A stretch of DNA of 55,275 nt from Dimorphilus gyrociliatus (taxonomy: Eukaryota > Animalia > Annelida). Every line of letters begins with the position of its first letter. Position 1 is the first letter of the stretch. The notes beneath the pieces are model-generated. The model was not told the DNA's origin, did no database searches, and saw nothing but the letters and a program-made list of their open reading frames with translations. Location of the stretch: positions 35,771 to 91,045 of the forward strand of contig CAJFCJ010000120.1 of assembly GCA_904063045.1 (NCBI GenBank), read 5' to 3'. Position numbers and translations under genes: made by a program. Of this stretch, positions 1 to 55,275 are shown piece by piece.

Positions 1-610
1 AAACCTCTTTTCCTCATAAATTCTTCTTGAATAATTCATCTTAAATTTAATTTCAGAAATAATTAAAATTATTGCATTTAGAGAAATTTCCATAAAGAAT
101 AATAATGGAATCAATACATCTAATATCTTTCTATTATTTTTCAATTTATTTAGGTAGGTTAAAATCACTGAAAAAAATAATTTTTAATTATTATTTTTGA
201 AATTTCAATTATTTCCTTCTTACATATAATACATGGTAGAATCCATATTGAAAAATGTATCATTGGTAATGATAAAACATAACTCAACCTTTAAAATATT
301 CATCATATTCTTACATTTTGATTTCTTTTTCAAAAAGCTTATTATGCAGTAAAGACAATTTGAAAAACGAATCATTGGAATTAAAATGAAAGTTATTGAA
401 ATTGAGTAAATAACATTGGTAGTTAGTGTTAAAAGCCAAGGACTTGTGTCACATGACATCTATAATATATATGTAAACATTTTTATTTTTATTTATATTT
501 GACATAAAGTAAGGGACAAAAATATCCAGGCACCGTAAATTTTGATAGGCCAAACATTAAAAATATTTTTCTTGATGAAAAAAGGTATTTTTCCAATGCA
601 AACAATCTTT
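1..610 (-). pseudogene. Divergent LGR/GRL101-like GPCR, 3' 7TM portion (TM4-TM7); runs off the left edge
   Basis: Minus exon ~222-460 reads ...VIYSISITFILIPMIRFSNCLYCIISF...KVELCFIITNDTFF (TM5/TM6-like; compare FLIVITNVCCWFP in the intact copy). A gtaag...cag intron (~171-221) follows, then ...ILDVLIPLLFFMEISLNAIILII (TM7-like). CWxP and NPxxY are degenerate. Confidence 0.5.
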
Positions 611-1650
611 AGAGTTTATTAGCATATTTCTAGTTTGTAATTACGTTAAAGATTGTTTTGATGGATCGGATGAAATTCTTTGCGGTAAAGACGTTTCTTT
701 ATAGACGTTCCCATCTTATGCATATCTATATTAAAGTCTTTATTATTTTTTGTTACTTTTCTTGAAGAGTATTCAAATTGTACTGTGAATGAAAGGTAAT
801 TTAAACAACAAACAAATGTAGTATTTTCTCTTAAAATATTAGACTCTGTAAAAACAAACAATGCATTCCTAACATTCTTTTTGCAATAATGAAAGAAATT
901 GTTACGATTCGTCAGATGAATTCTGTTTTCCAGGTGAATACTCAAAAATTCATTTAGCTTTTTTAGGAAAAGTCTATTGAGCAACAGTTATAGGAGAATG
1001 GCATTCTGGGTAATTGGGATTGTAGGCTTAATGACGAATGTTTTGTTGCCGTTGAAGCTTATTCTGCTTCCAATTATTTAAAATTTCTAATTGTTTGGCA
1101 AAAAAGTATTTTCTGTCAATTTCTTCTATTTTTCATTACATTTTCACTCATCTTTTCATCTGCGTGTTCCTTTATGATAACACTGGAAAAACACCAAGCA
1201 GTATACAATCCTATGAAAATGTCATTACTTATAAAAAAGCCCTTTTATGTTTTAAGGCTACTATTTCCGTTTGTGTTTTTATTGTCATGCAGTAGGAATT
1301 TAATGGAAATTGAGCTAAATATGTGAAATATATGACCTAGATAAGAATCAAGATGAAGAATAAGCCTATTGAACTACAGTACGAGAATAGTTTAACGTCG
1401 GTATGCTTTCAAGTTTTTTTGAAAAGTTCTAATGGAAGTTGGTATTTATCTTTCTCTATATTTTGTATTTTTATACCGGTTATCAATATTTTGGGTGTTT
1501 GCTTGTCAATTCATATTTTGATGATTATATTAAAATCACTGAAATTATTTGAAAAAACATCAAAGAAATATAAAAAATCTATTAAATTACATTTTATTTT
1601 ACTTAGCCTTTCTTCATCTTCTATTTGGTTCATTATTTCAATTTTAGGTT
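610..1650 (+). pseudogene. GRL101/LGR-like pseudogene (LDLa exons, TM1, TM3-TM6)
   Basis: LDLa VCNYVKDCFDGSDEILCG (~634-685). Second LDLa LCKNKQCIP/FCNNERNCYDSSDEFC with a frameshift (~845-930). TM1 LLSNSYRRMAFWVIGIVGLMTNVLL (971-1045) ends in TAA at 1079. TM3 WQKSIFCQFLLFFITFSLIFSSACSFMITLEKH lies in another frame (1081+). ECL2-TM5-TM6 is in ORF 1353-1658. TM2 and the LRR are absent. Confidence 0.65.
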
Positions 1651-2039
1651 GGTATTAATCCTTTTGATACCTTGACCTTTCCATCTCCTTAATTTTTAAA
1701 GGTTTTATAGTATTGTTTGAAAATTCAAAAATTGTAAAAAAAAAGTTTTTTAAAGTGAAGATTTAATAAACACAACTAGAGAGAAGAAAATTAATGATTG
1801 TAAGTAAAAGCTAATACTAAAATCTCTCTTTTTCTCTATCTCTCTCTCTGTCTCTCTCTTGAATCCTTAATTTTATCTGTTGTCAATTGTAAATAGATTG
1901 ATTTTTTCTTTAAAAGATAGCGAATAATAAAGGAAAATGTCTTCTATTCAGTGAGAAAACTACATTTTCTTCAAGTATGGAAATTGTTTTAAAATGCTCC
2001 AAGAGAAATTCTACCTGTAAATAGAAATATTTCCAGAAA

Positions 2040-4160
2040 CCTTTATATCATCTGTTGATATAAAGTACACATTTTTTAGCTTGAAACATATTACCCATTC
2101 AAAAATATATGGGTATAGAGAATTGGTGTTTCATAGGACTATACCATAAAGGTGTCAGGCTGTCTAGATTCTTTTTTCCGAATATTATTTTTGCATGAGG
2201 CTATTGCAGACACTGCCATTAGGATTGAAAGGATGCTCATCCAGAGATGATGATTCATATTTTGGATGCTATCAAGGTCACAATTATACATTTTATACTG
2301 GATATGTTCAAGTAGCTTTACATAAAATTCATTACCTTGTTGGAATTTTTCACTCTATTGATATTGTTCTACTGTGTAAATATTTTGGTTTCACAACTGG
2401 TAGAATAGTCGTTTCATCGAAACTTCGTTTCCTATATGATACATCAATCAGAAATAGTGAATTTGTCTTTTTATCCCATTTGAATTGTTCACAAAATGAA
2501 ACAAATGTGGAAAATTGTCAAATCTGTAAAAAGTTCTTAAAACTAGAGAATTTTTTTATTACTAGTTTTCTTTTTCTGTTTCTTTTTTAACATAGAAATA
2601 TTTTAAGCAATTTTGGAAAAATAACAATTAAATGCTATAAAACGAATGAAAAATTAGAGTGTTTTGGTAGAAATATGATCAATTTTGAAAATGTATGCTA
2701 TGTTATCTTCTCTGTTAAACAACCTAAAAAGATAAAAGAACAGGAAAATCTGTGTGCATTGCGCAATATGACAGCATTAACATTGTAATACTGAGAATTG
2801 TTAATTAATATTTCTTCTTAATAGAAAAATCCATTTATATGTTGAAATCATTCCATGTTCCAGAAAGAGCAGTGTATTTGTTTGTCAGCACTTTTTAGGT
2901 TTTAATCTTTTTTTACTTCTCTATCTATTTTTTTTTTCATTTTTATAAAATCACTGAAATATTTAGAAAGTCAAATTCGGGAAATTGACAAACACCTATC
3001 TCTATCTTTACCATCGATTAAAGTTAATTGCTTAAAAAAGGATTTTGAGTGTAAAAAAGATGGTTACTGTATTAATTCCGTTTATATTTGTGATGGAATT
3101 CTTGATTGTAAATCTGGTGAAGATGAGATTGATTGTAACAATGATTACAAGATAAGAGAAACGTTTCAATGTCTTACATCGAACGAAAAGATTAGCTATT
3201 CATTAATCTGCGATTTTCATCCCGACTGCAAAGACCATTCTGATGAGATTTACTGCTGTAAGTCAATAAATCTTCATTATTTAATATTTAAACTAAGAAT
3301 AAATAATGTTTCGAGTAGCTTATCAACAGTGTAACACCAATTTTAGGTAATTTTTTTTCATTAATTAGTTAAATTTCTGTATTTTAATTTCATTTCCGGT
3401 CATTTGATTTATATTTTAAACTTTTGAAATTAATAGAAAATGTCATAATAAACAATGTATAAACAAAGATAACGTTTGCGACAATGAAAGAAATTGTATA
3501 GATTACAGCGATGAATTTTGCTCTCATTGGACATCCATTGATGAATTATACTCGGATAGTAAGGATCCTTTTCTTCTCATTTCTCTTTTCCGTTAATATT
3601 CCCAACTACAAATTAGATAGCTTGTTCATTTTCTAAGTTCTCTAAACAACCCTTAGTAGTAGTAACTAGTGGATATTTTTTCCTGCATAGGCCTCCATCA
3701 TGCAATTTGTAACTAATTATTAATATTATTATAAATTACTTAAATGACAGACTGTAATGAAAAGACCCAATTGAAATGCGATGAGAAATGCTTAACAAAT
3801 GAAAAAAAGTGCGACTTTAATGTAGATTGCAAAGACAAAATGGACGAAAGTTTTTGTAATAATTTCTACAATGATGATGATTGGTTTAAAAATCATCCTA
3901 GAAATTTATGTAGATTGAAATACGATTCAATGAATAATTTCATAACAAGAATTCAATATCCATTTTCTGAATTATATTCCTGTTAATCTTATTTGCGATG
4001 GACTAAACCACTGCCTATACGGAGATGATGAAATTAACTGCGGTACTATTATGATAAAAATTTAGTAAATACTTAAAAAAATTTTAAGAATTTTGTATTT
4101 CTTTAGAAAATAATTTATCAAAGGATAAAAAAGAATTGGTTTTTACCAAATAGAAACAGG
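2040..4160 (+). pseudogene. GRL101-like ectodomain pseudogene (SRCR-like, C-type-lectin-like, 5 LDLa), truncated before the LRR/7TM
   Basis: Exon order mirrors the intact gene at 21189-27143. LDLa motifs CDGILDCKSGEDEIDC and CDFHPDCKDHSDEIYC (~2990-3258), CDNERNCIDYSDEFC (~3437-3520), CDFNVDCKDKMDESFC and ICDGLNHCLYGDDEINC (3744-4043). A deletion/frameshift occurs at ~3984 and the next exon stops at ~4150. Confidence 0.7.
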
Positions 4161-4214
4161 TAGAGATAAATACAATAAATAGAAATCACTTCTCTTTCAG
4201 TTCTATCATTCTTC

Positions 4215-4600
4215 AACAAAGTCATAAGAAGTATTATGTAAATTTAGAAGATAGTAAATTATTACAAAAGTTGAGCTATTGTGAAAATCTACTATTAGAA
4301 AATTATGAATATGTGAAATGCTCAAAATGTTTATGTAAAGCAATTTCAATTGCTCACAGCAGTCAGCTTTCTCCAGTATGCCCTGAATTTTATGATTGTA
4401 TATATCTAAAAGTAAGATAGATCAAAGTATATTTTTTATATAGAATATTTTAAAAAATTGTTTAATTTTTCAAAAGTTTGAAAATATGAAATACTTTATC
4501 ATTTATGAATATTTTGAGAAAACAACTGAACAAAATCAACAGAATGATTTACTCAAAATTGGAAATTTTATAAGAAAAATTCTGATAAAAATTAACCTAT
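4215..4600 (+). other. Cys-rich coding-like segment of unknown family; paralogous to 38930-39345 (+) and 35892-36307 (-)
   Basis: YEYVKCSKCLCKAISIAHSSQLSPVCPEFYDCIYLK followed by a gtaag donor is nearly identical in protein to ORF 38785-39345. DNA similarity continues to ~4600. Confidence 0.5.
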
Positions 4601-5298
4601 GCTTTGTTTATAATTTACTCATTCAGTTTTAAGTTTATTAATGAAATCATAGACGTTTCGGTTTTCACATCAAACTCTAACCCTTGTCAGAATATTTTTG
4701 ATTTCTCTTAATAGATAAAGAACTTTTGTTCAACTTACATACTACCTGGGTTATTTTGCAGCTATTAACACCTGGCCAATGATAACGTCGTGTATGAAAA
4801 GGTCATGGACGTTCCAAGATATTGGCAAAATATACTATTCTTCCAAAGAACGTCTTGTTTAATATACAACAGTCTAGGCAAAAGTTTAATATGTTGTTTC
4901 TAAGTAATAATTCGACCTTGACCTGGTAGATTAATTGCGAAAGGATGTTATTTTTCCCCCTATATCCTATACACCATTTCCTATTTTTCTGTTGACCCGA
5001 AATCGTAGAGTTTATATCTTTAAACTCTATATTCTATAATTGAACTAATTTCCTTAAATTTATATAGAAAAGTGCATAGAGATATGACCTTTAGATACTA
5101 ATAATCTATAAAAAATATAGGCCTAATTGAAATAGGCAAGAGATAGAGAGATATAATAGCAATAGTTTATCTAAAACTGGATTGTCTTTATCACGAGTCA
5201 TAGATATATTTCACAAATTACGCATCGTTGTGAAATATTGCTTTTACTATTCTATAAAATTGGTTAGAATACTAATAGCATACCAATTTTCAGACTGG

Positions 5299-5438
5299 NN
5301 NNNNNNNNNNNNNNNNNNNNNNNNNNNNNNNNNNNNNNNNNNNNNNNNNNNNNNNNNNNNNNNNNNNNNNNNNNNNNNNNNNNNNNNNNNNNNNNNNNNN
5401 NNNNNNNNNNNNNNNNNNNNNNNNNNNNNNNNNNNNNN
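5299..5438. other. Assembly gap (140 N)
   Basis: Run of n. Confidence 1.
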
Positions 5439-5444
5439 CATCCT

Positions 5445-5610
5445 TAAGGTTCATGTTTAATTAGTAGTTAAGGTTTGGCCAAGTTATAGTTCAATTAACC
5501 TTCCCAAATGTTGAACATTGTAACATCCTGTTTCTAAACATAAATATGAACTAGACAGTTGAATGACTGTAAATTGATAATTGGATAAAGTATATAAATC
5601 CTCACTATTT
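5445..5610 (+). repeat. Dispersed repeat shared with 33040-33235 (and its mirror at ~42000-42200)
   Basis: ggtttggccaagttata...ttcaattaaccttcc.aaatgttgaac.ttgtaacatcctgtt.ctaaa.ataaatatgaacta...aagtatataaatcctca is present at both loci. Confidence 0.8.
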
Positions 5611-5623
5611 TCAGTCTACCAAA

Positions 5624-5890
5624 CCATTTTATTTAACAACAGATGCTCCCAATTATGCAATTGGTGCAGTTCTGGAACAAGAATGGGAAGAAGATAGAAA
5701 GAAAATACGAAAACCAATTTCTTTTGCTTCAAAGCTCCTAAGCAATACATAACTGTAATAATCAGTTTATCAAAAAGAAGCCTTTCCTGTGTATTGGGCA
5801 GAACAGAAATTCTTCCATTAAACTTAAGTGTATGGTAAAAAGAAGAATTAACTTTTATACTTATTACTTCTTTGGAGCAAAAAAGCACAG
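5624..5890 (+). mobile_element. Ty3/gypsy RNase H remnant (stops and frameshifts)
   Basis: PFYLTTDAPNYAIGAVLEQ...KPISFASKLLS*...SVYQKEAFPVYWAEQKFFH*T*VYGK matches the gypsy RNase H consensus PF.LTTDAS..AIGAVL.Q..PI.FAS+.L...YS..EKE..A..WA...F..Y.YG. Confidence 0.75.
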
Positions 5891-6234
5891 AAAAACAAAC
5901 ACTTTCGTTGACTGAAAAGCAATGTAGAAGAATACTTAATGCTAAGAAAACTCTTAATGGTGAAAAACTTATTCAGAACGGAAAACTGGTGTTTGATGAA
6001 AACAAAGAACCATATTAAAAAAGGCCAAGAATAACAGTCATTGGAGAATTCACAACTACATTACAAATTGGTAAAACTTGTTGGCAGCCTGGCCAAGACA
6101 AAATAACTACAAACCTGGAATATATGGAAGACTGTTCTATAAAACATAAATTCTGTAGAACACTGGATTCAATTATAATATTTAATTCAAAGAAAGCACC
6201 ACCTCCTTGACCATAAATCACCTTGAAAAGCAAC

Positions 6235-6330
6235 TGTACTTTGTTGCATTGTAATTTTAGGAATTTCTAACTCTTCACAATCGTATTCATCCTGTCCAAT
6301 CATTTACTAATTTGCCAAAGTGCTCACAAA
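6235..6330 (-). repeat. Dispersed ~700-bp LTR-like repeat, terminal fragment
   Basis: tgtactttgttgcattgtaattttaggaatttct... matches the end of the copy at 43423-44136. Confidence 0.75.
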
Positions 6331-6499
6331 ATATTAATCTATTACAATGAATTCAGTTTGAAGTAATACCAATGTATTAAATAGTTTAGTCTACAAATAT
6401 AAATTGGAGACTGCCCAGCTTTGGAAAGTAGATTGTCTAAAATGAAAAAAACAGTCTTGTAAGTAGAAATCAGAAAAAATTTCAGTCCTAGTGTACACA

Positions 6500-6597
6500 T
6501 AGGTACAATACATTCATCAGCTCTATTTTGCAATAAATAAGTAGTATTAAACTAGTATTGTACTGTGCTGATAGCACAGATAGAGATAAGCAGGCTT
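6500..6597 (-). repeat. Short dispersed repeat (MITE/SINE-like); other copies at 16836-16920 (+) and 50925-51010 (+)
   Basis: Shared core ctta(t/c)ctctatc.gt..a...gcac.gt.caatact.gtt.aatactactt.t.....a.aat..agctga at three loci. Confidence 0.65.
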
Positions 6598-7136
6598 GAC
6601 CTACTTTTGCGTAGGGCGGTGCCTATACAAGGTGCGGCAACTTATTTCAAGCTAAATATTGTAATTTACAACTTAACTTGAATATCACAATTTAAACTTA
6701 TTAATGCATCTATATTGACTTTTAATTAATTGATAATTATGCTTATTTCAAGTCTTAGATACTATTATGCAGTGTTATATATACAATACTACTAATAGCA
6801 TAATAATCCAATATGCTTCCTCCTTATATGCTGATGTTAAACTTATTTAGTAGAACAATTCATTATTATTTTCAAAAGTAGAATATTAAAACGGTCAAAT
6901 ATATAATCCATGTGTTTTCTTGATTGTTGGACTTGTCCTATTAAAATTGTTACATCTTATGCAACTCTTCAACCTTCGAAATTCAACTATTATTTGGAAG
7001 AGGAAAACAATAAGAACATGACCATATTTACAACTTTTCTTTGTCTTAAAAATGTTACTTTTGTTTTTGTGAACATTGAAATTGGTGAACTATCAACTCT
7101 TAAAAGAGTATATAAACCCTACGAAATTAACAGTTG

Positions 7137-7590
7137 ACAGTTCAGTTTTCTAACCATCAGCTAGTTGTTTAAACTAGCTTGTTTAGAACTAGAAGCTCAT
7201 TTTACTCAATACATATTCTTTGGACGAAATACTGGTGTTTTGTTAATTAATTTCTACCGAAATTGCCTTTGTTAGACTATTTGTGGACGAACTTTAAAGG
7301 TTCTATTTGTTTGAGTACTTTGGCAAGTTGGTAAATGATTGGAAAGGACGATTACAGTTGTGACAAACCAGAAATTCCTACAATTACAATACAACAAAGT
7401 ACACCTAGCAATCCATAAACCTTTCTAAAAATTATTTCATATGAAAGTTCTATCAGTCTAAGTTCTAAGAAATAAAAGTCTTTCTAAAGTTCCCTCATTT
7501 TAATTCCTATGAAATACAAGTCTTTCCAAAGTTCCCTTAAGTCTAAAGTCTAAATATCAATATGTCACTATCTCTAAGTATACATTGTGT
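7137..7590. repeat. Two pieces of the ~700-bp repeat in opposite orientations (7137-7403 and 7420-7590)
   Basis: 7137-7403 ends caatacaacaaagtaca. 7420-7590 carries the aaataaaagtctttctaaagttc sub-repeats found at the other end of the 43423-44136 copy. Confidence 0.7.
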
Positions 7591-7699
7591 ATAATATTAA
7601 TAGGCTAGTGTCAAAAGAACATTTAAATATGTCAAGAAATTAAGGGTTTAACTAATAAACTGAAAGAAGAGAAACAAAGAGTTACAGGTACAAGCTGGC

Positions 7700-8100
7700 A
7701 TTCAATGGCAACCTAACAGTATCAAAAGCAACTATACAGAAAGCTCTGAAAGAAATGGCAGGGAAATTAAAAAAAAATCCCTCAACATTACCCCTCTAAA
7801 GAAGAAAAATAGACCACATTGAGTAGAAATGTGTAGAGGCGGGTTTGAAAATAGAATTGACTTGGACAACATAATAATCTCTTATGAATGTAGATTCAGC
7901 TTGGATGGGCTGGACAAATTTCAAGCCTGGCAGTTCAACCCAGAAAGAGAAAATTTAAGAACTAAGCATTCAATGGGTTGTGGAGGAGTCATGATCTGGT
8001 CATGTATCGGGTCAGATGGCTTCTTGCATAATTCCAGGATCAAAAAGAGTGTACAAAGAAATGGTAATTGGCTCTTTTGAACAAGGCCTTATGGAAAATT
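7700..8100 (+). mobile_element. Tc1/mariner transposase remnant (first catalytic segment)
   Basis: NIIISYECRFSLDGLDKFQAW...KHSMGCGGVMIWSCIGSDG resembles Tc1 VIFSDE.+F.LDG.DG...W...GGG.VMVWGCF. Confidence 0.65.
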
Positions 8101-8433
8101 GGCTTGACTTTTCCAAAAAACTTTTATACTAAATTACACACACTCACCAAAATATGCAAATAATTTTTAACTAGGAGAGGTAGAAAGTATCTGAAAATTA
8201 CTCATAAAACTTGGCAAAACTTCCTACATTAAAGTCAATTTTTTTAAAAAATGCCATTGTTTACCCATCAAACTAGATCATACAAAAAAGTCTGTGGTAC
8301 AAAACATTTCCTTTAACATTATATATATATGATATACATAAAGTATTTTGCAATTAATGCTAATTATATTGACAAATTGGTGTGTACATGTTTACATTAA
8401 TTATCTAGTCATTAGCAATGAAAGCCATTTATA

Positions 8434-8563
8434 GGGGTCGGGTGTGAACGTACCTGGGTGCGAACGTACCCGGGTGCGAACGTACCCTGGGCGGGTGCGA
8501 ACGTACCTGGGTACGTTCGCACCCTATTTTTATATTTATTTTATTTTTGAATTTTTGAATAAA
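8434..8563 (+). repeat. Left TIR of the MULE, with tandem 15-bp units
   Basis: Four gggtg(c/t)gaacgtacc units, one inverted unit and an AT-rich tail; the reverse complement is at 11013-11142. Confidence 0.95.
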
Positions 8564-9029
8564 CATGTACATTGACACCCTTTTTTCCTTCTGTTCCTTC
8601 ATTATATATTTGTTAATATATTGATTTGATAGAATGCAGATATTAAATAGAATACATATCCCATCAATATTAAATTACTACTTTAAAAGAAAATGTTGTT
8701 GAAAGTGAAATAGCAGCCATTTTAATAGTGATAGTTTTATTAAATAAACTTTCACTTGGAATATTTATCCTTGCAAAAGTAAAGCTATATTTACTGAATA
8801 AATTTGGACAAAGTTCTTCTTGGAAGCTTCAACAGAAGTGAGTATTTATATCTAATCATTGAGATTGTTGATTCATGATATTTTGATGTAATATACTATC
8901 TTCAATTGTGAAAAAGCTGAATATTTTTCATAAATAAAATTTCAGCCATTTTGAATATTTGGAAAGGAAATTTATTGATAACTGGAAATATTTTTAGATA
9001 ACCATCTACATTTGATTGAAGATTAAAAA

Positions 9030-10931
9030 ATGGCTTTCAAATGTCACAATTGTCATTCAACAATTTATGGAAGGCAAAAATATTTGAAATGCAGCCTTTG
9101 TAAGAATCTTATTCATAGGAAATGCACAGGTATGTAACTCTTTAATCAGCTTTCATGTAATTATATTTTTTAACATATTCTTATAGAAACACATAACATA
9201 CCAATTTGCAAACCTTGTAACAAAAGAAAATGTACTGTCATGCTCAAGAAGTTAACTAATCTGGAAATTCATCAATTCAAAGTAAATTCTGAAGAAAGCT
9301 TTATTGATGAAAGAAATAAGATTGCTGCAGTTGAGGAATCAATATTGGAGGATGAAAATCATGTTCTTTCAGAATGCCAATCAATGGACCTAGACTCTTT
9401 GGAGGAAGTTGAAGAGAATGCTGAAGAATATTGTGAATCATCCACAAAAAGTGATTTTGAGATTGTAAAAGGAGGAAGTAGAAAGGGACATGACATTTTA
9501 CTGAATGATGGATATTCTTTTGTTGTTAAACATAAAACACCATCAAGTACTATTTGGGTGTGCAGTGTGAGAAGTAAGAAGAAAAGATGTGTGGCCAGAA
9601 TAAGACAAAATGGAAATTTATTTCTCAAAGGCAATTTGGAACATAATCACAACAGAAAAAAGAATTTAGAAGTGGATATTAAAGTGAAAACAGATTTGAA
9701 AATTGTTTGCAGAAGTGATAATCAAACATCTGGAAGAAGCATTGCTGAAAAAGTTCTTCTATCCTATGAACCCAATGCAACTTGTCTTCCTGATATCAAC
9801 TATTTGAAGAGAATGGCAAACTCAAATAGACAAAAGTTTAGGCCAGTGGAACCTAAAGTGTACAACTTTAATTTAGATGAAACATTTTTGCCTGATGAAT
9901 TTTTGCAGAAAGATATTTGTGAAAATGGAGAAAGAATTTTAATCTTTGCAACAAACCATCAGCTGAATTTATTATCAAAATCCAACTGTTGGTACATTGA
10001 TGGTACTTTCAAGATTGTAAAAGAACCATTTTATCAACTTGTCACTATTCACTCATTTGTTAAGAAGAGTGGTGATATGAAGCAAGTTCCTCTTGTTTTT
10101 ATTTTTCTGACTTCAAAGCATACCAAAGCATACTTACAAGCATTTCAAGTAAATATTTCATATTATCTCTTCAAAAGTGATGATAAATAAAGTTGCTTTT
10201 TTGTAGCATATCAACAATCTTATCAATGATTTTCATCCAAAAAGAATTACAATGGATTTTGAAAAAGGACTATGGAAAGCATTATCAAAAGTATATCCCC
10301 TCACTGAATTTCAAGGTTGTGTATTTCATTTCACACAAGCAGTATACAGGAAAATACAAGTCAGTTACATTCAAATATATATAACATTATCTATTAAATA
10401 ACTTATATTATTGAATAGGCTCTTGGCTATGTAAAGAAATACAAAGAAAAAGGAAATGATTGGAAAGATTTCAGAAAATTGATGGCTCTGCCATTCTTGC
10501 CAGCACATATTATTCAACCAACATTTGACAGCATAAATGCAGAACTTTGTGAAAAAAATAGATTTTTGGACCTGCTGCAATACTTCCAAACAAACTGGAT
10601 CAAAAATAAATTATGGAAACCAAATAACTGGTCAGTTTTTGGTTTGTCTATTAGGACCAATAATGATTGTGAAGGATGGCATCAAAGAATGAATAGTAAG
10701 CTGCCTGCTAAAGGTTCTTTTTACATGCTGGTTGATGAGCTAAAAAAAGAGTCTGAGTTGATTGCAGTTTATGAGAAATTACTGTCAGAAAAAAGGATTT
10801 ACAAACATCAAAAGAAAAAGTATATTGACATCCAAAAGAAAATTTTTGATTTATGGGATGATTTCAAGTTGAACAAATTGACATCAATTGATCTATTAAT
10901 GCAGACATCCCATATCTACTCTCCAGCATAA
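9030..10931 (+). CDS. MULE transposase with an N-terminal PHD-like finger, FLYWCH domain and DDE core (575 aa, 4 exons)
   Basis: Exons 9030-9129, 9187-10148, 10207-10359 and 10419-10931 join in frame through GT-AG introns of 57, 58 and 59 bp. Motifs: C4HC3 (CHNC...CSLC...HRKC...CKPC), FLYWCH (GYSFVVK...IWVCSVR...CVAR...HNH), WYIDGTFK, MDFE, GCVFHFTQA, RTNNDCEGWH. Confidence 0.92.
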
Positions 10932-11012
10932 ATATCATTTGTCAAGCTTTATTGTTTTTTAGTATAATATTTAGTCTTTTAAATACATACTTTTAGATTT
11001 ATAGCTAAATCT

Positions 11013-11142
11013 TTTATTCAAAAATTCAAAAATAAAATAAATATAAAAATAGGGTGCGAACGTACCCAGGTACGTTCGCACCCGCCCAGGGTACGTTCGC
11101 ACCCGGGTACGTTCACACCCAGGTACGTTCGCACCCCAACTC
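11013..11142 (-). repeat. Right TIR of the MULE
   Basis: Reverse complement of 8434-8563, differing in the terminal few bases and at two C/T positions. Confidence 0.95.
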
Positions 11143-11225
11143 CCATTTATATATATATGCAAACTAAGAAAAAGCAGGCAGAGTATCCTGATAATACTTG
11201 CCTCATACCCTTTCTTTCTTAAATT

Positions 11226-12471
11226 ACGGTATTTTTCACAAAACTTTTCTCCTTCTTTCTAATTCTATTTCTTTCATTTGAAATTCAACTTTCTGGTAAG
11301 ATGATTTTTATCTATGTTTTTGGTGTTTTTATACAAGTTTTCTAACTATTCGTTCTTCATTTTTTTAAAGCTGCTGCTGCTGAACACTCAAAAACAGTTT
11401 GCGAACATCATACATTAAATATTCAATGTCCTATTGATGAGGAAATTTCAATACAAACCGCCATTTATGGCAGATTGAATGGAGATTTCAAGACCTGTCA
11501 CAAGAAATTTTTAACTAATTCTCCTTTTCGAAAACAGATATTAAATGGAATTTGTAAAGCAAAAAAATCTGAAAAGATAACTAAAGCGAATTGCAACAGT
11601 AAAAGATTTTGTTCAATTAAAGCTTCAAATCAAGTCTTTGGAGATCCCTGCTTTGGAATACATAAGTATTTATCAGTTAATTATGAATGCAAACAGACAG
11701 TGGTAGGCCTAAAAACAAAAATTGCTTGTGAACATAAAACACTTAATTTGGCTTGTTCAAATGGTCAATTTATTGAGATTATATCAGTTTTATATGGAAG
11801 ATATCAAGATGATCATCAAACATGTAAACATGGACTAAAGAAAAAACTTACTCATAATAATTGCAATTCAACACATTCCTACTTAAATGTAGGTCAATTA
11901 TGTAATAAAAAACAGAGGTGTAGTATAAAAGCAGAAAATTCTGTATTTGGTGATCCATGTATTGGAATATTTAGAAGCAAAATACATTTGTCATGAATTT
12001 GATCAAATAGAAACAACAACAGTAACAACTTCAACAACAACAATGGAGACAATTAATTATACAACACCTTCTCCAACTAGTTTTAATCATTGTAAGTGTA
12101 TTTTTTTCTATCTGAAACATAGTTTTTAACTTTTCTATTCTCTTTTTCAAGATAATATTCCAATAATTGTTTGTAAACATCAAATTGCTAGTTTAAAATG
12201 TTCAGCTAAGTCAATAATTCATATTGAGCATGTATTCTATGGAAATAGAGAAGATGATTGGATAAGTTGTACCAAGCAACACTTAAAGAGTATCTTATCA
12301 GCTAACAAGATAAGTCAATGTGAATCATTAAAGTCAACTGGAAAAGTATCTTTAATGTGCAACAAAAAACAGTTCTGCTCAGTGGAACCAAAACATTATT
12401 ATAGTTATCATTTCTGTTGCAATGACTTTAGTTTCTTTACTATTATCTATTCCTGTTTAAAGGTCAAATAG
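11226..12471 (+). pseudogene. Rhamnose-binding lectin-like gene with 3 SUEL (Gal_Lectin) domains and apparent lesions
   Basis: Signal-peptide exon 11226-11295 begins with ACG instead of ATG. Exon from 11371: VCEHHTLNIQC...AIYGR...CNSKRFCSIKASNQVFGDPCFGIHKYLSVNYEC. Domain 2 is frameshifted at GDPCIGI/YLEAKYIC (~11967). A Thr-rich linker and intron 12092-12150 precede domain 3 (VCKHQIASLKC...FYG...CNKKQFCSV...IIYSC), stop at 12469-12471. Confidence 0.8.
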
Positions 12472-14611
12472 TACATTTAAGTGAATGCAAGAGAAAATAC
12501 ACCAGTCTGATGAAATTAGTTCTTTCTTTATAAACATTAGTTCATATACACATAGAATTACATTTTTTACAGCTAGTCAATAATTTTACTTCAAATTTCA
12601 TCAAATTGGCCAAGTAGCTGCTGACATATGGATTCTTATGAATGTTATGTTTAAACTCAGTTGTATGACATGTTGAAAATGTCCACCATGCTTAATATAA
12701 TGTAAATTTTAAACAGTGTTTTTAATATTTTCATCAAATAGTGGACATTTTCTCCATAATTCATGTATTTTAAGTGTTCTGCCATATTCTATTATTGATT
12801 GTATTTAATTGTATAATGTATATAATGGAATGGGCGAAAGGATCAGTAAATTATAGAGAGGGTGGGCAAATACAAAAAAGGAAACATTCAATTTTTGAAA
12901 TAGAGCAGCTGTAGAAAATATACCAAATAATTCAATTATTTCTAAATGAGAGAAAATTTTACACTATATGTTAAATATGTATTCCATTTATCTTCAATTA
13001 ACTATGTTATTATAGGTATAAAAGTGAATTGCTGGCTATATAGATTGTAATTTGTATGTTGCCAAATCACTAAACTAGCATACAGTTTGAAAGCATTGGT
13101 GTTTATTATTAGGATCAATTACAGATCATGTTCTATGAAAAGAGTTAATAAAAAAACATTTCTAATTTAGGTTGTCAGTGCTATTCCTGTTACTTTGTAT
13201 TTAATTTCTTCACGCCATCAATCAAATCTGCCACCTTGTTTTCTTTAGATTCTTCAGGTAAATCTTCTTTTTTATTTTATCATGTTTTTTCTCAGGTGCT
13301 TTATATTTTTCAAAAATTTCATGTAAATCTTCCTTTTGTTTTTCTACTCTATCATCTTTTCCATTCAAGAGTTCTTCTTTATATTTTTGTTTTATATTCC
13401 TCATTCTGTCTTTAACACAATCCCAATTTGTATACATGTAAACTACACTAAATACTGAATACTCTCTGTCAAAAATATCCATAAGAGAAATTTTACCTTC
13501 TCTGGCAAGAATTATTGATCTTGCATGACTAGCAGCTATATTTGTATCAAGTTTACAAATTTATCAATTTCTTTATATATTTTACAATATGTTAAAGGCA
13601 CCTTATTTTCAAAAAAAGTTCACATGGTCGCCTATTTATATAAACACCTTGCATTTTCTCTTCGCAATTTACTACAGCCTTATCTCCAAAGTTGATTTTT
13701 ACCATGGCTTTTAGAGAAATAGCATCAGAGCCCGATTACTTTCTTCCTTGTATTAAACTTATTATTATTATAATTTCTCAATTTGTACATCAACTTCAAT
13801 ACTATTCCAATTAACTATCCATTCAAACCTTTGGTTTCTAGTGGAATGTGCCATTCCTATATTGGTATTCAACAGGATATTTAAAATTCAGAAAAATCAA
13901 AATTTGTATCTTACCTCATCAGATCCATACAAAATAGAAGAAATATCTGATAATCTCATAGCCCAAGTTATTACTACTGGGCTTCCTTAAAAGATATTCT
14001 TTTTTTTAAATGTTTTTTTTTCACTTTTTCCATTCTTTTATCTTTCAAAGTTATGTCTTAATCTATTATCATTTTCTTAGTATATATTATATATACTTTT
14101 CTTTAGTATTAATAAAATTAAAAAAACCTACTATTTTTATGGGTACAGTTTCACCCCTATTCCCTAGGATCAACCTTACCAATAGATGAATCAATTAATT
14201 TAGTACCTTTCTGAACTGCTTGTCTAGAGATACTCTAGCAGTAACTGATGAAACAGTGAGGTGAAAATATTTCATTTTTGTCTTTTTTGAAGATAGAATG
14301 TTTTATCTCTTTCTTTTAACTTTGGTCTAAAATGTTAAGTTATCAGAGGAAAAATTAAGTTTTCAAAAGGAAAGAGAATGAGTAATATTTATTAAAAAAG
14401 ACTAGAAAAATACTCAAATTTTGAGTTAGCTTATTAACTATTTATTAGAAAGAGTCATTTAAGAATGATTTTAAAATTCTGCATAATTGTAAAAAGTGCA
14501 ATGATATTCTGCTAGTTGTTTATTATTCAACAACTGTTCTATTTTGAAATCAGAGATTTTCCATACCTGTAAACAATCATAACACCAAAAACCTAACCCT
14601 GGCTCTGAAAT

Positions 14612-15218
14612 CTAACTGACTATCTTCTCAATCAATTGAATTATTGCTGCGATATCTGACAGCTGATAGTGTTTGCCAGTTGTTGATACAAATTTGAATA
14701 GATCACAACTAAAAGAGCTGCTTGTGGCAATTGGAATTATTTGAGCAAATCTTTTAAATTTCTGTTTTAAGTAAATAAAAAAAATGTGATTAGAATGAAA
14801 GATTATGTAAATGTCTTTTAACCTTAGCTTCATCAATTGCCTGATCACATATATCATTTGTTAAAATTAGAACTACTTTTTTACTTGACTTTGCTGCCTT
14901 ATCCAAGACCTTAGTTTGGGCGAGATGAAGAGCTTTATGAACATTACAAAGTCCTCCTCCTCCTATATATTCAACACCTATTAGCTTTGTTACTATTGAT
15001 GATGTTTCAAACAGCGAATGGAATACAAGGTCAGTTGTTTTACCATATCTGATGAGAGATACACTTATGCTATTCTTGTTAATTTTTAATAAATTTACAA
15101 GATTAACCAAAAAAGATTTCATCATTAAAAAATTTAATTGTCCTATTGAAGTAGAAGAGTCTATCATGAAAATTAATTCTGTTGTAGGAGTTGTTCTCCC
15201 AGTTTTCACATACTTTTC
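14612..15218 (-). CDS. von Willebrand factor A domain protein, 3' exons only (5' part at or beyond the gap)
   Basis: ELIFMIDSSTSIG (DxSxS MIDAS), LIRYG...GVEYIGGG...ALHLA...KVVLILTND. An intron at ~14763-14820 leads to KFKRFAQIIPIA...IIQLIEKIVS*. Confidence 0.75.
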
Positions 15219-15302
15219 TTAAAAAAAATTTTGTTTGTGAAGAATTATCATTTTTCAAATGTATTCTTATTTATCTCACCTGAGATATTAGACATGATGA
15301 CG

Positions 15303-15622
15303 NNNNNNNNNNNNNNNNNNNNNNNNNNNNNNNNNNNNNNNNNNNNNNNNNNNNNNNNNNNNNNNNNNNNNNNNNNNNNNNNNNNNNNNNNNNNNNNNNN
15401 NNNNNNNNNNNNNNNNNNNNNNNNNNNNNNNNNNNNNNNNNNNNNNNNNNNNNNNNNNNNNNNNNNNNNNNNNNNNNNNNNNNNNNNNNNNNNNNNNNNN
15501 NNNNNNNNNNNNNNNNNNNNNNNNNNNNNNNNNNNNNNNNNNNNNNNNNNNNNNNNNNNNNNNNNNNNNNNNNNNNNNNNNNNNNNNNNNNNNNNNNNNN
15601 NNNNNNNNNNNNNNNNNNNNNN
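15303..15622. other. Assembly gap (320 N)
   Basis: Run of n. Confidence 1.
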
Positions 15623-15854
15623 TAATTTATTGATTTATTACAGACTTTACAAAATTTGAATAAATATTCAGATAAATTTTTGCATTTAGTCAACAAGCTG
15701 TTGCTGTTAAGTACTCAACTATCGATTTAAATTCTTTTTTTCAAATTATATAGTTTTAATCAAAATTCAATTTTCCTCATCTTGTTATCATTCTTCAAAA
15801 AAGGAATTTCTGAGATAAAATGGTCATAATTTTTCTCTATAGTTAAAAATTTGT

Positions 15855-16040
15855 ATGCATAGGGGAGGAAGTGATGAACGAAATTGCGAGCCATACTTTA
15901 AATGTCCAACAGAATACAAATGCTCATTAAACTATAAAATTAATTGTAAAAATGGAATAAAATTTTCAAAAAACTTCAGAATGCTAACAATGAATAATAC
16001 CAGAAAAGATACCGATTTTCTAAAATATATTTCAATAACT
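15855..16040 (+). pseudogene. Isolated LDLa-to-LRR junction remnant of an LGR-like gene
   Basis: GGSDERNCEPYFKCPTEYKCSLNYKINC parallels GNDELYCSSNKTCPNDCNCPEFFSIQC in the intact gene. Confidence 0.45.
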
Positions 16041-16434
16041 TAGGAATAGTTCATATTCCTAATAATAACAAAAGAAAATGGTTAAAAGAAAATACATGAG
16101 AAAAGACAAAAAAAAATTCAAATTAATACTTTTGTGTATATTTCTCTCTTGCTCTCTCTCTCTCTCTTTCCTTATCTGTGTTTATGTTTCTCAAAAAGAA
16201 AATGATGAATACAAAGCTTTCCTGAAAATATTGGTCTTTGTATTGAAGATCTAAGAAATCAAGATGTTTTAAAGCAGTATTGTTTGAGTACAAACTTTTG
16301 AATGGAACAAAGATATTGACAAAAAATAGTTTTGATCCTGCTTAAATATTAAATCAACAATTCCATTCGAAATGATATATATTGAATTATTCAAATCATC
16401 GAACAATAGGTTTCTTATTAGCATTAATTAGGAG

Positions 16435-16525
16435 ACTTGCAATTGTCTTTTCCAAAGCATTCTCTTGAATGCCATCATAACTGAATTTTGGTTGAGTAGG
16501 ATCTGAATTCACCATATCTTAAGGA
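16435..16525 (-). mobile_element. Gag N-terminal remnant, same family as 30020-30600
   Basis: cttgcaattgtcttttccaaagcattctcttgaat...actgaattttggttgagtagg matches 30447-30510. Confidence 0.6.
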
Positions 16526-17228
16526 ATTGTATCTGCCCAGTCATTAAATGGCATTTGGATGGAAGTAGATCTATCCCAGTTAATAAATTTAGCATCAGAA
16601 TATAAGGAGTATATATCTGATTAATCCATAATATATAGAACAGTATGGTTTATACAAAACTCCTAAATAGTAATTAAAATCTAAATTTAGAATTAAAGCA
16701 TAATTCATATTTATCTGAACCTCTTTTAGTTGAAATTCATAAATTATAAGATTAATAAACTGTGATATTAATACTAGGTAGCAAATAGCAATATTCTGTG
16801 GATAATTTAATAGAATTTATTAACTAGGTCAATACTGCTTATCTCTATCAGTCTACCTGCACAGTACAATACTGGTTCAATACTACTTATCTGCTATAGA
16901 ATAAAGCTGACAAATGTATTATTATAAATATTGTTTATTCATCATAACAATATGACTCTTTTGTATATTTCTCAACAACCAATAGCAATAGGAAATGTGA
17001 CAATACCCACTAGTTTAGCACCATGCTAAACAAACATGACATTATGTTTTTATATTCAAATACTTAGTTAAGACAATAGTACTTTTTCTGCATTATTCAC
17101 TCAGGGACATTATGTTTAATTTTTATTGTATTATTATAGTATTCTCATTAAAAATTACCAAATCTATATCCCTAAATATAGAAAATGAATGCAAAAATAA
17201 TAAAAGTCTACATTGTCAAAATGGCGAC

Positions 17229-17465
17229 TGTACTTTGTTGTATTGTAATTGTAGGAATTTCTCCTTCTTCTGAACAGTATTCGTCATTTCCAATCATTTA
17301 CCAATCTGCCAAAGTATTCACACAAATAGAACCTTCCAAGTTCGTCCACAAGTAGTCTTAACAAATGTAATTTTGGTAGAAATTAATCAACAAAATGCCA
17401 GTATTTCATTTAAAGAATATGTATTGAGTAAATGAGTTTCTAGTTCTAAATTAGCAAGTTTAAAC
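17229..17465 (-). repeat. ~700-bp repeat fragment
   Basis: tgtactttgttgtattgtaattgtaggaatttc...gttctaaattagcaagtttaaac is colinear with 43423-43660. Confidence 0.85.
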
Positions 17466-18730
17466 TCTGGATTTGCTGGACTAAAAACATGTCATATCTA
17501 TTTTAAAAATGGAAGTTATCTATTGATGGGATTTTTTCTTGTTCTATTTGTCCTGATTTTTATCTTGGTGACAGCGTATGACTTGTCTCTAAGTTATTTC
17601 TCAAAGCATACATTTGAATTTTCATCCATTTATGGAATTATCTTTGTATTAGTTTTTAATAATTTTTCTAGAGACAGTTCATCAGTGGCTATTTACCATA
17701 AACATATCTTTCTGCTCTGTAAATCTACATAACAGAATGTTTAGGAGGATAATGAAAATACCAATGAGGTTCTTCAATAGCAATCCTAAAGGAAGAATAA
17801 TAAATAGGTTTTCTTGAGATATTGAATTTGTTGATACACTTGTGGTTGATGTACTTGATCAAATTGTGTTCAATTTTGGACTGACAATATTCTTAATAAT
17901 TCTTGCAGTAATCAATATATATTATTTGATTATTCCAGCAGCCATTCTTGTAGTGTTACTGTCTTATTCATTTAGTTAGCTGTCACCTATATCTAGTGAA
18001 TTAAAGAGATTTGAATCAATGGATAGAACACCTACATTTGAACAGATTGATAATGTTTTAAGTGGTATTCTGACAATAAGATGTTTTGATAAAGAACAAG
18101 TTTACATGAAGAAACTTTATGAAACTTCAAATCAACACAGCAATAGTGCTTTATTACTAGAAACTTTTATTATGTTTACTCAACAAGTTTATTCAACAAT
18201 AGTGTTAGCTTTCATTCTGTTTGTAGTACTTGAAATAACTTCCTTTTCATCATCTTTTAATCCTGTAATATCAGCATTGGTAATCACTTATCTTAGCAGT
18301 GGATTTGATGCTTTTCAATTTTCACTCTTTGTTTTGGCAGATTTTGATATTGCTGTAGGTATTCATTTTTTATAATGTTAATAGAGTTCACAGTCATATT
18401 TCTTTTTGTTATTTCAGATGATATCAGTTCAAAGAATTACACATTACTCTACACTTGGTCAAGAACAGGATAAAATTGACAATTCTATGGAAAACTCACC
18501 ATCATGGGCTCAAAATGGAAATATTAAATTTAAAAATGTTTCTTTAAGATATGATGAAGGATTGCCTTTAGTTCTCAAATCATTAAATTTCAACATTAAA
18601 GCAGGAGAAAAAGTATATCAAATGCTTATAACATACAAAGTCTAAAGTCTTCATTAAAAGCTAATATATCTAATTTGTTGACTAAGATAGAGGGACAAAT
18701 TATTTTAGATGATATTGATATTGTAAATAA
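17466..18730 (+). pseudogene. ABCC (MRP4-like) transporter pseudogene: TMD2 and start of NBD2
   Basis: [31 protein letters not shown] (TGA at 17815), second stop TAG at 17977, ELKRFESMDRTPTF...LSGILTIRCF, an intron, then ISVQRITHYS...W...GNIKFKNVSLRY...LVLKSLNFNIKAGEK. A later remnant IEGQIILDDIDI (~18687-18725) follows; Walker A is missing. Confidence 0.88.
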
Positions 18731-19049
18731 TGTAGAGTTAAGCACACTTGCCCATAGTTAAGAAATAGACAGCTTCTCTATGTTCTTAAAGGAAAAAGCT
18801 TTAGTTAAAAATGGCTCAAACAGAAGGATGAAACATCTATAAAGAAGTTACCCTATTATTTTCAAACTGGAAAGTGCTCGAAAATATATATGCTACAATA
18901 AATCAATAAATACTTTATTCAATTTAGTCCACTCTAATATGAAATAATAAAAAAATTTATGCTAACCATGTGCTTGTTCAGTAAAATGAAGTCTTGATTC
19001 AACAATTTTTTTCAAATTTGGATTGTGTGACTTAGATACAATGATATAT

Positions 19050-19190
19050 TAATACTCAGACTTTAGATATAAGAAAGACATTAGAAAGACTTCTATTTCA
19101 TAAGACTTTGAATGGTGCAACTATGGAAATACTTATATTTCGTAGCAATTATACTGTTGGAATTTTAGAAAGACTTTTATTTAAAAAAAG
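19050..19190 (+). repeat. Sub-repeat end of the ~700-bp repeat
   Basis: tagaaagactt(c/t)tattt units are the reverse complement of aaataaaagtctttcta. Confidence 0.55.
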
Positions 19191-19559
19191 GATATTTTAG
19201 CATTTGGATATAACTTTTAGAACTATCTTAACAAAAAAGATTATTTTAGGGAAAAAATGAATTATTTTCTTTACAGTTGTTCTTAGTAGTATAAAGTTAG
19301 ATTGGGAAAATATTGTTAAGGTGTTCACCTATAACACCAAAAATTGGGACATTTTCTAACATGCTCATGGACAAGTTCTTCATTCTTAGAAACTTATGGC
19401 CAAACAGAAGAAGGTGAAGTTTTAGAAATATTAATGAGAAACTGAAGGAGTTATACACTTCAATTCCTTATAAATGATATTTTGGGGCTTAAAAATTTCA
19501 TAGATTTTTTTCAAATAACCCCAAAAACACTGGAAATAACCATCAAAGAAAAGGAACAA

Positions 19560-19815
19560 GAGATAACACCAGCTCCTCTTAGACCCTTAATGGTTATTCC
19601 ATCTTCCAGGAACAATTTTTCCAATATTGAGGGAAGCATTTCGTGAGGAATTCATCTGGCGGCAGGACAATTCACCAACACATACAATGAATGTGTAACA
19701 TCAGATATAATCAAAAGAGAATAAAATACAAATCTTTGACTGGCCCCCTTACTCACCAGATCTTAACCCCATAGAAAATTTTTGGGGTTATTTGAAACAG
19801 AAGGTCTATGAAATT
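19560..19815 (+). mobile_element. Tc1/mariner transposase remnant (C-terminal catalytic segment)
   Basis: FIWRQDNSPTHT...IFDWPPYSPDLNPIENFWGYLKQKVYE matches the Tc1 QDNAP.H...WP..SPDLNPIEN.W motif. Confidence 0.85.
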
Positions 19816-21188
19816 TTTAAGCCCCAACACATAACCATGTACAACAAAAAAAGGGAATTTGGATTGTGTTGAAAATGCCCAGTCTTTTGGTTTTACCCTA
19901 ACCCAGTTATTTCAATGTCAATGTCATGTTCCATGAACCACAATTTACAGTCATAAATTGAAGTTGCGGATTTGGTGTTCTATAAGTCATCCCCTGAATT
20001 CCTCATATACATATTGTGTAAGTGGGTAAAGTGTGTTTGATGACCATTAGGAAGGCAGAAAATCGAAAAGAGAGACATTTTGTACATTGGCCTACTGAAC
20101 AATCTAAAATTGAACTGAGAATTGTTAATACAATCTACAACTACTGGCTGAAAAATCCATAGATGTCATGAACCGAGGTCAGAACAGGCATAATACAATA
20201 ATTAGAATGATTGGAATGACAAAATATCATTAGAATTGATCTTTAGGGTGCCCAAATATTGCTCAGAAATTTATACATTCTCTATCAAAATATTGCAGTT
20301 AAAGTGATTATTTAATAATTTTTGATCCAAAAATTTTCAATTTTGTTTTCACTCAAAATTCAATTATGCAAACTGGCACAAACAAAGGAATTAACACACC
20401 AATTACTCTTACTGAAAAAATGTTCTGGTTTACAAACTCAGTTTGTTTTTGATCTTTTTCAATTAAAGAATACAAAAATTTTATATATAGAAATTTATTA
20501 GAATATAAGACTATAAACTAATTAATACAAGAAATTGTGCAAATTTACCAATTTCCCTATCATAAATATCACTTAATGATATTTCAATTTGAATAAAATA
20601 GTCTCCTTTTCTGTAAAAGTTTTTTTGTAAAACAACCAAAATTAAACATGTCTTTTTGCATTAACTCCTCTTCTCCATTTGTAATATATTGTAATGTTAA
20701 AATGTATAGTTTTCCATGTCTTTTACTTCCTTTCTGCAAAAAAATGACATTTTTGGCTCTCTTTCTGAAATTAGTTTGAAAAACAAGTGAAAATTGATTT
20801 ATACTAGTAAAAATATATGTTTAAAATCAAATAATCCACTGTGTGACAAATCAGCTTGTTGTAAAGCATCAAATACTGTGCAAATGTCTTTAACCAGCTT
20901 AAATATATTTAGAAACTTATAAAAGGATGGTAGATTTTTTAAATTCTCAACAGGAAGTAATAGATTATTGTAATGTAAGAGGTTTTCAGTAGTTTTAATG
21001 AATGTAATATCTATAAGAGAATTTAGTAAGATAACATGTTATGTTAATAAAGAAGAGGATAAACAAACATTTATTAGTATTTGATTGTAAAATAATACTG
21101 GTTTTGCTTAGTCTGAAAGAAAAGAAAAACAACCAAATATTATTCTTAAATTGCCTAGTAAATTGGATATTTTATTGTTGTTTTTTTT

Positions 21189-24100
21189 TCAATACATTTT
21201 GTTGGCTCTTTCCTTTTTTACAGATTTATAATATGAAGTTGCATCCCGAAAAGTATATAATAGGGGATTAACTACAGAGTTCAGTGGCAAGAAGATTATA
21301 ATCAGTGTAATGTATAGCTCTTTTTTGATAATTAAATTAAATAGAGCTCCATAAACTCCTACAAAAGTGTAAAAAATATTACTTGGTTTAAATGGGGTTG
21401 ATAAAAAATGTCCACAGGGGTTAGGGATAAAACAGTTAATGTTTTCTCCAGCATCCTTTTGCAAACATTTAAATATATAAAACAAACCTAAAATTGAAAT
21501 TGGGAACCAACAACATACATTTGTAATAACAATCAAAAATGCATTGATTTTAAATTTCTTTTGCTGACACTGGAATGCATCTTTATCATTCATTACATCT
21601 TTTGTTGTCAGTGTTTCATGCCAAATTCGTATATAAAGAACAAGTATTATCAAACATAGAAGAGACATTAATATTCCAAAAAGAAAGAATGAAAATAACC
21701 ATCCATGTAATTTTTCACTAGATATCTGCAGGGTAAAACACACCGGGCTACTTGAATAATAATTCTGTGATAATTGAAAGTTTTCTTTTAAAGCTTGTCA
21801 TGTGATTTTGTCATGTGGTGGACAGGAAACTTTGCCCCAATGAGATATTTGAGATGTTAGACTTTTGGTTGTAAAATGATTAGGAGTGCATAATGACAGG
21901 TTCTGATTGTTTATTTAGGGTATAGGGTCAGGTTAAAAGAGTTCATTTGGGCAAGTTTTGTGTTGCATTAAAATAGATGCTGCTATACATACTCTATAGA
22001 TGAACATTGGAAGGGCTGAGAGCAATCCTGATATCAACAGAGCAGCAGCAGCTAAAATTCTTGTTCTTCCAATTGTAAAAATCTTCTTGAAAGGGAAAAC
22101 AATCATTAAATATCTTTCAATTGTTATTAATAATAAACTTTGGACTGAAAGCAAAATTGACAGACTGCAAAACCATCCAATAAAATTGCAGGAATTGCTG
22201 TTTCTCCAATCATAATCATTTTCTATATAGCGCCCTCTATAATAAATATCAACACATCCAATAATTGTAAAATAGATAGATGTGCATAGATCAGCAAATG
22301 ATAGGCTTAAATGAAACAGACTTTTTTTGCTCTTTGAGAATATTCCTCTAAAAAGTAGAGATGAAAAATTTTCAATAAAACCAATAACAGAAAGAATCCA
22401 AAGGATCAAACGCAGAGTTTTTGACGCTAGAAGATCAGCACATGAATGAAATAATGAAGTTGTTGGATAACATTTTTGAATATTTGAATTATATTGCCAA
22501 GAAAAACAACAGAATGAGAAGTAATCACTAATTAAAATATTAAGTGATTTCAATGGTCTAATAAGGTTACTTTGATAAAATATTGGAATATACGTATGCT
22601 TTAAAAATAGAATTTGTAATGAAATTAATGATTTAAATGCATTTTCATCAATTTCTTTAATAAAAGATTTTTCTATTGTTAAATTTCTTAATTTGATTAA
22701 ATTATCAAAAAATTTCTCATAAAAATAATTTATTCTTGTTAAAGTAAAATTTATTGATAATAAATTTAATGAATATTTTAATGAGGTATGAATATTCATG
22801 ATTAAATTTCCATTTTTTATTGTTAAATATTGTAAAATATTTAATGGATTTGTTAAAATTAATGATAAATTTATCAATTTACAATCAATTAATGAAAGTG
22901 AAATTAAATTTGGGAATATTTTGGATATTTTCAAATTTATATTTGTCCAATTATAAAATGTTAATACAGTTGTTGAATAGGAAATATTTTCATATTGAAA
23001 GTTTTTTAAATTTTCAATTTTGTAATTAAAATAGATTTCAATTGTTTTTAAATATTTGAAATTTAACAGAATTTCCATGAAATTATTCATTTTAATTTTA
23101 CATTGAATTGAAAAGAATTCTGGACAATTGCAATCATTTGGACAAGTTTTGTTACTACTGCAATATAATTCATCATTTCCTCTTTTGCAGTCAATAATTC
23201 CATTGCAAACTTGATCTAGAGGAATGAATGTCCTCTCTTTTCTACATTTTAAATAGCCTTTTGGCTTGAAGTTATCTATTTTTAACAGAATTACAGTTAC
23301 ATTAATTTATAGATATTTTATAGTTTACTCGATTTTACCACAGTCAATTTCATCATCATGATGAGTACAATGAACAATACCATCACAAACCTGTTTTATT
23401 GATATACAATATCTACTTACCAAGCACAAATATTCCCCATTTGAACAATTTGTTCTAGAACAATTTCCAACTGCTAAGAATGGATAATGAATTTTTGTTA
23501 ACAGTTTTCCCATAGAATTATACACAATTTGACATTTATGAATTTTTGTTGTTTGCGACAATGAACAATTATTTAAGTGAAATCTTTTGAAATTTTCACA
23601 TACATCCGGGTTCTCATCATTTTCATCTAAACAATTTACTTGTAGATCACATTGTTTCGTTTTCAATTCACATTTATTGTCGCATTCAAATTTGTTGTAT
23701 TTCTTGCAATCTGTATTTATTTAATTTGAATTTGTTCAAAATTTTCATGAAATTTTTATCTGTCTATCATTCTGTCTCTTTCAATTAATAACCTATTTTT
23801 GAATTTTCAAAACTACATTTCTCATCACTACCATCAAAGCAATTTTTTTCATCATTACAAAAATAGCTTGAGTCTATACATTGATAATTGTCACATCTTT
23901 CCAAATCACAATGTTTGAATTCTTAAGTTTTTCAACATTAAATAATAGAAAAAGTATCAAAATTATTATTTCTTACTGCAGGACAGCTCGTCAAATTTAT
24001 TTGGACAGTCATCAACGTTATCGCAAACAAATTGACTATTTATTGTTGTATTTAAATCGCAATAGAATAAAGTATTATTTATTGAGCAATGCTGCTCATC

Positions 24101-27100
24101 CTCACCAGAGAAACAGTCTCTGTATCCATCGCATTTGTTAATTAAATGTATACATAAATCGTCAATAGTACAATGGAAGAAATTGTTTGGGCAGACAAAA
24201 TCTTTTGAATTATCCAAAGCAATTGACAATGAATTTTTATAACTATCTATTATTTTTATAATAAAATATATAATAAATTAATTCTAATTGGATATAATTA
24301 AGGGTTTTGTTGACAAATATTATCCACAATTTTTCAACTTTTACACCAAAATCCAAAGCTAAAATTACCATAGAAAATGGCAATTTGTCAACAAATACCA
24401 TTAATAAATTAATTTTTACATTGGGCTTTACAAAAGTTTGTTGTAATTAATTTCTTTTCACAATTAAATGAAAGCATCTTATATTCTAATCCTAGATTAT
24501 TGCTAAATGTTTCCAAATAGAAACATTTGGAATCGGATTTCATGTGGAAAAATTCCTCAAATGGACGATTTGAATATATCTTTAAACAATTTTTACCATA
24601 TCTTAAATAAACAATTATTCATTATCAGTTTTTTTTTTCATTCTTTTTCTGTCTTTCTTACTGTAATTGGAATTTAAATGAAAAACCAAAAAATTCATAT
24701 AGTTTGCCATCATCAAAAACGAATTGTTTGTCTCCTTTAGCATCTTTTAAAATTTTCAATTCTGTGCAAATATAATGAGTATAGGCTTAATATATTCATA
24801 AGGAAAAAAGTTCTAAGTACTTCCAGGTACATATTTTTTATTTTGAAATCTGTTATATCTTACTCCTTCTGTTAAATGTCCAAGAAATTTGAAATCTTGA
24901 TAAGAAAGATAAGGAGATGTATAGTTTCTTTTATGGCAATCTGCTACAGCTCTATTAATTGAAATGGAGCTTTTATATTCAATTAGAACATAACATCCTC
25001 CATTGAATGAAAAAGCTTTTGGATCAATACATAAAATTTCTGCAAAATATATATAAGATACTTTCATTTTTAATCTAATCTTGGACCAGTTTTTTTTTAA
25101 CTTTTGGTCCAAAAATGAAAAGTAATCTTTTACCATCTCTATTATTACATTCCAGCTTATAAGGTTGTGTAAGACTGAGTATAGCAAATCTGTAGAGAAA
25201 AATTGATGACATTGCGCAATAATTGGCCAAAGGATGTAAAATTTTAGAATTGTATATATTTAGAGAATTTTTTTAATGTAATGTTCTGTGTCTGTTATAA
25301 AACCACCAATAACTACTGTTGGAGCATAGCCCCATCTAGTGGTAATAATATTATTCCCTTAAGGAATTATTGACAACACCATATTTAAAAATATTTTTGA
25401 AAAATAGACAAACTTTTCAGTAAATTCTTCAAGAGAAATGTTACACTGCAATATATTTTGTGAATTTGGGCATGTCAAAGCAAATCCGATTTCTTTATTC
25501 ACAACAACAAGCTTACTGGTTTCATCTATTATTTTACCATTTTTAAAACCAAATGATTTGCATAAGGAAAATGTTGCAGAAGTTTGAAGAAATCTTAACT
25601 TTGGACTATACCAAGTGTAGTTATAATACATAATTAAAACTCCTTTAAAGCTATGATTATAACTATGATTATTTCTTGATGATAAATAATTAGATTCATT
25701 ATTGAATAACAAAAATGTATAATCTAAAAATAGACAATAGAAATAATTGAAAATTAATTTGAATGGATAAATTGTTTCTTTTCTTTTTTAAACCATTAAT
25801 ATCATGTTCTTCATTACAATGTGCAGCGAGAGTAAACCCTCTGTGAAATTCTTCTTTCAGCTTACAACCACTAAACATATCTGAATCATTCCACTGACAA
25901 TTGTGTAGTACAGGAATGTTAAAAATTTGCAAATAATAATTCAATGGTGGACAAGGATCAGTATAGAAAGAAGTTTTTGCATATGATTTTAAAATATGTG
26001 ATAGGGGAAGATAAACTTTTCTACCAATATTACATACAACTTGACCAATGTTAGATCTTGAAACTGAACCTTCAATAATTATAGGTAGATAACCAAATGT
26101 TTTAGATAAAAACATATAAGATATTGCATAATTCAATTTTTTCCTAAATATAAATATTTGATGAAATTCCGACATTAATTTTACAGAAATGTCTGTTCAT
26201 AGTAAAAGTCATTGGCTTTAGGCAGACCTTATTTAAAAAAAAACCTTTCAAATCATTCTTTGTACAATTAATTGTTTGGAGAAAGTGTAAATTATTCACT
26301 TTTCTTAAATTTAATTTTATTGTTTTATTGGTAAAATCAATTGAAAATACATTCTCTTCATATTTTAATAGAGTTTTTGTATTACTTTTGTAAAATTCTA
26401 TCTTTTCACATAGATCAGTAGTAGTAGTATTTTTGAATTGAATCAATTTAAATGATTTTCTATTGTATCTAACAAAAAGTTGATAAAGTTGTATTTGAGA
26501 AGAGAACATTGCAAATATATCTAATTTTTAATCAATTTTTCTCATTTTTTTTATTAGTTTAGTGAATATTTTAAATATATTACATGGAAATTTTACTTTA
26601 AAACATTTCAAGCAGAATGAAGCTATATAACTTTCTAATTTATTTAACTTTTTTCTGTAAAAAGTTGTTTTTTTCTTTTCATATTAAAATATTTTTGTTA
26701 TTTATTTATCATACAAAACATGATTATCATTTTCAAAAACTACTATTAATGATAAATTATCTAATATAAGAGAGAGAGAGAGAGAGAGACAAAGAATTAA
26801 TTAATTTATAAGTTAAATTTTTTACACAAGTACCAGTTTCTGGATTACAGGCTTCCGCTATGAAATGTATATTATCATAGCCTAAAAGTTGGCAAAGTTC
26901 CAAATAAAATTCTTTTCTTACAAGAGAACCAAAAGCGACATATTGTCTTTCTTGTGTTGAATTTATTATAACAAATATTTTCCCATAAGTTGATACATTA
27001 TTTTCAATTAATGGTTGCAGGGAATATTTTACATTGCTTTGATTCAAGTTGTATGACACTATATCGCCATTGAAATTGCACCCAAATGTATAGATATAAT

Positions 27101-27143
27101 ATATTAATGCAGTGAATATTCCAAATCTATACAAACTTCTCAT
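21189..27143 (-). CDS. GRL101-like leucine-rich-repeat GPCR (signal peptide, SRCR-like/C-type-lectin-like modules, 6 LDLa, LRR, 7TM)
   Basis: ATG at 27143 opens the signal peptide MRSLYRFGIFTALIYYIYTFG. LDLa exons span 23275-24229. The LRR, hinge (FSFCCF...SCADLL) and TM1-4 lie in one exon 21993-23275 with ITIERY. Intron 21765-21992 leads to NYYSSSPVCF, TM5, NVCCWFPI and LNSVVNPLLY, stop at 21189. Splicing was checked in frame from ~24229 to the stop; exon boundaries at 24300-26800 are not resolved. Confidence 0.88.
26768..26789. repeat. (AG)n microsatellite; others at ~1825-1860, 16141-16170, 27366-27384 and (AAAC)n at 45096-45122
   Basis: Direct reading. Confidence 0.9.
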
Positions 27144-27526
27144 AGTCTGTTTATCCTCATAAATGACAGGTTTGGAGTTAAATACAGGTGTGTGTCTGTT
27201 TATATTCAATTTTAATGATGATAACTATATTAAATTACCTGGTGTGAAACATTAAAGTAACTTGGTAAGATTATACCTAATTTAGTGAACAAAAATGGTA
27301 GTATTGCAGTACTAAAACAGTACTATTTTCTTCAATTACGCTAACAGGAGGAGAAAATCTTCATTTTCTCTCTCTTTCTCTCTCTGTATTGACATTATAA
27401 AAGATATAATATACATATATGTTAAATAAATCTATATTTTATTTGATAGAAGCAAACTACAGTTAAATTTGTTAGCTTCTTCAATTGTGCTCAGAATTCT
27501 AATATTGAAAAATAGTTGATTATTAC

Positions 27527-28200
27527 TGTACGTTGTTGTATTGTAATTGTAGGAATCTCGAGCTTATCAAATTCGAATTCATCCTCACCAATCATTTACC
27601 AATGTACGAAAGTACTGGTCCAAATAGAACCTTTCAAGTTCATCCCACAGGTAGTCTCAACGAACTCAATTCTGGCAAAAATTAATCAATGAACTGCCAG
27701 TATTTCATGCAAAGAGTATGTATTGAGTATAATGAGTTTTAGTTTAAACAACTAGCTAACAGTTAAAACTGAACTGACGAACTGAGGAAATGCATTTCCT
27801 TTTATACATTTACCAAAGCTTGGGTTCAATTGTTCAAAGGAACACAAAGTTGAAATGTAACAATCTTACAATGAATGTACAACAAAGGTATGAAAAACAG
27901 TTATATCATAAGGTTATGCATGTGGTACTTCGAAAACAAGCCTTAGTTTTCAGCATCTGTTATTGAATAAGATGTAACAATTTTGACATGCATTTTTTCC
28001 TGTTCTTTGTTCCATTGTTTATAGCATTGTGGCAACATCTGTTTTGTTCAGAGAATTATACTTTGTGCGAACTAAAAGCCTTTCTAGAATTCAAAGCATC
28101 TAATTCCACTAAATAAGGTCTTTCTTAGGTTTGGGTTATTAATTCCATCAAAAGTGGTTTTTTCTAATATTTCACTATTCTAATTCCTTTAAAATAAGAT
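27527..28200 (-). repeat. ~700-bp repeat, near full length
   Basis: Starts tgtacgttgttgtattgtaattgtaggaat and stays colinear with 43423-44100. Confidence 0.8.
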
Positions 28201-28319
28201 CTATCTAAAGTCTTTATATTATAATTCTTTATATTATAATTCCAAAGTGCACGGGCCTTAATCTTAGAATTATATTTTATATGTGTGATATAACAAGTCT
28301 TTTATATTTTTGTTACATA

Positions 28320-28548
28320 AGAATTATGAGACTGTCAGATTTCAACTTTGTAATCCTTTGACCACTTGAACCCAAGCTTTCAAAATGTATAAAAGGAAAT
28401 GCATTTCCCCAGCTTGTCACCATTAACTAGTTGTTTAAACTTACTTGTTTAGAACTAGAAACTCATTTACTCAATACATATTCTTTGGACGAAATACTGG
28501 TGTTTTGTTGAATTATTTTTACCAAAATTACATTTGTTAAGACTATTT
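28320..28548 (+). repeat. ~700-bp repeat, internal piece fused to gag
   Basis: Reverse complement of ~27645-27870; it jumps directly into the gag reading frame at ~28549. Confidence 0.8.
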
Positions 28549-29650
28549 GTGGATGAGACCCTATTCTGGTAGCAAAGATACTTGGGCCTTTAAGAGGAAC
28601 TTTCAAACAGCTTGCGAATTGAGCCTTTGGGACACAGAGGAAAAAAGAATTCAAATGCTAAGAAAATACACTACTGGAAGAGCCAGAGATGTTATTGAAA
28701 GCTTACCCTCCATGGCAAATGAAAATGAAATTTGGGATGCATTGGATGAAAAATTTAATCCAGATCCTATGGCTTTTAAAAAAGATATTGATGGATTAAG
28801 ACAGTTTAATGATGAAACTGTTGATAGTTTTATTAGAAGTAAAGAACTTGTGGAAAAATTCTTGCCATTCAATAATACAGAAATGGCTTGTGTTACAGAA
28901 AGGTTAGAGAGCTTCAACTGTTAACTGTATTCAGGAATGGTCTTAATGGAAAAATTGTTAATCATGTAGAAAAAGATGGAAAGATCAGCTCAATGGATCA
29001 GTATATTAAACTGGCAAAAAGAACAGAGGTATTTTTAAACAATGCAAGGAAAGAAGATGAAAAGGAATTCAAATAATTCAAATGATTTCACAACAATCCA
29101 ATTAATTTAAACATAAATTTTATCCAAAATAGATTTCAACCACATCAAGGAATGGGAAACATAGGTATGGAAAAAGGCACCTTTAACAAACTAATACTTA
29201 CTGAACCTGAGGAACCCATTGAAAGAGAAATTTCTAAAGGAACAATGACAATTTTTAACCTCAAAGAGGACAAAATTGCACATTTCAAGTGCACCTCTCA
29301 AGTGAAAGGGAGTGAAGATTTTCAATTTTGAATGAAGAGCCACAATGGAAGAGAAGTCATTGTATTATGTGATACAGGAACCCTTATGTCGTTTATTACA
29401 GAAAAAGAAATCAAGCTAATGGACCATAAATTCATCAAGATAGAAATCACTTACTTACCAATCATCACTTCAGCAGATGGAAAAGCTTTAAAGACTAAAG
29501 GAAAAGCAAGATTGAACATTGAGTTTGCTGGAAGAATTATGAAACAAGAATTTTTCATTATGGAAAAATTGGATATTGCTATAATACTTGGTTGTGACTG
29601 CCTGCAAAATTCTGGAGCCACTATTAATTTTGCAACAAAACAAGTTTTCC
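28549..29650 (+). mobile_element. Ty3/gypsy-like gag and aspartic protease remnant (no RT)
   Basis: RPYSGSKDTWAFKRNFQTACELSLWDTEEKRIQMLRKYTTGRARDVIESLP...WDALDEKF (gag-like) and VIVLCDTGTLMSFIT...ITSADGKALKTKG...IILGCDCLQ (retropepsin DTG). Frameshifts lie between the ORFs. Confidence 0.8.
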
Positions 29651-30019
29651 TTCCATTCTTTATTAGAAGATGGGAACCAGTTAAGAAGTTTATGCAACAC
29701 GCCCAAAGTCAACAAACAAAACATGGAAAACAAGCAATTATGGAGAAAATAACTGTTGGAATGTTGGAAAAACATTTTCAAAATTACCAAAACTCAACTG
29801 AAGATGTTGGCAATAAAACCTATTCAGATAATGATTAAGGAATCACTATAAATTCATCTGAAGAAGAGACTGAAACTATATTAGAAGAATTAGATAAAGA
29901 AATGGAAATGGAAACTCAATGGACAAGACTGTTGTGATATTTGCAAAGATATAAAAACAAGAACATGTCAGATTCAGTTAGTTAAATTGTCCAAAAATGA
30001 TGAAATACTTAGTAGCATT

Positions 30020-30600
30020 CCTGAAAACCATTAGAAGTTGAAGCTCTCTAACTCTTACAGCAACACAGGCCATTTCTGTAGTTTTGAATGGTAGGAATTA
30101 ATCTACAAGTTCTTTACTTCTTTTAACAAAACTCTTAACAGTTTCATCATCAAACTGTTTCAATCTGTCAATATCTTTTTTAAAAGCCATAGGATCTGGA
30201 TTGAATTCTTTGTCCAATGAATCCCAAATTTCATTTTCAGTTGCCATGGAAGGTAAGCTTTCAACAACATCTGACTCTTCAGGTAGTGTATTTTCTCAGC
30301 ATTAAAATTCTTTTCTCCTCTGTATCCCAAAGGTTTAACTTACAAGCTGTTTGAAAGTTCTTCTTAAAGGCCCCAGTATCTTTGCTACCTGAAAAAGGTC
30401 TCAGAAAAGTAGTGATAGGTTTCTCATTAGCAGCAATTAAAAGACTTGTAATTGTCTTTTCAAAAACACTTTCTTGAATCCTAGAGTTACTGAATTTTGG
30501 TTGAGTAGGTTCAGGTTTAACCACACCTTCAGAAAGGGGGCTGTTGAAAACACCTATTTTGCAGTTATTTTTGGGGTGAGATTTTGGGTTGGGAAAGGGA
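30020..30600 (-). mobile_element. Second gag remnant, inverted relative to 28549-28950
   Basis: RPFSGSKDTGAFKKNFQTACKLNLWDTEEKRILMLRKYTT, with DNA similarity continuing to EMACVAVRVRELQLL. Confidence 0.8.
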
Positions 30601-30604
30601 AAGA

Positions 30605-31130
30605 ACAGTATTCATCCTTTCCAATCATTTATCAACTTACCAAAGTACTAGTTCAAATAGAACCTTTCAAGTTTGTCCACAAGGAGTCTTAACAAATGTA
30701 ATTTTGGTAGAAATCAACAAAATGCCAGTATGTCATTTAAAGAATATGTATTGAGTAAATGAGTGTCTAGTTCTAAACAAGTAAGTTTAAATAGCCAGTT
30801 AATGGTCAAAGAACTGAACCGACCAGCTGGGGAAATGCATTTCCTTTTATACATTTGCCAAAGCTTGGGTTCACTTGGTCAAAGGATTACAAGGTTGAAA
30901 TGTAACAGTCTCACAATGCACATATAACAAAATATGAAAAGCTATTGCAACACTTATGCCTATCATATGACACTGCAAAAACAAGCTTGCCTCTCCATCT
31001 GTTTATGAATAAGATGTAACAAGTTTGACATGCATTTATATTGTTTGTTCCTTTGTTAATTCCATGGTGTCACCATCTGTTATGGTCAAAGAATCTATTT
31101 CCTATGAAATAAACATCTTTTTAAAGTTCT
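30605..31130 (-). repeat. ~700-bp repeat copy lacking its GTACA end, fused to the minus gag
   Basis: gaacagtattcatcctttccaatcatttatcaac... is colinear with 43457-43990. Confidence 0.8.
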
Positions 31131-31551
31131 AGACTATAATTCCAGTAAATAACAGTCTCTCTGAAAAGCTGTTATCAGAGAGAAAGATATGCCAAACTCA
31201 GAAACATAAATATAAGGAATTGCAAGATAAAATTTGTTTAGTTTGGAAAGAATTTGCAAAAAGTAATAAAACAGCTGATGATGTTTTAACAGAAGTTTGC
31301 AATGTGTATTATCCATAACTTTTAAAATACAAGTTCTGATGAGTATGAAATGAATTATCAGAGTTTGTATTTCCATTCTTTTAACTTGAGTGTTGTGTCA
31401 AGGAAGTATATATGATATTTTTTCATTATAATAATTATCTACTTTGGCAGTAAAACAATATCAAAAGATGGTTTTCATTGAACAACACAATATTATCAAG
31501 TTGACCCAATAAACTTTCCTAATCACCTACTTTCAAGGAAATTATAATCAT

Positions 31552-31625
31552 GGGGGTCAACTGTCCTGATGGGGATCAACTGTCTGGGGGTCAACTGTCC
31601 GGAGAGGGTCAACTGTCCTTTACCC
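31552..31625. repeat. Orphan array of four gggg(g/a)tcaactgtcc-type units ending tttaccc; likely a solo TIR of another Mutator-like family
   Basis: Units at 31552, 31571, 31586 and 31604. Organisation resembles the TIR arrays at 8434 and 11142; no inverted partner was found. Confidence 0.55.
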
Positions 31626-32060
31626 AATATATTTAATATATTTAGATATTAATGAATGCTAGAACGATAAAACTGTAGAATGACTTGTAATTCATAGGAT
31701 ATAGAATCTTTCACTATACTAGATACAAGCACAATGCTATTGGCAAATAAACAATATTGAAAGATGCATGTCAAATGTATTACATTTTGCATAATAATAG
31801 AAATTGATATTGAGGTAAGGGTTAGTGAAAAAAAAGGAAAACAGAGTTTGTTTGGCCTTTGATATTTCTTGATTTCATTCATTCATTCAATATACAAAGT
31901 CTGAAGAGAAGGACCTTAGGTAGCCTTAGGTTGGTGTGTTTGCCAAATACCCTTTGAAGTATTATAGATTGTATTATTAAACAATATTGGCAATTTTACG
32001 CATTACAAATCAAATTTAACTTCCTTAATGGAGTTTTTCTTGATTTTTGAGAAAATACTT

Positions 32061-32234
32061 TGTACTTTGTTGTATCATGATCATAGAAATTTTGTTCTCA
32101 TCCCAAATGTATTTGTCCATTCCGCTCATTTAATATTATGCCAAAGTACTTGTCCAAATAGAACCTCAAGTTCGTCCACAAGTATCAACAAATGAATGAT
32201 ATTCATCCAAAGTTTTATATCAAACTTTCAACAA
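32061..32234 (-). repeat. ~700-bp repeat, terminal fragment abutting the gap
   Basis: tgtactttgttgtatc...gccaaagtacttgtccaaatagaacctcaagttcgtccacaagta. Confidence 0.7.
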
Positions 32235-32891
32235 NNNNNNNNNNNNNNNNNNNNNNNNNNNNNNNNNNNNNNNNNNNNNNNNNNNNNNNNNNNNNNNNNN
32301 NNNNNNNNNNNNNNNNNNNNNNNNNNNNNNNNNNNNNNNNNNNNNNNNNNNNNNNNNNNNNNNNNNNNNNNNNNNNNNNNNNNNNNNNNNNNNNNNNNNN
32401 NNNNNNNNNNNNNNNNNNNNNNNNNNNNNNNNNNNNNNNNNNNNNNNNNNNNNNNNNNNNNNNNNNNNNNNNNNNNNNNNNNNNNNNNNNNNNNNNNNNN
32501 NNNNNNNNNNNNNNNNNNNNNNNNNNNNNNNNNNNNNNNNNNNNNNNNNNNNNNNNNNNNNNNNNNNNNNNNNNNNNNNNNNNNNNNNNNNNNNNNNNNN
32601 NNNNNNNNNNNNNNNNNNNNNNNNNNNNNNNNNNNNNNNNNNNNNNNNNNNNNNNNNNNNNNNNNNNNNNNNNNNNNNNNNNNNNNNNNNNNNNNNNNNN
32701 NNNNNNNNNNNNNNNNNNNNNNNNNNNNNNNNNNNNNNNNNNNNNNNNNNNNNNNNNNNNNNNNNNNNNNNNNNNNNNNNNNNNNNNNNNNNNNNNNNNN
32801 NNNNNNNNNNNNNNNNNNNNNNNNNNNNNNNNNNNNNNNNNNNNNNNNNNNNNNNNNNNNNNNNNNNNNNNNNNNNNNNNNNNNNNNNNNN
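32235..32891. other. Assembly gap (657 N)
   Basis: Run of n. Confidence 1.
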
Positions 32892-35339
32892 TTGTACAAC
32901 TTTGGTTATATTTTACATGCTTGAACTCTATTATTTTATGCAACATATACATGTACATCTTAAAACCTACGCAAGAAAATGCTATAACATTGGCCAAACA
33001 TAAGTCTGATTAGTCAGCTTGAAGGCTCATCTTTAATTACCAATAAAGGTTTGGCCAAGTTATAATTTAATTAACTTGCCTAGGGTGTGGCCAAGTTATA
33101 ATTCAATTAACCTTCCTAAATGTTGAACCTTGTAACATCCTGTTACTAAAGATAAATATGAACTACACATTTCGGCAACTGTAAAGTGATGATTGGATGT
33201 CAGAGACAAACCTCAAAGTATATAAATCCTCATTATTCTCATTTGGCATGCAGCTTCCATCTGGACCCAAGGACCTGGGAAAATCATCTGGAAACAACCT
33301 CCACTGGAACCATCCATCTACTCCTCAACATTGGAAGACAGTTTGGTAATTTGGCAACCTGCTATTACAAACTATCTACTCTGCTATCGAACTCTCATAT
33401 TGTTACTTGCTTAAGTATTATTATTGCGAATAAACCATTTTAATTTAAACATTTGTTTAAAGGTTCGAGTAGAACCAGTATTGTTATAACTTGCAAACGC
33501 ATAGATTTTGCCAGCAAGAGCAGTACATTATACAAAATTTAATATGATAAATTATTATTATTTTATTCCAATAAGTTGCATAAAGAAAATGTTTACTTAT
33601 ATTGTTTGTGAAAATAAAATTGGTGTGTTGATAATTTCTATATTAGGAATATAGAAGATGAATGATATAGAAAAATGTCATATTGTCTTAACTATAATAA
33701 TTAAATATGATAATGTAGGAAGAGTTTGGCCACATTGACAAACCTAGGCGATACACTCATCAACTACATTTCTAAGGCAAAAGAAATTTGGTCAATATCA
33801 TTGTCAACTACACATATATACCAAAATCCAACAACACACTTGAGGTGTTGATCACAACACAACATAGTACAGTAGTTTCTGTTTATGTCTCGATAAGGGG
33901 TCAAGTAAGCTGGATGATTGCTCAGAGCAGTATTGAGCAGTACCTGACAGACTTGCATAAGAGCACCAATAGGTAAACTGATAAATCATTGTGTATTAAA
34001 ATAGAATGAGGAAAAAAAAATTTAATATCAATTAAAAATAAAAGCTCTTTTATCAAACATTTTTTTTTATATATGGATATTATTGTCGCACTGACTGTAT
34101 ACCAAACTAACAATGGGTACAGCTTGAAAACAAGCAGGCAGATCAAACTGATAGAGCCTAAAAAATTATCTTGAACATACCTTAGATGCCAAAGTAATAG
34201 TAATCACAGGATAAAATTAACCTGGTAGTCTCTAAAATGACAGATATACTTTGAATGTTTTTTATTACAATATCAATACTATAGTAACTTTAACTATCAA
34301 TGTCAAATGTTTTTATTCTCACCCAAAAAAGTGTCATTATAATATTTCATTATAAGAATTTCTAAATATGACTATGGCACTACTTTGAAGTATACAAGTG
34401 ACAAGTTAAACTTGAAAAATATTGTCAAACAAAACAGTAGTTTTTTTTCATTAGAATATTCATTCTGTATTTTTAATTATCAAAAAAATTAAAATAAAAA
34501 TATTCTATTTATTTTTTTATGAAATTTTCTTCATTTTTCCAAAATCCTTTGCAGAGTGAAGATACTCATGCATTATCATTCCTAATAATTTTAAAAATAT
34601 AATTAGTTTAATGATAATCAATTATTAAAAAAAAAGAAAAAAGTAATACAACTTTATCATCGTATTTATCTTTCAGAATGTTTTTTCCAGCAAAAAATGC
34701 ATAAGCCATGAAAACGGCAAAAAAAAGAAAGAAGTAAATAATAAGTAGAAGATTTTTCATGCTAAAAAACTCTTCGTCTAAACTTTGTATGAGCAAAAAC
34801 TGTGTATATATATGTATTAAAAGTGTGTCTGTATTAGTGCCTCTAGGTCATACAATCTTAACAAAGACATTGTGTTTATTCAAAAGAATCAACAATAGGC
34901 ATTTCTTTAAAACTGGGTCATGTTTGATAATATATGGAACAACACTAGCACAGGTGAAAATACCATTTAGTTGTTCAAGAATATTTTTTGCTTATTTCTC
35001 AATTGTATACACAAATACAATAAAAAAAAGCTAAATACTTCTCTGAGCAATCATCTAGACTACTGGACCCCTTACTTTGTATTGATGAAAATTTGAAAAT
35101 TTGAAATTGTGAACTGTTAAACTCTTAGGAAAGTATGTAAACCCTATGAATTTAACAGTTTTTAGCTTAGTTTTCTGTCTGCTTGCTTAGAGATAAAAGC
35201 ACAGAATATTAAATACATATCTATTTTGGAAAATACTGGCATTCTGTTGAATGTTTGATATAAAACTTTGGATATACTATGAGATGAACAATGCTTTGCT
35301 TAGAGCTATTTAAGCAAACTTAGCCAACAAACTACACCT

Positions 35340-35680
35340 CCTCTATGCTATGATAGGGATCAAAAGCATCCTAAAGAGATGTAAATTTTGTGTTGTAAAG
35401 AATCACAAAGGGACGATTCTGAAAATGGTGAATCTTCCCGAGTCTTGTACTGGAGATTTCGACAGCCCTGTCGAGAACTGTTTGATAGATTTTACCAAAC
35501 CTATCTGCAGAACTAGGAAAGGAGACAAAGCGTGCATACTAGGTATTTCCTAATTTTGTATTACAAATTATTCCAACATCTTCACTCTCAACTAAAGCTT
35601 TAAAGACTAAATTTGAAATATTTATGGACAGGTTGAACTACAGTAATACTTCAGGCTCGGACCTGCTACTGCAGGTAGCA
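35340..35680 (+). mobile_element. BEL/Pao-like integrase remnant (mirrored at ~39557-39897, minus)
   Basis: IKSILKRCKFC...MVNLPESC...SPVENCLIDFTKPI...LSTKALKTKFEIFMDR resembles the BEL/Pao integrase +KS++..C..C...M..LP..R...PF...G+DF.GP...LST.AF...F. Confidence 0.55.
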
Positions 35681-36699
35681 ATTCCTTAGCCAAACCCTGG
35701 TTACAAGTGTGTGCCCAATTGTGAGATTACCAGCTTCTGCTGATTGTGCTAACCTCTAATGCTTAAGATCTTACCCTGTCAAAATTCATGGTATTGAGCT
35801 TAAAAGCAGCCAGATTGAGCTACAATACAATAAGTATATTTAAGCTATCTACATCTATGACTCATTTATAATAAAATTAACTGGTATAAAACTAATTAGT
35901 GAAATATGAGGAAAGGTACAAGTTAATTTTTCTTAAAAAATTTCCAATTTTAAGTAAATCATTCTGTTGATTTTGTTTAGTTGTTTTCTCAAAACATTCA
36001 TAAATAATAAAGTATTTCATATTTTCAAACTTTTGAAAAAATATAAACAATTTTAAAAAAAATGAATCTACATATATACTGATCTGTCCTACTTTTAGAT
36101 ATAAACAATCATAAAATTCAGGGCATACTGGAGATAGCTGACTGCTATGAGCATTTGAAATTGCATTACACAAACATTTTGAACACTTGACATATTCATA
36201 ATTTTTTAAATAACAGACTTTCACAATCACACAACTTTTGCAATAATCTTTCAGGTTCCAAATTATTAAAGAAATTCTTATGACTTTTGTTAAAGATTGA
36301 CTGGAATACACTAGCTGTCTGAAGATGTCTGTCTGCTTAAAGGGATTTGAGAGGAAACGGTGTTGAGAAAAACTGGAAAATTGTATATGTAGATTGTAAA
36401 GAAATGTGTAAAAATGACACAAATTCAAGGTGTAAAAGATTGACAGAAACAATTCTCTTTAAACACAAAGATGTTTTATATTTCACATTGCCAGAAACAT
36501 GATTGGAATAGCACTGCCTGGGAAGATAACAATTGACATTGAAGTTGGTTGGTGGAGAGCCATATCCAAAATTTATCCACAATCAAAATTCATCAATGTC
36601 TATTTCATTTCACTCAAATAATTTGACTTTAGATCTAAAGGTACATTAGAAAGACTTTTATTTCTTAGAGTTCGCTACTGTCTTCCAATGTTGAGGAGT

Positions 36700-36957
36700 A
36701 TGAATGTGCACAAAAATAGATCCCTAGAAGAGATCTTTTTAATAAATTTAAGGAAATATTATAGTAAATTAACAATATGTTTTAACATATCAATCAGAAC
36801 AAATAGATTGAATGGTTGGCTTTATTCATTTTGTGTAATGCATTTTTTGACAACTGTTAAAGCTGTGCCTAAAAGATCTTTTATTCTTTTAATTCCTGTG
36901 TATAGAATTTTAAATTCTGTGCTCAAAAGATTTTTCAGTTTTTCAAGTGACATTTGA
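36700..36957 (+). pseudogene. LGR TM5/TM7 remnant (mirrored at 38280-38537, minus)
   Basis: FNISIRTNRLNGWLYSFCVMHFL aligns to LQISSEKLHGWLFSFFLFGIL of the intact LGR. Confidence 0.55.
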
Positions 36958-37309
36958 AATGTTTTAGAAAACCTACTCTCTTTGGCCTTATATCATTGAT
37001 ATTTGGCCAACATAAAGAGCTATTAAAAACAATTTTTTCTAGATTATTTCTCAAAATTTTGTGTGTACTAAAACTAAAAGGAAATCTTTGCATTTTTTAT
37101 CAATCTTATGCCTTGTTTTAAGTCTAGAGAGATTTCAATGTCGAGTTGTTATTATTGAATTAGATCTGAATCTTAAATACATTGAACTTAGAAATTTGGA
37201 CTCTCTGCTCCTTTTAGCTTTGATGGGCAAAGTGTAAGACTTTGCTTCCTATTCGCCTGGGCCAAGACACAAATCAACAGTTTTCCTGACTGGATCAATT
37301 GCTGGAAAT

Positions 37310-37790
37310 GGTTCATATGATAGAAGAACTTTTTCAGCAATGCTTCTTCCAGATGTTTTATTATCACTTTTGCAAATGGTTTTTAAATTTGTTTTTACTC
37401 TAACATCTACTTCTAAATTATCTTTTGTGTTGTGACTATGTTCCAAATTCCCTGTAATAAATATTCTTCCTTTTTGTCTTATCCTAGCTACACATCTTTT
37501 CTTCTTACTTCTCACATTGCACACCAAAATGTTATGTCCTTTTGTGCTCCCTCCTTTTACAAGCTCAAAATCATTCTTTGTTTCAACTTCTTCCAAATAG
37601 TCTAAGTCCATTGATTGGCTTTCTAATTGACCAGGATTTTCATCTGGAGGGTCATTTCTATTATCATTCAAACTCTTTTTATTATTTGCTTTGTATTGGT
37701 CAATTTCCAGACTAGTAATATTCTTAATCCTGACAGTACATTTTCTTTTGTTATATGATGTGCAAACTGGTATTCTATGTGTTTCTATGT
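37310..37790 (-). mobile_element. Truncated, internally deleted relative of the 8434-11142 MULE transposase
   Basis: Keeps the exon-2 acceptor (tag|aaacacat), QSMDLDYLEEVE, FELVKGGSTKGHNIL/VCNVRSKKKRCVARIRQ and SGRSIAEKVLLSYEP; part of FLYWCH is deleted. Confidence 0.9.
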
Positions 37791-37869
37791 TAATGTATTA
37801 AAAAATATAGTGACATAAAAGATAATTGAAAGGTGATATATCTGTACATTTCCTATGGATAAGATTCTC

Positions 37870-38215
37870 ACAAAAGCAGCATTTTAAATTTTTAATAAGT
37901 AGTAATGACAATTATGATGAAAGCATAAACACAGTGGTTATCAAAGGAAATATCATTAATGGAAGTGACATTGAATATGATAATGAAATTGAAATTGAAA
38001 ATTTTGAAACAATTCAGAATACACATATAGAATCTGAAAAAATTGAGGAAGAATCTTTTGACAGTTAAATATCTGCCAAAAGAAATTCTTCTGACGATTT
38101 TCATTTTAAAATTCTCCTAAATGGAAGTCAAAAAGGCAAAGAAAAGCAAGCAATTTTGCAATTGGGACAAACATTCATAGTTATTCATCAATAAAAAACT
38201 TAGAAACCAGGATTC
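37870..38215 (+). mobile_element. More divergent acidic-tract/FLYWCH-start remnant
   Basis: Acidic ORF 37826-38068, then FHFKILLNGSQKGKEKQAILQLGQTFIVIHQ*KT, resembling FEIVKGGSRKGHDILLNDGYSFVVKHKT. Confidence 0.45.
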
Positions 38216-38231
38216 TTATAAGAAATGAAAT

Positions 38232-41200
38232 CAAATATCAATGATATAAGGCCAAAGAGAGTAGGTTTTCTAAAACATTTCAAATGTCACTTGAAAAACT
38301 GAAAAATCTTTTGAGCACAGAATTTAAAATTCTATACACAGGAATTAAAAGAATAAAAGATCTTTTAGGCACAGCTTTAACAGTTGTCAAAAAATGCATT
38401 ACACAAAATGAATAAAGCCAACCATTCAATCTATTTGTTCTGATTGATATGTTAAAACATATTGTTAATTTACTATAATATTTCCTTAAATTTATTAAAA
38501 AGATCTCTTCTAGGGATCTATTTTTGTGCACATTCATACTCCTCAACATTGGAAGACAGTAGCGAACTCTAAGAAATAAAAGTCTTTCTAATGTACCTTT
38601 AGATCTAAAGTCAAATTATTTGAGTGAAATGAAATAGACATTGATGAATTTTGATTGTGGATAAATTTTGGATATGGCTCTCCACCAACCAACTTCAATG
38701 TCAATTGTTATCTTCCCAGGCAGTGCTATTCCAATCATGTTTCTGGCAATGTGAAATATAAAACATCTTTGTGTTTAAAGAGAATTGTTTCTGTCAATCT
38801 TTTACACCTTGAATTTGTGTCATTTTTACACATTTCTTTACAATCTACATATACAATTTTCCAGTTTTTCTCAACACCGTTTCCTCTCAAATCCCTTTAA
38901 GCAGACAGACATCTTCAGACAGCTAGTGTATTCCAGTCAATCTTTAACAAAAGTCATAAGAATTTCTTTAATAATTTGGAACCTGAAAGATTATTGCAAA
39001 AGTTGTGTGATTGTGAAAGTCTGTTATTTAAAAAATTATGAATATGTCAAGTGTTCAAAATGTTTGTGTAATGCAATTTCAAATGCTCATAGCAGTCAGC
39101 TATCTCCAGTATGCCCTGAATTTTATGATTGTTTATATCTAAAAGTAGGACAGATCAGTATATATGTAGATTCATTTTTTTTAAAATTGTTTATATTTTT
39201 TCAAAAGTTTGAAAATATGAAATACTTTATTATTTATGAATGTTTTGAGAAAACAACTAAACAAAATCAACAGAATGATTTACTTAAAATTGGAAATTTT
39301 TTAAGAAAAATTAACTTGTACCTTTCCTCATATTTCACTAATTAGTTTTATACCAGTTAATTTTATTATAAATGAGTCATAGATGTAGATAGCTTAAATA
39401 TACTTATTGTATTGTAGCTCAATCTGGCTGCTTTTAAGCTCAATACCATGAATTTTGACAGGGTAAGATCTTAAGCATTAGAGGTTAGCACAATCAGCAG
39501 AAGCTGGTAATCTCACAATTGGGCACACACTTGTAACCAGGGTTTGGCTAAGGAATTGCTACCTGCAGTAGCAGGTCCGAGCCTGAAGTATTACTGTAGT
39601 TCAACCTGTCCATAAATATTTCAAATTTAGTCTTTAAAGCTTTAGTTGAGAGTGAAGATGTTGGAATAATTTGTAATACAAAATTAGGAAATACCTAGTA
39701 TGCACGCTTTGTCTCCTTTCCTAGTTCTGCAGATAGGTTTGGTAAAATCTATCAAACAGTTCTCGACAGGGCTGTCGAAATCTCCAGTACAAGACTCGGG
39801 AAGATTCACCATTTTCAGAATCGTCCCTTTGTGATTCTTTACAACACAAAATTTACATCTCTTTAGGATGCTTTTGATCCCTATCATAGCATAGAGGAGG
39901 TGTAGTTTGTTGGCTAAGTTTGCTTAAATAGCTCTAAGCAAAGCATTGTTCATCTCATAGTATATCCAAAGTTTTATATCAAACATTCAACAGAATGCCA
40001 GTATTTTCCAAAATAGATATGTATTTAATATTCTGTGCTTTTATCTCTAAGCAAGCAGACAGAAAACTAAGCTAAAAACTGTTAAATTCATAGGGTTTAC
40101 ATACTTTCCTAAGAGTTTAACAGTTCACAATTTCAAATTTTCAAATTTTCATCAATACAAAGTAAGGGGTCCAGTAGTCTAGATGATTGCTCAGAGAAGT
40201 ATTTAGCTTTTTTTTATTGTATTTGTGTATACAATTGAGAAATAAGCAAAAAATATTCTTGAACAACTAAATGGTATTTTCACCTGTGCTAGTGTTGTTC
40301 CATATATTATCAAACATGACCCAGTTTTAAAGAAATGCCTATTGTTGATTCTTTTGAATAAACACAATGTCTTTGTTAAGATTGTATGACCTAGAGGCAC
40401 TAATACAGACACACTTTTAATACATATATATACACAGTTTTTGCTCATACAAAGTTTAGACGAAGAGTTTTTTAGCATGAAAAATCTTCTACTTATTATT
40501 TACTTCTTTCTTTTTTTTGCCGTTTTCATGGCTTATGCATTTTTTGCTGGAAAAAACATTCTGAAAGATAAATACGATGATAAAGTTGTATTACTTTTTT
40601 CTTTTTTTTTTAATAATTGATTATCATTAAACTAATTATATTTTTAAAATTATTAGGAATGATAATGCATGAGTATCTTCACTCTGCAAAGGATTTTGGA
40701 AAAATGAAGAAAATTTCATAAAAAAATAAATAGAATATTTTTATTTTAATTTTTTTGATAATTAAAAATACAGAATGAATATTCTAATGAAAAAAAACTA
40801 CTGTTTTGTTTGACAATATTTTTCAAGTTTAACTTGTCACTTGTATACTTCAAAGTAGTGCCATAGTCATATTTAGAAATTCTTATAATGAAATATTATA
40901 ATGACACTTTTTTGGGTGAGAATAAAAACATTTGACATTGATAGTTAAAGTTACTATAGTATTGATATTGTAATAAAAAACATTCAAAGTATATCTGTCA
41001 TTTTAGAGACTACCAGGTTAATTTTATCCTGTGATTACTATTACTTTGGCATCTAAGGTATGTTCAAGATAATTTTTTAGGCTCTATCAGTTTGATCTGC
41101 CTGCTTGTTTTCAAGCTGTACCCATTGTTAGTTTGGTATACAGTCAGTGCGACAATAATATCCATATATAAAAAAAAATGTTTGATAAAAGAGCTTTTAT

Positions 41201-42346
41201 TTTTAATTGATATTAAATTTTTTTTTCCTCATTCTATTTTAATACACAATGATTTATCAGTTTACCTATTGGTGCTCTTATGCAAGTCTGTCAGGTACTG
41301 CTCAATACTGCTCTGAGCAATCATCCAGCTTACTTGACCCCTTATCGAGACATAAACAGAAACTACTGTACTATGTTGTGTTGTGATCAACACCTCAAGT
41401 GTGTTGTTGGATTTTGGTATATATGTGTAGTTGACAATGATATTGACCAAATTTCTTTTGCCTTAGAAATGTAGTTGATGAGTGTATCGCCTAGGTTTGT
41501 CAATGTGGCCAAACTCTTCCTACATTATCATATTTAATTATTATAGTTAAGACAATATGACATTTTTCTATATCATTCATCTTCTATATTCCTAATATAG
41601 AAATTATCAACACACCAATTTTATTTTCACAAACAATATAAGTAAACATTTTCTTTATGCAACTTATTGGAATAAAATAATAATAATTTATCATATTAAA
41701 TTTTGTATAATGTACTGCTCTTGCTGGCAAAATCTATGCGTTTGCAAGTTATAACAATACTGGTTCTACTCGAACCTTTAAACAAATGTTTAAATTAAAA
41801 TGGTTTATTCGCAATAATAATACTTAAGCAAGTAACAATATGAGAGTTCGATAGCAGAGTAGATAGTTTGTAATAGCAGGTTGCCAAATTACCAAACTGT
41901 CTTCCAATGTTGAGGAGTAGATGGATGGTTCCAGTGGAGGTTGTTTCCAGATGATTTTCCCAGGTCCTTGGGTCCAGATGGAAGCTGCATGCCAAATGAG
42001 AATAATGAGGATTTATATACTTTGAGGTTTGTCTCTGACATCCAATCATCACTTTACAGTTGCCGAAATGTGTAGTTCATATTTATCTTTAGTAACAGGA
42101 TGTTACAAGGTTCAACATTTAGGAAGGTTAATTGAATTATAACTTGGCCACACCCTAGGCAAGTTAATTAAATTATAACTTGGCCAAACCTTTATTGGTA
42201 ATTAAAGATGAGCCTTCAAGCTGACTAATCAGACTTATGTTTGGCCAATGTTATAGCATTTTCTTGCGTAGGTTTTAAGATGTACATGTATATGTTGCAT
42301 AAAATAATAGAGTTCAAGCATGTAAAATATAACCAAAGTTGTACAA
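38232..42346 (-). repeat. Right arm of the 4.1-kb inverted repeat
   Basis: Reverse complement of 32892-37005; the match breaks at g37006/t38231. Confidence 0.97.
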
Positions 42347-43422
42347 TAATAAGCACATTCCTTTACAAATTCTTAATATCTTTCTGGAGTCCTATAGATG
42401 TCGCTTTAGTCAATTATTCAAATTTAATAAAAAGCAACAAAAAATTGCAATAATCCTTGAAAAACTTTAATTGATATTGTAGAAATTTTCTTCATGAACA
42501 ACTTGTAAATATTGAACAAAATCAAAGGAAAATTGAAATATTTTTTAAATTATAGTTTGAATTGAAAAAATTGTGTAAATTGATTATTTTATAAAAAAAG
42601 TCAAATAAAAAAATTTAAAGATAAATAAAAAAAAAACAGCTTCATTTTGCTATCTTACTAGGGAAAAGGATTTTATGAAAAAAATCATTTCCTTTTTCAA
42701 TCTCAATGGAAGAAAAAACAGAATTTTAAGAAAGGAGTCAAAAAGAAATCTATCTTCCTACTTTTCTTTTATCTTTTCATTTTAATAAAATCCAACTGAG
42801 TAGTGTTGAAAAGTTAATTAATAAATACTTAATATCTGAAAATAGTAATTTCCCTCTAATCTTTACACAATGACAATGACTACCACAGTTAAAAAAGAGA
42901 AAAGAAAATTTGAATAAATAATCATATGTCTTATTTCTATTTTTTCAATAATATCTATAATAGGATGACAAAGAGGTTGAGCAGTGCACTATATTTTTTA
43001 ATGTATAAAATATAAAATAACTCAATGAATATAAATAGAAGAATCCAAGCAATTAGTAGACATTGAACCATTACAATAGATATTGGATAAAGATAGAGAC
43101 AAGGTCCAATTTTTTTCTTAACCAACCAATCACAAATATATTTTTATCAATTTACAAACTACAACAAAACTCAAAATTATGAAATTGAATTCTATTCAAA
43201 AATTTCAAATTTTTAATATCTATAATTAATATTTTAATACTTTTCAAAAAAGAATTTTTTAAGTAAAGTCTTCTTAAAGATATTAAACTTTTAAATTGAT
43301 TTTTACTAATTGATTTTAATTGGTTGTCATTCAAATTTAATTCTATAAGATTTTTTAAATTTGAAAATAGAGATTCTTGAATTAAAGTTAAAAAATTCTC
43401 TGATAAATCCAATATTTTTAAT
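42225..43422 (-). pseudogene. LGR-like pseudogene (LRR, hinge, decayed 7TM), bounded upstream by the ~700-bp repeat
   Basis: LKILDLSENFLTLIQESLFSNLKNLIELNLNDNQLKSISKNQFKSLISLRRLYLKN...FEFCCSL*, then stop-ridden hydrophobic segments ending ...RNVLIIVQLWLYFTCLNSIILCNIYMY (TM6/TM7-like). Confidence 0.7.
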
Positions 43423-44136
43423 TGTACTTTGTTGTATTGTAATTGTAAGAATTTCTGCTTCTTCAGAACAGTATTCGTCCTTTCCAATCATTTATCAACT
43501 TACCAAAGTACTCACACAAATAGAACCTTTCAAATTCGTCCACAAGTAGTCTTAACAAATGTAATTTCGGTAGAAATTAATCAACAAAATGCCAGTATTT
43601 CATTTAAAGGATATGTATTGAGTAAATGACTTTCTAGTTCTAAATTAGCAAGTTTAAACAACCAGTTAACCATTAAGAACTGAACTGCCAAACTGGGGAA
43701 ATGTATTTCCTTTTATACATTTACCAAAGCTTGGGTTCACTTGGTCAAAAGATTACCAAGTTGAAATGTAACAGTCTCACAATGCACATATAACAAAGAC
43801 ATGAAAAACTATTGCATCACTTCTGGCTAAGATGTGTCACTGCAAAAACAAGCCTGCCTCTTTGGCATCTGTTTTTGAATAAGATGTAACAAGTTTGACA
43901 TGCATTTTTTCTATATTGTTTGTTCCATTGTTAATTCTATAATGCAACATCTTGGTCAAAGAATATGTTTACTACGAAATAAAAGCCTTTTTAAAGTTCT
44001 AGGCTCTATTTCTACTAAATAAATGTCTTTCTAAACTTCCACCATTATAATTGCTACGAAATAAAAGCCTTTCAAAAGTTCTATAATATCTAAGTCTAAA
44101 TATTATTATGTTGATGTTTCTAAGTGCAGATGTACA
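43423..44136 (-). mobile_element. Longest copy of the ~700-bp LTR-like repeat (TGTAC...GTACA)
   Basis: Bounded by tgtac at 43423 and tgtaca at 44131-44136, with three aaataaa(a/t)g(c/t)cttt sub-repeats at 43978-44075. An exact TSD is not evident. Confidence 0.65.
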
Positions 44137-44689
44137 TTTTAAATAACTTCTAGATAACACCAATGCCAAATGCTAAAAAGCCACTTTTTTAATTGGAAAA
44201 CCAAATTATCAAGTGAGTTAATTTTCATTTAATAAAAATCCTTTTTATTCAGAATTCTGATAGATAGGCTAAATTTTTATTAGTTTTCTTATACAATAAA
44301 GTCATCCACTGGAAAAAAGTCATTATTCTATGAATAATAAAGTTGTTAGTACTCTGTCTTTTGCTTTTTTTTTCCAACCAAATAAAAACACCAAACCAGT
44401 ATTTTTCACTTTTTGCTGGAATTTTAGAGAAAGTTTTTATAGAGAAAACTATAGTAACAATATTGATTAATTGATTATATCAACTTGTTAGTTGCATTTG
44501 GTTTTTATTAAGTGAACATCCATTGTTGGATATTGTGCAAAAATCAGAAAAACATTATTTGTTATTTAAAGTTTCGAATGTTACATATGGAAATGAATTT
44601 ATTCCTGTTGGCCATTTGTTATTCGGTCATTTGCTTTTCAACTATGCAAGCTGTGGCTAGTGAAGGTAGAGTTAGTTATCTATTTTGGC

Positions 44690-45330
44690 AGTAGGAGCCT
44701 TTGAATAAATCAATTTTTCATGTAGAAAACAGCATATTGTGTGGCTATGATTTGATGGAAAAGAGAACAATACCCAAAGATACATCAGTGAATGTAAGCG
44801 AGCTATTGATATTTTCTGGTTCTCTAAATAAATGTCAAAGTAAATGTTCGAAAAGAATTTCTTGCATGTAAGTAAAAACAAGTGTATTTGGCTAAATGCT
44901 TTGTACCAGTTTCTCTTTTATTCAGATCATGCAGGTATTGGTCTACAGGACTCTGTGAAATGTTTACACTAAATACAAGCTTTAGCATAGTGAGCACAAG
45001 TGAAAGTCTTACTATTGAATACAATGTAAAAGCTGATTGTGGTAAATTACTATATTCACATTGATCAAATTCTTTTTCATCATAATTCATTAACATAAAC
45101 AAACAAACAAACAAACAAACAAAAGAATATTGTTCATGAAATTGAATACACAAATATGCCACAGTTAATGTTGGGCGATTTTCAGACAAGATTATGTCAG
45201 TGCTATTCATGTTTTATATATCTTTTGTCTCATAGAACTGAAGATGACAGGGAAAGTATATTAAATTACATACCTGTATGTTTAATTTTTCTTTTAACTT
45301 TTCTAGATATGTATGTGACTAATCATTCTA
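44690..45330 (+). pseudogene. Possible decayed PAN/apple-like extracellular exons
   Basis: GSLNKCQSKCSKRISCM* and a spliced-looking exon RSCRYWSTGLCEMF...KADCG|gtaaat. A related decayed stretch lies at ~41280-41320. Family assignment is weak. Confidence 0.25.
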
Positions 45331-45825
45331 CAGGGTTTTCAATCTATCATTAATTTCCAATTTTCTTGAATGTGGTCTTTGAAAAGTTTTGATTGCTTTA
45401 TTGATTCCCAATAAAAGAAAAAGTTCTCACGAAATCTGTTAGGTGGCTCCACTAGTCTCTCTCAGAATAAATAGTTAAAATAAGAGATTTGGCAATGTAT
45501 AGAGTACACACAATAACCAAATTTCTTTTCATTGATTGTAGACAACATTGAATGAATTATAAAGACAAAATTGACAGTAAAACCAGCAAAAACCAAGGAA
45601 AGTAGGCTTAAATGAATAAAAAATGTTTAATCAAAGACAATAATCCTTCTTTTATAAATCCGAAATGGCATTTGAAATAGTATGTGAGGAAGGGAAGCCT
45701 TTACAAAATTTCTGTACTCTATTGGGAAAAAATTACAAGACAGATAATTTTTATTAGTAAGTTTACCTTTGTAAAAGTTTTAATATAAAATTTACTTTTA
45801 AATTTATTTCAACTTGAATCTTTAG

Positions 45826-46376
45826 CTTTTATCTTGACAATCTCATTAAGTTACCAATTAACATGCAACAAGACTATAGATATTAAAGTTACTTCTTCCT
45901 ATTCCGAAAATTATTCTAATGATTTGAACAAAGATGGCAGATATTTTCCAAACACTACAACATGTTGGAAGCTTACAACAGAAGATGGAGATGGTGTAAT
46001 GATAAAACTTATCTCAATGGATATTCAAGAATCTGATTCTTGCGAAAAAGATTTCTTAAGTTTTTTCCATTTGATAGCTTTCAATGAAACAAAAGAAGAT
46101 TATTGTCGATATTGTGGAAATTCAACTCTAGATTTTAAAGAATTTTCACCAAAAATCATACTAGCTCTAGTAGCTAATAACGATACAATAACTGGTAAAG
46201 GAATCACTTTTCAAGCAAAATCAATTGAATACAACAAAACTGACAAATTTTTCACATATTTAGCAGCTGCACTAGCTGTAATTATCATAATTCCTATATT
46301 GTTTCTCATTTTTTGTGCCATTTGTTGTTGTTTTTTCTGTTATTATATTTGTAAAGAGAAAATCAGTTACCGTTAG
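45826..46376 (+). CDS. Single-CUB-domain type I membrane protein with a Cys-rich short tail (first exon not identified)
   Basis: After acceptor tttag|45826: hydrophobic signal end, CUB (GRYFPNTTTCWKL...IKLISMDIQESDSCEKDFL...YCGNS...ILALVANNDTITGKGITF), TM LAAALAVIIIIPILFLIF, then CAICCCFFCYYICKEKISYR*. Confidence 0.8.
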
Positions 46377-46740
46377 GTTAACTATGCTCAATTTTTTGAA
46401 TAATACTCAACAAAATATACTTGAAGTTTTTAATACAATAAGCTTTGTTTTGGATCTTGTTCTATTAACATGTCTGCAACAGCTATCAACTTTACTGTGT
46501 ATATTTTCTGCTAAAAACACTTCCTAATGTCATTTTATCATTTTGACCACTTTCTTTTAATTTGTATCTGATTCTTATTTTGAATTTCCAAGTTATTATT
46601 TCTCTCATAAATATGACGTTCTATCCATGAAAGAAAGAATTATCTCTTTTGGGAAACTCTTGCAGGGCACTTTATGGTTTTGTTTCTGACACTGCATGTC
46701 CATTTTCCTGAAGGCTAGAGCTATCAAAGGAGCTTTCATT

Positions 46741-46780
46741 TGTACTTTGTTGTATTGAGATTTTGTAGGAATTTCTGGGT
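46741..46780 (-). repeat. Terminal 40 bp of the ~700-bp repeat
   Basis: tgtactttgttgtattgagattttgtaggaatttct. Confidence 0.6.
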
Positions 46781-47861
46781 CAGACCAAAAATATTTTTCC
46801 ACTTTCTATATTTGGAGCCATTTGTTGTGTGTTTTTTTCAGTGGACTCTCTAAATTTATTATCAAACATGTGAATAACTTTATGATTAAAAATTAAGAAT
46901 GTTTTTATATTTTGTGAATAAGAAAAGATTGTAAAAGGGTATTACTAAAACAGGGTAAGGGTTTGCCATCCCAGGAGAGACTGACAATTCCCTTAGGGTT
47001 AGGTTTTAATAAAGATTGAAGTAGACACTGCGATCTCAGTTCTGTAAAAGTTGAATAACTAGGGTTAGGTTATGCTGGGTTTAAGGATTAGGGATTAGCA
47101 TAATCAGAACAAACTGGCAATTGCCTTCTGGCACACACACACTGTAAGCCTATATAGGCCTAGAGTTTGTGTTGCTATGAAGTAGAGACTAAAAAACTTA
47201 AAGAAACAGTTCTTAGCCTAAGCTATCCATGTTTCTCAAATACACTGAGTACAAATTCTTCACAAGATTGAAGAGAACCTGTACTGCAATAGCCTACAAT
47301 TCTAATTTCAAATTAAAACCTCACAATATTTGCGGATTCAAGACTCTATTTTTCTAACAATTTCTTTCAAGATTGTAAAATATTTGGTGCAGTAGTATTT
47401 TTAAGATTTTTCAAATCAGACCAAAATCAGATTAGTATCACTGGAAATCAATTTTTGGGAAACATTGTCTAGACATCATTAAGACTTGAAGAGAAGAGTT
47501 TCCCATCAATATCTCAAAATGGATTTTTCATTCATTTCCATTTTCCATTGATCGTTGTCAATTGGACATCACTCATAATTATATCAATTTTCAAGATTTT
47601 TATTCAAAAGTATATGATGGAAATGAAAATGGTTTGTTGGCAAAAGTCAACTGATTTCCAAGTTATTTGGACCAACAGCTGACAACTTTGAAATATTTTA
47701 AACAAGAAAGACAATCAAATACAACATTACAAGGTTATTTAGATGGGGATAGAAAACTTTCTGGAAATGTCTATATTAAAGATGTAACAGCAATCTTAAC
47801 ATTTAACAATAAAATGTTAGAAAATTCATGTTTTTCATTCCAAACAGTGTGAAGAACCTGG

Positions 47862-50580
47862 CTAATCTAATCTGTTATTCATATTTCCTTCGATTTCACT
47901 TAAAATATCATCAAATTCACCAGTGTCTAAGTTCTCCAAATAAGCATTAATTTGTCTCAAAAGTGAAGGTTCAGTTTCCAGTACTTCCAAACTATGTTGC
48001 TGTAGAGGAACATTCTGTAATAAATGACGAAGGTCCAAATTGGCTGATGGGTTTGCCTGTAACAAACCATCATCCATATCTGGTATAGATGAGTCTTGCA
48101 CATCCGGTAAAGGTTGATTATAAACAACACATGCAGATGGAGATTGCATATTATGCAACAGAACATTTTCCAAACCAGGCGAAAACTGGCTTTGCACAGA
48201 AGGTGTTGGTGGCTCAGATCCATCTGGCTGTTCATTAAATTCTGGAATGAATCTGTACTTTCTCCTGAAATATTCAAAAAGAAATAGTAAACAAATTTTG
48301 TATCTTTTACCTAGGAAGAAATAGTTATACCTGTTTTTTGCTTTAAGACGAATTTGGTAGCTGACCTCTTCTGCATTGTAATCATCTTCTGCAGCTGATT
48401 TAAAAAATGCAATAAAATTGTTTTTACATATTGAAAGAACTTTTCTTACCTAATTCAGCGTCATTTTTGTCAAGGGCCTCTTTGAAACATCTCAATTCCA
48501 ATGGCTGATTTTCAATAGGACTAAGCACAACATTCCCTTTGGCAACTAATTTATTCGTAGTTCCATAAATCGTTATTTCATTTAGGGTCTCAAATAAATT
48601 CAAATTTCTTTGTTCCAAATCGCTAATTGTTAAAAAATCTTTTAGATGATAAATTCTTTCTTCTTGTTTCACAGCCAGTGTAAAATTTGCTTTTGGTGTT
48701 GCACTTTGAGTAGCTTCAATTCTACTCTCAGCAAAACGGATAAGAAAAGTTCCATTATTACGACCTGTAAGAATTCTATCGGTAAATCCCTTACTTATAA
48801 AACCATAAACAAATCTAGAGTAAAAACCAAGTGAAATTAATAAGTAAGAATTTGTCTTCTTCTTACCGATTTTCCCAAAACTTTTGGACTCTTTCTGCAG
48901 TTAAAGAATTAATGCATGCCACAAACCAATACCATGGTGTGAAATCTGTTCTATCCTGCTTAGATTTCTTTGTCTGTGATGATCTCTCTGGATATTTTCT
49001 CTATTTTATAAAGAAAATTTGTTAATTAAATGAAATGTTTAGAAAAATATTTCTGTATACTGTTAAAAGATTGGTAAGAGAAATAGTACTGTCATCATTC
49101 TCCAACACTAGTTAAAAATATGAAATAAAAAGGGAAGTATATTAAATTTAAGAAATTTTTTTGCAACATTTACTGAATCTGTTTCTCAAATAGTTGGTTT
49201 GTTCAGCTGTTAGATGTCTACCGGTGTTTGTATGATAATATTCTGACAAAAACATCTTAAATTCATTCCAAGGTTTCTCAGTTGCTTCTCCAAACATTTT
49301 AAGCCAACCCATATTTGCTATAGCTTGAGTATTTTGTGATGTCTGTGAAATAATTACAAATGCTCTTGAGTTGATACACAAATTAAATTCGTGACTATTC
49401 CACTTGAAATTTTTCAAGTAAACATACAAATAATATCTGAGGGCTGCCACAACATTATCTTTATCTGATTTTTGTCTATCCTTGTTATCAGAAGTATTCT
49501 TTAAGCCTAAATCAAATTCAAAATTAACCAATCCATTAGAATTGATTATTTTGTTTGGTGTTTTATTGTGAAGTTCAAAAGAAGATTTAATCAATTGCCT
49601 TTCTTTTCTGTTCAATTTTTGCATCTCTTCCATAATGTTTGTTTTGATTATTCCTGTTGAACATGTCACTTTCAAAGCCTCACTGCACATGAAACGTACA
49701 ATAAAATGAGTCTTTGTGACCAATCGCCTTCCTGTCTTAACAGTTTCAGCTGTTGGTAGCAGAATGATGAGCAATTGGTTTATTAGCTGTTCAAGGTCTT
49801 TGTATAGAACATCTGTAGCTCTTTTTAGGTGATGATGAAAAATCTCGGAAGTCTGTTTTTCCATAAGCAAGTTTGTACAATCAAGCGAGTGGGAATGTTT
49901 TGGTAGTTCATTATTCTTAACCAATGTTTGTATCATGACATCAAACTGCTCTATTGATCTTATGAATGTAGACATTCTGAATTTATATAAAAAAACATTT
50001 TGTTAAAGTTGACTGTTTTACAAAAGAAAATATTGACTTACACTAAATCAAGTGCATTTATACGTTGTACTGATATGTCAGCAAAGTATTTTTCCTCATT
50101 TTTAAATGAATTACACTCATGAAGAAAGATTGATATGGCATTATGAGTTCTATTAACAATTCCATTCACTTGTCCAGTAAAATTCTTTTAAAACAAATGT
50201 TATTAGTAAACATCTGGGTGTATTTATGTTTTATTGTTACCTTGAAGAAATTAATATTTTCCTCTACTAGATGAGACCATTTAAACATTCTCCATTGATA
50301 AACACATTCCTGCAATAAGAGAAAGTTTAAATTTGGGAGGAGGGAGGGGGAAATAATGGTGTTATGTAAATGAGTCATAATTTTACACTAGTTTCTGTTT
50401 GTATAAGTTGAAGATTTGTTTTCTCAATTAATTCTTTATGATACTCTTTATCAATCAGTGACAAACATGAATTCTTGTCAATTTGTTGTCCCTTGGAACT
50501 TCTGTAAAAAAAATATACCATTTTTTACATTTCACTATTTTGATCAAAAGTGAAAGTAGGAATTTTCACCTTTTAGTCAT
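47862..50580 (-). CDS. STAT: STAT-family transcription factor (short coiled coil, DNA-binding, linker, SH2, Tyr tail, acidic TAD)
   Basis: DBD VKTGRRLVTKTHFIVRF and SRAFVIISQTSQ...ANMGW. Linker KPWNEFKMFL...GRHLTAEQTNYLRNRF and DFTPWYWF. SH2 FVYGFISK...GTFLIRFAES (48724-48753). Tail AEDDYNAEEVSY; stop at 47862. Short GT-AG introns join these in frame; the ATG at 50580 is inferred. Confidence 0.9.
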
Positions 50581-51609
50581 TTTTCAGTGTCAGTCAAATT
50601 TTCCAACAATCTCTTCAATGATCACAAAACACAAATTTCCTTTTGTCCAAAAAAATAGAACAATGTGGCACTTTAAATGTTTAAACTCTGCAATTGTATG
50701 CTTTCTGACAGTCACCTGGTGGCAACTAACAGAAACAGAATTCCTTTACCTGCTTGAACAATAGAAGAAAAAACAGGTTGTTATCCAAAATAAATATAAA
50801 CAATTACTCTTACAGTTTTTCACCTTGTCCAATGATTTATAATATTTCTATTATACGGATTAAAAAAATTTCTTTAGCTCGAATTAAAGCGGATACGAAA
50901 ATAGCAGACATATATAGGCCCTTACTCTCTATCAGTGCTATAGGCACTGTGCAATACTGGTTCAATACTACTTGTTGATTGTAAAAATGGAGCTGAAAAA
51001 TCAATGTCTATCATTTATTTTAATGTTATTGCTGTTGACAATTTTGCAAGATTATAAAAGTTATATAATTTGAAAAGTTTGCTATTCAGAAACTGTGATA
51101 GAATTTGGAAACGCGGTGGTAAATATAAAAAAAGGAAAATGCCTAGAAATGCTAGTGAAAATAAAAGTCAAAATTTTATCAAATGACTCTCAGAGAATAT
51201 GTCCTTCTCATATGTTTATTTTATTCCAAAATATGCTGTAGACTGACTTTAAGACAAGAATATCTGGGTAACTGTATACATATATTATCAATTTTGTCAT
51301 TTACTAAAATCCATGGTAACTTTGTCTTTTTTATAGGAGGCTCATATCAGTAGAAATATGTTGCTTAATCCAGTCAAAATAGGTTGAAACCTATGAAATA
51401 TGTAACAAAAGATGTAAAGAAATACAAATGCAATACTGGTAAAAAGTCTTTTATACACTATGAAAAATTTTCATTTGTCTTGATGCTTTTCCCTATTCAA
51501 GTACTGCTTGCTTTTAGTCATCCTATTTGTATAATGCTATAATCAAGTTAAAAGTGACACTACTCAATGGTTGGAAGAATAATAATAAATTTAAAAAAAT
51601 AAAGATTTT

Positions 51610-54600
51610 TCAGTGTTTAGAAAGACTTTTGGCCAGTGTTGTACATAGACAGAAGATAATAACTCTTGTATAAACACTCATTTTCTTAATGCAACCCCTA
51701 TATCCAAAACTTGCTAATCCAATAAGTCTCCAACGGTTATTAATTTTGCAGTGCAATGGTCCACCAGAATCTCCCTGAAAGTGTGAAAACTTAATCAGAA
51801 TAGAAGATTGACCAAATATTCTCCCAAAAAAATAATTCATATTAGAATTAGAACATTTTGTTCTGAATTTAGAAAAAAAAATTCAAAAATTACATACATT
51901 ACAAGATATTCCTTGTACAGTTTTAGATTTTCCAACACAAATCATTCCTGGATATTTAATGATAGAAATAGGATACAATTCTCTTTTACATTCATCTTCT
52001 TCAAACATCTGTTGTTTTACTTTGTATAGAAAGCTAGTGCTGGCTAAAAATAAAAGTATATGTATTCAATATGTAATAAATGTAAATAAATGATATTTAT
52101 AATACAAACTGTCACTGTCCAAACGTCCATAGCCACTAATTTCACATTCATATTTGTTTGTAATACCATAATCTTTTTCTGGCAAACAAATAGGAAGTAT
52201 ATCTGGTGTAAACTTCATTTCATTTGCCAATTTTATAAGAGCAATATCATCTTGTAGAGTAGTTCTTGTAAAACTTTTATGCATATAAATCTGTTCAACT
52301 TGGATTCTTTTTCCATCACCTCTATTATATCGCTCAGTAACACCAAAATCAACTTGGAAATTCTCAGGATTCCTTTAAAGAATACTTTTTATGATAGTTT
52401 GAAAATATAGGATACGAGAGAAAATGTTCACGAGTCAATGCTTTTAACCTAATCCTAATCCATTCCTTGTGTAACTCAACTTTTTCTTTAATCCGTAACC
52501 TTTAGATAAGATCCTTTCGACCCTCATTAGTACAGATCACTCTCTATCTTTGTCCTCTTACCACTTTTCAATTCAAAATCTAGCATTGAAATTTCCCACA
52601 TTTGTGAACATTTTCCATTAACCCCAGATAGTTAGTTACCCTTTTAGAGATCTACATTTAACCCTTAAATAACCATATCCCCATTGACATAGATATGGTA
52701 TATTGTTACAAATGAACTTACATATCATGGTCTACACAATGAGCAGCTGTTAACACATATCTTGGATGGATTAACACAGCTCCACAATATTTCCCATCTT
52801 TGTGGAAGATATAACCCTATTTTGGAATTTATTACCGTAAACTTAAAACTTTCTTTTTAAAGAAAATAATTTCAAAAACCTGCCAAGGTATGTTCTCAAC
52901 ATTTGTTCGTTCTCCTCCAACAATATATTGCTCTCCTCGACCATATTCCAAGCCACAGTACTTCATATTCAAGAAATTTGTTTCTATCATTTTGAATGAA
53001 TACACAAAGTGTAAAAAAAAAATTATATGAATTATTTCTAAAAATTTGATAATTACCTTTTTCTTCTTCAACATACGAACAATTACTTAAATGAATACTT
53101 TGAAGAAGAATACTGTAATTTTGATTAACTGAGGCAGAAGCTTCAATTTCAATCTAAAATTTGAAAATGGAAAGATTGAGAGAGGGCAATCTATAATTGT
53201 AAATTAATCAACTTGTGAAAAATTTCCTAAAAGCTGGTATTTATAATAGAAAGTTTCATTTTCTTTCTTCTCAATTTGTGCAGTAGGATATTGTGAAAAA
53301 TCTGAATTATCATAGAGAACTCTTAGCTTGAATAAAACTTCAGTTGTTGAAAACTTTGAATAACTGCCTAATGTTATAAACATGCAATTATTCTCAGAGT
53401 TGACTATTGTTTTTACAATAGGTGATACAAGTTTAGAACTTTGAGTAGATTTTAAATTTTCACTTGAAATGACCATGACATTTGCTGTAAACAACAAAAG
53501 GACAAATATTATTTTTAATTTTCTATAAAAAAAAGTCTTTAAATTATGTACAATTAAAGATTTTTGAATCAAACATTTTGAACCATTCAAATGGTTGCAT
53601 TGGATTGTTTTTTATTGAATATCCACAATTATCAAAAGCAAAATTGCAATCTTTAAAAAAAAAACAAAATATTTTGAAATTAAATTAAATTTGAAAAAAG
53701 AAAAGAGTTTTAAATTTTAAATTTACCAATTTTTTGTAATACAGTTTCTTTTTGTTGAGTACAATTATAAATTGATTTAAAAATTATATCATCAATAGAT
53801 ATAAACTCAAAGTCAAAAAATCCTCTGGAAAATCTAAAAATAATCTAAAATATCAAGAAATTTTTGTTATTTGTGTTTTTTTTTTTAATTTTTTACACTA
53901 AAGAAAATCCAATTAATTTACTTTAAACTTCTTTTTTGGTAGGTCATGAATTTCAACATAATTCCAAAAATCAATTTTATTGTCAAATTCATATTGATAG
54001 AGTTGAAAATCATTATTTTCTTCTATGATATACACCTTTTGGAAGAGAAACAAATGATAAATAGTATATATATGGCATAATACTTTCTTACATGAAATGT
54101 CCTTTGACCTCTTACTCCACTAAAGTAAAATGATAGACATTGGTGAGAAATTTCATAGAATGGTGTTTCCATGCTTTGAAGTGCATTGATATAAGGAGTA
54201 TTTGTTTTATCAAACAGTAATGCAAATCTACTGCCTGACAAACAAAATATATTTTGAAATTACTCCTATGCTATTAATTTTACAATAACCTCGACTTCTC
54301 CACTGATATCTTGTTGCTGTATACCATTTTGTAAAATTTGTTTCAGGAGAACTTAAATGTTTGGTCAATCCACAAAGCCAATTATAATTAAAGTTGCATA
54401 TAGTTTCTGTTGGAACAAAACAAAATCTTTATTATATATATTAGTGTATTTTATATCATATTTTTGAAGAGCTCTCACAAGACTATATTCACATTTCTTA
54501 AACTACTCAATAAAAGCTCATTGTTTAAAAATATTTATAAAATAATTACTATCTGGAATGAAGGGAATAGTTTCATTATTAATTTGTGTTGGAGTAGGTT

Positions 54601-55275
54601 TACTAAATTCTATTGTAGTTTCTGTTGGAGCAGGTTTAGTAGTTTCTGTCATGAATTCCTTTGAAATATTTAGTGTAGATTCCATTATAATTACAGTTGA
54701 TGTAGATTCTGTAGTTTCTGTTGTAATTCCAGTTGAATCACGTTTCATACTTTCTTCAGTAGTTTGAGATAATGTTGTTTCTTTGGTAATTTTTGATGAA
54801 ATGAACTCATTTGGTTCAGTTGTTGCCATTTCTGTTGAAGTAGGTACAATAGACTCTACTGTTATACCAGGGACAGGAGTTTTTGTAGCCTTTGTTTGAC
54901 TTTTTCCTGAGGTATGTTCATTAGGTTCAGTTGTAATTTCTGATGCAACCAATTCAGTAGGTTCAGTTGAAGTAGGTTTGTTACCCTTTGTGAGCATTAT
55001 AGTTGAATCTACTATTGTAGATTTTGTTGTAATTTCTATGGAAGAATCCTCAGTATGATCTGTTTGAATCTTAGTTGATACTGTTTTAGTAACTTCTTTG
55101 ATTTTTTCTGATGAAACGTCCTGAGAAACATGCTTAGTTGGTTCTATTGAAATTTGTGATGAAAATGATTCAATAGGCATTTTGGTAATTTCTGATGAAA
55201 GGGATTCAGTATGTTCTTTAGAAATTGTATTTAAAGCAGGTTTAGTAGGTTCTGTTGTAAATATAACCAGCGTTG
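51610..55275 (-). CDS. Mosaic S1A serine protease: Ser/Thr-rich mucin stalk, MAM-like domain(s), protease domain; 5' end beyond the window
   Basis: T/S/E-rich exon 54550-55275. MAM-like CNFNYNWLCG...W and GSRFALL...METPFYEISHQCLSFYF. Activation site CG...EQY|IVGG...PWQ. Catalytic triad LTAAHC (H at 52739), DDIALIKL (D at 52246), GDSGGP (S at 51766). Confidence 0.92.

Follow-up and report, generated by a model that had tools for sequence, protein, structure and literature searches.

Mutator-like elements (MULEs) insert preferentially near genes, and to our knowledge no mechanism has been described for target choice by the MULE transposases of animals. Among these elements, the Phantom family is said to go back to Marquez and Pritham in 2010. 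Phantom corresponds to MULE group 20 (PMC6446971), while Rehavkus, known from arthropods and annelids, is listed with a PHD finger and a 9-bp target-site duplication (TSD; Repbase; Table 1 of PMC6446971). MULE transposases are marked by a (C/D)xxH motif that follows the second catalytic Asp by 15-45 residues (PMC5499845), and MULEs have already been reported from the genome of the small marine annelid Dimorphilus gyrociliatus (PMC7854359).

We analysed a 55,275-nt stretch of this genome (hereafter, the window), which contains an element that is very probably an autonomous MULE of the FLYWCH type, akin to Phantom and Muta1, with a history of recent expansion and a PHD-derived finger in its transposase. 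The element most probably moves by cut-and-paste DNA transposition; 9 bp of target are duplicated upon insertion, and an intact four-exon gene for a 575-aa transposase is present in most copies. In the mechanism that we propose, the FLYWCH domain would bind the 16-nt subterminal repeats and excision would proceed via a hairpin on the flanking DNA, by analogy with Muta1 (PMC5499845). The finger very probably goes back to a PHD finger of Pygopus type that a wider PHD-FLYWCH-MULE clade possesses.

Element boundaries and transposase core

The element spans 2709 bp on the forward strand (8434-11142), with the same ends in other full-length copies, and is flanked by the 9-bp duplication CCATTTATA at 8425-8433, which occurs singly at an empty paralogous site and is perfectly repeated at 11143-11151. 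Its terminal inverted repeats (TIRs) lie at 8434-8563 on the forward strand and at 11013-11142 on the reverse strand, the left one consisting of six imperfect terminal nucleotides and a 124-nt arm. The two arms (8440-8563 and 11013-11136) are 98% complementary over 124 nt, while only 3/6 of the outermost nucleotides match. The original prediction of a perfect TSD and near-identical TIRs was therefore accurate, and the locus combines the long TIRs of MULEs with a duplication inside their 8-11 bp range (typically 9).

Within the left TIR, 16-nt subterminal repeats with the unit GGGTGCGAACGTACCC occupy 8440-8524 on the forward strand, four of them direct and one inverted, and the same subrepeats recur in the right TIR at 11052-11136. 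The inverted copy generates a 14-bp hairpin at 8493-8524, and the count of 21-nt subrepeat units differs among copies of the element. We regard the 16-nt repeats as putative transposase-binding sites. A sigma-70 promoter/terminator scan, which has no relevance to a eukaryote, highlighted only the TIR hairpin.

The encoded protein runs from a two-zinc finger (aa 1-47) through an acidic disordered linker and a FLYWCH domain to a DDE core of the IS256/Mutator type. Exons of the window were searched separately, and the joined protein was represented by the public model P0001, which equals the window product over aa 1-519, aa 520-575 being known as the translation of exon 4. In the exon-by-exon Pfam search, FLYWCH (PF04500) was matched in exon 2 at about 9477-9650 with 3.5e-7 and 30.7 bits, above the curated cut-off of 23.6, and exon 3 alone matched MULE at 4.2e-6; P0001 gave 8.7e-12 for MULE (PF10551) and 4.1e-6 for FLYWCH. 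The catalytic triad, D305 (9999-10001), D371 (10255-10257) and E490 (10671-10673), occupies nearly invariant alignment columns, and a CxxH motif, C392-x2-H395, follows D371 by 21 residues. Both the complete D-D-E core and the FLYWCH domain were anticipated correctly, and the protein has what defines the MULE superfamily, a DDE transposase matching the MULE/Transposase_mut profiles.

Structure modelling agrees with this assignment. AF2 places the catalytic core at pLDDT above 90, and its best fold match is the IS256-family transposase ISCth4 (PDB 6xg8; Foldseek 2.7e-5; Z 12.9), Hermes also being among the best structural matches (Z 8.6), although these proteins belong to a bacterial IS and a hAT element, have no FLYWCH or PHD domain and share only 8-13% sequence identity with it. 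The modelled FLYWCH fold aligns with the FLYWCH1 domain 2rpr over 85/87 residues (Z 7.8). In these fold searches, run with an 833-residue model, the catalytic core and FLYWCH take up the matches, and the finger is barely probed.

Descent and present role of the N-terminal finger

The finger follows the pattern C-x2-C-x12-C-x2-C-x4-H-x2-C-x8-C-x2-C, with ligands C5, C8, C21, C24, H29 and C32 encoded by exon 1 and C41 and C44 by exon 2 (through 9218). Ligands 1-6 are canonically spaced, and ligands 6 and 7 are separated by eight residues, where the usual PHD consensus has 12 or more. L27 and P39 stand at the two hallmark Trp positions, P39 confirming the predicted absence of Trp before the last Cys pair; all seven finger proteins of D. 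gyrociliatus are without both Trp and have L, K or S two residues before the zinc-binding His. AF2 models aa 1-40 at pLDDT 85-94, with strands at 18-20 and 27-29.

A full C4HC3 finger is present at the same N-terminal position in 23 non-annelid relatives. The N-terminal profile of the family matches the Pygopus PHD (8.6e-10) and MLL1 PHD3 (2.9e-7), and aa 3-33 of the window protein reach 27.8 bits against an HMM trained solely on the non-annelid fingers (hhalign 84.7%). This homology signal covers ligands 1-6, the last CxxC aligning weakly. Among the Pfam zinc-finger models, none reaches its cut-off on exon 1 alone, with C1_1 best (1.4e-3), followed by PHD_4 (3.7e-3) and PHD (0.077). The predicted relationship to PHD fingers is supported through the relatives; in the profile search proposed for it, the Pfam PHD models stay below cut-off and the HMM of the relatives gives the score stated above. 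Taken together, the finger appears to be a shortened Pygopus-type PHD derivative that has kept its eight ligands and lost both Trp and about 15 residues of the loop between ligands 6 and 7, which has 5-9 residues in the seven D. gyrociliatus proteins vs 21-25 in the relatives. On this comparison, the finger is not special to the window copy or its family, because the full form is carried by a broad clade of animal MULEs. As a side idea, the loop may have shortened when part of the coding sequence became intron 1, which lies one codon past ligand 6 in two paralog families.

The original prediction also suggested that the finger could read histone tails. As a working reader of the H3 tail, it would bias integration of the element, and it is indeed homologous to PHD fingers of the Pygopus/MLL type, which are bound to H3 tails in solved complexes. 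An aromatic residue, F3, stands two positions before the first Cys, as a Tyr does in Pygopus, and the distribution of the copies over the assembly is far from random, with small contigs holding all of them. However, all seven finger proteins of this species lack the presumed methyl-lysine cage Trp (that of PHD readers like BPTF and ING2), located two residues upstream of the zinc-binding His, and also the Trp preceding the final Cys pair; with these and some 15 loop residues lost, histone reading is unsupported, and we consider it unlikely. The clustering on small contigs could equally arise from local hopping, from selection in a compact genome or from islands common to all transposable elements (PMC7854359). 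Most likely, the finger now acts as a compact zinc module with a structural or protein-contact role, and not as a methyl-lysine reader. A broader idea, for which we see a slim but slightly better chance, is that the N-terminal PHD of the marine-animal clade tethers the transposase to H3 tails and directs integration, and that the trimmed annelid version has retained this tethering, with unmodified H3 or some partner protein as its possible target; if true, this would explain the residence of the family in particular genome compartments.

A separate origin of the finger, in which a treble-clef zinc module of C1/DC1-like or other type was acquired independently of any PHD, is distinctly improbable. 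It would account for C1_1 ranking first on exon 1, ahead of PHD_4, C1_2 and PHD (all below cut-off), for an eight-residue spacing between ligands 6 and 7 that resembles the x7 of C1 domains, and for the FYVE and C1-like proteins among the Atlas structure neighbours. Yet the finger begins where the relatives' PHD begins (Met plus four residues), shares with it the spacing of ligands 1-6 and an R-Q motif, and is recovered by the HMM of those PHD fingers alone at the score given above; besides, the top three Atlas clusters by features are all PHD or PHD_Pygo, and the finger has no N-terminal His, which a C1 domain requires. Descent from a PHD finger is the reading that we retain.

Gene structure, copy number and age

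On the forward strand, a putative 5'-UTR intron with GT..AG ends may occupy 8838-8945, a reading suggested by the donor and acceptor context, which is kept in subfamily L029. Coding exon 1 (9030-9129) supplies aa 1-33 and the first base of codon 34, and is conserved in L029; the phase-1 intron 1 (9130-9186, 57 nt) is unalignable between subfamilies, whereas the exons can be aligned. Exon 2 (9187-10148) encodes C41/C44, the linker, FLYWCH and D305, as placed by Pfam, AF2 and catalytic-residue mapping, exon 3 (10207-10359) encodes D371 and the CxxH motif, placed by Pfam and the same mapping, and exon 4 (10419-10931) encodes E490 and the stop codon, from translation and residue mapping. Introns 2 (10149-10206, 58 nt) and 3 (10360-10418, 59 nt) have junctions present in the public models P0001 and P0002. 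All three coding introns are GT..AG, and the exons sum to 1728 nt, or 575 codons and a stop, with 0 in-frame stops, which agrees with the uninterrupted 575-aa protein originally predicted. The splicing pattern is supported by gene models and conservation: CAD5126279.1 and CAD5126542.1 have identical junctions and join exon 1 to exon 2.

Whether exon 1 belongs to the transposase can be judged from its conservation. The program-made list of open reading frames opens the long frame at the ATG at 9240 (Met52), and the protein might start there, leaving exon 1 as a chance or regulatory short frame outside the functional transposase. Against such a start, the exon 1 frame, all eight zinc ligands and the GT..AG intron are kept in L029, a subfamily 81% identical in nucleotides with unalignable introns, and the 100-nt phase-1 exon recurs in the 45%-identical paralog family L043, with intron position and phase conserved. 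In other phyla, relatives have a single continuous protein that opens with this finger, and public gene models splice the two exons together. A Met52 start is consequently very improbable, and exon 1 is, by these signs of conservation, real coding sequence of the transposase, as had been proposed. Between the window element and L029, dN/dS is 0.09 in the core, 0.78 in the linker and 0.41 in the finger, the last from 46 codons only.

The D. gyrociliatus genome holds at least 18 full-length copies, 98.9-100% identical and on different contigs, with a mean pairwise difference of 2.1 substitutions over 2492 aligned columns. In the 14 copies with both flanks read (the window and 13 others), the element has the same ends and each copy its own perfect 9-bp duplication; as the 13 others end at the same bases with duplications of their own, the element boundaries are not due to chance. 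An identical protein is encoded by 11 copies, and 2 further copies differ by one residue. A paralogous site without the element (G000:C74:128332-128691), 98-99% identical, has the 9-mer once (L032:1663-1671). That duplication in the assembly (haplotigs), and not transposition, produced the near-identical copies, as an assembly of 77.9 Mb against a published estimate of 73.8 Mb and the 100% identity of copy L001 to the window's element might suggest, is ruled out for practical purposes, because flanks and 9-bp duplication differ in every examined copy, L001 included (GCTATTAGA). With about 2 substitutions per 2.5 kb among copies genome-wide, the young insertion first suspected is borne out; on this evidence the element is an intact and very recent insertion, its family has multiplied very recently in D. 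gyrociliatus, and, from copy identity, the family is probably still active today.

With 13 copies intact and nearly identical, a genome of 78 Mb and a host that can be cultured, the family lends itself to practical assays of excision and targeting, and insertional mutagenesis in spiralians is a possible further use.

Comparison with known systems

In the searchable literature, we found nothing specific on Pygopus-type or N-terminal PHD fingers in MULEs. The combination of PHD, FLYWCH and MULE is nevertheless already visible in database domain annotation: precomputed Pfam matches place PHD_Pygo, FLYWCH and MULE together in Patella and Mercenaria, and PHD_Pygo and MULE in Tegillarca, Mytilus and Actinostola. 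PHD fingers are also already present in other MULE-related elements. A PHD fused to FLYWCH and a DDE core, full in several phyla and shrunken here, is a candidate module for targeting or regulation that can be put to the test.

Of the solved structures, the Pygopus PHD and MLL1 PHD3 (PDB 2xb1, 2vpe, 3lqh) match the N-terminal profile of the family best, with the C4HC3 ligand order in common. Unlike them, the window finger has neither the cage-position Trp nor the helical segment after ligand 6, and is part of a transposase and not of a chromatin cofactor. Among the closest systems are the PHD_Pygo-FLYWCH-MULE proteins of molluscs, amphioxus and cnidarians, full-length homologs with 30-41% identity and the same domain order, in which the finger likewise lies at the very N-terminus (for example, Patella caerulea KAK6182207.1, Mercenaria LOC123565429, Branchiostoma LOC118412295). 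They differ in having a complete PHD with a ligand 6-7 loop of 21-25 residues, Pfam PHD/PHD_Pygo matches and mostly both Trp, the one before the last Cys pair being Phe or Tyr in some, whereas in the D. gyrociliatus element the loop is 8 residues long, both Trp are missing and no Pfam finger match exceeds its cut-off.

Rehavkus resembles the element by description, in its 9-bp TSD, long TIRs, single ORF, PHD finger and annelid host range, but its listing has no FLYWCH, which the window element has. The Rehavkus-type minisatellite before the 3' TIR was not found in the window element by TRF, whose only matches were low-complexity A/T runs and the 16/21-nt subrepeats of the TIRs.

Phantom and Muta1 (Aedes aegypti) share with the element an N-terminal FLYWCH, a DDE core with CxxH, an animal host, an intron-containing gene and long TIRs with internal short repeats, and its 9-bp TSD falls within the 8-10 bp of Phantom. 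The predicted FLYWCH-MULE architecture of these elements is hence recovered, as a likeness by domains and not by tree. The additional N-terminal PHD-derived finger sets the window protein apart, as it is not reported for Phantom or the 504-aa Muta1 in the descriptions consulted (PMC6446971, PMC5499845). In this sense, the element is a real yet modest variation on a known MULE type.

Structure of the element and its gene

The Mutator-like element (MULE) at 8434-11142 (+) spans 2709 bp between two copies of the 9-bp target-site duplication (TSD) CCATTTATA (8425-8433 and 11143-11151). Its inverted arms of 124 nt (8440-8563 and 11013-11136) show 98% complementarity, and the outermost six bases of the two ends match at only three of six positions. 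Each arm is made up of the 16-nt unit GGGTGCGAACGTACCC, present as four copies in direct orientation followed by an inverted one, with the innermost pair of units forming a 14-bp hairpin. The left terminal inverted repeat (TIR; 8456-8511, loci L009-L018) differs in its count of 21-nt subrepeats, from one to five or more, between copies that show no other difference, which points to slippage or faulty repair in the course of transposition.

The region between the arms contains four open coding exons in the same (+) orientation, at 9030-9129, 9187-10148, 10207-10359 and 10419-10931; the three GT..AG introns between them measure 57, 58 and 59 nt. They sum to 1728 nt, exactly 575 codons plus a stop, bearing out the 575-aa protein originally predicted. 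A putative 108-nt GT..AG intron in the 5'-UTR (8838-8945) retains its splice context and flanking leader sequence in L029, a subfamily at 81% nucleotide identity.

Queried against 1.84 billion representative proteins, exon 2 returned two matches at 100% identity, CAD5126279.1 (P0001) and CAD5126542.1 (P0002), both gene models of the annelid Dimorphilus gyrociliatus, in which the exon 1-2, 2-3 and 3-4 junctions fall exactly where they had been drawn. Each model is a chimera, fused to host genes next to the element: it leaves exon 4 after residue 519 and continues across the 3' TIR to host exons. The two therefore represent the annotation pipeline's version of the locus and not proof of a transcript. 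The host part of P0002 looks like a large NACHT/LRR-type gene broken by a transposon copy.

Pfam searches were done exon by exon, with residues 1-519 examined in joined form on P0001. FLYWCH exceeded the cut-off in exon 2 (3.5e-7), and MULE was recovered from exon 3 alone and from P0001 (8.7e-12). The catalytic residues D305 (exon 2), D371 (exon 3) and E490 (exon 4) occupy near-invariant columns of the family alignment, and a CxxH motif lies 21 residues past D371. An AlphaFold2 model of P0001, built with a 39-sequence alignment, gave pLDDT values above 90 for residues 121-500, of 85-94 for residues 1-40 and below 50 for the acidic linker (64-120). The modelled core is closest to the IS256-family ISCth4 transposase (Foldseek 2.7e-5; Z 12.9 over 253 residues), with Hermes next (Z 8.6); for residues 116-204 the match is a solved FLYWCH domain (Z 7.8, 85/87 residues aligned).

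Copies, age and genomic setting

In the 77.9-Mb assembly of 349 contigs, the element is present in at least 18 full-length copies (98.9-100% identity), which sit on different contigs; further copies, at 79-96%, are older or internally deleted. All 14 copies with both flanks read share the same end bases and have their own perfect 9-bp duplication, and one of them is 100% identical to the window's copy. Compared exon by exon, 11 copies, the window's included, encode an identical protein and two more differ by one residue; the remainder contain a stop codon or indels of one base. Some of these indels resemble assembly errors, being found in copies that have numerous gaps and not a single mismatch. 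Pairs of copies differ on average by 2.1 substitutions over 2492 aligned internal columns, across which eight copies do not differ at all, giving a star-like pattern. At a paralogous site (C74:128332-128691), both flanks are 98-99% identical, the element is absent and CCATTTATA occurs once, so the window insertion postdates the 1-2% divergence of the flanks. Together with the near-identical copies and their individual duplications, this empty site upholds the reading of a young insertion.

All scored copies lie on small contigs (about 70-300 kb, C35-C259), with four on C112 by itself, and none was scored on the 33 largest (C1-C33, 0.4-3.6 Mb each, roughly 70% of the assembly), a bias that could stem from TE islands, local hopping, selection or assembly. 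Many distinct families of the FLYWCH-MULE clade, 40-97% identical to the paralog protein P0157, are spread over many D. gyrociliatus contigs, several with multiple near-identical copies. About 330 bp downstream of the element starts an ORF (11475-11996, +) with two SUEL (galactose/rhamnose-binding) lectin domains (7.8e-27), and the element may therefore sit within the 5' region of a host gene; 81%-identical paralogs of this ORF occur on C234 and C36. The left flank (7834-8330) is repetitive, with dozens of genome-wide matches at 75-85% identity, and contains an ORF (7829-8080) that by eye resembles a Tc1/mariner transposase remnant and had no Pfam match.

Origin and role of the N-terminal finger

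Three observations that do not rely on the gene models indicate that exon 1 is genuinely coding. First, L029 retains the exon-1 frame, 8/8 zinc ligands and a GT..AG intron of unchanged phase, and its exons can still be aligned with the window's, whereas the intron sequences no longer can. Second, Nei-Gojobori dN/dS between the window and L029 was 0.41 for the finger, 0.78 for the linker, 0.14 for FLYWCH and 0.09 for the core, a sign that the finger is constrained, less strongly than the core, as judged from a small sample of 46 codons. Third, the P0157 family, at 45% protein identity, has the same 100-nt phase-1 first exon (L043:1362-1461), ending one codon past ligand 6.

Searched alone, the finger reached no Pfam cut-off (C1_1 1.4e-3, PHD_4 3.7e-3, PHD 0.077). 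Its ancestry is clearer from 23 fetched proteins from outside D. gyrociliatus (Branchiostoma, Mytilus, Patella, Pinctada, Mercenaria, Actinostola and environmental eukaryotes) with an N-terminal C-x2-C-x12-C-x2-C-x4-H-x2-C-x21-25-C-x2-C finger, the first loop being x13 in one, P0003. A Trp stands two residues ahead of the His in 19 of the 23, and a Trp, Phe or Tyr two residues ahead of the last Cys pair in all. In several, the Pfam PHD model matches over its full length at a score just under the threshold, and several are PHD_Pygo (PF27108)+FLYWCH+MULE or PHD_Pygo+MULE in newer precomputed Pfam, where D. gyrociliatus proteins show FLYWCH+MULE only. A profile of the family alignment matched the solved structures of Pygopus PHD (8.6e-10) and MLL1 PHD3 (2.9e-7), and also KMT2C/D. 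An HMM from non-annelid fingers alone aligned with window residues 3-33 ligand for ligand (27.8 bits), a profile-profile comparison gave 84.7% probability, and a language-model search with residues 1-60 placed PHD and PHD_Pygo clusters on top (0.87-0.88, a lead-level score only). These results argue that the finger derives from a true C4HC3 PHD finger, in agreement with the PHD-like finger proposed upstream of FLYWCH.

All seven finger-bearing D. gyrociliatus proteins, which represent three or more families with about 45% identity between them, have a ligand 6-7 loop of 5-9 residues and neither tryptophan; the shortening is thus old within this lineage, the ligands having been retained ever since. 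Intron 1 (9130-9186; L043:1462-1510) lies one codon past ligand 6, exactly at the shortened loop, in two paralog families, and some full-PHD relatives are single uninterrupted ORFs on short environmental contigs (e.g., 649 aa on 2154 nt). Part of the ancestral loop may have turned into intron 1.

In PHD readers, among them BPTF and ING2, the Trp two residues ahead of the His serves as the methyl-lysine cage residue; in the family profile it aligns with the Trp of Pygopus. The window protein has Leu at this position and lacks the segment past ligand 6, leaving the originally proposed histone-tail reading unsupported; on structure and age the original prediction was right. The remaining compact two-zinc module approaches the spacing of C1 domains, and a structural or protein-contact role is most likely.

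Relation to known elements

The combination of N-terminal PHD, FLYWCH and MULE is already visible in database annotation; our literature search found no paper on N-terminal Pygopus-type PHD fingers in FLYWCH-MULEs, and some MULE transposases have been described with a PHD finger at their C-terminus (PMC1702500). Matched by description, the element resembles Phantom, as summarized in PMC6446971, in its FLYWCH and MULE domains, 9-bp TSD and animal host. Rehavkus, known from arthropods and annelids, combines a 9-bp TSD, long TIRs and a PHD finger with a minisatellite before the 3' TIR (PMC6446971); a tandem-repeat check of the window element revealed no such minisatellite. Among elements studied experimentally, the closest is Muta1 of Aedes, a MULE of the FLYWCH-DDE type; its transposase binds the element's ends and excises via a hairpin on flanking DNA (PMC5499845). 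By analogy, excision of the window element would proceed by the same chemistry, through a flanking-DNA hairpin; its FLYWCH domain is predicted to recognize the 16-nt subrepeats.
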